Assembly (NCBI GenBank): GCA_963666285.1
Contig: OY762711.1
Strand: one strand, 5' to 3'
DNA from: Sedimentisphaerales bacterium
Lineage (GTDB): Bacteria > Planctomycetota > Phycisphaerae > Sedimentisphaerales > SM23-30
Length of the DNA: 64,000 nt
The notes below the pieces were generated by a model. It saw nothing but the letters and a program-made list of their open reading frames with translations. It was not told the DNA's origin and did not search any database. Position numbers and translations under genes: made by a program. Below, piece by piece: positions 1-64,000 of the stretch (position 1 is the stretch's first letter; every line of letters starts with the position of its first letter).

Positions 1-3000
1 TGGGTAGAGTGGACAGTAAACCTATCGGCACCATTGGAGAGGGAGATATCGATATTCTCAAGCTGTGAATAGTAGATACCAAACCCGCTCATGCCAAGAC
101 CGGAGATCAGAGTATCAGTAAGCTGACCAATATTGGAGTTGTAATCACCAGAGTCATCAAGAGATAACAGGTCGGTTCCGGCACCACTGCCGGCGTAGAT
201 ATTCAGCCTGCCGGAGATACTGTCGAGAGTACCGGAGGTATTCGAAGAATCATGAGCATTGGAACCAACGTTAATCGTATCAGAGCCGCTACCGGTATAG
301 ATACTGGTAATATCGGTATCATTTCTCCTGACATTTATAATATCATTACCGGAGCCCAGGTAGATATTTGCATTTTCCATATCATGGAAGACTAAACCTG
401 CCGGATATACAACATTACTAATAGTTGCAGAGTCTGGCAAATTGAAACCATAGAAATTATCACCGGTTAAAACACCACTCTGTGCGGAATTAACGCTGTC
501 ATTATAGATATTCAGGGTATCCTGAGACTCCTGCTCATTTATGTCAATGCCGGTGTTATTATCGAAAGACTCATCATCTTCGTTTTCACCCGGCAAAGTA
601 ACGGGATCATACAGGGCACTAAGATCATCATCCTGACCACTCCCACCTTCAATCCTGACAGGACCGTTTATGCCGTCAAGATTGTTATTGGCAACCAGGT
701 TATCGCCAGAGCCGGTAACGACAAGATCGTTGAGATTTACACCTGCCGGTGCACCACCGATATTGAAAGTATCATTCCCGAAGCTGCCGAGCAGAACAGT
801 TGAAAATACAGAGCTGGTAGAGAGAACATAGATACTATCATCACCAAGCTCACCGTCAAGCAGCAGGGTCTCAACGTTATTCATTTTAACATCAAGTCCT
901 GCACCATAGATATGGTCCTCAGTGACAACAAAAATATCATCAAGCTCGGTACCAAAGAGTACAAGACGGTCGTTTCCATCACCACCATCAATATAAACAG
1001 GTGAATTTACGGCATATTTGAAGGTATCAACGCCCTGACCGCCAGAAATATTGGTTGTACGGTCAACGAAGGCACGAACAATAAAGGTATCATCGCCATC
1101 TTCGCCATTGAGGTTCAGAGTAGCAAGGTTATGATAGATATTAAATTCGTCATTACCATCACCAGAGTTGACAGTAGTTTCATAACTAACGCCATTGGTG
1201 AGATAACCCTGGGTAACCTTGATAGTAGCAGGTCCGGACGGCTGAGTTGCATAAAGCTGGCCGACCTGGATACGGTCTGCGCCGATTCCGGTGTTAATCT
1301 CTGTGAGAGCGGAATTATCATCTACTGCCACGGTATCATCGCCGTCAAGAGTATTGATAACCAGCTGATCGATAGCATTATTGTAAGAAATCAGCTCATA
1401 ATCATCGGCATAAAGCTGTTTGCCGTACTGATTGAAGCCGTCCGGATGGACCAGAGCGATATAGTCCAGGCGTGACAGTAAGGTATCGTCATTGCCTGTG
1501 GCATTGACAGTGAGGGTATCAGAACCAGTTATGCCGGAATCGAGTATGCTTATATCACTGCTGCCGGTACCTGAGAGATTTATAGTATAGCTATCAGAAC
1601 TATTAGCACCATCGAGCAGCCAGCTTTGAATACCGACGGTATAAGAGACTGTATTTATTACAAACTGATCGCTAGCGGTATTGCCGTATGCCTCGAGCGG
1701 CACATTAAACACATTGTTAATTTCGATGTAAGTACCGGCATTCTGACTGTCACTATCACCCTGAAGGACAATTTTCTGAGCGTTTTGGACACTATCACTA
1801 TTGTAAACATAAATATCACCGGGAACATTAAACCTGACTGTGCCGGATGGAGCCTTGATAAGATTGTCACCACCGGACAGCGATAAATCATTGCCGGAAA
1901 CCTTAGAACGATTAATAGTAAAGGTAATATCGCCGGCGGCCGATTCCATGACAAGATTATCAGTCAGGGTAAATGAACCGCTACTGTAAGCAATATCGAT
2001 ATTATTCAAGGTATTTATATTCAGTACCGGGCTATTGGCAGTATTGAAAGTAAAATCAAGGTCACTCTGGGCAGAACCAACCGCCCCGTTTGGAGCAGAG
2101 ATAAGTATATTGTCAGAAATTAGATCTCTAACAGAATCGACGATATCGTCAAGAACAGAGCCGTTATCAGTGGATAGCACAATAGCAGTATCAGATGAAA
2201 CAGTACCAACAATTATATTACCATTTGAGGTATGGATATCAACCGTACCATCAGCTGAAATTGTACCAATAACAAGGTCGGCAGCATTGAACTGTCTGGT
2301 TCCTTTGCTGATCGAACCTTCATCCTGATTGATAGTAATATCGCCCGGAGCATAAGCTGAAAGAGTACCGGTTGCGGCAATAGTAACATTAAACGGTGAA
2401 ACACCGTCAGTACTTTCGATATCGCCGGAAGATATAAGTATAACATCATCCAACGTGGCAACAGCACCGCCGGAGGAAGCAGCATCATCGAGAATACTAC
2501 CGTCAGAGACAATCCTGACTTTCCCATTCGAGTGAATTCCGGCTATAGAAATATCACCCTCTGTTTCCAGAGCAACACCACCTGCAGAATCAACAATTAT
2601 GGTTCCAGAAGCTTTAACATTGACATCAGCCCAGGTTTGTAATACCAGGCTGGTAACAACATTTATATCAGCTACAATCTGGCCGGATTTGAGGTCGGCT
2701 GTACTGCCGGAGGCATTGGTATAGTCATAGCTGAAAGGTTTCCAGGTCTGCTGATCGGAATAATCCTGGGCAGCCAGGTTAACTGACCCGTTTGCTCCCT
2801 GGTATTCATACAGGCCATACCTGGCACTGTCATACTGCATCAGTACAAGCTGGCCGGTATTAATTGAAACAACCTGATCTGTTTTTTCCAGATTGGTAAT
2901 GAAATCATAATTTATCTGAGTCCAGCCCGGATCAGTAAAGTCAACCATAGACAGGTCAACAGAATTTGCATTGGAGCCAGAGTAAACATACATGGCATAC

Positions 3001-6000
3001 TGGAAGCCAAAGATATCATCAACGGTTGCAGATGCCAGCAACTGTTTCTGGCTGTCAGTCAGCAAAGGATCATCAAAACCATTTGACAGGTCGATATAAA
3101 CCGGCTCGGTAATAAAGCCTACCTGACTATCAGTGCCAGAAGTTGTTATTGTAATATTATTGGCAGAAATATTCAGTAACTCTGCAGAAGAACCAGTACT
3201 GCCACGAACATAGGCGTCAGGATAAAGATATTTCATCAGGGACGGAGACAGAACAAAATCTGCACTCTGGAGTTCGCCGTCGGCAATTTTGGCCTGAACT
3301 TCAGGCGTCAGGTCGGCGGTATTAATCACTGAAGATGGGTTATACTGTTCGGAAATACTATCCAGAACAGAACCGGAAATCACATCAAGAACAACATCAC
3401 CGGTTTCAGAAAGAATTGATATATCAACATTATCTCTATACTCAGGCTGAAGCAGGTTAAGATCTCCGGCGACTTCGGTAACATAGATATCACCATCAGA
3501 CAGAACAGACAATCCTCCGGAACCGGCAACATCGCTATCGATCAGAAGCGGCTGAGCAGCAGAACCTACAGAGCCGTTATCAGCATATATTTCAATTCGA
3601 TTACCAGAAATAATCGAGTTCTGATCGTAAGCGATAATACCATCAGGAGCATTAATATAGATATTACCATCAGTAGTGATAGACTCAACACGAAGCTGGT
3701 TGTCATCGCTGCCGGTAGAAATAACGTTAATAACAATATCACCGGTAGTATTGAGGTTAATCGGGTCATGACCACCCTCAACATTTATAACAACAGAACC
3801 TGCCGCCAGAACCGGGTCAGTATCAGCCTTGGAAACTGAAGAAGTTTTTGTAGTACTGCCGGTAATAATTGTCGGTGAAACGCCAAACACCGCTACAGTA
3901 TCAACCCCAGAGATAGAACCGGATTTTGAATTTAAGGTAACACTGCCTTGCTCAGGAGAGGTAATATTTCCCTGCATGTAGATTGACCCGACACTGGTAA
4001 TGTTAATCGAAGGTGTATCAGAGCCATGGACAAATGTAATATCAATCGGATAATCAGCTTTGAGGGCATGCGTATAATAATCTACCTTACCGCTGATCTC
4101 TGTTATCTTGGTATGGACGGTTTTTTTCCTGAGCCAGCCACCGCCGGTAGTCCACTGAACCACACTGTAGGAACTATTAACATAGTCCTTGTCATATTTA
4201 TCTAAAGTCGGATCTTCGAATTGATCGCCAACAACAACCCCATTAGGCGTCCATAGAGTAGTATCAGTAAAATCTACGGTAGATAACAATACACTATCAA
4301 TCTGTTCGGTACCGGTAAATTTATAAACAACAAAGTTGGTATCTCTTACCTGGGTAACACCCGGTACAAGGTCTACCCCGGTATTGTCCTTCTGCTCGTA
4401 ATCAATGGCATACACGGTACCATCAGCATAGTCAGGCATCTCACTTGTACCAGCCATAACCAGTGATTCAGATTCAAGCAGCGGCTGACCGTCAATATAT
4501 TTAGTTACCTGCCAGGCATAACTGTTATCCTTACTGAGCCAATCAGCGAGGGCATTATCACCGAAAAGGTTGAAGCTGTTCTTTTCATACTTAGTAACAG
4601 TAACATCAAGCAGTTCCTGCCCCTCGACCCAGACATAATACAGGCCTTCCCTGGTTTCATATTGAATACTATCATTTATGCCATGAGTTGCAGAAGCGTT
4701 TTGGTCAAGTGTGTAGCTGATGGTAGAGACAATACCACCTTCAGAAGAGCCGGTGGAAGTCTTTTCGCCATTATATACATTTTCCAGGACAGTATCACCG
4801 CTAACTACATATTCGGTTTTGACAAGGGTAGCAGTATCAATAATAGTAATCTTACCAACCCGGTCTGTTGTAGTATCAATTTCACCAAGTATAAGCTCAT
4901 AGGCACTATTGTTAACAATTTCGACACTGGTATAGCCATGAGCAACACGGATTTCGCCGTTGCCAGTACTCATTATCTGACCAGCCAGAGTGATATTGCC
5001 ACCAGCTGGAATAATATCGTCAAGTACGATAGCCTGCTTAGCAGCATCGAAATAGCCATCAACCGGAACATTATACTCACCGAAAGAAAGGCCATCCAAA
5101 GCGTTGCCTTTGGCATCTGTGAAAGTAACAGTCTGATTGCCAGGATTGAAATCAGCATCAATAGTAAGAGTGATAGTATCAACACCACTCTGGATCAAGC
5201 CGTTAACATTGAGATAACGAGCGGTAATGGATATGTTACCCTGGGCTAGGATAGCCGAACTGCTCTGGTCAATTGCATCATCCAGCCCGGAAACACCACC
5301 GGTATAACTATAATATGTAATTGGATCGGAGCTGTTGTAGGCAGATTCTCTGAGTGCGGTATAGTCGATATACTGGCGAGGATCGCTGCCAGTATGGAGC
5401 CAGTCGTCCGAGTTCAGATTGAAATCAACACCAGCATGGATTTCAACCTGCTCAGCCCTAATTTCGCCATTTACGTTAATACTACCCTCAACATTACTGA
5501 TATATACATCACCATTTTCATTTACTATATCACCGGTAACATAAATATCCTGACTGATAGAAGGCAGATCAAGACTGCCCAGATCATAAGCACTTGCACT
5601 ATAAGCATCCTGATTAACAGTGATTTCCTTGACGGTATCGGTATCGGTAACACTGGTAAGCTGGTTGTTATTGACATAGACATTACCAGGCTGCTGAACG
5701 GTAAATATACCATCAATAATAGTAACTTTCTTATTATCGCGGATTACAGTATCATTCAGCGACATGGTAAACGGAGTCTTGTTGAGTATCTCAATCTGAG
5801 CCCCGCTGCGAGCAACAAGCTGAGTGCCAACAAGATAGTCGTAGTCAGAAGAATCCTTGCCGTCAACATCAATAAAAATTGAGCCCGGTACAGCATATAT
5901 TTCCGGCAGCTCAATAAATACTGTGTCAAGTTCGGTATTAATAACAGTCGTGGTCTGGCCGTTACTGGTAACGGTTTCAAGCAGGCCAAGATCAGTTAGA

Positions 6001-9000
6001 GCCTGGTCAATCAGGTCGAGCTGGACCTGGTAACGTGCCAGTGCCTCAGAATTTGTGGAATGGCTAACCATCCACTGGACGATAGTATTTCGCTGCTCAA
6101 CAAGTAAATTACCCATATTCACAAATGATAAGGTCGGTGCATCCATAGCAACCGGCTTGATAACATAGAATTTACCCTGCAATTCATCCTTGAATATGGC
6201 AGTAACATCACTGTCATAAACGGCATTATCTTCTACCTGTTCATCTGTCAAGGTTGCGCCAAGATGTTCCCACCTGGAGGTATCAGAGAAATCTTCATTC
6301 TGCAGAATAATACTATCAGAATTGCTTTCCAGCGAATTCAGGTCAGAGTCAGAACCAGAGCCGATATAGCTGTAGTAATGATCGACAATGCCACCGCTGT
6401 TATAACCGGAGATAACTTTAATTATCGTATCAGATGTAATATTGAAGCTAATATCATCAAGGTTTATCGCGGCATATTCATAATTCAGACTGACATCGAG
6501 GCCTAAATCGGCTTTTTCACTATCAGTTAGAGGCTGGCCTAACCTAGCAGGGTCAAGCTGAGCTTCACCATTAAGGGTCATAGGCAGAATATGCAGGAGC
6601 GTAACATTGTTTACACCGGCTTCAATACTGACAGTATCCGCGATTGTAACATCATTTACACTGGAAACAGATTTTTGGCCGGTAACCTCTTCACCATAAG
6701 GGATAAGAGATAATGACAGCGATAAACCGCTGGTAGCGGCCCTGTCAGAACCGCCCAGCCCTTCTACGGCGGTAAGCTGAACATCTTCGAGCGACCGGAT
6801 AATGGTGTTTCCGGTCAGATTGACGGTATTAGTCTCGGCGATATACGACTGCGGGTTCGGCAGTACGATATTTGGTGCCAGAGAAGCAGCTGTCAGCTCG
6901 GTATTGGCAAGGCTATCGATCAGATTTGGAATCAAACCGCTGCTTTGACCGGCGAATATGTTGATATCGCTGCCCTTGATAGTTGAATTATTAACTGTGA
7001 TGCTATTATCAGCGTGAGTATCAGCTTTGGCCTCGGCAGAAACCAGTGTGGAAACGGCCGCGATAGAAAGCATATTAGCGGAAGGATTGGCACTTGAGTT
7101 TGTCTTTGCCCCAAGAGAAACATCGCCAGAGACGTTTTCCAGGACCGCACCATCAAGGTTAATGGAGCTGTCGGTATAGGTCGTAATAACAGACTCGCCA
7201 ATCGAGAGGCCAAGCCCGGAAACAGTTTCGATCCTGATATTATCGATAGCCAGCACATCAGTTAAGGCATCGATCTGGATTATGCCGGGCGAGGAATTGC
7301 TGCCATTGGCTTTTAGCGTTGTGCCCTGTCCGACATTAACAACGGCCTGGAATTTATCATCAGATTTACCAATATCAGTAGAACTTATTAGAACAGACAC
7401 ATTGCCAATCCCGGCAGAACCGGTACGCAGGTTGCTGGAATCGGCATAGCGGTCTTTAACCAGCTTATTAACGGCATTGATAATGATAATATCAGCATCA
7501 ACAGAGGTATTTTCGCCAATATTTATATTCGCGGAGGTATAGATATCATTGTAAGCACCGGCACCAGCACCAGCAGCCAGGCCAAAGCTATAACTATCGG
7601 CACTGGAATCTACATCCTGCAGGTGATATGCGGTCAGCTGGATAGTATCAACATTTATATCAATATTGTCGCCCAGCTCAACAAGTGTATCCAACTCATC
7701 TGAGATACTGGAATTTGCACCGGCGATACCAATAGCACCGGCTGCACCGGCAACAGTATGGACATGGAGGTCATCATCACTATCAGCATAAACTGTAAGG
7801 AATGAGGTGGAAATAACAGCGTTATCCTTAATAGAGGCTTTAACAGCCCCCTCGGTAACGCTAATATCAGCTACCATAGCACCAATGGCCACACCACCGG
7901 CAGAGCCGCCATCAGCACTGGCTTCAGCGGAAATAGTCGAGACAGCTTTAACCGTTACAGAGTCATTGGTATAAATATCAGAATTACCAATATAGGCATG
8001 AGCCGACGGATTAACAGTTACGAAATTAAACGCGCCTGTACCGGCAACAATACCGGCGGCACCGGAATATACTTCGGCCCTAATATCGGCATCGATCTCG
8101 GCAAAAACTTCAAGATCGTCAACGAGCGACAGAGTCTGCTGGCCAACTTCAACACCATCTGCAATATAGGCATTAACATCGGTTGTATAGGTTGATACAG
8201 CAACAACACCGCCCAAGGCAACAAGACCAAGCGAACCGGAAACACCTTCGGTATGGATATACGGTGAGCTTAAAGCGTGAACAGTTGCCTTTTGTGCCTG
8301 GGCGATCAGTGAACCTGAGCCAATATATGCATTAACCGAACTTTCGATAGTATTGACAACAACCGAGCCGCCGAGAGCAATGGCACCAGCCTGCCCGCTA
8401 AAGGTCAGGTTGTCAATTTCAGCATTATCCGCAGCGTATACTGTGATATCGCTATCGGTCCACAAATCACTTCCGTTTACATAGGAATTTATATCGATAT
8501 CTATCGTATTTACCGAGATGGATGCTCCAACAGCACCAAGCCCGATCTGGGCAGCTCCGGCAACACCTTCGATATAGGAATTGTCTTCGGCTGAAACAGT
8601 TATATCGCCGGAAGCATAAATCTCTGAGCCATTGGTAATACAGGCCCTGGTATCGTTAACTATGGTATTGACAGAAACAGAACCGCCGACAGCTATCATG
8701 GCACCCTGACCGCTGGCAGAGATATTTTTGATATAAGGTGAATTATCAGCATAAACAGTCAGTATATTCACATCGGATACTTCAGTATTGTCAATATAGG
8801 CCTGCAGGTTGTTAGCTATGGTATTGACAGGTACCGCTATGCCATAGGAAGCCGCCGCCGCCAGCTGCACCGAACCGGCAATTGCCTCGATATGGGAATT
8901 ATCAGTTGCAGTGACATATACCCCGTCACTAATCAAATCGGAATTTTCTACTGAGGTAATATTAGAATCGACAATATACGAATTGACATCGTTTACGACA

Positions 9001-12000
9001 GTGTTGACAGCTACCGAGCCTCCCTGTGACGCAGCGGCCGAGAGCTGGCCGGAAACCGCAATATTAGCAACCGAGGCATTATCAACGGTCTCGACGCTAA
9101 CCTTTTCAGAAGCCTTAACAGTTGAATTTTCGATATAGGCGTTTATATCTTTAACCGAGGTATTTACAGAAACTGCAACACCCATAGAGGCACCACCGGC
9201 CTGAATAGCACCGGTTATGGCCGAGATTTTTGAATTATCATCAATTTTGACATTCAAAGTTCCAATATTAACATCAACTGAATCTGACAGGTATGCGGCT
9301 GATTCACTGGTGAGGGTATTAACTGCAACAGAACCGCCGACAGCAGCACCGCCAAGCTGACCGGCAACAGCAATATTATTGATCCTGGTATTGTTTTCAA
9401 CTTGAATAGCCAGTTGGTTATCAACATTAAATACGGTATTATCTGCATATGCATTGACTGTAGAATCAAGAATATTCACACTTACAGCAATACCAACGGC
9501 AGCAACACCGCCCTGGAACGAGCCGGTGATAACGCTATTATTGGAATTGTCTTTGGCAAGAATTTCAGTATCACCGGCGGTAATATTCGAGCCAAAGATA
9601 TACGACTCGGTTGTGCCGGCAACTACATTAACGGCAACAGAACCGCCAACACCTGCTATAGCGGCCTGACCGCTTATAACAATATTATATATAGTTGCTT
9701 CATTGTCAGATTCAAGATTTAGACTGTCGTAGGCAATCACTTTGCTATTGTCAATGTACGCATCTACTTCATTAGCAACAACTGAGACTGATAACGCCCC
9801 GCCAACAGCGGCAAAGGCTGCACCGTTAAAGGCGCCTGTAAAGGTGCCGTTCACAGAGAGATCATGAGCGTCGAGAGTGATATTGTCAGCAGTAACTCCT
9901 TTGTCACCGGTCGTACTGTTGGTAATATAAGCACTGGTATGATTTGCAATGGTATTAACGGCTATTGAACCGCCGACAGAAGCATAAACAGCTGCCCTGC
10001 CGCCAACAGCAACAGAGCCAAGAACAGCCAAGTTATCCGCTTTGATCATTATATCGTTTCCGGCAGACACTTCAGCCGAATCAATGTAAGCTGAGACATT
10101 ATTAACAATGGTATTAACAGAAACCGAGATACCAACCGCGGCATATACCGCGGCCTGGACCGAACCACTGGCAGAGCCAATAACGGAAGTATTTTCTGCC
10201 ATCATATCAATATTGTTATCTGCGTGAACATCTGCATTATTACTGATATACGCTTCGGTATTGCTAACGAGTGTGTTTATGGCAAAGGAACCGCCAACAG
10301 AGGCATAAATTGAAGCCTGACCGGCAACTGCGACATTACCAATTAAAGACATATTCTCAGCTTTGATTGAAATATCATTACCGGCATCAACGGTACTGCC
10401 GTCAATGTATGCCTTGACATCATTGGCAATGGTATTGACTGAAACACCCGCACCAACAGCAGCGTAGACTGCGCCCTGGCCACTACCGGATACACTGCCA
10501 ATGATAGACATATCCCCGGCATAAAGCGAGATATCGTTGGCAGCATCAACATCAGCATCGCCGCTAATACCGGCTATGGTTGAATTGGCAATGGTATTGA
10601 TCGGCAGAGAGCCGCCAACCGCGGCGTACTGGGCAATCTGACCGGCAACCGCAACATTGCCGATTACGGTGCTGTTTTCAGCATAAATATTGATTGTACC
10701 GCCGCCGGTACGAATGACCATAGTAGTTTCAGCGGCATCCGCAACATATTGCAGGTCAACTACTGACTCGGAGTCAGGATTGGTATCACTTAAAGTACCG
10801 GTAACCCGGATAGAGTAATCATCAACCACAACAACGTAATATGTTCTGCCGTCAATCAGCCCTGGCAGGAAACCAATGTCGTTGCTGCTGTAAACCAAAG
10901 TATCGCCGTCATTGAGGTTATGTGGTGATGTAAAGGTTATGGTATCTTCACTGGAAGAGACAGCGGAGGAAGGAATAAAGTCAAGAGTAATCTGTTTTTC
11001 AAAGGTATGATCACTCTCAGTAGCAGGCATTGATATAGTTACGGCATTGCCGGCAACAGCATCGGCATAACTGTCAGCGAGTTTGAAAGAATTTTCATCA
11101 ACATAAATGACATAATATTCCTCATCCTGGTCAAGACCTGTTATTGTAACCTCGCTGCCGCTATGATAGGTAACGATATCGCCTGTAGAGAGTTTATGCT
11201 TAGCCTGGGTTTGAACGACATTATTATCTATATCTGAGCCAGGCTGTACTGTCAGGCTGCTGCTGTAATTGAACTGATAATACGGGTCGAGTTCGGCAAT
11301 ATCAATTGAGGTATCTGCCTGGGCATCGTCAAGTGATTCCGCCAGTTTGATGGTTTTATTATTAACCTTTATGACATAATATGTCTTGTTAGCAGAAATA
11401 TTCTCAATTTCAGATACACCCTGGGTAAATACAATTGCATCACCGGTATCAAAACCGTGATTATTATTAAATGTGATAGTATCAAGAGAATCGCTGACAT
11501 TGACATTACTAAGGGCAAAAGAATGGAGATCGGTTGAGGTTGTATCGGCAAAGACCTTACTATTTTTTATGCCGGAGAATACATCATCTGAAACGGTATT
11601 GACAGAAACAGCCGCACCAATCGCGGCGCCGCCAACGGCAACCTGACCAGAACCGGCGACATTACCGATAACGGCAAGATCATAGGCGTTCATATCAATA
11701 TTACCGGTTGTATAAACATCCGAACCATTTATAATCGCAGCATTGATATCCTGGGCAACAGTATTGACAGTAACAGAACCGCCCAGAGCAAATTTATCAG
11801 CACCCTGACCGCCTAATGCCAGAACAGCAATAATAGAATTGCTATCTGCCAGCAGGTTGATATTAGCGGCAGTGTCGATAGTGCTATTGTCAACCAAGGC
11901 TTCAATAGTGTTGGCGACGGTACAAACCGCCACAGATGCCCCAATAGCGGCTCCACCTGTTGCAACTTGAAGCGAACCGGCAAGAGCAATGTTTATGGCA

Positions 12001-15000
12001 TAATCCTCGGCAGTAAGCTCAATATCGCCATAGGAATCAGTGTATACTACTGAGTTGTTTTGTATCCTGGCCTGGGTTTCATTTACTACTGTATTGACCG
12101 TAATAGAACCACCGAGGGCGAATTTACCTGCACCCTGACCACTGATACTGCCTGAGACAATCTCGGAAACATTAAAGGCATCCAACCTTAGAGAGCCGTT
12201 GCGTGATGACTGGCTGCCATAAATAGTATTGTCAAGGAATGACCTGGTATCAGCCACAAGGGTATTAACTGCTATGGATGCACCAATAGCAGCACCGCCG
12301 GTTGCTACCTGGATGGCACCGGAAACAGCACCAACAACAGCACAATTGAGCGAATACATATCGGCATAGTCAGACAACCAGATAAAGCTGTCTTTGGCAT
12401 AACTCTGCGTTTCTGAAACGAGGGTATTGACTACTAATGAACCACCGGCAGCAAATTTGTCTGCTCCCTGGCCGCTTATCGCGATATTGAAGATTACCGA
12501 GCCGTTTACAGCTTCCATATAGAGACTATCCCCAACATCGGAAGCACTGTTGATACTGCTGGAATCTATATATGTATTTGCATTGTTAACCAGAGTATTA
12601 ATAGATATGGCCGCCCCGGCCGAAGCCTTGCCCTTGGCAGATATCTGGAACGAACCTGCAGCAGAGGCAACAACAGAACCATCGAAGGTCTTCATGGAAA
12701 TGTCATTGGCAACAAATACACTTGAATCCTCGATATATGTCTCGGTATCGGAGGTAAGGGTATTAACCAGCACAGAGCCGCCCAGGGTAAATTCACCACC
12801 GCCCTGACCACTAACGGATAATGCAGCAGTAACAGCACCGTAGCTCGTCTGCATGTCGAGGTTATCACTGTCAGCCGAATAACCGAAAATGACATCGGAA
12901 AGATATGTATCGGTATCATATACAGTTGTACTGATAATAATTGAAGCTCCGGCGGCAACTTTGCCTTCTGAACCGGCTATCTGGATTGAACCGGCCAGTG
13001 AAACAATAACGGAGCCATCAATGGTCTTCATACCGGTATTACCAGATGGATTAACCGCGACATCATGCATAAAGGTGCTGACATCGGTAACAAGGGTGTT
13101 AACGAGAACAGAACCGCCAAGGGTGAATTTGCCACCGCCCTGGCCTGCAACGGCGAAATCAACAAATACCAGTCCGTTAACGGTAGTCATATTTATATCG
13201 TTTACAGCGTCAATAACAAGCTTCTTCAATTGATGAACAGCAGAATTATTATCTGATTGTGCCGGAGCAATATCGATGGCTGTACCTGAAAGAGCGTCTG
13301 CGCTGTCGGCAGCCAGCTTAATGGTCTGATTGTCAACTCTTATAACGTAATAGGTAGTACCATCTGAGAGACCTTCAACAGCAAGACCATCGCCATTGAG
13401 ATCATAAACGACGACATCACCAGTTTGCAGGTAATGCTCAGAAGCAAATGTGATTGTATTATCGTTATCATTAACGGCTGTGTTTGATTCCGGGTCAAAT
13501 TCGCAGTGTGTGCCTGAAATATTGGAGCTTACGTTTGCAACATAAGTCGTAACAACAACCGAAGCACCGGCTGCACCCTGGGCCTTGCTATCAGAATCCC
13601 CCTTGGTAGAGATGCCGAGAGAACCGGCAGCATAGACAACAACCGCACCATTGGTGGTATTCAGATTGATATCACCTGATGAATTAATATAAGTGGTACC
13701 ACCATCTGCTGAAATATAGGATTCCACTTCGGTTACTACTGTGCTAACCGCAATAGAAATTGGCACAGCAACTCCGCCTTTGCTGAAGCCGCCGGCAAGA
13801 GCAATACCAACACAAACAGTAGCATCAATAGTATCTATATTGATATCAGCTGCATTTACGATACTATCAGATATATAGCCGTATGCCGATTCTACCATTG
13901 TGCCAATAACAATCGAGGCACCAACGGCAGCGGTTGTGCCGGATGAAACAGCACCTGCAACAGAAATAATACCACTACCATTTAATGAATAAATATTAAC
14001 ATTACCATTGGCTGTGACAATACTGTCATCGATATAAGCTTTCGTTGTCTGGATAATATTACCGGCAGTGACAGATCCGGCAACAGCTACCCCCTTTTCG
14101 GCACGACATATGCCAAGCGAGAAGCTAAGTTCGACAATGCCGCCGATAGTCATAGAGGAAACATTGATATCACCGGCAACCGAAACTGAAGAATTCTGGA
14201 TATGAGACCTGGTACTGTCAACGATAACATTTATAGTAGCCGCCCCGGCAAAAGCAACGCCCTTCTTGGCTTCCTTTCCTGAATAAGCGACACTACCAGC
14301 AACAGAGACAATACCGGTAGTGTTAACCGCTTTGGCACTGAGAGAATCTGCTCCGGTAATATTAGCATAGTATACCGATGACTGAAGATTTTCTACAATT
14401 ATATTTGCGGTAACAGAGCCTGAAATAGAAGTACCAAACTTCGGCTGGTATTTCTCAGTATCAGGCTGAGCATCTTGGAACTTCTCGTTAAGTTTGTCCT
14501 GCTGGGCTTTATTTATCTTGCTCCAATCGATAGTTTTACCGAATAGAGTACCTGTCTCACTAACGCCGTCTACACCGCCCGGCAGCTTAGTCAAAATAGA
14601 CTTACCTATGCTGCGAGGTATAGACTTCAAGCTGTTTGAAATATCGCGCATGGTCTTCTTCGACTTGGATTCCTGACCGCTCTTGCCTTCCTGAAAAGTA
14701 CCGGCGGCAGCAATAGCAACAATCCCTCCCATATTATCAGCAGAGAGAGAAACGTTACCGGCAGAATAGAGATACCCGGTCGGGTCAGCCTCGTCCAGAT
14801 TGCCAATAATTGCACGGGTATTCCTGACAACAACATTGGCACCAATAGAAACACCAACGGCAGTGTCTTTACCCTTGGAAATAGAACCGGCGATATTGGC
14901 AACTATTGTGGTATCATCGGCATTGACCAATACCGAATCATTTGTCCCTTCGATAATTCCATTGCCAGTGGTAATCTGGGCATCACCATCAATATTAGCC

Positions 15001-18000
15001 CGGGTACTATTGACAATAACAATGATATTACCACTGCCGGATATGCCGGCGGATGAACCTTTGCCGGCAGCAGAGGCAATACTAACATTGACATTTGTAG
15101 TTTCGGCATTAACTTTCAGGGTATCGGCATATAGCGAAACACCGCCTTTAATATCCGCATTGGTGATATTAACATTAGCACCAATATAAAGTGAGCCGCC
15201 CGCGGCATTTTTGGCACCGGAAACGCCAAAGCCAAGCCCGCCGACACCTGTATTAGAAATAATAATAGAAGAAGTCTCAGCCTCAACTGTTACATCCTGA
15301 CTGCCGGATCGGTTAAGGTCTGAGTTAATTACAGCATTTTCGCCAATGTAAGCATTGGCAACATTGACATAGGCACTAATATTAACAGAACCAGCCAGGC
15401 CGGTAGTACCGCCTGAAATGGACGATTTGACATTAGATGTGAACAATCCGCCAATTGAATCGGTAATACCATCCATAATACTGATATCGTTCAGATCGGT
15501 GGTAGTAACCTCGGTAAATACACTTTCTACCTGGGATACAATTGAATCATCACCACCAATATCCTGTAAAGAAGTACCGACACCTTCCCAGCTGTATTCA
15601 AAGTACCATTCATAACCGGATTCGGCATGAACAGTTATATCTTCATAGGCATCAACTACCGCTCCACCGGCAATATATGCATTTGTCAGATTAACATAAC
15701 CGGCCAAAACGATAGAAGCTCCGATACTGGTCGTATTACTGTTTTTATCATTTTCAATTTCACTGGAAGCACCTATCTTTGGAGATAGCATATTTGAAGC
15801 ATCAACAGAAACAGAGCCCATATCAGATTCTACTTTTGCGTTTGAACCGATATAAGCATCCACCATACTGACATGAGCCTGAAGAGCAAGAGCCGGTGCA
15901 AAAGCTATTTTTCTGGACTGAGACTGATTTTTCTGATCATCACCCGTTTTATTCGTGTCTTCAGAATTTGATTTATTCGCATCATCCTTGTTAGCTGCAT
16001 TCTTCTTTTTGACCTTATTGGCAATACCCATAACGGCTTTCTTAGCCAGAGATTGAATATCGCCTGGATTATCGTTATCCTCCGGAAATTCAGTACTGGC
16101 AGAAAGGCCATCACTTTCCATGGTCTGGACGGCAGAAATTGTTACATTACCACCCGCTGTTACAGTACCGTTGAATGATGCCTGGGCTGTGCCAACAAAA
16201 ACTGAAACTGCTACACCGGCAGCTACATAACCATCTTTATGCGTTTCCGCTTCGGCTTCGATACTGGAATCCTTGAATATCTCCGATTTCATATTGAAAT
16301 CGCCGGTAACATCCAAAACTGCACCATCCTGAACTGTAGTAACAGAGGTAGGAACAGAGACACCAATAGCCAAAGCAAAATTGAATACCTGGAGTTTATC
16401 TAATTTTTCCGGTAAAGACGTTCCGTAAAAGATATCATGCTGAACAGAAACATTTACACCACTATAAGCAGAAGAGAGCATATCAAGATTGCCGGAAGCA
16501 TTGATCTGTACCTGATCTTCGACAGTAACTTCGGCGGTAGGAACAGAAACCGCAACACCAACACCAACAAAGATAGACCCGACTGTCACATTAGCTTCAG
16601 AGACTGCCTGGGCATCAATAACAACATTAGCACCATCAATAACCGTACCAGAACCAATAGTAATACGTGAATCGGCAACAGAAACAGATACTCCGCCAAT
16701 GAGCTGGAATATAGTAAGGTCCAGGAAGTCCTGTATATTACCAACCACTTCCTCGGCAACACTGTCTTCTTCCAGATCATAGATCATAGAAGTATCAGCA
16801 ACAGCTTTAATTGTGATATTTTCGCCATGCAGGACTGCATTGTCTATATCGATGCTGACAACATCAACCTCAACTACAACAGGCGAGAATGTCTCCATTA
16901 TGGCAATGCCTATATACTGCCAGATGGCCGAGGCCGTATCAATAGGAGTCTTGGTCGCTGTAAGATTTATATCGCCTCCTGCGATGCCGGAAGCTGTATC
17001 GGCATAGGTCAGAATTTGCGAGCCGCTCTTTAGGTATATATCGGGAGCTGTCAGATTAACTGCTCCAAACTGAGTAAGGACCCCAGAAGGATTGATACGA
17101 GTTGATATAGTAACATTTTCTGCTAATTCAATAGAATCTCCGCTGATCAGAGACAGATCGCCGGCAATGTTAATGTCACTGCTGATAGTAATCTTATCGC
17201 TATCAATAATGGTAAGTGAGCTGTAGTTTCCGTTGAAGTCATAAATATCATTACCTGTACCACAGATCAATACATCATTACCACCATTACCGTTAATAGT
17301 ATCAGAACCACCGGCTCCGTAGATTATATTATCACCGGAATCACCGGTCAGTATATCATCACCTTCGGTACCTTCGATATTTTCGAAGCCTGATATGGTA
17401 TCAGCTCCGGCAGGACCGGATACCTGGCTGGTTTCAAGGTTGACAGTCACGCCGGTATTAGACGCATCGATAGGTGTATTGAGATATGAGACAGTATCAA
17501 CACTACCTTCGCCATAAAGAAAGTCATCGCCAAGGCCGCCAATAATTATATTACTATTGCCATCGCCATGGATAGTATCAACCTGATCGGTACCAATAAC
17601 ATTTTCGATATCAGTAAAATTATCACCCAGGGCATCATTTGTATTAGTACCGTTATTGCCAAGATAAACTGTCACACCAGTAGTTGAAGTTTCATATGAC
17701 ACAGTATCACTGCCGCCCCTGCCGTCAAACCGGTCACCACCGGCACCACCGATAAAGATATTATTTGAACTGTCACCATAGAAGAAATCGGCGTGATCTG
17801 AGCCCTGGAAAACTTCGATACTCACAAAATCGTCACCGGCGGCATGGTAAGTATTATTGGCAGGAATATTCAGGTCTATAGTAACGCCATTAGTTGAGTT
17901 TGCATAGGAAGCAATATCTCTACCGGCACCACCATCAAGAATATCGCCGGCATCCATACCTTCGAGTACATCATCGCCTAAACCACCATATATTTCATTT

Positions 18001-21000
18001 GCAGAACTATCACCTGTCAGTATATCATCATAATCAGAGCCAATCAGGATTTCGAGGTTAAGTAATGTATCAGTATATCCATTTTCTGAAGCTGTTGCAC
18101 CAAGCGTTGCGGTAACGCCTGAAATTGAATATTCATAGCTTACCGTATCTTCATTATCGCCGCCATCAATGGTATCATTACCCCAGCTGCCAATCAAGGT
18201 GTCATTACCGGCAAGACCATAGACAAAATCAGAACCTGCTCCGGCTTTGATGATATTATCCCCGGCATCACCGTAGATCGTATCGCCATAGCTTGAACCA
18301 ATTACATTCTCTATTCCGTTATAGGTATCACCTCCTGCATCACTTCCAGAACTTAAACCGTTTGCAGAATCCAGATAAACCGTCACCGGTCCGCTGTCCT
18401 GATATGACACCCAGTCGCTGCCATCACCACCAATTAATGTATCACCACCGGCACCACCGGTTAAGACATTGGAATATTCATTACCAATAAGTATATCAAT
18501 TCCAGGAGAACCAATAATATTTGAGATATTGGCAATTGTGTCATCATTAGCTGCAGTCACCGGTTGAGCATCTGTTATTGACAGATTGACTGTAACACCG
18601 GAATACAGTTCATAACTTATAGTATCATCACCAAATCCACCATCGACAATATTGTCACCGTCATTAAGAATAATAAGATCGTCACCCAGTCCACCGGAAA
18701 TATTACTGCCAAGCGAGGAACCGATAAGCCTGTCATTATACGGGCTGCCGATAACATTGGTAATATTTGTATAAACATCTCCTTCTGCATCACCGCCCAG
18801 GCCGGTACCTGCTTCCAGATCGACTGTTACTGCTTCTTCTGACCCTGCAAACGAAACCGTATCAGCTTTATTTCCACCACCGCCATCAATTGTATCAGCG
18901 CCACCGCCGCCAATAATTATATTACTTTCATCGGCACGCCCATAAAGAAAATCATTTTGGGCAGAACCTTCCAGGTTTTCGATTGAGTCAAATACATCGC
19001 CAACAGCATCACCTAAAGCCGGATTTGTGCCAGATAAGTCAACCTGCACCATTTCCGTACTATTGGCATAAGATGCGGTATCGGAACCTTCACCGCCATT
19101 TAGAGTATCAGCTGCCCCGCCGCGTCCTTCCAGTATATCGTCACCATCGCCGCCATTTATGATATTGTCTTCGGAATCACCACGCAGGATATCATCATAG
19201 GCACTACCGGTTAGATTTTCAAATCCCCTGATCTCATCATTATCAGCACCATAGGTGAACTGAGAAGTCAATATCGACAAATCAACTTCCACTTCCATTT
19301 CAGCGGAAGCATATGAGACGGTATCAATACCGCTGCCGCCAACCAGCTCATCATCGCCATAGCCACCCTCAACAATATCATCGCCATCTAATGCAGTAAT
19401 ATAGTCATCACCATCACCACCAGTAAGAATATTAGCTTCGTTTGAGCCATAAATAAAGTCATCATATTCTGAACCAATTGCATTTTCAAAGCCGGCTATA
19501 ACTTCAACATTTTCTTCTCCATCAATAGCCTGACCATTAAGCAGATCGACCACAATACCGCTTATATCATCAGCAAACGATATGGTATCATTTTCAGAAC
19601 CGCCATCAAGTGAATCAAGACCAAGGCCGCCCAGGATAATATCATCACCGGCCTGACCCAGGATAGTATCGTTGCCTTCACCACCATAAACTATATCATT
19701 ACCGGCAGCAGCCTGGATATTATCATTTCCGCCAAGTCCATATATTATATTATCATGGTAATCACCGTAAATAATATCATCATATTCTGATCCGGTAACA
19801 TTGCTTATACTGACAAGTTCATCGTTATCCTGACCAGTTTCATCCATGCCGAAAGACAGCCCAAGATTGACAATAACATAATTTTCCGAATATTCATACG
19901 ATACTGTGTCAGAGCCATCCTGACCATTCAGATAGTCATTGCCATAACCACCTATAAGAGTGTCTGCACCGTTACCACCGTAGATTTTATCATCGCCTTT
20001 GCCGCCATCAATGATATTGTCATCACTATTACCAGTCAGAATATCATTATATACCGACCCGGTAATATTGGCGATATCTACGAGATTATCAACACCAATA
20101 AAGACACCCCAGGCACTTCCGGATAAAAGATCGACAGTTACAAAATTACTGCTGTCGACATATGAAATGGTATTTGAACCATCCTGACCGTAAATATTGT
20201 CATTACCAAGCGAACCGATTATGGTATCATCGCCATCGCCACCGTAAATATTATTACTAAAGACACTACCGGAGAGAGTATCATCATATTCCGAACCGAT
20301 TAGATTATATATGCCGGAAAGAGTATCGATATTGCTATATCCATCTTCAGCCTCACCATCGAGACTGACAGTAACAGCTGATTCATCATTGGCATAACTT
20401 GCGGTATCGCTGCCGCCGCCGCCGATGATAATATCGGCTCCTTCTCCACCTTCAAGGATATCAGCAGCCAGACCGCCATAAATGTAGTCATTACCAGAAC
20501 GGCCAAAGATGTAATTAGCATTTGAATCGCCGAAAAGGATATCATCATAATCAGAACCAATAATATTCTGAATATTAACATAGCTGTCACCATCAGCTTC
20601 ATCACCGGTACCGGTAACACCACCGCTAAGTCTGACGGTAACACCAGTTGCGGCATCCGCAAAAGATATGGTATTGGTACCACCAAAACCATCTATAGTA
20701 TCAGCCCCTAACCCGCCAATAATAATATTATCATTAGAATCACCAGTAATAGAATCAGCAAATGCCGAACCGATAATATTTTCTATTGAATCAAGATCGT
20801 CAGTATATATCCCATCAGAACCAGTAAACACGTCCAAGTTAACAGTTACAGCACCACTATTAACATATGAAACCCAGTCGCTGCCATCCTGACCGTATAA
20901 TTTATCGCTGCCGGATGAACCTTCGAGAGTATCATCACCATCACCACCATAAATATAATCTATGCCATCACCACCAATTAAATAGTTATCTGCACTGTCA

Positions 21001-24000
21001 CCTGTAATCGTATCAGAATATGCAGTACCAATTACGTTTTCAATTGATTCATAACTATCACCGGCAGCAATACCGGTATTATTAGATGGCGATGCCAGGT
21101 TAATAGTCAGGCCCTGACCGGCCAGCTCATAGGTAATTACATCGGTACCGGCATCACCGTAAATCTCATCTGCACCGGTCGAAGCAAAAATTATGTCATC
21201 GCCGCCGCCGGCACTAATTACGTTATCAGAATCATTACCGTAAATAGTATCAGCATAATCGGAACCAATAATATCGTTGATAAATACCAGGGTATCAACA
21301 CCGGCACCATAAGTATTCTGACTGGAAGCTTTGCCCAGATCGACAGTAACCCCGGCAGAAGCACCGGCATAAGATACAGCGTTTGTACCACCACCACCAT
21401 CAATGATATTTATACCTTCATTACCAGCAATAACATCGTTATCGGCACCACCATACAATTCATCATCACCACTGCCGCCATAGATCAAATCATCGCCGGC
21501 TTCGCCGTAAACAGTGTCATTACCACTGCCGGAGAAAATAATATCAGAACCACCGGCACCATAGATAGTATCATTACCGGCACCTGTAATTATTTTATTG
21601 CTTGCCTGGTTACCATAAATCGTATCATTTAAATCGGAACCTATAACATTCTGGATATTATACAGCTCATCTATATCATTCTGGCCATTATCCTGCTGCT
21701 TCTGGGTAAGCTTGATAGTAACACCAGTCATTGATTTCTGGTATGATACTGTATTGACACCCTGACCACCAACGATAGTATCATTACCCAATCCACCTTC
21801 AAGGGTATCATCGCCATCAAGACCGTAAATCTCATCATTACCTTCGCCACCAAAGATATAGTTACCTTCATCATTACCGGTAAGGATATCAACTTCATCG
21901 GTACCGGTAATATTAGTAATACCGCTAATTGTGTCCAAACCGGCACCGGTATCCTGGGCACCGCTGATTGACAGATTTACAGTAACACTGGTTGTCATAT
22001 CAGCATAGGAGACTTCATCTGTGCCTTCACCGCCGGAAATGGCATCATCGCCAAGTCCGCCGTAGATAATATCGTCACCTTCGCCGCCTTCCAGGTTGTC
22101 GTTATTATCGCCACCATAGATTGTGTCGTCACCGGCACCACCAAGAACCGAATCATCACCGGCACCGGCATATATTACGTCATTTCCCTCACGACCTTCA
22201 ATTGAGTCATCACCGGCATTACCGTATAGATAATTGTCTCCACTGCCGCCGACAATAGTATCATTACCGCTGCCGCCATAGACATTATCGACAAACCTGA
22301 CACCATCGGTACCTTGAGCCTGTGCCAGGGTCTCATCATCCTGAACATCAAGATTGACTGAAATGTCTGTGGTATAGCTGCTGTAGTCAAGTGTCAATAT
22401 GCCGTCAGTTGTACCTTCGATAGTACCGGCAAACTCTGCACCATCTTCAAAAGCGATAATTGTTGTGCCAAGAGAGGCAATAATTTTCTCTATATTTCCA
22501 ATATGGCTAATTATGGTATTGTTATTTACAGCTAACGATACGGTCTGGTCTGTGTGAATTGTTATGGTAACATCTGAACTGCTCGTTGAAAAGTCCAGCA
22601 CATCCTCTGAATCGCCCAGCGACTCTTCTGCATCATTTTCATAGTCCGGTGCCACTTCCAGTATTGTATCATTATCCCAAAGGTCGCCAAACTGATAGGT
22701 GTCACTGCCGCCGCTGCCTATCAAAGTATCATTACCAAGATATCCTTCCAGAATATTAGAGGTATTATTACCAACAAGGATATCATCAAATTGTGAACCG
22801 ACCAACCCTTCAATCCCGCTTAGGGTATCCAGACCGGCTGATAAAGTGTCTTGTTCTTCGCCATCAGCATCAAGGGTAACAGCTACCGCAGAGCCGGAAA
22901 GCCTATATGATGCAATATCAATACCTTCACCGCCGATTATGATATCATCACCTGTCAGCCCTTCGATAATATCATTTCCTTCGCCACCATCAATGACATT
23001 ATCCAGAGAACTGCCGGTTAAGATATCATCAAAAGCAGAACCGGTAAGATTGGTTATCTCGAAATACTCATCTCCATCATTACTGCTCCCGCTCGCCAGA
23101 TCGGCAATAACGCCGATTGTGGAATATATATATGCGGCTGTATCGTTTCCGCCATTACCATAAAGCTTATCAGCACCGCCGTTACCAATAAAAATATTAT
23201 CTTCGCTATTACCATAAAGAGTGTCAGCAAAATCAGAACCTTCGAGGTTCTCTATGCCGTCAAAAGTATCACCCAGGGCATAGCCGGTATTGGTACCATT
23301 ATTGCCAAGATAAACAGTAACTCCGACCGGTGCAAACCGATATGACGCGGTGTCACTGCCACCACCGCCGGTTATTTCATCGGCTCCGGCACCACCGACA
23401 ATAATATTGTCGCCAGAATCACCTGTCAGGAAGTCACCATAACTGCTGCCGTAGATATTATCTATCTTAGAGACAGAACCAGCTACACCATCCGCTGATT
23501 TAGATGACAGATTTACTGTAACTGAGCTATTGTATTGACGGTAATCCAGGGTTGCAGTACCAATCGTATCATCATTAGAACTGCTGCCAACTATATCACC
23601 ATTAAATACCGCACCATCTTCGAATGTATATATATTATCGCCGGAACCGCCGATTATTTTCTCAATATTTGCCACATAATATAAACTGCCATCTTCAGAA
23701 CTTACCGAAAACGTACCGTCGACATGGAAAGTAAAGACGATATCAGTAGTAACCTGACTGAAATCGAGAGTATCGGTTCCTTCATCGGCATTTTCGATAA
23801 CAGTATCGACGCCCCAGCTGTCACTAAAGATATATTTATCGTTACCATCTTTACCGGTAAGGGTATCGTTGCCTTCCAGACCGATCAGTTTATTGTTGCC
23901 ATCACTCCCCAGCAGTATATCATCGTAGGCAGAACCGTCCAGATTAACCACACTGGTAAAACTATCCTGCCCGGAATCACCGACCTGCTCCTGGCTGCCC

Positions 24001-25796
24001 GTGCCAAGATTTATTGACACACCGGATTCTGAGCCTTTATAGGATATTTCCGTATCAGCACCACCGATAATCGTATCATCACCCTGAGAACTAACGATAA
24101 TCTCAATACCGCTGATACCAGATGTAGCAGCTGCTAAACCGGCAGGAATATCAACTGATATGCCGGTTGAATAAGCAGAATAATCAAGGGTATCATCTCC
24201 ATCACCGGCAGCAATAGTTCCGTTAAGTACAGCCCCATCGGTAAAATCAAAACTGTCATTGCCGCTGCCGCTGATAATTTGAGAAATGCCATTATCGATC
24301 TTTATTGTGTTTATGCCGTCCGGGGCATCATACAAATCTGAATCAGCAGAAATAAAACCGGCACTATCTAAAGGATTTTCACCGTCAGAGATAAATATAC
24401 CACCATCAACATCTATAGAATAAAATAAATCCGAATCTATGAGCGACAAATCAAGGATATTTTCATTATCACCATTTTCATAAATCAGATTATCTCCCCA
24501 AACATCACTATACAACTCTAAATTGTCAGTCCAGATATACTGATAGACATATCGATCTGCACCATCCCGACCGTAAATCCGATCATTTCCTTTGCCTATG
24601 TATATAGTATTGGCAAAATCATCGCCATAAATTTCATCATCATAATCACTGCCGATTATGATTTCAAAGTTTGAGACACTGTCAGTGTTATCAGCACCGT
24701 CAGTTGCCTCATTTTTGGCAAGATCAATCCATATACCGGCAGTATCATTGATATAACTGATAATATCGGTTCCAGCTTCACCGTCGAGAGTATCTGAGCC
24801 GACATCACCGATAATATAGTCATTACCACCACCGCCATAGATAGTATTGTCATACTGATTTCCGACAAGTATATCGGCGTAATTTGTACCAATTATCGAT
24901 TCAATAGAAGTAAGCTCATCTTCATCACCAAAACCATCTGCAGCCTTATCTTCACCAAGATAAACCTCTACCCCGGATGTATCACCGGCAAAAGAAACAA
25001 AATCATTACCGGCACCACCATCAAGATAATCATCTCCACGACCACCATTAAGAGTATCATCACCATCGCCTGCCTCGATAGTGTCGTTACCAGTACCACC
25101 ACTGATTATGTCATTACCGCCATTACCGACAAGGTAGTTATCTTGTGAGTTACCAGTGATAATATCATTACCTTCACCGCCAAAAACAGTATTAAAACCT
25201 GTTGCTCCGCCGGTATAAGATGCTGTACCGGCAGAAAGGTTAACATTTACATCATATTCACTGGTAAGATCCGAATAATCCAGCGTATTGCCAGAGCCCA
25301 AAGAACAGTCGATATAGCCGGATATGGAACCACCCGGTTCAAAGACAACCGTATTGGAACCGGTACCACCAATGATGTTTTCAATATTCGCCGCTTCCTG
25401 GATAGTATTTTCACCATCAGAAACAGATATGGAGCCATCTTGATGAATTGTAAAGGATAGATCAGCTGAAACCTGTGAGAAATCAAGAGTATCATTACCG
25501 CCATCAACAGCTTCGACAATTGTATCTATTTCCCAGGAGTCCTGGAATTTATAAACATCATTGCCAAGCATGCCTTTCATCAGATCCTGGGTATCCGCTA
25601 CACTCAGCAGTATATCATCCGAATCTGTACCCAGGACTTCATTTAATTCATTCTGGTCATTGGAAGAACCGTTAAGCAGCAATCGCCGCTCAAGAAATTC
25701 GAGGGATAAATTTTTGTTTATGCCTATCTCGCGTATTTTATCACGACGGGAATCACGTTTTTTCTTTCTCCAAAATAATTTTTCTAAACGGTTCAT
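1..25796 (-). CDS. Giant secreted adhesin-like protein (>=8,598 aa, C-terminus outside window): LEPR-XLL leader + RTX Ca-binding repeats + LktA-like filamentous repeats
   Basis: ATG at 25796 with AGGAG RBS at 25804-25808. Translates MNRLEKLFWRKKKRDSRRDKIREIGINKNLSLEFLERRLLLNG... The same frame still reads ...LENIDISLSNGADRFTVHST at position 3. The ORF track lists no stop-terminated ORF in this frame, consistent with no internal stop. Many GGxGxDxL nonapeptides. Confidence 0.93.
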   Translation of the reverse strand, partial: MNRLEKLFWRKKKRDSRRDKIREIGINKNLSLEFLERRLLLNGSSNDQNELNEVLGTDSDDILLSVADTQDLMKGMLGNDVYKFQDSWEIDTIVEAVDGGNDTLDFSQVSADLSFTIHQDGSISVSDGENTIQEAANIENIIGGTGSNTVVFEPGGSISGYIDCSLGSGNTLDYSDLTSEYDVNVNLSAGTASYTGGATGFNTVFGGEGNDIITGNSQDNYLVGNGGNDIISGGTGNDTIEAGDGDDTLNGGRGDDYLDGGAGNDFVSFAGDTSGVEVYLGEDKAADGFGDEDELTSIESIIGTNYADILVGNQYDNTIYGGGGNDYIIGDVGSDTLDGEAGTDIISYINDTAGIWIDLAKNEATDGADNTDSVSNFEIIIGSDYDDEIYGDDFANTIYIGKGNDRIYGRDGADRYVYQYIWTDNLELYSDVWGDNLIYENGDNENILDLSLIDSDLFYSIDVDGGIFISDGENPLDSAGFISADSDLYDAPDGINTIKIDNGISQIISGSGNDSFDFTDGAVLNGTIAAGDGDDTLDYSAYSTGISVDIPAGLAAATSGISGIEIIVSSQGDDTIIGGADTEISYKGSESGVSINLGTGSQEQVGDSGQDSFTSVVNLDGSAYDDILLGSDGNNKLIGLEGNDTLTGKDGNDKYIFSDSWGVDTVIENADEGTDTLDFSQVTTDIVFTFHVDGTFSVSSEDGSLYYVANIEKIIGGSGDNIYTFEDGAVFNGDIVGSSSNDDTIGTATLDYRQYNSSVTVNLSSKSADGVAGSVSKIDNIYGSSYGDFLTGDSGDNIIVGGAGADEITGGGGSDTASYRFAPVGVTVYLGNNGTNTGYALGDTFDGIENLEGSDFADTLYGNSEDNIFIGNGGADKLYGNGGNDTAAYIYSTIGVIADLASGSSNDGDEYFEITNLTGSAFDDILTGSSLDNVIDGGEGNDIIEGLTGDDIIIGGEGIDIASYRLSGSAVAVTLDADGEEQDTLSAGLDTLSGIEGLVGSQFDDILVGNNTSNILEGYLGNDTLIGSGGSDTYQFGDLWDNDTILEVAPDYENDAEESLGDSEDVLDFSTSSSDVTITIHTDQTVSLAVNNNTIISHIGNIEKIIASLGTTIIAFEDGAEFAGTIEGTTDGILTLDYSSYTTDISVNLDVQDDETLAQAQGTDGVRFVDNVYGGSGNDTIVGGSGDNYLYGNAGDDSIEGREGNDVIYAGAGDDSVLGGAGDDTIYGGDNNDNLEGGEGDDIIYGGLGDDAISGGEGTDEVSYADMTTSVTVNLSISGAQDTGAGLDTISGITNITGTDEVDILTGNDEGNYIFGGEGNDEIYGLDGDDTLEGGLGNDTIVGGQGVNTVSYQKSMTGVTIKLTQKQQDNGQNDIDELYNIQNVIGSDLNDTIYGNQASNKIITGAGNDTIYGAGGSDIIFSGSGNDTVYGEAGDDLIYGGSGDDELYGGADNDVIAGNEGINIIDGGGGTNAVSYAGASAGVTVDLGKASSQNTYGAGVDTLVFINDIIGSDYADTIYGNDSDNVISAGGGDDIIFASTGADEIYGDAGTDVITYELAGQGLTINLASPSNNTGIAAGDSYESIENVIGTAYSDTITGDSADNYLIGGDGIDYIYGGDGDDTLEGSSGSDKLYGQDGSDWVSYVNSGAVTVNLDVFTGSDGIYTDDLDSIENIIGSAFADSITGDSNDNIIIGGLGADTIDGFGGTNTISFADAATGVTVRLSGGVTGTGDEADGDSYVNIQNIIGSDYDDILFGDSNANYIFGRSGNDYIYGGLAADILEGGEGADIIIGGGGSDTASYANDESAVTVSLDGEAEDGYSNIDTLSGIYNLIGSEYDDTLSGSVFSNNIYGGDGDDTIIGSLGNDNIYGQDGSNTISYVDSSNFVTVDLLSGSAWGVFIGVDNLVDIANITGSVYNDILTGNSDDNIIDGGKGDDKIYGGNGADTLIGGYGNDYLNGQDGSDTVSYEYSENYVIVNLGLSFGMDETGQDNDELVSISNVTGSEYDDIIYGDYHDNIIYGLGGNDNIQAAAGNDIVYGGEGNDTILGQAGDDIILGGLGLDSLDGGSENDTISFADDISGIVVDLLNGQAIDGEENVEVIAGFENAIGSEYDDFIYGSNEANILTGGDGDDYITALDGDDIVEGGYGDDELVGGSGIDTVSYASAEMEVEVDLSILTSQFTYGADNDEIRGFENLTGSAYDDILRGDSEDNIINGGDGDDILEGRGGAADTLNGGEGSDTASYANSTEMVQVDLSGTNPALGDAVGDVFDSIENLEGSAQNDFLYGRADESNIIIGGGGADTIDGGGGNKADTVSFAGSEEAVTVDLEAGTGLGGDAEGDVYTNITNVIGSPYNDRLIGSSLGSNISGGLGDDLIILNDGDNIVDGGFGDDTISYELYSGVTVNLSITDAQPVTAANDDTIANISNIIGSPGIDILIGNEYSNVLTGGAGGDTLIGGDGSDWVSYQDSGPVTVYLDSANGLSSGSDAGGDTYNGIENVIGSSYGDTIYGDAGDNIIKAGAGSDFVYGLAGNDTLIGSWGNDTIDGGDNEDTVSYEYSISGVTATLGATASENGYTDTLLNLEILIGSDYDDILTGDSSANEIYGGLGDDVLEGMDAGDILDGGAGRDIASYANSTNGVTIDLNIPANNTYHAAGDDFVSIEVFQGSDHADFFYGDSSNNIFIGGAGGDRFDGRGGSDTVSYETSTTGVTVYLGNNGTNTNDALGDNFTDIENVIGTDQVDTIHGDGNSNIIIGGLGDDFLYGEGSVDTVSYLNTPIDASNTGVTVNLETSQVSGPAGADTISGFENIEGTEGDDILTGDSGDNIIYGAGGSDTINGNGGNDVLICGTGNDIYDFNGNYSSLTIIDSDKITISSDINIAGDLSLISGDSIELAENVTISTRINPSGVLTQFGAVNLTAPDIYLKSGSQILTYADTASGIAGGDINLTATKTPIDTASAIWQYIGIAIMETFSPVVVEVDVVSIDIDNAVLHGENITIKAVADTSMIYDLEEDSVAEEVVGNIQDFLDLTIFQLIGGVSVSVADSRITIGSGTVIDGANVVIDAQAVSEANVTVGSIFVGVGVAVSVPTAEVTVEDQVQINASGNLDMLSSAYSGVNVSVQHDIFYGTSLPEKLDKLQVFNFALAIGVSVPTSVTTVQDGAVLDVTGDFNMKSEIFKDSSIEAEAETHKDGYVAAGVAVSVFVGTAQASFNGTVTAGGNVTISAVQTMESDGLSASTEFPEDNDNPGDIQSLAKKAVMGIANKVKKKNAANKDDANKSNSEDTNKTGDDQKNQSQSRKIAFAPALALQAHVSMVDAYIGSNAKVESDMGSVSVDASNMLSPKIGASSEIENDKNSNTTSIGASIVLAGYVNLTNAYIAGGAVVDAYEDITVHAESGYEWYFEYSWEGVGTSLQDIGGDDSIVSQVESVFTEVTTTDLNDISIMDGITDSIGGLFTSNVKSSISGGTTGLAGSVNISAYVNVANAYIGENAVINSDLNRSGSQDVTVEAETSSIIISNTGVGGLGFGVSGAKNAAGGSLYIGANVNITNADIKGGVSLYADTLKVNAETTNVNVSIASAAGKGSSAGISGSGNIIVIVNSTRANIDGDAQITTGNGIIEGTNDSVLVNADDTTIVANIAGSISKGKDTAVGVSIGANVVVRNTRAIIGNLDEADPTGYLYSAGNVSLSADNMGGIVAIAAAGTFQEGKSGQESKSKKTMRDISNSLKSIPRSIGKSILTKLPGGVDGVSETGTLFGKTIDWSKINKAQQDKLNEKFQDAQPDTEKYQPKFGTSISGSVTANIIVENLQSSVYYANITGADSLSAKAVNTTGIVSVAGSVAYSGKEAKKGVAFAGAATINVIVDSTRSHIQNSSVSVAGDINVSSMTIGGIVELSFSLGICRAEKGVAVAGSVTAGNIIQTTKAYIDDSIVTANGNVNIYSLNGSGIISVAGAVSSGTTAAVGASIVIGTMVESAYGYISDSIVNAADINIDTIDATVCVGIALAGGFSKGGVAVPISIAVSTVVTEVESYISADGGTTYINSSGDINLNTTNGAVVVYAAGSLGISTKGDSDSKAQGAAGASVVVTTYVANVSSNISGTHCEFDPESNTAVNDNDNTITFASEHYLQTGDVVVYDLNGDGLAVEGLSDGTTYYVIRVDNQTIKLAADSADALSGTAIDIAPAQSDNNSAVHQLKKLVIDAVNDINMTTVNGLVFVDFAVAGQGGGKFTLGGSVLVNTLVTDVSTFMHDVAVNPSGNTGMKTIDGSVIVSLAGSIQIAGSEGKVAAGASIIISTTVYDTDTYLSDVIFGYSADSDNLDMQTSYGAVTAALSVSGQGGGEFTLGGSVLVNTLTSDTETYIEDSSVFVANDISMKTFDGSVVASAAGSFQISAKGKASAGAAISINTLVNNANTYIDSSSINSASDVGDSLYMEAVNGSVIFNIAISGQGADKFAAGGSLVVNTLVSETQSYAKDSFIWLSDYADMYSLNCAVVGAVSGAIQVATGGAAIGASIAVNTLVADTRSFLDNTIYGSQSSRNGSLRLDAFNVSEIVSGSISGQGAGKFALGGSITVNTVVNETQARIQNNSVVYTDSYGDIELTAEDYAINIALAGSLQVATGGAAIGASVAVCTVANTIEALVDNSTIDTAANINLLADSNSIIAVLALGGQGADKFALGGSVTVNTVAQDINAAIINGSDVYTTGNIDMNAYDLAVIGNVAGSGQVAVGGAAIGAAVSVNTVSDDVFSGIKNSKVFADTTSTDLHSFALSNVNVSDSLDTITFNNNHGFDTGDAIVFTQGVSEIENISANKTYYVIKVNNKTIKLAESLDDAQADTSIDIAELDPYYQFNYSSSLTVQPGSDIDNNVVQTQAKHKLSTGDIVTYHSGSEVTITGLDQDEEYYVIYVDENSFKLADSYADAVAGNAVTISMPATESDHTFEKQITLDFIPSSAVSSSEDTITFTSPHNLNDGDTLVYSSNDIGFLPGLIDGRTYYVVVVDDYSIRVTGTLSDTNPDSESVVDLQYVADAAETTMVIRTGGGTINIYAENSTVIGNVAVAGQIAQYAAVGGSLPINTIANSTIAGISGDADVDAANDISLYAGDMSIIGSVSGSGQGAVYAAVGAGVSVNTIANDVKAYIDGSTVDAGNDISIKAENMSLIGNVAVAGQASIYASVGGSFAINTLVSNTEAYISNNADVHADNNIDMMAENTSVIGSASGSVQAAVYAAVGISVSVNTIVNNVSAYIDSAEVSAGNDIMIKADNLAVLGSVAVGGRAAVYASVGGSIAVNTIANHTSAYITNSTTGDKGVTADNITLDAHDLSVNGTFTGAFNGAAFAAVGGALSVSVVANEVDAYIDNSKVIAYDSLNLESDNEATIYNIVISGQAAIAGVGGSVAVNVVAGTTESYIFGSNITAGDTEILAKDNSNNSVITGSFQGGVAAVGIAVSVNILDSTVNAYADNTVFNVDNQLAIQVENNTRINNIAVAGQLGGAAVGGSVAVNTLTSESAAYLSDSVDVNIGTLNVKIDDNSKISAITGAIQAGGASMGVAVSVNTSVKDINAYIENSTVKASEKVSVETVDNASVANIAVSGQLSAAASQGGSVAVNTVVNDVNSYIVDSNITSVENSDLISDGVYVTATDNSHIEAIAGSVQLAAAASYGIAVPVNTIANNLQAYIDNTEVSDVNILTVYADNSPYIKNISASGQGAMIAVGGSVSVNTIVNDTRACITNGSEIYASGDITVSAEDNSYIEGVAGAAQIGLGAVGASISVNTIDIDINSYVNGSDLWTDSDITVYAADNAEIDNLTFSGQAGAIALGGSVVVNTIESSVNAYIGSGSLIAQAQKATVHALSSPYIHTEGVSGSLGLVALGGVVAVSTYTTDVNAYIADGVEVGQQTLSLVDDLEVFAEIDADIRAEVYSGAAGIVAGTGAFNFVTVNPSAHAYIGNSDIYTNDSVTVKAVSTISAEASADGGSAGGVAIGAMVADISVTEGAVKASIKDNAVISTSFLTVYADSDDDLHVHTVAGAAGAIGIAGANSSISDELDTLVELGDNIDINVDTIQLTAYHLQDVDSSADSYSFGLAAGAGAGAYNDIYTSANINIGENTSVDADIIIINAVNKLVKDRYADSSNLRTGSAGIGNVSVLISSTDIGKSDDKFQAVVNVGQGTTLKANGSNSSPGIIQIDALTDVLAIDNIRIETVSGLGLSIGESVITTYTDSSINLDGAVLENVSGDVSLGAKTNSSANPSANMLSIAAVSTLVSAEAKADTHADNSITVNNSTIKGSDINIFAGQSSGLIPNLIDSLANTELTAASLAPNIVLPNPQSYIAETNTVNLTGNTIIRSLEDVQLTAVEGLGGSDRAATSGLSLSLSLIPYGEEVTGQKSVSSVNDVTIADTVSIEAGVNNVTLLHILPMTLNGEAQLDPARLGQPLTDSEKADLGLDVSLNYEYAAINLDDISFNITSDTIIKVISGYNSGGIVDHYYSYIGSGSDSDLNSLESNSDSIILQNEDFSDTSRWEHLGATLTDEQVEDNAVYDSDVTAIFKDELQGKFYVIKPVAMDAPTLSFVNMGNLLVEQRNTIVQWMVSHSTNSEALARYQVQLDLIDQALTDLGLLETVTSNGQTTTVINTELDTVFIELPEIYAVPGSIFIDVDGKDSSDYDYLVGTQLVARSGAQIEILNKTPFTMSLNDTVIRDNKKVTIIDGIFTVQQPGNVYVNNNQLTSVTDTDTVKEITVNQDAYSASAYDLGSLDLPSISQDIYVTGDIVNENGDVYISNVEGSINVNGEIRAEQVEIHAGVDFNLNSDDWLHTGSDPRQYIDYTALRESAYNSSDPITYYSYTGGVSGLDDAIDQSSSAILAQGNISITARYLNVNGLIQSGVDTITLTIDADFNPGNQTVTFTDAKGNALDGLSFGEYNVPVDGYFDAAKQAIVLDDIIPAGGNITLAGQIMSTGNGEIRVAHGYTSVEIVNNSAYELILGEIDTTTDRVGKITIIDTATLVKTEYVVSGDTVLENVYNGEKTSTGSSEGGIVSTISYTLDQNASATHGINDSIQYETREGLYYVWVEGQELLDVTVTKYEKNSFNLFGDNALADWLSKDNSYAWQVTKYIDGQPLLESESLVMAGTSEMPDYADGTVYAIDYEQKDNTGVDLVPGVTQVRDTNFVVYKFTGTEQIDSVLLSTVDFTDTTLWTPNGVVVGDQFEDPTLDKYDKDYVNSSYSVVQWTTGGGWLRKKTVHTKITEISGKVDYYTHALKADYPIDITFVHGSDTPSINITSVGSIYMQGNITSPEQGSVTLNSKSGSISGVDTVAVFGVSPTIITGSTTKTSSVSKADTDPVLAAGSVVINVEGGHDPINLNTTGDIVINVISTGSDDNQLRVESITTDGNIYINAPDGIIAYDQNSIISGNRIEIYADNGSVGSAAQPLLIDSDVAGSGGLSVLSDGDIYVTEVAGDLNLLQPEYRDNVDISILSETGDVVLDVISGSVLDSISEQYNPSSVINTADLTPEVQAKIADGELQSADFVLSPSLMKYLYPDAYVRGSTGSSAELLNISANNITITTSGTDSQVGFITEPVYIDLSNGFDDPLLTDSQKQLLASATVDDIFGFQYAMYVYSGSNANSVDLSMVDFTDPGWTQINYDFITNLEKTDQVVSINTGQLVLMQYDSARYGLYEYQGANGSVNLAAQDYSDQQTWKPFSYDYTNASGSTADLKSGQIVADINVVTSLVLQTWADVNVKASGTIIVDSAGGVALETEGDISIAGIHSNGKVRIVSDGSILDDAASSGGAVATLDDVILISSGDIESTDGVSPFNVTIAATGTLSAYAPGDITINQDEGSISKGTRQFNAADLVIGTISADGTVDIHTSNGNIIVGTVSSDTAIVLSTDNGSVLDDIVDSVRDLISDNILISAPNGAVGSAQSDLDFTFNTANSPVLNINTLNNIDIAYSSGSFTLTDNLVMESAAGDITFTINRSKVSGNDLSLSGGDNLIKAPSGTVRFNVPGDIYVYNSDSVQNAQKIVLQGDSDSQNAGTYIEINNVFNVPLEAYGNTASDQFVINTVSYTVGIQSWLLDGANSSDSYTINLSGTGSSDISILDSGITGSDTLTVNATGNDDTLLSRLDYIALVHPDGFNQYGKQLYADDYELISYNNAIDQLVINTLDGDDTVAVDDNSALTEINTGIGADRIQVGQLYATQPSGPATIKVTQGYLTNGVSYETTVNSGDGNDEFNIYHNLATLNLNGEDGDDTFIVRAFVDRTTNISGGQGVDTFKYAVNSPVYIDGGDGNDRLVLFGTELDDIFVVTEDHIYGAGLDVKMNNVETLLLDGELGDDSIYVLSTSSVFSTVLLGSFGNDTFNIGGAPAGVNLNDLVVTGSGDNLVANNNLDGINGPVRIEGGSGQDDDLSALYDPVTLPGENEDDESFDNNTGIDINEQESQDTLNIYNDSVNSAQSGVLTGDNFYGFNLPDSATISNVVYPAGLVFHDMENANIYLGSGNDIINVRRNDTDITSIYTGSGSDTINVGSNAHDSSNTSGTLDSISGRLNIYAGSGAGTDLLSLDDSGDYNSNIGQLTDTLISGLGMSGFGIYYSQLENIDISLSNGADRFTVHST
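6600..17000 (-). repeat. LktA-like (Fusobacterium leukotoxin-type) ~50-55 aa tandem beta-helical repeats within the giant ORF
   Basis: Recurrent AVGGSVAVNTI...T.AYI.NS.V.A..DI...A.D...I..VAGS.Q units, most regular at about 8000-13200. Family resemblance is from memory. Confidence 0.7.
17240..25620 (-). repeat. RTX/hemolysin-type Ca-binding repeat block within the giant ORF
   Basis: About 25-30 (manual count) units of DTVSY...GVTVNL...DTL.SIENIIGS.YDDIL.GD...N.I.GGxGxD, plus runs of GGxGDDxIxG nonapeptides. Confidence 0.9.
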
Positions 25797-26424
25797 GGCA
25801 GCACTCCTGGGTATTTCAAAAATTATTTTTAATGTGTTAAGACACTTATTTTTATATTATTATAAACATGCCTGATAAATAAATTTACAGACATAGATTT
25901 ATATACTTTAAAACTGAAATAATGACCTTCAATAATATTTATTTTCTGTATTTAGTGAAAGCCGCACTCTTCTCAGCCCTGATAATTTTAAGACTCCCCA
26001 GGCAGAATAAAACCTTAACCGGCAGTTTCTCTGATCAAAATATCTCAATAATTTTTGCTAAGAGTAATTACCATCAAGATTTAAATCATATATTCTGCAA
26101 ATATTAATTATATGAAATGAAAGAAGGAAAAACAAATTTAATTCCATTTTTTGCGACACCAAACAAAAAGATAACAGACGACACAAGAGGTTATTGAGCA
26201 ATAGCTTATGAGCATTTACCCAATAAGAAAAAACCTAAATATACTTGCAATAATTGGAATTAAAATGCACAAATTAACAGACAATTTGCATTTAAGGTTT
26301 AAGATAGGTAATCTATGCAAAAAAAATGTCATTAGAATACAAGCATTTATTGTATAAACATTTAATAATTTATTAATATGATTATTTCATCCGCGACTTT
26401 GCTACTGCAATATGTGTAGTTTTT

Positions 26425-28446
26425 TTATTGCAATTCAAAACAAGTATCATCTTTCATAGGATCACACCATAGCCAGTATTTTGCCAAGATCGCCAGGTCA
26501 ATAATATTAACAGAACAATCTTCATTGAAATCTCCCGGCAGGTTTACCCATATGCCACACTCATTTTCCCTGACTAAAGCTGAAACTGAAGCAGTATACC
26601 CATCGTAAGCAGTGTCTGAACTGGATGCAGAAACAGTTAAATCAGGATAGTATATCTGCGACTGAAGCAAAATATCATCAACAGCAGTCACCAGAACAGG
26701 CTGCGGCTGATCCCAATTCTCTGTGGTAAATTCGAGTACTGCCGGATCACATACTATCTCAGCAGGAACAGATCGATCGACAAGACTAACAGAAACATCA
26801 CTTAAAGGTTCAAAATCAAGCGACAATTCAACAGTGACTGTCTGGCCTTCCTCAAACTCCAGTTCAGCAGGATTAACCACAACCAAAGGCGAGAAATATT
26901 GATCATAAAGCCGATCAAAAATCATCTGTAATTGATTATTATTAAGTTGCGTATTATAAATCATAATTTCCGCAATATCACCCTGGAACCAATCTGTTCC
27001 ATAATAGTCTCCGCTAGTACTAAGACCATTACCAACGGTTAAAACATTATCACTTACAAGCAATTCGAAAACATTTTCAGAACCAGCAGTATTATTAAAT
27101 ACCTGCGGACTCAGGTTGTCAACATAATACTTAAGTGAATCGTAAGTGCCTCCTTGTGCAATCTGCAAAGCCACAATATGGAAACCAATAGAAACAGGAT
27201 TATCGGAATTGACAAGTGACTTGCCGTTATTGAACCTGCCACCGGAACCACCGTCAGTGAGAGTGCTGTTGGTTGACATATCCACACCAAGAATGTGACC
27301 GGCATTGCTTTGCCCCTGCCCTATCTGCATCATGCGTTCTGCCGCTTCACCACTCTGATCACCAGTAGCGACAGTAATGACAGTTAATCCGGAATCAATA
27401 TCAGGAATAGTAAATAAACTTCCTGCAAGGGCATCAGCACCGCTAAATCTAACCGCAGGATTGCCATTGAGTGCAAAAGATCGGTAAATGGGAGTGCCGA
27501 CCCCGGATACTGAGAAAACATCTCCAGATACCGTATCTGAAGTTGCTGAATCAAGCCATGCAGTTACAGTATCACCATCGCTCAAACCTGATATATCAGC
27601 AGCACTAAGATGAATAATCATACTTTCGGTAAAATATTTGCGATATAAGTAATCATATACCTGCTGCATTTCAGACGGTACAAGCTGTTTGTTGTATATT
27701 ATTATTTCTGCAATATCACCATGGTAGGCATCACTAGCCATAAGCACGCCCGTCACAGCATTACTGTAACCGGTTCCAATTGATAATTTATTATTATCCG
27801 TTATCAGAGATATCTCATTACCGGCTGACGCCGTATTGTTAAACACCTGCTCCTCTAGATTATCGACATAATATTTGGCAGAACTATAGGTTTGGCCCTG
27901 GTTAATCTGGGCTGCGACAATATGAAATGCGGTTGTAACAGGGTTACCATCTTTTACCAGCATTTTTCCATTATTAAACCTTACACCTGAACCTCCATCG
28001 GACAAAGTACTGTTTGTCGACATGTCAACGCCTAAAATATGCCCGGCATTACTTGCAGTCTGACCTAACTGCAAAACACGTTCAGCCGTCGCCCCGGAAC
28101 CATCTCCGGTAGCAACTACAAATATCGTTAAGCCATCATCGACGGCAGGTATGGAAATAAAATCGCTGACTAGAGCGTCATCCCCCTGCATTCTAACAGC
28201 AGGCTGTCCATTCAGGCCATTCGAAATATAAACTGGTGTAGACCAGCCGAAAACAGCTGAAACATTCCCGGACACCAAATCCGCAGTAGCCGAATCTGAC
28301 CATTGAGAAACCATATCACCATCATTAAGCTCTGTAATAGACCCGGCATCAAGGTGAATGATCAAACCATCCTGAACAGGAATATCAGCAGATACAACAC
28401 AACAGTACAAAACTAACAATACAAAAAATATCATTCTAATATACAT
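26425..28446 (-). CDS. Secreted protein with two tandem LamG/ConA-like domains, a Calx-beta/Ig-like domain and a C-terminal dockerin-like motif
   Basis: Start moved to ATG 28446 (GAGGAG RBS), giving signal peptide MYIRMIFFVLLVLYCCVVSA. Two HLxA...GDIAEI(I/M)IYN domains; FTTENWDQPQPVLVTAVDD; GDFNEDCSVNIIDLAILAKYWL. Confidence 0.85.
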   Translation of the reverse strand: MYIRMIFFVLLVLYCCVVSADIPVQDGLIIHLDAGSITELNDGDMVSQWSDSATADLVSGNVSAVFGWSTPVYISNGLNGQPAVRMQGDDALVSDFISIPAVDDGLTIFVVATGDGSGATAERVLQLGQTASNAGHILGVDMSTNSTLSDGGSGVRFNNGKMLVKDGNPVTTAFHIVAAQINQGQTYSSAKYYVDNLEEQVFNNTASAGNEISLITDNNKLSIGTGYSNAVTGVLMASDAYHGDIAEIIIYNKQLVPSEMQQVYDYLYRKYFTESMIIHLSAADISGLSDGDTVTAWLDSATSDTVSGDVFSVSGVGTPIYRSFALNGNPAVRFSGADALAGSLFTIPDIDSGLTVITVATGDQSGEAAERMMQIGQGQSNAGHILGVDMSTNSTLTDGGSGGRFNNGKSLVNSDNPVSIGFHIVALQIAQGGTYDSLKYYVDNLSPQVFNNTAGSENVFELLVSDNVLTVGNGLSTSGDYYGTDWFQGDIAEIMIYNTQLNNNQLQMIFDRLYDQYFSPLVVVNPAELEFEEGQTVTVELSLDFEPLSDVSVSLVDRSVPAEIVCDPAVLEFTTENWDQPQPVLVTAVDDILLQSQIYYPDLTVSASSSDTAYDGYTASVSALVRENECGIWVNLPGDFNEDCSVNIIDLAILAKYWLWCDPMKDDTCFELQ

Positions 28447-28466
28447 GGTATTCTCCTCAATGCCGC

Positions 28467-29900
28467 TTATTTCAACCAATTCTGTGACATAGTTTCTAAT
28501 TCCCGGATATCAATTATCCCATCCCCGGAACTTTCTATAAGTTTAGGTACAGACCCACGCCAATCCCGTAACTGCCGAAGCATACTCATAGCTTTTTCCG
28601 GATGCTGCTTTTTCAAATCGGTAGTCTCCGACAAATCATCAGCAAGGTTATAGAGCTCTATTTTTCCGGTATCCAGCCTTTCAATCAGCTTCCAGTCATC
28701 ATCCCTGACAGCACTCTGGTTATTATACGGATAATACCAGTAAACAGAGTCCCTGCCTATTGAAGCTTGAACATTGGTAAATAACGGCATAAGAGAAACA
28801 CCATCTATATGCTGATTCTGCGGCAGGGGCAAATCCATAATTTCAGAAAATGTAGGATAAAAATCACAGCTTACCACTGGCTTGCTGCATACAGTGCCAG
28901 CAGAAATATGACCGGCCCAATTCATAATAAGTGGAATACGAATACCACCTTCATACAGGCTGCCTTTTGCTCCTCGCAAAGGAGCATTAGAAGTAACATC
29001 GCCGGCACCGCCATTATCACTGGTAAATATCAGAATAGTATCATCTAATATATTTAGTTCGGACAGTTTGCTTACAATCTGCCCGACACCCTCATCAATA
29101 GTATATAACTGGGCAGCCAGATGGGGATTATTTTCCGGGGCATATTGACCTGTGCCGCTACCTGGCTTACTTTCAAAATGGCTGACCAGATGAGGTTTAC
29201 CATCGAGCTTTGTATGGACGGCATAATGACTTAAATACAAAAAGAAAGGTTCATCTTTATGCCTTTGGATAAAGTTTACAGCTTCATAATTGCAGCGATC
29301 AACCAGAAATTCTTCATCAGGATACAGGGAATCAAGCACTTCAGGTGCCTTCTGCAACTCAGGCATAATCCAATAAGGCTGCCAGTAATCGCCATTACCA
29401 ATATATGTGGTAGCACCAACCATCACTTCATCAAAACCCTGCTGATCCGGAGGAATTGGATCCGGATCTCCATCATCAGCATAACAGGAAACATGCCACT
29501 TTCCAACAATACCAGTTGTATATCCGGCCGTTTTAAGCTGTTCGGCAACAGTTATGTACTGCCGGGGAAGATTTTTGTCAAAATCATTCTTATCAAGCCA
29601 TTTCAAAATACCGATCCTTGCAGGATACTGGCCTGTCAAGAGACTAGCCCGATACGGCGAACAAACAGGAGCAGCTGCATAAGCATCAGAAAAACGCATA
29701 CCGCCTGCAGCAAGACTGTCGATATTCGGCGATTCATTATAAGTATTTCCATAGCATCCCAGCTCATGCCAGCCAAGATCGTCAGCCAGAATATATACGA
29801 TATTAGGCGACCTTGCCTCTAGTATATTTACAGAAACAAGCATACATAATAAAACAGCAAGATACCATTTTGTTCTCTTATCCATAAATTGAAATTTCAT
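28467..29900 (-). CDS. Sulfatase (S1, Cys-type formylglycine-dependent) with signal peptide and short dockerin-like tail
   Basis: PNIVYILADDLG, CSPYRASLLTG (CxPxR), GKWH, SDNGG, KGSLYEGGIRIP, ELYNLADDLSETTDL; ends GDGIIDIRELETMSQNWLK. Confidence 0.95.
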   Translation of the reverse strand: MKFQFMDKRTKWYLAVLLCMLVSVNILEARSPNIVYILADDLGWHELGCYGNTYNESPNIDSLAAGGMRFSDAYAAAPVCSPYRASLLTGQYPARIGILKWLDKNDFDKNLPRQYITVAEQLKTAGYTTGIVGKWHVSCYADDGDPDPIPPDQQGFDEVMVGATTYIGNGDYWQPYWIMPELQKAPEVLDSLYPDEEFLVDRCNYEAVNFIQRHKDEPFFLYLSHYAVHTKLDGKPHLVSHFESKPGSGTGQYAPENNPHLAAQLYTIDEGVGQIVSKLSELNILDDTILIFTSDNGGAGDVTSNAPLRGAKGSLYEGGIRIPLIMNWAGHISAGTVCSKPVVSCDFYPTFSEIMDLPLPQNQHIDGVSLMPLFTNVQASIGRDSVYWYYPYNNQSAVRDDDWKLIERLDTGKIELYNLADDLSETTDLKKQHPEKAMSMLRQLRDWRGSVPKLIESSGDGIIDIRELETMSQNWLK

Positions 29901-30022
29901 AAAATATTCCCCTCTAATTCATAGACTAATCTTAATCCGGATTAGCATATGTGCTGGATAATATACGGGAGGCCAAATGTTAGGCTTACAGTTCAACGGA
30001 GTAAAACTATAATCAATACCAT

Positions 30023-30057
30023 AATAGTCGGGAAGAATATAATTCTTCCCGACTATT
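30023..30057. terminator. Perfect 16-bp inverted repeat (terminator or mRNA-stabilising hairpin) between the LamG gene and the sulfatase
   Basis: AATAGTCGGGAAGAAT-ATA-ATTCTTCCCGACTATT, 22 nt after the stop at 30080. Confidence 0.75.
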
Positions 30058-30079
30058 TAACTTCAAATGAAAAATAGAA

Positions 30080-32385
30080 TTACTGATTGCATTCTATTGC
30101 TGGATACAGATTGCAGTTTAACCATTCCACTGAGAAAAGTGCAAAATCTTTAATATTAACTAAACAATCACCATCGAAATCATATGGATTTGAACTCATA
30201 CAAACTGGTATTTCCAGCATTTCATAGTATAGATCAACAATCTCTTCGTGACTGCGAGCATAGTTATATATCCTTATATCATCGATCTGACCTTTGAATG
30301 GATTGACCAGACCTACAGTGTCATCCACACCGCTGCCGGAACGCTGTAGACAACCAACATACATTGGCACTTCAAGTTCGGTAACTGTAATCGGGTTAAG
30401 ATTTTGAGCAGCAACTTCGCCGTTGATATAAACATAAGCACCTTCAGGGCCGGCAGTAGCTGCAACATGCAGCCATTCATTAAGTGGAAGCGGCTCTGCT
30501 GTTAAAGCTGCAGTAAAGTTAGGAGCATTCAACTGCAAATAACCACTTGTATTTATTTCCATATAGAAGTTACCCTCGCCAGAACCTATCCTGTTGCTGA
30601 CAATCCCCTGCCAGCCGTTAATTTCCTCATAGTAAATCCATGAAGATATTGTTATCTGGCCAGTATATTGAGATGCCGCCCAGTCACCTGAATCAGCAGC
30701 AGCGTCACCTTCAATCGTTAGATCAAGGGCATTGCCAAGCTCAACCGGATCGGCACTGTTAGCAACAAACTGCTCTGCCAGAGGATCTGTATTAGGATCA
30801 GCCGGATAATTACCGGTCTCATCCGGGTACACACCATTTATACTGTCAAATGATTCGAACTTCCAATGTGCCTTCAAGCGTCTAACGCCCATGTCCGCAG
30901 CATCTGACATAACCGGTTCTTCGCCGGCGATAACCGCAGCATTAGTAATCTCGCATAAATAGCTGCCCTCATCTGCTGCAGAAACATCAGCAAAAGACAG
31001 AGTTGCGGTATAAAGCTTTTCATCAGAATCATATACAGGTGCAGCCTGACTGGCCAATAACGGATTTAACGGGTCAGACACATTATACCATTTTACGGTA
31101 GGTTCAGGTGAAAGACTGGTAAAGACACAAGCCAGAACAGCCTCGGCAGGATCAAATAATTCACTCTGGCTATCATAGGTCAGAGTATTAACCGGCTGAG
31201 TAACTATAACTGGTAAAGACTTCAATGTCTGGAATGACCATACCGTACCGGTTATAGTAGCGGCATCTGACGGAGCTGAATCATTAACACTTTCATCGAC
31301 ACGCCAGTAATAAACAGAATCAAAGTCAAGGGCTACCACCTTGGAGACTTCAAATTCACCTGTCACAGCTGGAGGAACTTCTATTGGGGTTACATCAACA
31401 AAGTTTGGCTCATTAATATTGATATATAAATAATGCTTGGTTATATCCGGATTCGGCAACTCGGCATCATCAAGATCACTTCCGGTATTCCAGGAAAGCG
31501 TAACATCAACACTGCCATTGTTAGACACTCCATAGAACCCCTGGTCATTATCTGCCGGTGTAGGTTCGGTAGCCATAGCCCTGTAGTATTTATAGTCAAG
31601 ATAATCAAAGACCTGCTGCATTTGAGAGGTTGACAGCTGGTTATTGTAAATAACTATCTCAGCAATTTCTCCGGTGTATTGGTCTGTACCGTAAAAACCG
31701 CCGCTTGAGTTTAATCCATCACCTATTGTCAACAAATTTCCTGCCGCAATAAAATCGACAGTATTAGAAGGGTTGGCTGTATTATCAAACACTTCCTGAA
31801 CCAGGTCATCAACAAAGTATCTAAGTGAACCAAAGTTTTCTCCCTGGTTGATCTGAAGAATTGCAATATGGTAGTTATTATCCAATGGATTACCTGTTTT
31901 AACGAGTGATTTACCATTATTAAAACGTGCACCTGAGCCGCCATCAGCCAGTCCGGTATCAGTTGAAAAATCTACACCCAGAATATGACCCGCATTGCTT
32001 GTCTGCTGACCAATTTGTAATACTCTTTCAGCAGCAAGTCCAGACTTGTCTCCAGTTGCAACAACAAATACCGTCAGGCCGCTGTTAATATCCGGAATAG
32101 TCAGCATATCACTTGCCAGTACCGCAGAACCAACAAAACTGACTGCCGGATTTCCGTTAAGGCTATTCGAGACATAAACAGGTGCTTCTTTGCCACTGCC
32201 CTGGAGGACATCTCCGTTAACAGAATCCGATACTGCAGAATCTCCCCAGGCTGTAATAGCATCACCATCACTAAGCCCGCTTATAGAACCAGCGTCCAGA
32301 TGGATAATCATACCATCAGTTACCAACTGTGCCCCGGCAAAAACAGAAAGAGACATAACAATAAAACAACCAAGCTCTTTTGCAT
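30080..32385 (-). CDS. Secreted LamG-Ig-LamG-dockerin-like protein; apparent +2 frameshift in the signal peptide (main frame 30080-32356)
   Basis: GGAGG RBS at 32395-32399 and ATG 32385 give MQKSLVVLLLCL..., out of frame with the 758-aa body. The body has HLDAG...GEIAEIVIYN, YYWRVDE, DEGSYLCEITN (Ig), GQIDDIRIYN and DFDGDCLVNIKDFALFSVEWL. Confidence 0.8.
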
Positions 32386-32448
32386 TTCAAATATCCTCCG
32401 AAAATGATAATAAGTTAAATTTTCAAATTATTCGCTACACAGCGAACA

Positions 32449-34131
32449 TCAATCAATTTTCAATGTAGGTCGGCCCAAAACACACCAATCATAATCAGAA
32501 TTCTTATCATGATCGGTTACAACAATACTTATAAATTCAGAACCAGCAGGAATAGGTATAGAAATATCAGCGATATGATCAACGGCATTAAAAAACCTGG
32601 ATAATACACATTTGTTATCAACAAATAAGTAAAGGGTTAACTCAATATTTTTTCTTTTTATATCACCGCTATTGGATAAATGAATAATCTCATCCGGTAT
32701 ACCGCAAAATGCGGTAAAACTGATAGTTGAATCTACCGGATACAAACTAATTATATTGTTAATATCAAAGGTAATCCCTATATTTGAATGGAGATATAAC
32801 GCCGGGGATTCCTTTGTGCCGTATGTAACACCATCCAGGGACAGATCATGCAGATAAAATTCCTTTTCTTTAGATACAAGCAAAGGATATTTGACCCTGT
32901 CTTTAACAGCCGGACCATTCATTATTGCAATACGATAATCACCGCGAGTTTCTTCAAAACTGCTGTAAGTGTCATTATTTGAATTTATTACAACATCTTC
33001 TATACCATTAGGAACAAAAACACCATCAATAAACGGGTGATCTACTTTAGTATAGGCATTTTTAACTTTAGGAAATTCGACCAAAGTCGGCTCTCTAAGA
33101 TACTTGCCGGAACTTGGATCGATACCGGTTCCGATTTGCCCCTTGCCAAAGCCATCTCCGCCACCAACAATATCAGCAAGGTCGATATGTTTTTGGCCAC
33201 GCCAGACAAAACGAGAGCTTGAATTTATATTCCTGGCAAAAGATTCCTGCTGAACAGGAATATCTTCCAGGGATTTATTCGCAGCGTCAAATCTCATGGC
33301 ATAATTTTCATTTACGATCCTGGTCTCCTTCTTACTTTCTTTGAGACCGGCATACAATTGAACAGAACCATCCAAAACATGAACTTCTGATGAACCATTT
33401 TTCTCTACCTGTACACCAAATTCAGTACCTAAATCGATGTATTTCGCTGCTGTACTGTCCACGGTAAAACCCTGTCCGACCTGGGATACTTTTGCATATA
33501 TGCGTCCATAGCCAAGATATATTCCATCTCTTTCAATTTCGAACTCGGCAGGACCTTCAATAACGACATCTACCCCTTCATCGTAAGCTAATTTTATAAT
33601 CCCTTTTTCCAACTTGTAGGGTTCCTGGTAAATACGCACTCTTTCATTAGGAACGAGCTTACCTGAAGTGCTATCCCATTGTACACCTATTTGATCTACA
33701 ACAGTTGCAACAGAAACAGAATGATCCGGCTTAAACACATGACCGAATATTATAAAGCCAATCATCAGTACAGCAGCAATATATACTATCTTATCAAATG
33801 CCTGGAAAAACTTACTTCGCATTTGCGGTTTTTCAGGAATACTAACTTCATTATAGACAACAACAGGAGGTTCCGGCTTAGCAACAAAAACCTCTGGTGC
33901 ATTCTGTTCAAAATCTGCCAGATCTGCCAGCATAATCTTTTCATACTCTGATGTCCAGTTAGAAGAATTCAAAGCATTATTCATTGAGATAAGATCAAGG
34001 TAAAAAGAACGAGCTGCTGCATCTGAACTTAATAAATCATTAAGACGCTTAAACTGTATATCTGAAATCTCACCTGCCAGAGATAGATTTACAAGATAAC
34101 GAACATCACTGATAATTGATTCGTTACTCAT
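32449..34131 (-). CDS. FecR-family transmembrane anti-sigma factor with C-terminal NPCBM-like domain
   Basis: N-terminal helical region, one TM (IVYIAAVLMIGFIIFG), VVIEGPAEF, DLGTEFGVQV, EVHVLDGSV, IDLADIVGGGDG, C-terminal DWCVLGRPTL. Overlaps the sigma gene (ATGA). Confidence 0.88.
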   Translation of the reverse strand: MSNESIISDVRYLVNLSLAGEISDIQFKRLNDLLSSDAAARSFYLDLISMNNALNSSNWTSEYEKIMLADLADFEQNAPEVFVAKPEPPVVVYNEVSIPEKPQMRSKFFQAFDKIVYIAAVLMIGFIIFGHVFKPDHSVSVATVVDQIGVQWDSTSGKLVPNERVRIYQEPYKLEKGIIKLAYDEGVDVVIEGPAEFEIERDGIYLGYGRIYAKVSQVGQGFTVDSTAAKYIDLGTEFGVQVEKNGSSEVHVLDGSVQLYAGLKESKKETRIVNENYAMRFDAANKSLEDIPVQQESFARNINSSSRFVWRGQKHIDLADIVGGGDGFGKGQIGTGIDPSSGKYLREPTLVEFPKVKNAYTKVDHPFIDGVFVPNGIEDVVINSNNDTYSSFEETRGDYRIAIMNGPAVKDRVKYPLLVSKEKEFYLHDLSLDGVTYGTKESPALYLHSNIGITFDINNIISLYPVDSTISFTAFCGIPDEIIHLSNSGDIKRKNIELTLYLFVDNKCVLSRFFNAVDHIADISIPIPAGSEFISIVVTDHDKNSDYDWCVLGRPTLKID

Positions 34132-34664
34132 ACGCCCTTCTCCTCAAATGAAATCGCCTGCTTGAGACATATCAGAAGCGAACCCTGAACACGTGAAATA
34201 TTTCGGTATACAGTCTGTACTGTTTTACCCAAAACGCCGGCCATATCCTTTATTTTCTGCCCTTCATGATACCTCATCAGAATAATTCTTTTATCCTGTT
34301 CGGGCAGTTTTTGGTAGCAACTCTTTATATATGTCAAGAACTCATTGGTCTTATCCTGCCTTTTTTCCTGATCTTCCTGGAGAGATTCTAATACAGTATT
34401 ATCAAACTGAATTTCTTTGCGACGCCTTTTTTTATTCCTGAACTCCAAAACACGATAACGCGCAATCGTTATCCCCCAGGCCAGAAAATTGGACCCTTCC
34501 TTGAAATCATCAAACTTATCCCACATCATTTTACTGGTATCCTGCATGATATCAGAGGCATCCTGAAAATTAGGCACCATCGATAAGATATATGACTGAA
34601 TCTTACCTTGATATGTTGTAAGTAAACTTACAAACTGTTGAACTTTGTTTTGATGATCTTCCAT
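34128..34664 (-). CDS. ECF RNA polymerase sigma-70 factor (Planctomycete/Verrucomicrobia type)
   Basis: DASDIMQDT...MWDKFDDFKEGSNFLAWGITIARYRV (region 2); KLPEQDKRIILMRYHEG...TVYRNISRV (region 4). Confidence 0.93.
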   Translation of the reverse strand: MEDHQNKVQQFVSLLTTYQGKIQSYILSMVPNFQDASDIMQDTSKMMWDKFDDFKEGSNFLAWGITIARYRVLEFRNKKRRRKEIQFDNTVLESLQEDQEKRQDKTNEFLTYIKSCYQKLPEQDKRIILMRYHEGQKIKDMAGVLGKTVQTVYRNISRVQGSLLICLKQAISFEEKGV

Positions 34665-34975
34665 ATTGTTAATCTAAAAGAAATATTCTATTTGTCTACT
34701 ATAATAGGAACCACACTATTCATTTTTAACGCAAATAATTATTTTTTTAGAATTACCAGCAAAGCCACATATCTAATTAAATAACAACCACTTACAACAA
34801 ATACAGCTAAATCTTTTTTTTCAGCAAAACCTGAATAATTTTTAGGGTATACTAAATTATAATATTTAACTCTCTAACCATAGCTACTTTTGGAAGCCAT
34901 CCAATGTATGCCTGCAAAGCTCTTCTTATAAATCTTGAAATCATTGAATTAGAAACAATCTGATATTTCACACAA

Positions 34976-36385
34976 CTATAAATCAGCACAAATATTGACT
35001 GGATAGGAATCACCACTTGCACCGGAGGAATTGGATGCTGAAATCGTGTAATAGTAAACATCACCTGATTTAACATCAAAGTCGGAATATGCCGGCTGCA
35101 GCACATTTTCGGCTATGACATAATATGGGCCATCAGGTGATGCTGCACGCTTGACGGTATAATATTCGGCTTTAATGGCTGATATCCAGGTAAGCTCTAC
35201 ATTCTTAGCCCCCTTTTTGGCAATCAGCCCAGCTGGTGATGACGTAGAGTTACCATTTATTTGCTGCAGACCAGATTTTCTGGAAAAAAGCAGAGTACCA
35301 TAGCCGGGATGGTCTGCTCCAGGTCTCCATTGTCCTTCCGGGCGAACCTTTGACGCTGCCTTTTCGGTATAAGGGGCAGCAATGTTAACCCTGTTGACAT
35401 AATGATTATATACCATTTCAAATATAGCACGCAGTCTTCCCCGCTCTTTTGTTGAAATATTTTTATGATGGTATTTACCCGTTTTGTCAATTGTCTCGAC
35501 AAAAGGAACATCTTCACCAAGATTATACTTAGCGGTATATTCAAATCCTTTCAGCAAACGATAATCCTCGTATGCATACAGGTCCAGTCCCTGCTGCCAG
35601 GCAATTTCACAACAGGCCGCCATCAACGCCAGGCCAAGTTGAGTATGCTGCTGGTCTCGACCGCTTTCCTGGCACTGACCTGCTTCATTGATAATATAAT
35701 GTGTTATACAGCCATTACCGGAACCGTTAACATAATAACGCAATCCACGCTCAAAAATTGACCTGTCATCACAAAAAACTCCAATTGCCATAACAGTCTG
35801 TATGGCAGCGATATCCCAGTTGCCATTGGCAAATCCGGCAAAATCCTTGACAATCGGATAAATCACATCAAGAAACATAACCTCGCATCGCCTGATCTCC
35901 TCCTCCGGCCAGCCGGTATCGGTATAACGGAGTATTTCTGCGGCATTAACCATTTTGAAAGGTCCTAATCCGGCCATCAGGATCGCGTCACGGCCGCTAA
36001 CTCGCTTGAGCATCTTTGACCATGAATTGATAATATCTATTGATTTATCTGCATAAGCTTTATTACCGGTTATAACCCACATCAAAGCTAATTGATAAGA
36101 AGCGTTGGCATCAGAATCAAATTCTCGAAACTTAACATTAGGGTTACGCCCTATTTCCTCTGCCGGACCGCGCATACGATACTCCAGTTGAGAAGCAGGG
36201 TCAGCCTTGAATACATCAAACCCACTCTTAAAGGGCTCGATATCCTGATTAACCATAGTCTTTATTCTGTTCAAATCGCTACTGCTATGCAGTAAACCGG
36301 GATGATTGAAAGATGCCATTAACGGAAAAGTTAAGACTGCTTCCAACAAACATATCAGAAAAATATGACAGCATTGTCTCTTCAA
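34976..36385 (-). CDS. Alginate-lyase-family (alpha/alpha toroid) secreted protein with C-terminal fibronectin type III domain
   Basis: Signal peptide; FNHPGLLHS, NGNWD, GQCQESGRDQQHTQLGL, RLLKGFEYTAKYNLG; FN3 ELTW...YTVKRA...YYYTISASN. Confidence 0.82.
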   Translation of the reverse strand: MKRQCCHIFLICLLEAVLTFPLMASFNHPGLLHSSSDLNRIKTMVNQDIEPFKSGFDVFKADPASQLEYRMRGPAEEIGRNPNVKFREFDSDANASYQLALMWVITGNKAYADKSIDIINSWSKMLKRVSGRDAILMAGLGPFKMVNAAEILRYTDTGWPEEEIRRCEVMFLDVIYPIVKDFAGFANGNWDIAAIQTVMAIGVFCDDRSIFERGLRYYVNGSGNGCITHYIINEAGQCQESGRDQQHTQLGLALMAACCEIAWQQGLDLYAYEDYRLLKGFEYTAKYNLGEDVPFVETIDKTGKYHHKNISTKERGRLRAIFEMVYNHYVNRVNIAAPYTEKAASKVRPEGQWRPGADHPGYGTLLFSRKSGLQQINGNSTSSPAGLIAKKGAKNVELTWISAIKAEYYTVKRAASPDGPYYVIAENVLQPAYSDFDVKSGDVYYYTISASNSSGASGDSYPVNICADL

Positions 36386-36445
36386 ATTCTCACCTCATTA
36401 AATATCTTTTATTCTAAAAACTAATAATGTGTTTTCCTGGAACAA

Positions 36446-38503
36446 CTACTCCATAATCACTTCTTCACCATTGGCAGTAAAGATAAGTCTATCTACATTT
36501 TTGATTGATACTGAAGCTTGATTACAATCAGTTAATAATTGCCCCCCAACATATATATCTTTCAGAAATAAGTTTTTAATATCAATAAATATAAAAGGTC
36601 TGGCAGGATCAGCAAACCAACAATTGTCAAAAATAACATGGCGAGGGGTAAAACCGTTAAAGTCGTTACCCACAGGTATTGCCACATTTTCTGCCTGGTT
36701 ACCAGCAAAAGAGCAATTCATAAAAATCAGATCTTCATAGCAGGGATAACTCTTCTTTGAGCCGTTCTGTGCCCTGACAGCACTACCGGCATTACGTATT
36801 ACAGAGTGAAAATTATTCAAAATATAACTCTTGAGCTTATAACTTTCATATTCCCCCGGCTCTCCTTTCCAGCGGGTATTGGCTCCAAGCCGCACGCTAT
36901 TGGCAAAGCCGCTCCAGGCAAGAACATTATTAACCACGATCTTTTCCGAGTCATCTGTATCCCATTTAAGCCTGGCTTTATTGTAAACGGCGGCAGCAGC
37001 ACAAATATTACTTTTCATTGCTTCCATCTTAGACTTGTCATCCCCCTTTGCCCGGTCCAAATCATCCAGAAAACGTCGCGGGAATTCATCTCCGGGATTA
37101 TAATGCCCGGAGGCAAATGTATCATCATTGCCAAGCGTAAACGCTCCATTAACAGTAACATTACGACCACTGGTCAAATCCAGTCCATCTACCCAGGCAT
37201 GGCAAAAAGGAGACAGCCCTTTAATATTATTATATGTCACATTCCTAACCGTATGACATTCCCAGTTCCACTGTTTCACATCTCGAACATATGTATCGTT
37301 GAAAGTGATATCTGAGCAATGCACCAGCATAGCACCACCCTGATGAGGAGTGTCCCTGGCATCCTTTCGATCAAGTTGAAGCGTATAACAGCCATTTCCG
37401 TCTATTATTCCACGGCCTGAAATATTGATATTTGAAGAATACCATATCCCTATTGCAGGCTCCAATGCCTGTTTACATTCCTGAATACGATTAACCAACA
37501 AAGCATCTTCACCCAGATATATATTCAGCTTCCCATCTGCACCGTTACCATTCCAGTTTTTTATGCAAAGACCTGACCATATGTATGTTCCCGCAGGAAA
37601 ATAAATAGTATCCAGCCGGGGGCTTTTTCTAACCTTTTCCAGGGCGGCCTGAAATGCATCAGATACATCGTTTCTATCTCTTACCCGCTTATCTGGAAAC
37701 TGGACATCCTTTTTCTGGGGATCAACATATATGCCGGCTTCATATCGCCAGGTAAACAACTCTTTGCTATTGCGACTGGTATCGGTTACTACTCCTGCCG
37801 GACGACATATCCGGCCTTCTTTATCATCGATAGGATGAGCCTGGAGATATTTGGTTGCAAAAGTCTTAAAATTAAGTACATTCTCGGCATTAATATCAGG
37901 TTTCTCCAATTCCGGCGGGTCTTTTATAACAGCCAGCATAGGTATCCCTGCCGTGTCCTTTAACGTTCCGTTGACATTCACAATACAATACGGCAGGTTT
38001 TCAGCCATATTAAAGGTTAATACACTTTTATCGCTGCTTATACTCAACTTTTCTGTTGGATAGTATCGCTCAGGATATATTTCAACACTTTTAATATCAG
38101 TACCATCTATTAACTTGATTTGAATCTGGGGAGTAGAATCTGACACAGAAAACCTTGCAATATCAAAATTATGGTATTTCCTGCTGTCATACCCTTTTTT
38201 ATATTGATAAATTGAAATAGAGATCCCATTAGTAGCCATTTCATACTTACTTGATAACTGGTACTGCTTATTTCTTACAATATCGTCGCTGGCCACAATA
38301 TCAGATTCATCTACATCAATAGTAGCGGGATCATCTCCTGATTTGCCATAATCATGCACCATGTTTCCTTCTGCATCCGCTGAAAAAAGTTCAGGAGGCA
38401 ATATTGATATTAAGAAAACCAATACTGCCAATTTTATAAAAACATTGATTAATTTTATTCTGCAATCTGGAAATATGTTGTAGCTATTCATTATCATACT
38501 CAT
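36446..38503 (-). CDS. Secreted pectin-lyase-fold (right-handed beta-helix, GH28-like) polysaccharide-degrading protein
   Basis: AFQAAL..IYFPAGTY, NINISGRGIIDGNG, WVDGLDL, GNDDTFA; N-terminal signal peptide; exact start Met uncertain. Confidence 0.72.
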   Translation of the reverse strand: MSMIMNSYNIFPDCRIKLINVFIKLAVLVFLISILPPELFSADAEGNMVHDYGKSGDDPATIDVDESDIVASDDIVRNKQYQLSSKYEMATNGISISIYQYKKGYDSRKYHNFDIARFSVSDSTPQIQIKLIDGTDIKSVEIYPERYYPTEKLSISSDKSVLTFNMAENLPYCIVNVNGTLKDTAGIPMLAVIKDPPELEKPDINAENVLNFKTFATKYLQAHPIDDKEGRICRPAGVVTDTSRNSKELFTWRYEAGIYVDPQKKDVQFPDKRVRDRNDVSDAFQAALEKVRKSPRLDTIYFPAGTYIWSGLCIKNWNGNGADGKLNIYLGEDALLVNRIQECKQALEPAIGIWYSSNINISGRGIIDGNGCYTLQLDRKDARDTPHQGGAMLVHCSDITFNDTYVRDVKQWNWECHTVRNVTYNNIKGLSPFCHAWVDGLDLTSGRNVTVNGAFTLGNDDTFASGHYNPGDEFPRRFLDDLDRAKGDDKSKMEAMKSNICAAAAVYNKARLKWDTDDSEKIVVNNVLAWSGFANSVRLGANTRWKGEPGEYESYKLKSYILNNFHSVIRNAGSAVRAQNGSKKSYPCYEDLIFMNCSFAGNQAENVAIPVGNDFNGFTPRHVIFDNCWFADPARPFIFIDIKNLFLKDIYVGGQLLTDCNQASVSIKNVDRLIFTANGEEVIME

Positions 38504-39389
38504 TCATATACAATAATTATGCAATCCTGGCAACTAATCGCCAAAAACGAACTAACGGAGGACTGCCATTATCAGTTAACCTCAAACACGATACGTATTT
38601 TATAAAAGACAATGGTTATTGTTAATATAAAAAAACAGCAAGAAATAGTACTCAGATACCAATCAAGTAATCACATAAGTACTCCTTAAGCCCTAAACCC
38701 CAAAATGGCATACAACTCAACCCAAACAACCACAAACCACACAACAGCTTACAAACAATACACTTACACAAAAGAGAGCCTTTATGCTTTATATCAAATA
38801 CAGATTAAAGCCTTACATCACATTTCTATATATAAGCAAATTTACAATAAAACTAATGATAATGGTTTCAATTCCTATTGACAGGCAGGCTGGTATTTGC
38901 CATAAATATCACTAAAATAATAAAAAATGAAACCTATTATTAAGTGCGGTTTCGCACTTTTGACTGTTCAACATTATACGCAAAGGCCGGAACAGGGCCT
39001 TGTGAATAAAAAACTTACCATTTAATTGTATTTTCAAGTTATTTCTCGAAAGTATATTTAATTCAAAGTGTTACAGGAAGGCCCTTTTAGGCGATTTTTG
39101 CAACTTAAAAACTGCGAAAGTAAACTATTAATAGCAGTGTAAATATGTATAGTTAGCAAGGTTACATCATTATTTACGTCAAGAAATGCTAATATCCAAA
39201 CAAACTCATACCGCCTGCATTTTTTTTATTATTTATGCAAACAACACATGATTTTACTGGATAGCATAGGAGCTAAAAATTAAAATACTTATACTTAAAA
39301 CCTGCCGACAACATAGCTACATAAATTGAAAGTATCAATTTGTAATTCGACTATATAGAAATCATTTATAAATTTACAGGAATTATATA

Positions 39390-42300
39390 ATGAAAACATT
39401 TAAACATTTATCAGCATTACTAGTTATATTAACAACATTAGCAGGAACTGCCTGGAGCCAAACCATAGAACTTGGAATTTTTGACCAGTACAAATGGGAT
39501 CAGGCTAAAGTCATGGCAGATGCTGATACCGTGGGATTAGATACCTACCCCAACGCTGATACCATCATGATTTGTGACCATACTATAGATTATTATCAGC
39601 CGGATGCGACCTATGTAAGCTGGATGGACATGTATGAAAAAATACTTACCGAAAAAGGTAAACGCAGTAAACAGACCCTGACTCTGCCGTTCAATGAGAC
39701 ATATTCGACCTGGGAGGTATTACTCATCGAAATAATAAAACCAGACGGGACAGTTACTACCATAGATGCCGACAGTAATGGAAAGGTAATGATTGACAGG
39801 TCACAGATGTCAATGAATATTTACGATCCGGCTCAAAAAATCCTGCAAATCGGTATGCCCGGTGTAGAAATCGGTGATGTAGTGCACACTATAATCGCCA
39901 GGAATAATTACAAGCCGCGAGCCAAGGGCATATGGTGCACGCTGCAGGAATTTGAAAGTGATTCTCCGACACGCAATTTTGTCTACGAAATACACGAGCC
40001 AAGTGAACTGCCTCTTCAGCGAGTAGAAATAAAAGACCAGATTGAAAATACGGTAACATCCAGCACCAGAGAAGAAAATGGCCGAAAGGTCTACCGCTGG
40101 GAAGTAAAGAATGTCCCACAGATATTCGAAGAACCGGCGATGCCGGCATCACACACGGTAGCCCAGCGTCTGCTGGTCAGCACTGCCCCGGACTGGAAAG
40201 CCGTATCTAGCTGGTATTACAAACTTTGCGAACCTTTCCTGGCACCAAGTGACGAAATGAAGGCAAAAGTCACCGAGTTGATCGCAAACTGTACCACCGA
40301 CAAAGAAAAGACTGAGGCTATATTCAAATTTGTCTCACAGGAGATACGGTACCTGGGAATTATACCCGAAGGAGAAGATGAGGCACCGGGATATCAGCCT
40401 CATTACGTAACAAAAACGTTTGATAACCGACATGGCGTATGCCGGGATAAGGCTGCCTTGCTGGCATCAATGCTCAGACTGGCCGATTTGGAGGCATTCC
40501 CGGTATTGATCAATAACGGCCCCAAAATGGACATGGAAGTTCCTTTGCCGTATTTCAACCATGCGATTACCGGAATACTAAATGCTGATGGCAGCTATAC
40601 GCTAATGGACTCTACTGATGAGAACACAAAAGAGCTGTTTCCGGCATATCTGTGCGACAAGAGCTACCTGGTGGCCCGCCCGGACGGAGAAACATTGCAG
40701 GTCTCGGCAATAGTACCGGCAACAGAAAACCTGATGCTGGTTAATACAAAAGGAAAAATCACCTCAAAGGGTGACCTGGAAGCTCAATGCCACCTTGAGT
40801 TTAACGGCATAAATGACAACGCTTACCGCAGCTATTTCGCACGCAGCACCCCCGAACAGCGACGCCAATTCTTTGAATCTGTTATCAAAAGTGTTGTCGC
40901 AGGAGCAACCTTGAGCGATTGCGAGATTAAACCGGCAGATATGATGGACACATCCATGCCCCTGGAAGCAGATTTGACCTTTACCGCTGAAGATGTGCTG
41001 ATAGGTCAGAATGATACTATCATGGTACCGGCAATTAGTATGGACCGCAGTGTCGGTATGGCAAACTTTGTACTGCGCAACACCGGGCTGGAAAAACGCA
41101 GGTTCCCGATGCAGACAAGATATGCCTGCGGAGTTCGCCAGACACTGGAATTGGAGCTTGACCCGGCAATTGGCCAGGCACTATCGATCCCTCAATATGA
41201 TAAAATCGATGATGAGATAATTCTCCAGGAACGTAATTTCGATTTCAAAGATGGTAAACTCACAGGCAGCGGCACCTTCCTGATCAAATTAACCGAGGTA
41301 AGCCCTGAACAGTACCTGGTATTGAAAGATCATCTTCGAACAATGGAATATAATGATCGAAAAATGGCAATCTTTGCCAAGCCTTCTGATGAAGACACTG
41401 CTGAGGTAGTGTTCAAAAATATCGAGCATGTTTATAAGCTGACTGATGCCGGTAACTGGACCGAAACTGTTTCTGTAAAAAAACAGATCAAAACATATAA
41501 CGGACTAAAAGAGAATGCCGAGCTGAAATTTAATTTCAACGAAGGCTGGGAAACTATAGAACTGCTGTCAGCTAAAGTTACTACCGGTGAAAAAGTTAAG
41601 GAAATAACCAAAGACGAGATAAATCTTATGGATGCCGGATGGGTAGCCTCTGCCCCGCGTTACCCGGCATCAAAGACACTGGTAGCTTCGTTACCCGGAG
41701 TCGAGATCGGCAGTATAATCGAGTATAAATATCAAAGGACTGTCACAAATATGCCGTTTTTTGCGATGACAGAACTTTTTGCCGCCCAGGACCCGGTAGA
41801 ACATAAAATTGTAACGGTCCAGATTCCTGAAAAGCTCTCCCATCGCATAATTGTAGACAATAACGGAATAATGGAAGATGATAATGATGAAAAGGTTATT
41901 AATGAAACCAGCAATACAACCAACGGCATTCTGACTTATGTATTCGAAGCCGATAATCTTGAGCTGATACCGCGTGAAAATAATATGGCACCAAGCTACA
42001 GCTTTGGCCCGACAGTATTGCTTTCGACCGGTGACTGGGTAAAGTATGCCAGGGAACTAAAAAACAGGCTCTATAAGGCTTCTGCCGGCCAGAAAGAGGC
42101 AGAAAATAAGGCTAAGTCTATCGTTGGCAAGATAAAGAGTCGTTCGGATAAAGCTATCGCAATTCGAGATTTTGTTGTTAGAAATATCCGAAAAGTTGGA
42201 CCGGGACCTGGAGCAATTACAAATGATGCCATTACCGCGGCAGATACTACCCTGGCCGACGGGTACGGTAATTCAACCGATAACGCTATATTACTATACG

Positions 42301-43214
42301 TAATGTGCAAAGCCGCTAAACTTAAGCCTGAATTCATACTGGCCGGACGTACATACCAGATAGAATCTCTGCAAAAGACACAGCTGGATTATTCTGAAGC
42401 TTACCTGTTTGGAACAGTCCTGGTACGCGTAAAGATAGATGGCGACTATGTATATTTAAACGATAGTAACCAATATGATAAGCTTGGCGTAACCGGATTT
42501 GATGACTGCCCTATTATGGACCTGGATAATGGTAAAATAACCGAGCTGGATGTTGCCGACGACCTCGAAGACAGGTCATTCCGTCAATACGATATCGCGG
42601 TTAATTCTGATGGCAATGCCAACTTTAAAATATGTAACCGCATTCAGGGCAATAGTTTTGGAAGCCGGAAACGTATGTTTGCCGAGATGCCGCCGGAAAA
42701 GCGAGACCGCTATGTTCAGCAGCTGGTAGCTTCAGTCTCCCAGTCGGCTGCCCTGACCGAGCCGCTGGAAACAAAATACGACAGCTATCCCGGCATAGAA
42801 CAATTTGCGGTCACGGTTGATAAATACGCTGTGTGTGATGGTGATACAATATATTTTGAAGTACCAAACGCACTTGCCGTACTTGGACTGAGAACCGACA
42901 AGCATGAAACCCCATATTATATCGCAGGACCGGTAGAAAGCGATACCACCATAACAGTCAAGCTTCCGGAAGGATACTCCAAAATCCTTATGGCTCCTCC
43001 AGGCAAAGTTTGGCAGCTGCCGGACAATGCCGGTACTTTGACAAGCGAAGTAAGCTGTAATGACTCCGGCATCATGACTATCACCCAAAAAGTACGGTTG
43101 AACGAAGCTGTAGTCGATCCGGATCATTATGCAGAGCTTATGGAAATAAATCGACAGATAAGCCATAAAAACATGGAAATAATTCTTATTAAAAAATCTG
43201 ACTCATCAAATTAG
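39390..43214 (+). CDS. Secreted DUF3857/transglutaminase-like protein with two fused DUF3857-TGase modules
   Basis: Signal peptide; PGVEIGDVV and PGVEIGSIIEY (DUF3857); first TGase GVCRDKA/FNHAI/MDST; second TGase GNSTDNA is degenerate. Confidence 0.88.
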   Translation: MKTFKHLSALLVILTTLAGTAWSQTIELGIFDQYKWDQAKVMADADTVGLDTYPNADTIMICDHTIDYYQPDATYVSWMDMYEKILTEKGKRSKQTLTLPFNETYSTWEVLLIEIIKPDGTVTTIDADSNGKVMIDRSQMSMNIYDPAQKILQIGMPGVEIGDVVHTIIARNNYKPRAKGIWCTLQEFESDSPTRNFVYEIHEPSELPLQRVEIKDQIENTVTSSTREENGRKVYRWEVKNVPQIFEEPAMPASHTVAQRLLVSTAPDWKAVSSWYYKLCEPFLAPSDEMKAKVTELIANCTTDKEKTEAIFKFVSQEIRYLGIIPEGEDEAPGYQPHYVTKTFDNRHGVCRDKAALLASMLRLADLEAFPVLINNGPKMDMEVPLPYFNHAITGILNADGSYTLMDSTDENTKELFPAYLCDKSYLVARPDGETLQVSAIVPATENLMLVNTKGKITSKGDLEAQCHLEFNGINDNAYRSYFARSTPEQRRQFFESVIKSVVAGATLSDCEIKPADMMDTSMPLEADLTFTAEDVLIGQNDTIMVPAISMDRSVGMANFVLRNTGLEKRRFPMQTRYACGVRQTLELELDPAIGQALSIPQYDKIDDEIILQERNFDFKDGKLTGSGTFLIKLTEVSPEQYLVLKDHLRTMEYNDRKMAIFAKPSDEDTAEVVFKNIEHVYKLTDAGNWTETVSVKKQIKTYNGLKENAELKFNFNEGWETIELLSAKVTTGEKVKEITKDEINLMDAGWVASAPRYPASKTLVASLPGVEIGSIIEYKYQRTVTNMPFFAMTELFAAQDPVEHKIVTVQIPEKLSHRIIVDNNGIMEDDNDEKVINETSNTTNGILTYVFEADNLELIPRENNMAPSYSFGPTVLLSTGDWVKYARELKNRLYKASAGQKEAENKAKSIVGKIKSRSDKAIAIRDFVVRNIRKVGPGPGAITNDAITAADTTLADGYGNSTDNAILLYVMCKAAKLKPEFILAGRTYQIESLQKTQLDYSEAYLFGTVLVRVKIDGDYVYLNDSNQYDKLGVTGFDDCPIMDLDNGKITELDVADDLEDRSFRQYDIAVNSDGNANFKICNRIQGNSFGSRKRMFAEMPPEKRDRYVQQLVASVSQSAALTEPLETKYDSYPGIEQFAVTVDKYAVCDGDTIYFEVPNALAVLGLRTDKHETPYYIAGPVESDTTITVKLPEGYSKILMAPPGKVWQLPDNAGTLTSEVSCNDSGIMTITQKVRLNEAVVDPDHYAELMEINRQISHKNMEIILIKKSDSSN

Positions 43215-43246
43215 ATCGTGAAAAGAATCAAAATGTTACAAATAAC

Positions 43247-43275
43247 ACTCAAGCTGGCCATCGGTCAGTTTGAGT
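43247..43275. terminator. Hairpin between convergent TGase gene and marC (probable bidirectional terminator)
   Basis: ACTCAAGCTGGCC-ATC-GGTCAGTTTGAGT, 13-bp stem with 2 G-U pairs. Confidence 0.6.
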
Positions 43276-43278
43276 CTG

Positions 43279-43910
43279 TTATTGGTATGCCTCAATGGCA
43301 CCGGCAACTCCCGTTATAACCATCTGGACACCAATAACACCAAGAATTAGCCCCATAATACGCGTAATTACGCTTAGCCCGGTCTCGCCGAGATATTGGA
43401 CCAGACGCTCTCCGTATATGAAAAACATATATGTTATCCAGCATAATACTCCGAAGGCCGCGATAGTAATCAGCATCTCCACTATCCCTCCTGAAGCCGT
43501 ATAGTTCATGGTCGTTGTAATTGTACCCGGTTCGGCAAGAATAGGCATCGCCAGGGGAGATATTGCAATACTAAGCTTCGCCTCCAGGGACGACTGCTGA
43601 CCAGTACCCGGCTGATGGACCGGTGATTGCTCGCCATGCAGCATATGATAACCAATCAACACCACTAATCCGCCGCCCATAATCCGAAAAGCCGGTAGAG
43701 TAATACCAAACAAATGGAAAATCAACTTACCCATCAAGGCAAAAAAACAACTATAATAAACGTATAAATAAGGGATTTAGCAGCAATAGTTTTTCTAACC
43801 TGGCTTGAGTCATCAGAAGTCAATCCTAGAAAGATTGGTGTGTTTGCAATTGGATTCATTATTGCAAAAAATCCCATAAATACCGATAGAATATGCTGTA
43901 TTAACTCCAT
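43279..43910 (-). pseudogene. marC: MarC-family membrane protein, frameshifted in a homopolymer (A7 at 43741-43747 on +)
   Basis: ATG 43910 gives MELIQHILSVFMGFFAIMNPIANTPIFLGLT... and hits TGA just after the T run. One extra T restores VVFFALMGKLIFHLFGITLPAFRIMGG...SPLAMPILAEPGTI...RIMGLILGVIGVQM. Confidence 0.85.
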
Positions 43911-43949
43911 TGTTTTACTTTACTATAACATATTGTCTGAAAAATAGTT

Positions 43950-44321
43950 CTAGTCACCCACCAACGGCCTGACCTTCTCTACCTTAAAGTACACGGCACT
44001 GCCGGCTGTACCACATTCTTCATTATGTCTTTTACGCCTTCTCAAAGATTCGACAAATTCAGGATCATTATCCTCTTTTATCTTACTGAGATACAGCCGC
44101 TTTCCCTTATAACCATCTGCATCTTCAATAAACATATATGATGCCTGGGGATTAGCCTGCAAATTGGAATAACTCAGCCTGTTAGCCATTATCAGCACAA
44201 TAGTTTCGTCATCGACAACATGCGGGCGGGCATACAACGCCTGGTCAACTTCTCCATCTGAGTTAGAAGTCGCCAGTATCCCAATGCCTTTCAACGATTC
44301 AAAATATTCAGATAAATTCAT
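43950..44321 (-). CDS. Pyridoxamine 5'-phosphate oxidase-like FMN-binding split-barrel protein
   Basis: GILATSNSDGEVD..YARPHV, SYSNLQANPQASYMF, YKGKRLYL, VEKVRPL; AAGGA RBS. Confidence 0.8.
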   Translation of the reverse strand: MNLSEYFESLKGIGILATSNSDGEVDQALYARPHVVDDETIVLIMANRLSYSNLQANPQASYMFIEDADGYKGKRLYLSKIKEDNDPEFVESLRRRKRHNEECGTAGSAVYFKVEKVRPLVGD

Positions 44322-44497
44322 ACTGTTATTCCTTTACGAAATTCCATATTAACGGTTCATTACACTGTCCATTTTGATTGTAGAGCCAAACAAATGAATA
44401 TTTCCATTAGTTTTTAGAAATAATTCAGCATTACATAGACATGAATATTTGTCACCTTCTGTAAAATTCAGTAAAAAGATAAGGAATATTGTATAAT

Positions 44498-44703
44498 GGG
44501 CAGGAAGCCATATATCTGGTAGTAAACCTTAACCAGTAAGACGTACAGCTGTGGCGGGCCGTTCTTGCACAATAGCACTTCTTAGTAGCTGGCAATTTAA
44601 AAATAATATTTTCACTTTTTTCCCCACGCCTGGTGCTTCAACATGGGTTGTGGTCGCACATGTTATACTCCCGGCAGAGTTGATATATCCAGCTTCACTG
44701 CCC
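44498..44703 (-). ncRNA. Putative ~206-nt structured RNA immediately downstream of the DIP1984-family gene
   Basis: Ends pair: 5'-GGGCAG(U)GAAGCU(GG)AUAUAUC with GAUAUAU-GGCUUC-CUGCCC-3' (about 19 bp). Several nested internal stems; no credible ORF. Confidence 0.62.
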
Positions 44704-44709
44704 GTATCA

Positions 44710-45165
44710 TTACTTCAATTCAGTATGCCAGTTACATTCCTGTATTTTGCTGTCGAGCTGACGATACTCCTTGGCAACGTCATCGGCCATTTTTCGAATC
44801 TGGCTTATTTCTACATTTGGAACGTCTCGAATTTCTCGCTGGCTGTAACGGTCATTAGTAGGTGTCGCTTTGTCGGCAAGATTAGTTAAAATGAAATGAC
44901 GATAATTCAGCATATCCTTTTTGACGATGGCTTCCATCATACTCAAATCTTCGGTAACAAATGCAGCATTATTAGTTCTATTTATCCTGGCGACCAGCTG
45001 TTCAAACTTTACGCTCTCCTTTTTAAGCTCGGCAATCAACTCCAGTGGGTTTTCAATCGCCTGTGTACCCTCCTGGATTTTGGCATTCTGATATATACGC
45101 TTTTTCAACTCCTCCATTTTCGTCTTGATGGCCTTACGTTCAATCAAAGCTTCTGCTAATTTCAT
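44710..45165 (-). CDS. DIP1984-family helical/coiled-coil protein of unknown function
   Basis: Starts MKLAEALIERK (ATG 45165 preferred over track GTG 45204); NAKIQEG..IENP, RINRTN, RYSQREI, YRQLDSKIQECNWHTELK match the family pattern as I recall it. Confidence 0.82.
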   Translation of the reverse strand: MKLAEALIERKAIKTKMEELKKRIYQNAKIQEGTQAIENPLELIAELKKESVKFEQLVARINRTNNAAFVTEDLSMMEAIVKKDMLNYRHFILTNLADKATPTNDRYSQREIRDVPNVEISQIRKMADDVAKEYRQLDSKIQECNWHTELK

Positions 45166-45178
45166 ATAATCCGTGTTT

Positions 45179-45207
45179 TGCTCACGCAGAGCAAGGGCTC
45201 GCACCCT
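45179..45207 (-). promoter_or_regulatory. Tandem hairpins in the 5' leader of the DIP1984-family gene
   Basis: AGGGU-GCGA-GCCCU (GNRA tetraloop) directly followed by UGCUC-UGCGU-GAGCA, ending 13 nt before the ATG; a GC-rich patch in AT-rich DNA. Confidence 0.5.
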
Positions 45208-45514
45208 GATAAATGTTAATATTGAACCAAAAGTTTATCTGAAAAATCCTGATTAACCAGTAAAAAATTATTTCCACATTCAACTAATTCTAACAAAAAG
45301 AAAATGCTGTGTCAAACCATTCCTGCACTGCATTGGACGCAGGATTATGCCCCAACGTGATGCAAAAATCCAGTTCTACAGTAATTTTCCCTCGTTTTGA
45401 AAACTGAGATATAGGACAAGTGCTGATAACCTACCCTGTTTTACAAAAAATGCACCACTTGGCCTTATTCACTAGTCAAATATTCAATTTCTTAACCGCA
45501 CTGATATTATTGAG

Positions 45515-45548
45515 AAAGAAACCTGACATATACAATTCAGGTTTCTTT
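45515..45548 (-). terminator. Inverted repeat just after the PEP-CTERM gene stop
   Basis: AAAGAAACCTGA-N10-TCAGGTTTCTTT, perfect 12-bp stem. Confidence 0.65.
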
Positions 45549-45551
45549 ATT

Positions 45552-46349
45552 TTATACTTTAATTCTTTTTCTGATAAGTATTCCCCCTGCGGTCATCAAA
45601 ATAATACTCAGAGGCTCAGGTACAACATATGCTATTCCTCTAATATCGAGATCGGGGGCTTCGATTCTAGTACCAGGAATAGCAAGGCCGGTACTAACAT
45701 CTACCTCAACAAAAATATATTCCCTTTCTTTGTTATCATTGTTATAATCCGAGCCAAAAGCAAAAAGTCGACCATCAGGCGTAAAGGCAATGGAATATAC
45801 AGAAGTCAAAATAGGAACATTTGAATTACCAACTTGAAATGTCTCTCCTGTTTCAGTATCAATTGTAAAAATTTTACCTAATGCCGTTCCATATAATACT
45901 CCTGTTGGACTAAAGTCTAAACCTTGGCATCCTCCAGTATCTGTAAAATTAGAAATTTTACGAAATGTGCTATTTTCTAAATCTATTACTCCCAATTCGT
46001 GATTGGATTTGACTCTACATACAAAGAGTTCATTATTACTATTAAATGCCATAGCACGGATAGGATAATCTGCAAAATCGCTTAAATTAGTATAATATTG
46101 CGTATCTCCAGTATATGGGTCTATCTCGAAAAAGCCTTCATTATATGAATCACAATAATATTTCCCATTTGGGGCCTGAGCTAAAGAGTTCAAGCCAGGT
46201 GGTAAATCTGTTCGAACCTGAACTGCCTGACCAAGCTCAGTATCTATGCGTACAAACTCACCATCATAACTAACACCAATAAAAATTGACGCAAATCCAA
46301 GGTTGTATATCAACAATAAACTTAAAATAAAATACTTAACCATATTCAT
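45552..46349 (-). CDS. PEP-CTERM sorting-domain protein with beta-propeller-like repeats
   Basis: Signal peptide; blades SLAQAPNG, AMAFNSNN, GLDFSPTG, SIAFTPDG; C-terminus VPEPLSIILMTAGGILIRKRIKV. Start could be 46355, 46349 or 46343. Confidence 0.88.
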   Translation of the reverse strand: MNMVKYFILSLLLIYNLGFASIFIGVSYDGEFVRIDTELGQAVQVRTDLPPGLNSLAQAPNGKYYCDSYNEGFFEIDPYTGDTQYYTNLSDFADYPIRAMAFNSNNELFVCRVKSNHELGVIDLENSTFRKISNFTDTGGCQGLDFSPTGVLYGTALGKIFTIDTETGETFQVGNSNVPILTSVYSIAFTPDGRLFAFGSDYNNDNKEREYIFVEVDVSTGLAIPGTRIEAPDLDIRGIAYVVPEPLSIILMTAGGILIRKRIKV

Positions 46350-46809
46350 TCTCACTTCTCTTGAGAGTTAAATTCAATAAAAGCTGATTTCCTCTATATA
46401 AAGCATTATACCAAAGTATAATAGACTTTAAAATAAAGAATCTGAAGGGTAAACAAAATAGTCACGTTCCCTTTTTCTTAAAATTCGATACTACAAGCAT
46501 TTACACTTACCCTATGTGCCAGATTTCAGACATTGCTTCATACAAACATACTGTAATACAATTTGCTATATTAACATTAAATACCTGCCGCTACGCGGCT
46601 TTTCTTACCTGACACCTTCCTTTCAACATCCACCACATAATACCTCATACCAGTACAAACTAACCAGCGAAATATTGGGCAAAATGACATATAGACAAAT
46701 GGCTCTAAATATAGATAATTTAGTAAGAATTTTTTTTTAAGATTTTGTAACTTTATATACCAAAGTAAGTATAATATAAAAACACTTATTTGGCCGTGGA
46801 GTAAAACAA

Positions 46810-47187
46810 ATGGACTGCCCAGCATGTAAAAACCCTATGATGATACTTGAATTGCACCAGGTTGAAATTGACTTTTGCGATGAATGTGAAGGTATTTGGC
46901 TGGATGGCGGCGAACTGGAAATGCTCTTGAGTATGGCTGAAAGCTTTATTAAGCTCACCCCGGCTGAAAATACCAAAGAATCGCCCAGAAAATGCCCTAT
47001 TTGTTCAACAAAAATGAGCAAGGTAAATTTCGACACCGGCAGCACTCCAGTACTACTGGACAAATGCCCGGACGGTCATGGCATATGGTTTGACTCAGGC
47101 GAATTGAAAACTGTTGTAAAAAACGCCGGTGGTAAAAACCACCCGGTAGTGAAATTACTGGATGAAATGTTTGGATTGTCGGAATAA
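46810..47187 (+). CDS. Tandem zf-TFIIB-like zinc-ribbon protein
   Basis: CPAC...IDFCDECEGIWLDGGEL and CPIC...LDKCPDGHGIWFDSGEL; GGAG RBS. Confidence 0.88.
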   Translation: MDCPACKNPMMILELHQVEIDFCDECEGIWLDGGELEMLLSMAESFIKLTPAENTKESPRKCPICSTKMSKVNFDTGSTPVLLDKCPDGHGIWFDSGELKTVVKNAGGKNHPVVKLLDEMFGLSE

Positions 47188-47243
47188 TATGTGAATTTTT
47201 GAGAAATCTGACTAATTATAAATCTTAAGGAAGGCAGGTTAAT

Positions 47244-47801
47244 ATGATAGCTCTATACATTATTTTAGGCATAATTGTTGTTTTGATCTTTTTCGTCATT
47301 GGTATTTACAACTCACTTGTCGGGCTCAGAAATCAGGTCAAAAATGCATGGTCACAAATAGATGTACAGCTGAAACGCCGTTATGATCTAATCCCGAACC
47401 TGGTCGAAACTGCCAAGGCATATATGACCCATGAAAGAGGTACTTTTGAGGCTATTACGCGTGCCAGGGCTGGTGCCATGCAGGCTGAAGGTGTTGCTGA
47501 CAAGGCAAAAGCTGAAAATGCTCTAACCAGTGCTGTAGGTAACTTTATGCTGGCTGTTGAGGCATACCCTGACCTGAAAGCTAACCAAAACTTCATGATG
47601 GTACAGGAAGAATTGGGTTCTACTGAAAATAAAATTGCTTTTTCACGACAGGCTTACAATGACTCTGTTTTATTCTTCAATAATAAAATTGAAATGTTCC
47701 CGTCAAATGTCGTTGCCGGTATGTTTAACTTCAAACAGGCTGAAATGTTCGAGCTGGAAGAACCGGAAGCAAGAAATGCACCAAAGGTTGATTTTAGCTG
47801 A
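47244..47801 (+). CDS. lemA: LemA family protein
   Basis: N-terminal TM, YNSLV, AWSQIDVQLKRRYDLIPNLVE, EAYPDLKANQNF, TENKIAFSRQAYND, FPSNVVA. Confidence 0.96.
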   Translation: MIALYIILGIIVVLIFFVIGIYNSLVGLRNQVKNAWSQIDVQLKRRYDLIPNLVETAKAYMTHERGTFEAITRARAGAMQAEGVADKAKAENALTSAVGNFMLAVEAYPDLKANQNFMMVQEELGSTENKIAFSRQAYNDSVLFFNNKIEMFPSNVVAGMFNFKQAEMFELEEPEARNAPKVDFS

Positions 47802-47831
47802 TTATTATGCTTGATCTAAAAAAACATTAAA

Positions 47832-47992
47832 GGTAACCTCTGAAAATTGCTTTTGATGCGATAGATTAAGATTTTGTTTGCTGAAAAGGAATATAAAATC
47901 GTGCATATTGGGATATATTCACTGTTTTATATGACACATGTCTGCAGGCAAAAGAAAAACTTGTCGCTCAAAATGAATTTTCAGAGGGTGCC
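47832..47992. mobile_element. 161-bp MITE-like non-autonomous element
   Basis: Left end GGTAACCTCTGAAAATTGCTTTTGA versus right end reverse complement GGCACCCTCTGAAAATTCATTTTGA. Flanked by TAAA on both sides (47828-47831, 47993-47996); no ORF. Confidence 0.72.
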
Positions 47993-48038
47993 TAAATACA
48001 TAGAACAGTTAACCCTTTAAGACAAAATAATTATACCT

Positions 48039-49430
48039 ATGTGGGAACTAATAAGAGCAAATAAAAAGAAATCTATCTTCCTAGTAGTCATAATGGCATT
48101 TATAATGCTGATTTTAGGCGCCTTAGTCGGACAGGCATTTGGCCTGTACGTCCATGCCGGTCACCTGGCAGGAGACACATTCAATACATACTCAGATGCC
48201 CTGGAAGGAAAAGATTTCACAAATACAGGTCCTTTTTCTTTGTCTGGATTTTTTAGATCATTTATCGATAATCCTTCCTGGATGATAGGCATGGGTATTG
48301 CTTTTATTATTTGGCTTATCCAGGCCCTGGTAGCCTATTATGCCGGCGGTAAGATAATGCTGGCAGCAAGCGGCGCCAAAGAAGTCAGCCACGACGTACA
48401 CCCAATGTTGTTTAACGTGGTTGATGAAATGACAATCGCGTCAGGAATAGGTAAAAGACCTAAGATATATATTATCCCTACTGAAGTGCCAAATGCTTTT
48501 GCTACTGGTACAAAACCGGAAAACGCCGCTGTTGCCGTTACCGCCGGTCTCCTGGGAAAACTCAATAGAGATGAACTTCAGGGCGTAATGGCGCACGAAA
48601 TCGGACATATTGCTAACAGGGATGTTATGTTCATGACAATGGTTAGTATTATGCTCGGTACCATTGTATTAATATCTGAAGTATTTCTTAGAGGCATTTT
48701 CTATTCCAGCCACAGCAGATATCGCGGCAAACGTGAAAATAACGGTGGCCAGGCCATCATAATGATTATTGCAGTTATTTTTGCTATTCTTGCTCCTATC
48801 ATTGCACAACTCGTTTATTTTGCTATAAGCAGAAAACGCGAATATCTGGCAGATGCTACCGCTGTTCGTTACACCCGATATCCAGAAGGGCTGGCCTCTG
48901 CACTTGAAAAAATCGCTGACAATTCTGGAAAAATTGAATCCGCGAACAAAATAACAGCCCCCATGTATATCAATAACCCTCTTAACAAAAGAAGCTTATC
49001 AGGGCTTACCAGCACACACCCCCCTATTGACAAAAGGATAGCTATCCTTAGAAAGCTTTCTGGTGACTCAGGATACAATGCCTATGAAAAGGCTTTTCAA
49101 AGTGTCACCCATTCCAGCTGTATCCCTGCCTCAGCTTTGGATGATTCAGATAATGTAACAACCAGGACTGCACAAACTACAACCCGGCCATTACCTTCAG
49201 ATAGCATCAATGCCGCACGCAGTACGGGTGATATGATCATGGCACTAAACAACTTTGCATTTATCAAATGTGCCTGTGGTGTTAAATTAAAAATTCCGCC
49301 GGATTTTAAGAAACCACAGGCAAAATGCCCCAAATGTAAAGCCATACATAAGATACCAAAGGAAAAACTTGCAGCGGCAGCAGCGATTCTTGCTTCTACC
49401 GGCAATAATATAACTGGAATGAATAAGTAA
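48039..49430 (+). CDS. htpX: HtpX-like M48 zinc metalloprotease with C-terminal Cys4 zinc-ribbon extension
   Basis: PNAFATG, ELQGVMAHEIGHI (HExxH), SRKREYLADA, LASALEKI, THPP; C-terminal CAC...CPKC. Adjacent to lemA, as is common. Confidence 0.88.
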   Translation: MWELIRANKKKSIFLVVIMAFIMLILGALVGQAFGLYVHAGHLAGDTFNTYSDALEGKDFTNTGPFSLSGFFRSFIDNPSWMIGMGIAFIIWLIQALVAYYAGGKIMLAASGAKEVSHDVHPMLFNVVDEMTIASGIGKRPKIYIIPTEVPNAFATGTKPENAAVAVTAGLLGKLNRDELQGVMAHEIGHIANRDVMFMTMVSIMLGTIVLISEVFLRGIFYSSHSRYRGKRENNGGQAIIMIIAVIFAILAPIIAQLVYFAISRKREYLADATAVRYTRYPEGLASALEKIADNSGKIESANKITAPMYINNPLNKRSLSGLTSTHPPIDKRIAILRKLSGDSGYNAYEKAFQSVTHSSCIPASALDDSDNVTTRTAQTTTRPLPSDSINAARSTGDMIMALNNFAFIKCACGVKLKIPPDFKKPQAKCPKCKAIHKIPKEKLAAAAAILASTGNNITGMNK

Positions 49431-49457
49431 TTTTATCCATTCCAGCACACTTAAGTA

Positions 49458-52400
49458 TTATTCAAATAAATTGGTTATTTCATCACCAGTCAGGCCTTTG
49501 TTATAAATTTTCACTTCATCAATTATCCCTTTGAAATAACCAACCGGGGTCTGAACTCCGGGTTCCATGTCGCTATCATATGCTCCAACCAGAACATCTT
49601 CTGTAAATGCGGTATCAATTACCGCATCTAAACCAGCGGCATTAGTCTCTATCTCTGCTCCATCAACATAAAGCTTAACCTGGTTTATATTGCCTGTACC
49701 ATCCGGTAGTACCATTGCCACATGATGCCAGGTACCATCTTCCAGATCTGAACCTCCATACAGTCGAGCACCGTAGATTGCCAATGACAATTGCCCGGCT
49801 GAATCCAGCATTAAAATCATCTTCCTTTTCAGATCAACTGAATCCCCTTTTCCCCACGACGCTATGGCATGTAAACCTGTTTCGCTGTTTGCCAGTTCTG
49901 CATCTGCATTTATCCAGGCGGTAATGGTTCTTGATTGAGCATCACCAATTCCGTAGAAATCTGCAACCTGAATATAATCGTCAACACCATCAAATGACAA
50001 GCCACCGTTAAAATATCCTGATATCCAGGCAGGACCATTCATAAGCTGAGCTGTTCGATGGTAAAGTGAACTTCCCAGGGCAACATCGCCGCCGGTTTCA
50101 TCGAACTTCAGATATAACTGTAAAGTATCATCTTCCACCCATGTTTGAGACATAATAGACATATCTGACAAGGAAACAGTATTATCACCGTCCAGACTGG
50201 CACCGTTACAGGCCGGAGTATCATCGCAATTATTTTGCAGCCATTGGGATGCCATGCCGGACAGATCTTCTATTCCCTGTGTTCCTGAATAGAGATTTGC
50301 CACCTCAATATGCAGTTGGGCAGTATCAAAAGAACCGGACTTATTATCAGCCCGAACGGTAAATGTATTAGTACCGGCATCTGAGTCACCTGCAATACCA
50401 GATAAAGAACCATCGGGAGATATATGCAGCCAGGACGGGCCAGATTCCTTAATAAAGTAAACATAATTTTCCGCATAAGCAGCCAGTGAAGTGCCAGTAT
50501 ATTCATTAAGCTCAATAGCATCTAAATTTACAATAGTATCTGAGGTAAATGATGGCGGAAGACTCAGCAAGGCAATCTCATCAACGCTTAATGCGTAATT
50601 ATATATACGAAAATCATCTATCCTGCCGTTAAATAACGGGTCTGAAGACCATTGGCTGTCACCTATATAATTAACCTGTGGATTGAAATCACTAGGATTA
50701 ATCGTCATTGAAGCATTTGTGGCTTTGAGAATACCATTTACATAAATACTACCAGTATCACCATTTATAGTTACTGCAACATGTGTCCATGCACCAGTTG
50801 ATAATCCAGTGGTTTCTACTAGCTGTTCCGATCCTCCATTTTTGAAAGCGAATCTTAAAGTATTGCTCGAAGATGAAGGTGTCAGAAACATATAGCTGGA
50901 AGTTCCATTACCAAAATCAAATATACGCTGCCAGTTGCTGCCGCCATCCCAATACACCCAGGTTGCGATAGAAATATTCTCAGTATCAAAAATGCCAGCC
51001 GGTAAAATAACATAGTCACTTGAGCCATCAAGATCTATCGCTGTCCCTATCTTGCCAGTTGTATAGCCTGGTGAACCAACGGAAGTTCCATCATTTGATC
51101 CAGCAATATCTTTATCATTACCATCAAAAGGATATTCAGCAATCATTGAATAAATATAATCAACTGATATATTCAATATAGCTTGATCAAAGCCAAATTT
51201 ACCATCAGACACTCTGATAATAAATGTATTAAGGCCTGAATCCGTTACCGTGGGAGTACCTGATAGAGTCCCATCCACGGCAACATCCAACCAGGCTGGA
51301 CCAGATATTTTACTGAATGAAATCTCATCTGAATTATCTGAATCTGCTGCAAAGCCCGATATATCCCCCGAATAAGGAAAATCAGGAGTAGCGTCTCCGC
51401 CATCTAAAACGTCTAAACTAAACTGAGGAGCATGATTTAAGTATATTTCAGATATTTTAGATGCTGAAAGGGCATAATCAGCAAAAAATACATTGTCAAG
51501 CATTCCATCAAAAAGAGGATCTGCATCAAACTGGCTTTTACCAATATAATTATTTACAGCACTAAGGTTTGAAGGATTCAAAGTTATTGTTTCTACATCA
51601 ACTTGTGAGCCGTTTACATAAAGACGACCAACATTACCTTCAAGAGTAACAGCCACATGCGTCCATTTCCCAACTGGAAACGACCCCGACTCTAATCGCT
51701 GCTCACCATTATACCCTGAAGTAGAAATTGCAAATCTTAATTGAGAACTATACGCACTAGGAGTAATAAACATATAATTACTGGTACCGGAACCAAAGTC
51801 AAATACACGCTGCCACTGTGATCCGCCATTCCAATAAACCCACCCGGAAAATGAGAAGTCATCACTATTACCCATATTAGTTGGCAATCTGAGATAATCA
51901 TCATTACCATCTAATACAATAGCGTTGCCATCTTTACCTTCAGGCTTTTTGGGAGCTCCATATACTAATGGATGATTCCCATTTACTGAGATATCTCTAA
52001 AATTATCATCAAATAAATAGAAAGCAATTGCTTTTGAACCATTATCAGGAACCTCCTGCTGATACCCTATAGAAGATATTTTATCCCGATACACTTCACC
52101 GGCCGAGGTTAAAGAACCATCATCCCATTCAACCCTGCGTACATCTTCTACCCAGTTATACAAAGCATATCGTTCAACCCATGGAGTACTCTCAAGCATA
52201 TCAACCATAGCACTAATTGCAGCTGCCTGCTGGGCATACGTCGGATCACTACAATAATCTTGAGTCCAGTTAGCTCCGTTATTCCATTCTGTAACCCAGA
52301 TCGGCCTTCCGGTATTATCATGAACTGCCTTTAAATAATTATACATCTGGGTAGCTGCTCCGCTTGCATTTGAAGGGCTATAACACCAGTAATAATGAAC

Positions 52401-53465
52401 AGCAACAAAGTCTACCCTGAGATCATCTGTGTCAGCCTGTTCAATAAAAGGATACAACCAGCTTTCTCGTCCACCATCAGTTGTAGCTGGTGAACCAAGT
52501 CGTAAACCTGTTGCAAGCAAATCCGGCCATGACCAGATTGCATCACCAACAGCAATATTTGCCTGATCTGAGCTATCAGGCTCATTATACCCTAACAAAT
52601 GCGTCGCCCCACGAGTTTTCCAGTCCTGAGACAACTCCGGCCACCATCTCTTTTGACGGATAGGGACATATTCTTTATCTAAAGGGGAATTCTGGTCAAG
52701 ATTCCAATCATACCACCATTTAATATCTAAATTAGAACCAATATTACCGGCAATCCCTTTTTTACTAACCCATCGCCAGGGAAAGATTCTAATAAATCTT
52801 ACCTGCCCCTTAAGCTTTTCAGGTAAAACTCCTATTTCAAGGTCACAATCCTGGGCAACATAATTTTTGCTATAGCCTGAACCATCTTCGTTTTGGGCGA
52901 AGGTAGCGGTATACCCTCTTTTTAATATGAATGAACTAATTGTAGATGACATAGAACCCAAAGAAGCTGTGCCATATTCAGTATATTGACTAAGATACCT
53001 GAAAGAGCCGGCAAAATTGTCTTCGTCAAATATCTGCAAAGGCATAAAATCTGTTGAATGCGGTATAATAACAGCACCATCGGCATACTGCACAACTCGA
53101 ACATTGTTATTAATAACACCCTGACTGCCATTTACTTTAACCTGGCCAAGGTACGATGATGCCGCAACAGATGGTATAATATTTTCCAAAAACAGCCAGG
53201 AATCTTCTGAGTTAAGATTAATAGTGCATCCGCTAAGCGGGGAAGTTGCATTAGTAACATGCAACTCTGAAACCTCGCTCATATCTACTACCGTATCAGT
53301 TAAACTGGCATAAACCCGTATATCATCTGAAATAGATATTGTTGCAGCTGATACACTTAATGTTAACAAACAAATAATTATTAATATGTTTTTTATATTG
53401 AATAATACAGAATTGTAATATGTATTATTTTTATTTTTACTTATTCTATCCATCTCTATTCTCAC
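49458..53465 (-). CDS. Secreted multidomain glycoside hydrolase: crystallin-like + GH128-like (clan GH-A) catalytic domain + 3 LamG + 2 Ig/cadherin-like + internal dockerin-like
   Basis: LLGYNEPD and IWVTEWN catalytic motifs, VDFVAVHYY; WQRxFDFG LamG domains; GPxWL...DGxLSG Ig domains. Start may be ATG 53453. Confidence 0.8.
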   Translation of the reverse strand: MRIEMDRISKNKNNTYYNSVLFNIKNILIIICLLTLSVSAATISISDDIRVYASLTDTVVDMSEVSELHVTNATSPLSGCTINLNSEDSWLFLENIIPSVAASSYLGQVKVNGSQGVINNNVRVVQYADGAVIIPHSTDFMPLQIFDEDNFAGSFRYLSQYTEYGTASLGSMSSTISSFILKRGYTATFAQNEDGSGYSKNYVAQDCDLEIGVLPEKLKGQVRFIRIFPWRWVSKKGIAGNIGSNLDIKWWYDWNLDQNSPLDKEYVPIRQKRWWPELSQDWKTRGATHLLGYNEPDSSDQANIAVGDAIWSWPDLLATGLRLGSPATTDGGRESWLYPFIEQADTDDLRVDFVAVHYYWCYSPSNASGAATQMYNYLKAVHDNTGRPIWVTEWNNGANWTQDYCSDPTYAQQAAAISAMVDMLESTPWVERYALYNWVEDVRRVEWDDGSLTSAGEVYRDKISSIGYQQEVPDNGSKAIAFYLFDDNFRDISVNGNHPLVYGAPKKPEGKDGNAIVLDGNDDYLRLPTNMGNSDDFSFSGWVYWNGGSQWQRVFDFGSGTSNYMFITPSAYSSQLRFAISTSGYNGEQRLESGSFPVGKWTHVAVTLEGNVGRLYVNGSQVDVETITLNPSNLSAVNNYIGKSQFDADPLFDGMLDNVFFADYALSASKISEIYLNHAPQFSLDVLDGGDATPDFPYSGDISGFAADSDNSDEISFSKISGPAWLDVAVDGTLSGTPTVTDSGLNTFIIRVSDGKFGFDQAILNISVDYIYSMIAEYPFDGNDKDIAGSNDGTSVGSPGYTTGKIGTAIDLDGSSDYVILPAGIFDTENISIATWVYWDGGSNWQRIFDFGNGTSSYMFLTPSSSSNTLRFAFKNGGSEQLVETTGLSTGAWTHVAVTINGDTGSIYVNGILKATNASMTINPSDFNPQVNYIGDSQWSSDPLFNGRIDDFRIYNYALSVDEIALLSLPPSFTSDTIVNLDAIELNEYTGTSLAAYAENYVYFIKESGPSWLHISPDGSLSGIAGDSDAGTNTFTVRADNKSGSFDTAQLHIEVANLYSGTQGIEDLSGMASQWLQNNCDDTPACNGASLDGDNTVSLSDMSIMSQTWVEDDTLQLYLKFDETGGDVALGSSLYHRTAQLMNGPAWISGYFNGGLSFDGVDDYIQVADFYGIGDAQSRTITAWINADAELANSETGLHAIASWGKGDSVDLKRKMILMLDSAGQLSLAIYGARLYGGSDLEDGTWHHVAMVLPDGTGNINQVKLYVDGAEIETNAAGLDAVIDTAFTEDVLVGAYDSDMEPGVQTPVGYFKGIIDEVKIYNKGLTGDEITNLFE

Positions 53466-53479
53466 TCCAGTTAAAAATA

Positions 53480-56400
53480 TTATTTCAAAATTCTCAAATC
53501 AAAGATACCGCCTGCATAATTGCCATTATGAGGCTTGAATTTTATAGTAACTACAGATTTCCCACCCACTAATGATGCAGAGATAGGATATACAACATCA
53601 ACAAACTCCTCTTTTGACCACTTTTTAATGAGATTTTCTGTTACTAGTTTATTATCGTCGATAAATATGTCAAAAGTCCTATTGCCCCACTCATTCCCCC
53701 AATAAGTAACCATCAAAGACAGCTCCTCATTCGGATCAACTTTTACATCATAACTAAACCAGGCTGGTGCATTAGCATGCCTGAAAAATCTATTCCTGTA
53801 AGTACCAGACTCCGACCCGCTTGATTGAATATTGTGATCTGCTTCTGGCTGCTGCTCCCCAGGAATAACCCTGTCAATTGTTCTTTTATCCAACTTTATA
53901 AGCTTCTGTTCTTCCATATCAGCTTTAACTATTTCATTCTGATACTGCTCCATTGGCAGCATTTTCCAGTACATTTCATACCTGGAATCATGGATACGGA
54001 AAAATGGCTCTAATACCAGGTCTTTATACTTGTCAGGCTTAATCAGATTCTCAGTTATAAATTTAAGGCCAGTCTGACTCTTAATTTTTCTTATCTTTGA
54101 CTGAATCTGCTTACCATCATCAATAAGAACAGGAGCTTCAGACAAAGGAAGCAACTCACCATGTGCAATATGAGCCCATCTGCTATCGTCAGCAACAAGC
54201 CCTTTCAAATCTTCTGTTCCCGTTTTAGCTGCTAAAACAATTGGACCATATAAAATTGCCACATATTCAGGAACATTTGGCATTTGCTCAATTTTGTAAT
54301 TCATTGGAAATACAACTTCTAACCTATCGCCATTTTGCCAGAGCCTGTCTATTTCAGCAAAAGAGGAAGGCTTAGAATCCGGGTTCCAGATTCTATCTCC
54401 CAGCTTAAACTGCAGTTGGCCAGCCGGAACCCATTCAGGATGACGTATTTTCAAGACAAATCTGGTAGGAGCATCAACAGAAATAGTCAAGCTAGTTGAA
54501 GGTTCATCTGGAAAATTCGTCTCCTGGCGAATAGTAATACCTTTTTCGTCCCAATTCAGCTGAGAAGCAATAAATAAGTTAACGTACAAATTATCTTCTT
54601 GATGACAATAGATAAAGCGGCCATATTGGCCATGATTTTCCATACCCGTGCCAACACAACACCACATACCCTGGTTTGGAGCAGAGTAAACTCGATAATG
54701 CCTTGGTCGTGCCGGGGTAAAATATACATAACCGCCATGTTCTGGATGCTGGGTAGAAAGAATATGATTAAATAAAGCACGTTCATAGTAATCAACATAC
54801 TTTACATCTTGATCCATACGGAATAGTCCTTCTGATAACTTTAGCATGTTATGAGTATTACATGACTCCGGCCCTTCACGTTCCTCTACCATTTCCATGC
54901 ATGCATCGGCAGCCGGAAAATGTTCACGGCGACTATTTCCACCAAATGCAAGTGTCCGATTCTGAACTACAGTTTGCCAGAAAAATTGGGCCGCTTTACC
55001 ATATATATCTCCGCCGCCAAGTTCGGCAATTCGCTGAAAACCTATCGCTTTTGGAACCTGGGTATTGGCATGTTTATTATCAAGTGAATCTACACCTTGG
55101 GACATTGGAGTAAGAAGCTGCCGATGAGAAAAACGCTTTGCCAGTTCCAGGTATTTTAGATCACCAGTAATAGCGGCAACATCCGCCAGGACTTCATTCA
55201 TACCGCCATATTCCTGGTCCATCATTCTTTCCATTTGTTCGCTGGAAAAATCTTTTAAGAGAACATATGACCAATCTGCAAACTTGATAAGCATTTCTTT
55301 TGCTTTTTCATTTTTAGCAAATATCCAGGCATCTCTTAAACCATTATAAGTTTTATGAATATTGTACCATGGAACCCAATATTTATGAGTTGCCATAGGA
55401 TCGCCCGCACTAACCTTACTCCAAAGCTGGCGACTGCCCGGAACTCCGCCAAGATAGCCATTACCATTAGCTTTCTGACAGGTTTCCAGCTCATCAAGCA
55501 TATATTCCATCCTGCGTTTACATTCCTTATTGCCGGTTGAAGCAGTATATATGGCCATCGCAGACAAATAGTGGCCACCTACATGCCCATCAAGACCAAT
55601 CCAGTTTGGATAACTCTCTGCTTTGGGCTGAAGTCCGGCTTCTTTAAGATAAGGAGCAAGCAATCTGTCAACATCATATTGCAACAGATGGTCAAGGTTA
55701 ACATCCTGGGCATGCTTAAACGGACCGTCCAACACCCTCACCTGATCAAGGCGAAACTCACTGATATTACTCGAAGCCTTCTTCTTATTATCAACAGGAA
55801 CAATGCCGGCATGAGTTGGCTTACTTCTGAGAATTTTTCCCGAATCATCAAATTCGAGCATATCAATGCAAGTTTCTCTATGAAAACCAGCCGAACGTCC
55901 CATCTTAATTCCTTCGGGATAAGTAAAACGATGATATACTATATACCATTCATCTTTTCCTGGAATCTGAATAGTAGAATTGTGGCCGGTAGCATAAATC
56001 CCTTGTGTAGGATCTTTTGCTATAACAAGATTATCCTGCGGAATTTCCAACGGGCCAAGAGGAGAATCTGCTATTGCATAACGAACCCTGTAATTTTCAC
56101 TGCGAGTATCATCCTCAGACCACAGGAAGTAATATTTACCTTTTCTATATAAAACGTGAGTCCCCTCACGGAAAGTTCGGTCAGGGGTCAATATCTTAAT
56201 ATCACCTTTAAGTGAAACCATATCGTCATTCAGCTCTGCCGCGGCCATATATCCATTACCCCAGTACAAGTAATATTTACCTGTTTGAGGATCACAGAAA
56301 ACATCTGGATCAATCTCCTGACCACGATTAATACCTGCAGGGTGAGAACTGATTAGAGCTTTGCCGCTATCGACAAAAGGACCTGCCGGATCATCTGCAA

Positions 56401-57955
56401 CTGCTACACCAACCTTTTGTGCCGCGGTAAAATAATAATAATATTTATACTCACCCTCGACATCTTTTTCGATAATACATGGTGCCCATGCATTTCTGTC
56501 AGCCCATGAAACATCTTTATTGAGGTCAAGAATTATACCTTCATCTGTCCAGTCAACCAGGTTGTCAGAAGAAAATGCCTTAAAATATGTGCCAGACCAG
56601 CCATCAAAACCATCACTGGTTGGATATATATAGTACTTACCCGTTTTATTGGAGTAGATTATATCAGGGTCAGCATAATAACCATCTAATACCGGATTAT
56701 GCCAGATACTGACAGAAACAGTAAAATCTTCCTTTTTTCGTCCGTTGAGTTTAGCGGTATAAAGAATAGGACCTTTAGAAAAATCAACAGCCCCCTTAGG
56801 ATCAATCTCCATATCAAAAATCGAATTAAATCCTGGATCAAAACTGGAGATATCAGTTCCGCTCTTCACAGGCAAATGTAAATCATTACTGCCTGTTAAA
56901 TTGACATTCAGTTTCTTTATTGAATCTGATTCTGCACTAATAAATAAATGCCTGAAATCACCCCATTTATCAACCAGTCGTGAATATTCTTCCCGTGTAA
57001 TTGGCATAACAGTTCCATGACGAGGATGAAAATCCATAGAAATATTATGATCAATAACATCGAAATTAAGTAAATCAGAACTACGTGTAAACTGATACCT
57101 GCCGCTGGTATACATATCATACATAAGTATCCAGTCATCACTATTATTTAACTTGAATATACCGGAACCTTCAACCGGCCTTCGAGAGCAGTCCATTCGT
57201 TTGTTACTGTATAACTTGTAGCCTTCGGTCAACTTGTCAGAAATAGCCAGTTTTATTCCAGGATCACCATCTTCTGCTTTATAGAACAGATAATATTGAC
57301 CATCCCTGGGAATTATATCCCCATCAATACAAGCTCTGGTATTGCTTTCAGAAGGTGGATAATACAACTGCCGGGGAGCAGATTCAAAACCGGTAAAATC
57401 CATATTCGCATACGCGTAATAGATAACATCAGGATCATTTCCTTCTTTCATAGAAAAATAAACCAAATATTTGTCTTTTTCACTATCATATATAGTTTGA
57501 GGAGCCCAAACCCTGTGTACTTTACCAAACTCATCTGGATAAGTTTCCGGAATATTAACTATTGACGACTGCCAGTTGATAAGGTCTGTGGACTTCATCA
57601 ATACCATCGCAAAATTACTCCAACCCATCTTTGGAACATACAAATCGGTAGCTACCATATAAAAAGTCTTGCCGTCATTACATCGCAAAACATGCGGATC
57701 ACGAACACCTCCTGAAGAGCTGATATCTTTCGATTCAATAATTGGATTATTGTTATTTAATGCTTTATAAGAAAAACCGTCAGGACTGACAGCAAATCTT
57801 ATCTGCTCCTCACCAGGACCATTGCCAACAAAGTAAGTAAATAAATAAGCAGAATAACCATTATCTACAGCAGCAGCAACATTAGTCACAGATACAAAAG
57901 CAGTAACTATTGTCAGCAGCATCAAAATACTTTTTAGTTTATTCTTGATCGTCAT
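53480..57955 (-). CDS. Trimodular glycoside hydrolase GH43 + GH43 + GH127/GH146 (beta-L-arabinofuranosidase-like) with C-terminal accessory domains
   Basis: GVRDPH/VWAPQ/CIDGD/EG (GH43 #1); YYADPD/AWAP/IDPD/FREG/TGHNS (GH43 #2); LDGHVGGHYLSA, HANTQVPK, ESCNTHNMLKLS, WCCVGTG (GH127/146). Confidence 0.9.
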   Translation of the reverse strand: MTIKNKLKSILMLLTIVTAFVSVTNVAAAVDNGYSAYLFTYFVGNGPGEEQIRFAVSPDGFSYKALNNNNPIIESKDISSSGGVRDPHVLRCNDGKTFYMVATDLYVPKMGWSNFAMVLMKSTDLINWQSSIVNIPETYPDEFGKVHRVWAPQTIYDSEKDKYLVYFSMKEGNDPDVIYYAYANMDFTGFESAPRQLYYPPSESNTRACIDGDIIPRDGQYYLFYKAEDGDPGIKLAISDKLTEGYKLYSNKRMDCSRRPVEGSGIFKLNNSDDWILMYDMYTSGRYQFTRSSDLLNFDVIDHNISMDFHPRHGTVMPITREEYSRLVDKWGDFRHLFISAESDSIKKLNVNLTGSNDLHLPVKSGTDISSFDPGFNSIFDMEIDPKGAVDFSKGPILYTAKLNGRKKEDFTVSVSIWHNPVLDGYYADPDIIYSNKTGKYYIYPTSDGFDGWSGTYFKAFSSDNLVDWTDEGIILDLNKDVSWADRNAWAPCIIEKDVEGEYKYYYYFTAAQKVGVAVADDPAGPFVDSGKALISSHPAGINRGQEIDPDVFCDPQTGKYYLYWGNGYMAAAELNDDMVSLKGDIKILTPDRTFREGTHVLYRKGKYYFLWSEDDTRSENYRVRYAIADSPLGPLEIPQDNLVIAKDPTQGIYATGHNSTIQIPGKDEWYIVYHRFTYPEGIKMGRSAGFHRETCIDMLEFDDSGKILRSKPTHAGIVPVDNKKKASSNISEFRLDQVRVLDGPFKHAQDVNLDHLLQYDVDRLLAPYLKEAGLQPKAESYPNWIGLDGHVGGHYLSAMAIYTASTGNKECKRRMEYMLDELETCQKANGNGYLGGVPGSRQLWSKVSAGDPMATHKYWVPWYNIHKTYNGLRDAWIFAKNEKAKEMLIKFADWSYVLLKDFSSEQMERMMDQEYGGMNEVLADVAAITGDLKYLELAKRFSHRQLLTPMSQGVDSLDNKHANTQVPKAIGFQRIAELGGGDIYGKAAQFFWQTVVQNRTLAFGGNSRREHFPAADACMEMVEEREGPESCNTHNMLKLSEGLFRMDQDVKYVDYYERALFNHILSTQHPEHGGYVYFTPARPRHYRVYSAPNQGMWCCVGTGMENHGQYGRFIYCHQEDNLYVNLFIASQLNWDEKGITIRQETNFPDEPSTSLTISVDAPTRFVLKIRHPEWVPAGQLQFKLGDRIWNPDSKPSSFAEIDRLWQNGDRLEVVFPMNYKIEQMPNVPEYVAILYGPIVLAAKTGTEDLKGLVADDSRWAHIAHGELLPLSEAPVLIDDGKQIQSKIRKIKSQTGLKFITENLIKPDKYKDLVLEPFFRIHDSRYEMYWKMLPMEQYQNEIVKADMEEQKLIKLDKRTIDRVIPGEQQPEADHNIQSSGSESGTYRNRFFRHANAPAWFSYDVKVDPNEELSLMVTYWGNEWGNRTFDIFIDDNKLVTENLIKKWSKEEFVDVVYPISASLVGGKSVVTIKFKPHNGNYAGGIFDLRILK

Positions 57956-58020
57956 ATTATTTCATTCGCTCCATTTCGTATAGTATTTCTCTGTCGTATT
58001 TATTCTTGTTTCTAACGCAT

Positions 58021-60534
58021 TTACTTCTTTGGCACTAATCTTATAATAGATAATGAATGAGCCGGTATATCATAGTCAATCTTATTTGAAACCTGCACCT
58101 TAGATGTTGCAGGCAGAATTTCAGGCTTTTTACCAAAACGATTAACCGCTTCAGGCTGACCGGTTAAAACGGTACAAACAGCCGAACTTTCAAACGATAC
58201 CAATTTTGACAAATCAATAGATGCACTTAAATCCTTATTAGATTTGCTTATAATTTTTAGAATTACATCTCCTGTTTCTTTGTCGCTAACAGTAGAAACA
58301 GCAATCTCAGGTAACTGTTCAAAACCACGAGCATCAACTGCCTCAATAATAAGTTCTTTGTCTAGATAGCATTGTATATGCTTACCTTTCACTTGTATCT
58401 TGATATCATACCAACGGTTTGATTCAATCTTGCCTGGGACAAACTGGCTTAAATTGCTTTGAGATGTCTCAACATATTTTTCCAGCCGATGTGAAGTATT
58501 ATTCCAGCCGCCAAGGTTTAACCAGTAATAATTATCTGAAACAATTACTCCAAAACAAATTATGAAACCTTCATTTCCACCGGTTTTCATCGCCCTGAGA
58601 GAAACGGTATAATCTGATTTTGCTTCAGCAGCAGAAAGAAGTGCCAAAGCCGGAGCAGCTCCTGAAGTCTGACAAAAGACTCCATCTTTGACCTGCCACT
58701 GCCCGCCCTGTATTTTCCAATCATCACTCTGCTTGCTAAAAGTATCAGATAATATATTTTTAGTTTTACTGATAACTTTAACATCATCATACTGTACCTG
58801 GGTATTCCATGCCCCCAGCATTACACCCGATCCTATTATTGAAGATTTTGATGTATCTATTTTTACTTCAGTCGGCAGATATGTATCACCGCTGTTTAAG
58901 CTGAATAATTGCTGAGCATAGTAATTGATCGAAGGTGTGACTACATGGTTGTCAAAATAGATCATATCAGGACGCCACTGAGTATGCCCCTGCTTTGCCA
59001 AAAGAGGAGCATATGAAGATAAATACACAAGGTCGCCATTTCGTTCCAGAGTCGTCATATAAGCAGCTTCTGCCAATGCCGATCTGAGAGTATTTTCACG
59101 ATTGTTATCATGTGCGGCATATTCGCCCAAATATACTTTTGTACCTGTTCGCTGATACATATCAAATCTTTGCAAATTGCTCCAGAACCATGAAGGTGAC
59201 TTATATCCATGCTCATCAACCATTGGAAGATTTTCCTTACGTGCAAATTTCCATCCATCCTCATAATCCACACCATCTGTCGCAGGACCCGTTGTGCCTA
59301 TTACTATTATCTCTGGATATTTAACTTTGATAGCATCATTTATCATTTTATAACGAACCTTGAACTCTGGTGATATAACATCCTCATTACCCAGTCCAAG
59401 GTATTTCAGGTTAAACGACTCCGGATGGCCGGCCTCAGCACGCTTTGCCCCCCATTTTGAGCTGGCAGGGCCATTGGCCCATTCAATCAAATCCAAAACT
59501 TCCTGAACATATTCATCCATCTGATCCATCGGGATTGCCTGCTGACCCGTCCCCCAGTAGCGACCGCTGTTTTGACATGAAACCCCGGCAGCAACTACCG
59601 GCAAAGGCTTAGCTCCTATATCCTCACAATATTGGAAATACTCATAATAACCCAAACCAACAGTCTGATGATATCTCCAAATATTATTTTGCTCTTTACG
59701 CTCATGAACCGGACCTATTGTATCTTTCCATCGATACATATTCGGAAGGCCATCACCATGGACAAGGCATCCCCCCGGAAAACGAATAAATTTAGGCTCC
59801 AGTTCTGCAATTACCTGGGCCAAATCAGATCGCAGGCCATTTTTACGTTTTTTGAATGTCTTTTCCGGGAAAAGTGAAATCATATCAAGATAAACATAAC
59901 CGCTTCCCTTGGCAAGCAAAGCAAGTTGAGCATTAGCTGCATCTGCATTTGACTTGATTTGAACTGAATACTGCTTCCATTCACTTGTTAAACCAGAAAT
60001 GTCACCCTTTGCATACAATTCACCATCTTTTGATTCAAGTCTGACCTCCAGACTCAAATTGTGACCTGGCTGCTGACGGGCAAAGACACTAAAATCATAG
60101 TTATCTCCCTTTTTTAGAACTATACCGTCAAAACCAGAGTTTACCAAGACAACAGCCTGACCATCCCTACCGGCATTACAATTCATTTCTACATAATACG
60201 GATTATTAGGATGCAATGAATTTGCATTACTTATTACGTAAGATCCCCTCGCTCCACCTCGTAATTCGAATACCCAGCCGGTAAATGCATCCCAACCTGT
60301 ATGATCAAGTGGTGTATACTGGAACGAACGGTTCTGAACCATTTCCGCATATAATCCACCATCGGCAGCATAATTGATGTCTTCGAAAAATATGCCGAAA
60401 AGATCAGGACAAATTGCTACCTCCTCGTTTCCAACCTTAATCTCAACAGTTTCTGCAAGACTAAAAGAACATACCGATAAAGCCAAAAACATAATTACAA
60501 TCTTATTTACTTTGTTAATAATCAAACTAAACAT
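58021..60534 (-). CDS. GH51 alpha-L-arabinofuranosidase with inserted lectin-like (DUF1080-like) domain
   Basis: GIFFEDINYAADGGLYAE, FIRFPGGC, LGLGNED, VDEHGY, VYLGEYA, YAPLLA; signal peptide and GGAG RBS. Confidence 0.92.
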   Translation of the reverse strand: MFSLIINKVNKIVIMFLALSVCSFSLAETVEIKVGNEEVAICPDLFGIFFEDINYAADGGLYAEMVQNRSFQYTPLDHTGWDAFTGWVFELRGGARGSYVISNANSLHPNNPYYVEMNCNAGRDGQAVVLVNSGFDGIVLKKGDNYDFSVFARQQPGHNLSLEVRLESKDGELYAKGDISGLTSEWKQYSVQIKSNADAANAQLALLAKGSGYVYLDMISLFPEKTFKKRKNGLRSDLAQVIAELEPKFIRFPGGCLVHGDGLPNMYRWKDTIGPVHERKEQNNIWRYHQTVGLGYYEYFQYCEDIGAKPLPVVAAGVSCQNSGRYWGTGQQAIPMDQMDEYVQEVLDLIEWANGPASSKWGAKRAEAGHPESFNLKYLGLGNEDVISPEFKVRYKMINDAIKVKYPEIIVIGTTGPATDGVDYEDGWKFARKENLPMVDEHGYKSPSWFWSNLQRFDMYQRTGTKVYLGEYAAHDNNRENTLRSALAEAAYMTTLERNGDLVYLSSYAPLLAKQGHTQWRPDMIYFDNHVVTPSINYYAQQLFSLNSGDTYLPTEVKIDTSKSSIIGSGVMLGAWNTQVQYDDVKVISKTKNILSDTFSKQSDDWKIQGGQWQVKDGVFCQTSGAAPALALLSAAEAKSDYTVSLRAMKTGGNEGFIICFGVIVSDNYYWLNLGGWNNTSHRLEKYVETSQSNLSQFVPGKIESNRWYDIKIQVKGKHIQCYLDKELIIEAVDARGFEQLPEIAVSTVSDKETGDVILKIISKSNKDLSASIDLSKLVSFESSAVCTVLTGQPEAVNRFGKKPEILPATSKVQVSNKIDYDIPAHSLSIIRLVPKK

Positions 60535-60602
60535 TAAACTCCAGCCTCATAAAATAATAAATTAACCTGTTACAACATAGACTAGATATGAATATAAACA
60601 TA

Positions 60603-60626
60603 GAGGTGACAAAAAAACGTCACCTC
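60603..60626. terminator. Hairpin between the two GH51 genes
   Basis: GAGGTGAC-AAAAAAAC-GTCACCTC, perfect 8-bp stem. Confidence 0.5.
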
Positions 60627-60727
60627 AGCTTACCACTTCATATATTATTCACTTATGATAATAGAATAAACTAAATCCATAGCTATAAACATGTCAAAGT
60701 CCGCATTTTTATCACCTCATTGCGCAC

Positions 60728-63700
60728 TTAATTAAGTAAATTATCCAGAATATCACTTGTTACCCTGAATACCGTACCATGCCTGGTACCACTTGGAAAT
60801 GATACCTGGCTCGAAATATTTGTCCAAATAACCATATCATCAGAAGCTAAAGCTCCCATATATCCGTTAGAATAAGCATCGAAATAAATAATCCATTCCT
60901 TTCCTACTTTTATCATAGATGGGCCTTCCACCCACAGTCCTGACGGCGATATAGAAGCTGATGCCGATCCATACGGACCGGCGGCATTATCACTAAATGC
61001 AAGATGGAAATTCTTGGCTGCAACTGGTGCCTTTGTTTCATCTTTTACGACCATTACATATCTATCATCATCTTTTGTTATAAATGCATCAATAACATTA
61101 AAACCAGGATCATAAAATAATGCCGTATCTGTGTAAGTCGCAAAGTCATCTGTTGAAACATAATATATTCTATGATTGTTGTCATCGTCAGGGTTATATG
61201 TTTCCTGAAACTCTCCATCAATTGTTGTCGCCCAAAAAATCAGATACTTATTGGTAACTTCATCATAAAATATTTCCGGAGCCCAGCAGTTTAATGCATT
61301 TGACTCATGAGCCATTACAGGCAAATATGTTTGCTCGGACCAATTGACCATATCTGCAGAATGAGCAATTCCAATACCATCATCCCACCATCCGGTAGTC
61401 CATACCATATGGAACATACCGTCCGGTCCCTGGCAGATACTTGGGTCTCGCATTAAATTTCCGCCAACAGAGGGAGTTATATATGGCACATCGTTATTCA
61501 ACGCCGTAAAAGTCATACCATCTTCACTATATGCCAAGTGCAAACCATCTCCATTTCCCTGAAAATAACTATAAAGAAATTTTGTCTTATGAAGCTCTGT
61601 TGTACTAATTGTTACTATACCGGCAGAATATCCAGGCATATTAAATCTAATCGTCTGACTATCCTGCCCGACTAACTTAGATTGAACTCTTACAGCATCA
61701 GTTTCTTCAAGGGTATTTCTAGCGTATAGATCACCAGGAGAAACATAATCCATATAAGCAGATTCAACCACAAAAGTATTGTCAACCTCAAGTTCAACAG
61801 ATCTGGCCGTTTCATCCGGATTTACTAATCGAACATATAGAGTCTTATGATCTTCTGATAAAACGGAATTTACATTTAAATAATCATCGTCGGCTTCAGT
61901 TTCTACCAGGTATGGGCCAAAATGGTCCCACCACAATTTCATAATAATATAATTTGGTGCCGCAAACCATCCGGTATGGTCAAAGTTTATAAAAGCATTG
62001 TCCCAACCGGTTGCAGAAGTATGCCTGAGGAATAATGCCGGGCCGCCAATTTTGAATTCGCCTCCATGACGTTCAAATACATTTAAGATACCACCGGCAT
62101 ACAGACCGGTACGCCAGTCAGTAGTTTGCAGGTTCCATTCCGAATTATATATCTTAACTTCGGGGTTCGACGAACTCGCAATATAGCTCTCCAGGGTAGT
62201 TAAGAAACTATCATATGCAATTGGACCTGACTTATGTTCTCCTGCATCATCATAGTTATGTACGCTGATAAAATCTATTACATCGGCACAGCTATCAATA
62301 ATATCTTCATTCCATGCCATATCCAAACCATTTCCACCACACACTATAATCACAATTGGCGTGCCAAGCTCTTCAGCTTTAGCCCTCATCGCAGGTGCAA
62401 ATTCCAGAACTTTTTCGGCATAAGAAGCTGAACCGGCAATCCAGGTCTCATTATCTATTTCCCAATATGTAACATTATACGGCTCAGGATGACCATTTTC
62501 AGCCCGCAAAGCGCCCCAGGTAGTCGTAACATCACCATTACAATACTCCATCCAGTCTAAAGCATCCTGAAGATACTGTTCATCTGAAAGCTTATATGGA
62601 ATCGACACTCCACATGTTGCATCCAGAACTCCGCTGTTTACAACAAGAAGAGGTTCGGAATCTATTATTTCACACATTCGCAAAAACTCATCAGGACCAT
62701 ATGAGTTGGTATCCTGATCATCCCACAGGCTAATCGGATATTTACGATGTTCATATTGGGGACCAATACATTCTTTCCAGAAGTATGCTGAGGCATAACA
62801 GCCACCAGGCCAACGGATTATCGGAGGGCGAAGCTCTGACACTGCTTCCAGAAGATCCGGGCGATAGCCGCCAGTATCAATAGAATCCTGCGACATCATA
62901 CTGACTTGATCAATATAAACGTCACCTGCACCTTGAAGTTGAATTCTTAAAGAACCATTGTCGGATTCACCGTTTGATATTATCGAAAATTCATATTCTG
63001 CCCAACTCGAAGTTGGAACCAGAACTGCAGACTGACCGAGAATAGTCTCACCGTCCAGCAATAATACAACTATACCTGACGGCAGACTGCCTTTCATCCA
63101 AAGTGAACCATGATAGGCTTGCTGACTAAACTTGAAATTACCCTGTTGTAAACCGGAAACGCCGTCACCAGATATTCCAACACTAAACTCATCATTCAAC
63201 GCATCGGTACTCATTGATACATCAGCAGATCCATATTTTGTCCAGAAATCAGCACCAAAAGGTAGATTATCCAGGTCTGGAAGACCGCTATATAACACAG
63301 CCGGCTGCGCTGAAAGATCCGTTACTTCAATATTTCTAAAGCGGGCCTGAGTATTCCAGGTACCCACACCCACATTACCGCTTAAATATGGGCTGGAATC
63401 ATCAGTTACAGCAAATATAAGAGTATCATCTAACCATACTTGAATTATTTGATTTTCACAGCGAATTCTAATGTCATACCATTGATCGGTAATAATACTG
63501 CCTGAAATAGAATCAAGTACAGAACGTCCACCGTTCACTTCCTTTTCGATCGCATGTTGAGTATTGCCCCAGCCACCAATATTAAGCCAGTACAAATTAC
63601 TGCTGTCAGGTGCACGGAACACTACCAGGAAGCCTTCATCACCACTATTTTTCTGGGCCTGCAGTGATAATTCATAATTAGTCCAGTTTATATCACCAAA

Positions 63701-64000
63701 CTCGATATGAACATCTGTTGCAAGGCTCGTCTGAACCAGCTCTTCTCCATCACTACCAGTTTCTATTGCCCAACTGCTTATACTGCTTTGACTACCCATC
63801 TCAAAACTGCGATTCCATATCATATCGCCCCAGAGACCGCCATTTACAGAATGATAGATGTGTTCCAGGAAATGGCCATAAACTTTTTCATCAATTTCAT
63901 TTAATATATTGGCAGTATTTATAAAATAACTGCTTTCATTTTCCTTGATAACCCCTCCGCTGATTGCTTCATTGTAGGTATATGTATCCTCTAGCCAATA
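60728..64000 (-). CDS. GH51 + C-terminal GH43 bifunctional arabinofuranosidase-like protein (N-terminus outside window)
   Basis: Frame stays open beyond track start 63823 to the edge (YWLEDT...VYGHFLEHIYHSVNGGLWGDM). IRWPGGC, WEIDNE, YNSEWN (GH51); MRDPS, CWAPE, VIDA, VEGP, RHG (GH43). Confidence 0.9.
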   Translation of the reverse strand, partial: YWLEDTYTYNEAISGGVIKENESSYFINTANILNEIDEKVYGHFLEHIYHSVNGGLWGDMIWNRSFEMGSQSSISSWAIETGSDGEELVQTSLATDVHIEFGDINWTNYELSLQAQKNSGDEGFLVVFRAPDSSNLYWLNIGGWGNTQHAIEKEVNGGRSVLDSISGSIITDQWYDIRIRCENQIIQVWLDDTLIFAVTDDSSPYLSGNVGVGTWNTQARFRNIEVTDLSAQPAVLYSGLPDLDNLPFGADFWTKYGSADVSMSTDALNDEFSVGISGDGVSGLQQGNFKFSQQAYHGSLWMKGSLPSGIVVLLLDGETILGQSAVLVPTSSWAEYEFSIISNGESDNGSLRIQLQGAGDVYIDQVSMMSQDSIDTGGYRPDLLEAVSELRPPIIRWPGGCYASAYFWKECIGPQYEHRKYPISLWDDQDTNSYGPDEFLRMCEIIDSEPLLVVNSGVLDATCGVSIPYKLSDEQYLQDALDWMEYCNGDVTTTWGALRAENGHPEPYNVTYWEIDNETWIAGSASYAEKVLEFAPAMRAKAEELGTPIVIIVCGGNGLDMAWNEDIIDSCADVIDFISVHNYDDAGEHKSGPIAYDSFLTTLESYIASSSNPEVKIYNSEWNLQTTDWRTGLYAGGILNVFERHGGEFKIGGPALFLRHTSATGWDNAFINFDHTGWFAAPNYIIMKLWWDHFGPYLVETEADDDYLNVNSVLSEDHKTLYVRLVNPDETARSVELEVDNTFVVESAYMDYVSPGDLYARNTLEETDAVRVQSKLVGQDSQTIRFNMPGYSAGIVTISTTELHKTKFLYSYFQGNGDGLHLAYSEDGMTFTALNNDVPYITPSVGGNLMRDPSICQGPDGMFHMVWTTGWWDDGIGIAHSADMVNWSEQTYLPVMAHESNALNCWAPEIFYDEVTNKYLIFWATTIDGEFQETYNPDDDNNHRIYYVSTDDFATYTDTALFYDPGFNVIDAFITKDDDRYVMVVKDETKAPVAAKNFHLAFSDNAAGPYGSASASISPSGLWVEGPSMIKVGKEWIIYFDAYSNGYMGALASDDMVIWTNISSQVSFPSGTRHGTVFRVTSDILDNLLN

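Follow-up and report, generated by a model that had tools for sequence, protein, structure and literature searches.

A conserved structured RNA tied to the DIP1984 protein family: a candidate RNA-protein unit

Introduction

Is the long self-complementary segment that follows a DIP1984-family gene in a Sedimentisphaerales bacterium a functional RNA, and does it belong with the protein encoded just before it? The question was raised by a sequence-only reading of a 64,000-nt stretch of contig OY762711.1 (assembly GCA_963666285.1), which we call the window. That reading proposed that the segment folds back on itself directly after the gene, and that gene and RNA form an undescribed RNA-protein system. 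Here, we find that the window RNA is genuine: its structure is conserved, covaries and goes with the DIP1984 family. On comparative grounds, gene and RNA probably act together as one RNA-protein unit.

Results

The gene encodes a DIP1984-family protein

The protein in the window clearly belongs to the DIP1984 family, as first proposed. It matches NF038048 (E 9.4e-48; 162.1 bits against a cut-off of 70; profile positions 1-149 of 149), PF20935 (DUF6847; E 2.1e-45; 154.6 bits against a cut-off of 27; positions 1-141 of 141) and the sequence of Protein Data Bank entry 3kdq (E 1.8e-42). Its AF2 model (pLDDT 88.9) has four long helices and the 3kdq fold (Foldseek TM 0.84/0.91, rmsd 1.8 over 151 columns); a VIA comparison gave Z 15.8 for 3kdq and 9.4 for the next entry. 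Fold and family searches beyond 3kdq returned generic helical hairpins or nothing, and no nuclease-like fold; the ESM Atlas returned unnamed clusters only, at 0.90. The fold is a generic four-helix bundle, for which we found no RNA-binding relatives. Neither the PADLOC models (best E 0.017) nor PHROG (best E 0.036) gave a significant match.

The mechanical open reading frame (164 amino acids) extends back to a GTG at 45204, and homologues begin at the ATG at 45165. The listed homologues, the closer of which are 60-80% identical, are mostly 151 amino acids long and cover 91% of the 164-residue frame, and proteins of the closest RNA subtype (type B, below) have MKLAEAL-type starts. A promoter-like site lies upstream (Table 1). 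It agrees with the consensus at 11 of 12 positions and has a TG before the -10 hexamer; note that this is a consensus match only, in a region where the count of such sites is not above that of shuffles. We saw no separate promoter or terminator-like site between gene and RNA, and found no conserved motif upstream of type B genes.

The downstream segment folds into a single-copy RNA closed by a long helix

The stop codon (TAA, 44712-44710) is followed 6 nt later by the folded segment, which is unusually stable for its composition. A 223-nt stretch of the window has an MFE of -67.9, whereas its shuffles average -54.6 +/- 4.7 (z -2.82; 0 of 200 as stable), and the exact 206 nt reach -66.2 (z -3.40; 0 of 100). 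The outer stem stands as it had been drawn. The arms of this closing helix, P1, were found as inverted repeats (44498-44503/44698-44703 and 44510-44516/44682-44688) and, with GAAGCU/GGCUUC between them, make 19 bp with bulges of 1 and 2 nt. The cognate duplex is worth -26.5 kcal/mol in the partner-swap test described below.

Mundane identities for such a fold were considered. An intrinsic terminator was rejected, because there are 0 terminator-like sites in 43900-45700; a U tract and other terminator features are absent at the RNA, in line with the earlier remark that it is larger than a terminator and has no U-tract. A genome-wide repeat or MITE was likewise rejected, because the RNA has a single match in the 6.35-Mb genome. 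Tandem repeats are absent from the RNA, and 44498-45400 holds only a two-copy 10-mer, outside it. No Rfam family matched in the window at gathering score or over the locus at E <= 10, so the RNA matches nothing in Rfam 15, in agreement with the novelty suspected from sequence.

Table 1. Features of the DIP1984 locus, in coordinates of the 64,000-nt window.
Feature	Coordinates	Strand	Remarks
Promoter-like site, TTGACA, 17-nt spacer, TG-extended TAGAAT	45287..45315	(-)	~120 nt upstream of ATG
DIP1984 / DUF6847 gene	44710..45165	(-)	151 aa plus stop
Spacer, stop codon to RNA	44704..44709	(-)	6 nt
Whole structured RNA, type B, DIP1984-associated	44498..44703	(-)	206 nt, 44703->44498
Closing helix P1, 5' strand, GGGCAG-U-GAAGCU-GG-AUAUAUC	44682..44703	(-)	Inverted repeats, partner swap
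Hairpin P2, ACUCU-GCCG-GGAGU	44667..44680	(-)	In MFE fold
Core motif, GCGACCACAA	44648..44657	(-)	9/10 positions equal type A consensus GCGAGCACAA
Hairpin P3, CCCAUGUU / GGCGUGGG	44623..44647	(-)	In MFE fold
AU-rich region (the "insert" of the sequence-only reading)	44585..44622	(-)	Least conserved part
Purine motif UAAGAAG, then GUGCU	44574..44584	(-)	AAGAA-type motif in type B relatives
GGCCCG and CACA-GCU-GUAC motifs	44543..44560	(-)	Common to type A (GCCCA ... CACA-N3-GUAC)
UACUACC motif	44518..44524	(-)	Directly before P1 3' strand; A..ACC invariant in both subtypes
Closing helix P1, 3' strand, GAUAUAU-GGCUUC-CUGCCC	44498..44516	(-)	Inverted repeats, partner swap

Inside the closing helix, the picture changed. 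Conserved local hairpins take the place of two of the five inner pairings originally proposed. In one case, GCCGGGAG/CUUACUGGU, a long-range pairing gives way to P2. This hairpin recurs in type B relatives, and its stem is altered in L084 and L085 (alignments read by eye; L numbers denote loci). The hairpin AACAUG/CAUGUU does exist, but it competes with P3, which the MFE fold uses. The P3 strands (44647-44640 and 44630-44623) enclose a 9-nt loop, GAAGCACCA, at 44639-44631. In 9/9 type B RNAs scanned, a P3-like hairpin occupies the same region; the stems differ, and the loop contains GC[CA]. Its score was reached by 0 of 200 shuffles for the window and by 1 to 10 of 200 for the others; in L005, the script chose a GC-rich hairpin other than the one read by eye.

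The suggested AGCAC/GUGCU pairing, with AGCAC in the P3 loop, is present and would form a pseudoknot. At -7.2 kcal/mol it is equaled by 17% of shuffled loops and thus not significant, and in most type B sequences downstream pairing of the P3 loop was no better than that of shuffled loops. Alternatively, this loop may pair upstream in type B, with a GGCG-type partner. The AU-rich region had been imagined as a variable or guide-like insert; that idea finds no support, the equivalent 22 nt being identical in L003 and L168, two relatives that are closer to each other than any other pair and differ at 22 of 212 columns. Read by eye, the region seems to line up with a peripheral hairpin of relatives that has a similar loop motif. 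Toward the 3' end, columns A181, A184, C185 and C186 of the type B alignment (A3) are invariant, and alignments A2 and A4 contain the matching A..ACC.

The window RNA belongs to a subtype inherited with one protein clade

The window RNA represents a separate subtype, type B, whose inheritance follows one protein clade. The type B set comprises the window, L003, L004, L005, L083, L084, L085, L168, L171 and, as read by eye, L100. Hallmarks of the subtype found in the window are a covarying closing helix after the stop codon, ACUC-loop-GAGU, an AAGCC-type loop, AAGAA and UACUACC. A nine-sequence profile, built in part from the window sequence itself, finds the RNA at 44703-44498 (E 1e-32). In nine sequences including the window, the RNAs are 193-263 nt long, and the closing helix as scored lies -3 to 13 nt behind the stop codon at its start and scores 9-25. 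Every one of the 10 type B RNAs beat 100 dinucleotide shuffles (z -3.4 to -8.1).

The terminal helices of type B (19-30 bp) are unrelated to one another in sequence, and each fits its own partner strand only. When strands were swapped between RNAs, cognate pairs averaged -39.7 kcal/mol against -17.2 +/- 3.9 for 70 non-cognate pairs, and 9/9 cognate closing strands were best in their own row. Partner-swap and per-sequence hairpin tests were used because column-wise pair counting on the MAFFT type B alignment failed for P3 and the outer part of P1, where register shifts spoiled it. Between L003 and L168, we also observed a compensatory G>C / C>G change.

In a protein tree built from a quick search, 9/9 type B loci form one clade (SH-aLRT 99), requiring one change of RNA subtype; 0 of 500 shuffles required as few. 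In L085, the RNA is intact and the gene has one in-frame stop. The expectation that structure would be conserved and covarying behind homologues is thus borne out by the partner swap and the clade linkage, as well as by covariation in the larger subtype, type A.

A larger subtype, type A, shares core motifs with the window RNA

A type A profile matched 143 of 160 DIP1984 loci; note that these loci were chosen by gene, and RNA-only copies fall outside the sample. All 145 of 145 matches lie downstream on the strand of the gene, at a median gap of ~1 nt and at -3 at both the 10th and 25th percentiles; for a quarter of them or more, the stop codon is where the model begins. The 17 loci that the profile did not match include 7 of type B, 4 truncated ones and 3 variants found by covariance model. 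Two more, from Corynebacterium, have the RNA upstream, ending ~35 nt before the ATG as read by eye; the model finds the one in L030 (E 0.0075) and gives no match in L026. L088 is the only complete locus among the 160 where no RNA was found. Thus, almost every complete DIP1984 locus examined carries some form of the RNA.

Covariation in type A is strong: 82.7% of cells are paired against 69.9% when shuffled and ~40% when slid, and double-change cells number 455 against 134 (0 of 500 shuffles). RNAalifold on the trimmed A2 alignment gave one stem only. A GGUAG/CUACC helix considered for type A was rejected, since GGU/ACC alone is invariant and changes at the remaining two positions are uncompensated (read by eye).

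Type A RNAs are larger than the window RNA. They have a T-loop arm (GGUUCGAnnCC), a GGGGC-loop hairpin and, between the inner and outer closing helices, a G-rich tail, GAGGGUGGG-N-GGGG. Arm and tail are jointly present in type A and jointly absent in type B: neither arm nor GGGGC-loop hairpin occurs in 44498-44703 or was noticed on reading the remaining type B sequences, and the tail is absent in and after the window RNA. The type A nhmmer profile has no match in the window, and covariance model R1, run with filters off in a 1-kb search, overlaps the window RNA at best at 1.3 bits (E 0.14).

The two subtypes may nevertheless be related. Short core motifs follow one another in the same order in the window and in the A2/A4 consensus: GCGAGCACAA, a GCCAA-type hairpin, GCCC, CACA-N3-GUAC, A..ACC and the closing helix. 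The GCCAA-type letters lie in a hairpin loop in type B and in a pseudoknot strand in type A. A motif given in the sequence-only reading as recurring behind homologues was roughly right, the conserved core there being GCGAGCACAA-CCC. Homology of the subtypes would rest on position, on these short motifs and on two weak cross-matches (L083, E 0.04; L136, E 6e-4).

Genomic context and distribution

Among 150 neighboring reading frames from loci L003-L081, RtcB lies directly upstream in four loci and Ro60 in three. The Ro60 loci (L009, L010 and L062) read Ro60, YrlA, DIP1984 gene, DIP1984 RNA; one of the three YrlA copies is above the Rfam gathering score and two are just below it, and L010 has a second, weak copy far below. 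Transfer RNA genes occur in 7 of 60 loci, including arrays of 10 and 8. This RNA-repair context comes from type A loci only, in Acidobacteriota and one Paenibacillus, and kin among them are not independent. Around the window gene are a PNPOx-like gene, a split MarC gene and a beta-propeller protein. RtcB in that genome lies 2 Mb from the module, and no Ro60 (TROVE match) was found in the genome, which is 97% complete.

RNA and gene occur across many phyla of bacteria and in an archaeon, as well as on plasmids and in phages. Within 61 related genomes, the gene is present in one, that of the window. In genome scans, relatives were found with an alignment as query and not with the single protein. 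The DNA of the 3.1-kb region had no match in 12 related genomes, and base composition gave no sign of an island at the locus. The gene occurs in 369 plasmid records (340 from Acinetobacter, many of them very small plasmids), and one Acinetobacter copy that we inspected by eye has an RNA variant with neither T-loop arm nor G-rich tail. The distribution also takes in five phage records and five viral contigs, and one viral contig has two RNA copies behind one gene. Occasional neighbors have defense or mobility functions (AbiV, PIN, integrases, Uma2 and transposases), and many loci are chromosomal, in conserved housekeeping synteny (for example, with HolC in Pasteurellaceae).

Discussion

We favor the explanation, to which we give about an even chance, that the DIP1984 gene and the 206-nt structured RNA, carried on one transcript, are a two-part module, a putative RNP for damaged or misfolded RNA. 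The RNA would form the 3' end of an mRNA that starts from the promoter-like site at 45315-45287, and would fold into a core shut by the long terminal helix. It would probably then be released or stabilized as a discrete species; release is proposed because the terminal helices of type B resemble double-strand-specific processing stems. The four-helix protein may bind the RNA through its invariant unpaired nucleotides, GCGAnCACAA, GCCC, CACA-N3-GUAC and A..ACC, and the particle would most likely handle damaged or misfolded RNA. This role is suggested because type A recurs behind RtcB, behind Ro60 plus the Y-RNA-like YrlA, or at the ends of tRNA arrays. The window subtype does without the T-loop arm and the G-rich tail; therefore, both would be accessory, and the shared core would hold the basic function.

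A broader claim, possible but doubtful, is that the DIP1984 RNP is horizontally mobile, self-contained and an unrecognized part of bacterial, archaeal and phage responses to RNA damage. Working beside RtcB and Ro60/Y RNA, it might, for example, sense cleaved tRNAs or other broken RNAs, act as their decoy or give them a scaffold. Type B would be its natural "minimal" version, and the tRNA-like arm and G-rich tail would be an exchangeable accessory domain.

Several observations weigh against a two-part RNP. Gene and RNA may be inherited together and need not touch, the protein is a generic bundle with no known RNA-binding relative, and L085 keeps an intact RNA despite the in-frame stop in its gene. 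The neighbors in the window are unrelated to RNA repair, and the genome has its RtcB far off and no detected Ro60. A helix at or next to the stop codon would also fit a purely cis-acting element at the 3' end of the mRNA, with no function in trans, that governs how stable the DIP1984 message is or how it is translated, perhaps through protein-binding feedback or a block to 3' exonucleases. Such an element would suit the 6-nt spacing in the window, the many type A RNAs that start at the stop codon or within it and the failure to see a separate promoter or terminator-like site before the RNA. We regard it as unlikely, because known stabilizing stem-loops need far less than ~200 nt with several conserved hairpins, unpaired motifs that do not vary and a pseudoknot, to which type A adds a T-loop arm; furthermore, a role at the 3' end is not general if two Corynebacterium loci have the RNA upstream, and one viral contig has two RNA copies for one gene. 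That nothing here is functional, the fold being due to chance, an odd terminator or a repeat element, has a negligible probability. The window-only z scores (-2.8 to -3.4) are moderate, but the RNA is single copy, has neither U tract nor terminator-like site, and its helices are conserved and covary in relatives from other phyla; the comparative data refute this view.

Two further readings keep the RNA functional and change its relation to the protein. If the protein were harmful and the RNA restrained it, as in type III toxin-antitoxin systems, the pair would be a selfish or defensive module, and the patchy, mobile distribution would thereby be explained: one carrier among 61 related genomes, hundreds of plasmid records, phages, viral contigs and occasional defense or transposition genes next door. 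We think this quite improbable, given that no significant PADLOC or PHROG match was found, that a single complex fold lies downstream instead of tandem repeats upstream, that the protein has no nuclease-like fold and that many chromosomal loci sit in housekeeping synteny. The RNA might otherwise act alone, for instance by catalysis or by serving tRNA-directed enzymes as decoy or sensor, with the protein only a chaperone or functionally unrelated. Invariant unpaired junction nucleotides, the T-loop arm of type A, the location in tRNA arrays and the intact RNA beside the interrupted L085 gene would agree with this. It is very improbable in our view, since RNA subtype and protein clade change together, the window subtype has no tRNA-like arm, and among the 160 gene-chosen loci the one complete locus with no RNA is L088 (the RNA of L026 being read by eye).

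A full-text literature search found no description of the gene-RNA pair, and a ~200-nt RNA with its own partner gene appears to have remained uncatalogued and unstudied. Large conserved RNAs of such a kind have usually proved to be ribozymes, riboswitch-like sensors or RNP cores. The link to RtcB, Ro60/YrlA and tRNA arrays would offer an entry to what bacterial RNA-repair operons act on. A window subtype with neither tRNA-like arm nor G-rich tail would narrow the essential core to a few motifs, and type A and type B provide a natural comparison for structure-function work. The name "septicolysin" implies a thiol-activated cytolysin, and the 151-residue, all-helical protein looks unlike one. 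Plasmid copies of the gene are labeled as septicolysin and discussed as virulence factors in a passage of one published account (PMC5559437). The virulence label, based on name alone, would be corrected.

How does the pair compare with known systems? The family entry for DIP1984/DUF6847, whose structure 3kdq comes from a Corynebacterium diphtheriae protein of unknown function, mentions no RNA. The closest parallel in setting is Ro60 (Rsr) with Y RNA/YrlA (RF02553) in rsr-yrl-rtcBA operons, which likewise places a structured noncoding RNA beside its own protein, and in three loci shares an operon with the DIP1984 pair; RtcB lies upstream in four others. The T-loop arm likeness to YrlA is limited to type A, and the window RNA has no such arm. 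Rfam matches the YrlA alongside and nothing on the DIP1984 RNA itself, and Ro60 is a TROVE ring, whereas the DIP1984 protein is a 151-residue helical bundle. With no RF02553 match in the window and no TROVE match in the genome, we rejected a YrlA identity for the window RNA.

Type III toxin-antitoxin systems (ToxIN, CptIN and TenpIN) are alike in joining a protein gene and a structured RNA into a compact, mobile unit on plasmids and in phages. In those systems, the toxin is an endoribonuclease that cuts a tandem-array RNA encoded upstream of it, whereas the DIP1984 RNA is a single fold downstream of its gene, with no repeats and with a partner that has no nuclease fold. We therefore rejected this identity as well, there being no tandem-repeat RNA, an RNA on the downstream side and no significant PADLOC match.

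RNAs excised through helices (rRNA precursors and RNase III sites) and small RNAs from mRNA 3' ends resemble the DIP1984 RNA in having their ends joined, here in a 19-30-bp helix behind a coding region; for the DIP1984 RNA, processing is suggested by shape only. The raiA, OLE, GOLLD, ROOL and HEARO RNAs are large, elaborate and conserved, and they occur sporadically, in phages and near tRNA genes. The DIP1984 RNA is like them in size, structure and sporadic spread, and none of them matches it in Rfam scans. What sets it apart from all five is a nearly obligate, single partner gene.

The window RNA and its gene

The structure in the window is real and is new to the catalogues searched. Its outer stem stands as the sequence-only reading had written it: two inverted repeats flank GAAGCU/GGCUUC, giving a closing helix of 19 bp in total. 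Folding of a 223-nt stretch (z −2.82) was matched by 0 of 200 shuffles, and that of the exact 206 nt (z −3.40) by 0 of 100. The segment had been taken for something other than a terminator, and a search for terminator-like sites at the locus indeed found none. Its proposed novelty also held, as it has no Rfam match, and a genome-wide repeat check found it to be single-copy in its genome. No tandem repeat was found inside it.

The protein encoded just upstream matches 3kdq, a crystal structure that carries no annotation (E 1.8e-42). Its AF2 model (pLDDT 88.9) has four long helices, and 3kdq is the sole convincing structural match (TM 0.84), with Z 15.8 versus ≤9.4 for generic helical hairpins. 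Among 120 homologues listed, most are 151 amino acids long (91% of the window ORF covered), and the closer relatives that share the window's RNA form have MKLAEAL-type N-termini; we therefore place the true start at ATG 45165. Among 61 related genomes, the gene was found in the window's own only. Nearby, the gene for a MarC-family membrane protein is broken into two ORFs that overlap and cover Pfam profile positions 2-52 and 57-202, which suggests a frameshift or sequencing error near 43737.

Features of the window at and around the DIP1984 gene
Feature	Position	Strand	Details
DIP1984/DUF6847 ORF	45204-44710	-	NF038048 162 bits vs cut-off 70; PF20935 E 2e-45
Early opening of the mechanical ORF	45165-45204	-	13 codons early, GTG
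Promoter-like site	45315-45287		TTGACA / 17 nt / TG-TAGAAT; 11/12 consensus positions
DIP1984 stop TAA	44712-44710	-	6-nt gap, then RNA segment
RNA segment	44703->44498	-	206 nt
Inverted repeat, outer	44498-44503/44698-44703		
Inverted repeat, inner	44510-44516/44682-44688		
Hairpin ACUC-loop-GAGU	44680-44667		first inner part of type B; stems changed in L084, L085
GGCGAYC-like motif	44657-44648		GCGACCACAA; after the ACUC hairpin
Hairpin with AAGCC-type loop			next; stem CCCAUGUU/GGCGUGGG, loop GAAGCACCA
MarC-family membrane protein gene	43279-43910	-	two overlapping ORFs
Beta-propeller protein	45552-46355	-	PEP-CTERM-like tail (VPEP..., hydrophobic stretch, RKR)

A widespread gene-RNA module

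Relatives of the gene occur across many phyla and in one archaeon. Of 521 confirmed loci in species genomes and 498 in metagenomes, the best 80 each were kept; 5 viral loci were added, and the gene was located in 160 of all collected loci. Plasmid records with the gene number 369, of which 340 are from Acinetobacter; phage records number 5.

Reading the DNA 3' of the stop codons in these relatives makes a conserved element evident, here called type A. A sequence profile from its alignment, A2 (88 non-redundant copies), matches 143 of the 160 loci (E<1e-3), and all 145 profile matches lie 3' of the gene on the same strand. The gap from stop to model start has a median of ~1 nt, and its 10th and 25th percentiles are both −3, so that the stop codon often lies inside the first helix. 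From 5' to 3', type A comprises an outer helix, followed by GGUAG and then a helix that covaries. Next comes GCGAGCACAA, within which AGCAC pairs with GUGCU close to the 3' end; a small pseudoknot (formed by CCC/GGG and CCAAC/GUUGG) and a variable hairpin come after it. A hairpin with loop GGGGC, a T-loop arm GGGUUCGAnnCCC and a stretch bearing GCCCA, CACA-N3-GUAC and ACUACC lead to the returning strands of the helices, where a G-rich tail, GAGGGUGGG-N-GGGG, precedes closure of the outer helix. In the 38 loci scanned (E<=0.1), the element is covered by no Rfam family.

Across 40 proposed pairs in A2, 82.7% of cells are paired, compared with 69.9% for shuffled and 37-44% for slid partners, and both sides have changed in 455 cells versus 134 when shuffled; 0 of 500 shuffles reached the observed values. 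The outer helix is ~55% paired in A2, where its alignment is poor. When partners were swapped between loci, cognate arms paired at −8.2 versus −4.3 kcal/mol in the outer helix and at −13.1 versus −6.1 kcal/mol in the inner one, with 69 of 73 cognates beating the median swap.

Seventeen loci lack a profile match. Seven carry the window's form of RNA (type B), and four have <100 nt of DNA remaining 3' of the gene. Three (L046, L048 and L065) hold variants detected at E 3e-8 to 1e-6 by R1, a covariance model (219 positions, 37 pairs) derived from 30 copies of type A. In two Corynebacterium loci, L026 and L030, a full type A-like RNA can be read by eye upstream of the gene, stopping ~35 nt before the ATG; R1 finds that of L030 (E 0.0075) and has no match in L026. 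A -10-like TATACT/TATGCT precedes this RNA (about 1230-1465) in both species. The last locus, L088, falls outside these groups. R1 also detects the RNA in viral locus L163, where there are two copies, and in L166 and L167. The first of these, a 178-kb contig, has one DIP1984-like gene with type A RNA behind it at 3487-3689 and 4287-4494.

A distinct, reduced subtype in the window

The module in the window belongs to a separate, reduced subtype of this widespread pair. Similar RNAs accompany the proteins closest to the window's: those of L003, L083, L084, L085, L004 and L005, of L168 and L171, which come from genomes related to that of L003, and of L100. In the nine type B RNAs measured, the window's included, length is 193-263 nt and the script-scored closing helix begins −3 to 13 nt past the stop. 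Closing helices are unrelated in sequence (mean identity of 5' arms, 31%), and the own 3' arm is the best partner for 9 of 9 5' arms, with a cognate mean of −39.7 versus −17.2 ± 3.9 kcal/mol over 70 swaps. The window's small margin over L168 (−26.5 versus −25.6 kcal/mol) arises because both share end sequences. All 10 type B RNAs assessed fold better than 100 dinucleotide shuffles (z −3.4 to −8.1).

The hairpin with the AAGCC-type loop was found by script in 9 of 9 type B RNAs, with differing stems; its score was reached by 0 of 200 shuffles for the window and by 1 to 10 of 200 for the others, although in L005 the script chose another, GC-rich hairpin than the one read by eye. Toward the 3' end follow an AU-rich peripheral region, an AAGAA motif, GCCC, CACA-N3-GUAC, UACUACC and the closing strand. 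Between L003 and L168, 22 of 212 alignment columns differ, including one G>C / C>G pair that preserves its helix; in the 22 nt equivalent to the window's AU-rich insert the two show no difference. The Riflebacteria genome of L003 (G061) has two diverged type B modules, on contigs C37 and C63, with proteins 63% and 57% identical to the window's.

Type B is probably a strongly diverged relative of type A, judging from shared position and motifs. The two occupy equal positions beside homologous genes, have common short motifs in the same order, with A..ACC invariant in each, and the type B clade is nested among clades with type A-like RNAs. Weak matches run both ways: R1 matches L083 over its full length (8.8 bits, E 0.04), and a type B profile matches type A locus L136 (E 6e-4). 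Against kinship counts the lack of any significant match of type A models to the window RNA, where the sequence profile finds nothing and R1, with filters off, gives a best overlapping match of 1.3 bits (E 0.14). Type B lacks the T-loop arm, GGGGC hairpin and G-rich tail, as does a third form read 3' of the gene on an 8.7-kb Acinetobacter plasmid. As the three are missing together in both, they may be one accessory unit. In the sister clade of type B (L012, L021, L073, L086 and L093), the RNA has a 5' variant, GGGGUAGCCGGGAGGGCA..., which R1 detects in both loci scanned (L012 and L086).

Possible roles of the RNA

RNA subtype and protein clade are co-inherited. A quick maximum-likelihood tree of 161 proteins groups all 9 type B loci that it contains in a single clade (SH-aLRT 99); the subtype label changes once on this tree, and 0 of 500 shuffles gave a count as low. 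L085 (gene at 609-1058) and L116 were left out of the tree because each gene has one in-frame stop, possibly a pseudogene, recoding or assembly error; the L085 RNA looks intact.

Such co-inheritance would be the pattern expected of co-evolving partners, contact not being proven thereby. Our preferred reading, about as likely as not, is that the RNA would be released from the 3' end of the DIP1984 mRNA and act in trans as the protein's partner, the pair working near RNA repair or quality control. That the RNA acts purely in cis is unlikely, that gene and RNA form an antidote-type module distinctly improbable, and that the RNA acts alone the least probable of these.

In the open full-text literature searched, the gene (DIP1984, DUF6847, septicolysin, 3kdq, PF20935, NF038048) appears only as annotation. 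A passage of PMC5559437 regards the plasmid copy as a putative cytolysin, going by its name. Within that same literature, septicolysin with an sRNA returned nothing, and RtcB/Rsr/YrlA/tRNA-like returned papers on Y RNA and the Rtc operon.

Relation to known RNA repair and Ro60 systems

We surveyed 150 nearest-neighbour ORFs (L003-L081). RtcB lies immediately upstream of the gene in four loci (L028, L034, L036 and L054) and Ro60 (TROVE/vWA_Ro60) in three (L009, L010 and L062), and, of 60 loci, 7 have tRNA genes, which in every one of the 7 lie upstream on the gene's strand (L060 has one downstream too); these cases represent a small number of lineages, mostly Acidobacteriota and one Paenibacillus, and are not independent. 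Arrays of 10 (L016, 80-1337) and 8 (L037, 361-1443) tRNA genes, including tRNA-Ile(UAU), stand directly upstream on the same strand. Other neighbours are unrelated housekeeping genes and, in small number, genes of defence or mobile type (AbiV, PIN, integrases, Uma2, transposases and NaeI). In the window's genome, RtcB is 2 Mb from the module and TROVE has no match.

The three Ro60 loci (about 1215-1475) are Pyrinomonadaceae operons in which Ro60 is followed by one or two copies of YrlA and then by the DIP1984 gene with its RNA; downstream, L010 also carries a HEPN gene of AbiV type. Rfam YrlA lies between Ro60 and the DIP1984 gene in 3 of 3 (69.7, 66.6 and 60.2 bits versus a gathering score of 69), with a second weak copy in L010 (33.3 bits). 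Because YrlA is separately present there, the DIP1984 RNA is a second, different RNA of the operon.
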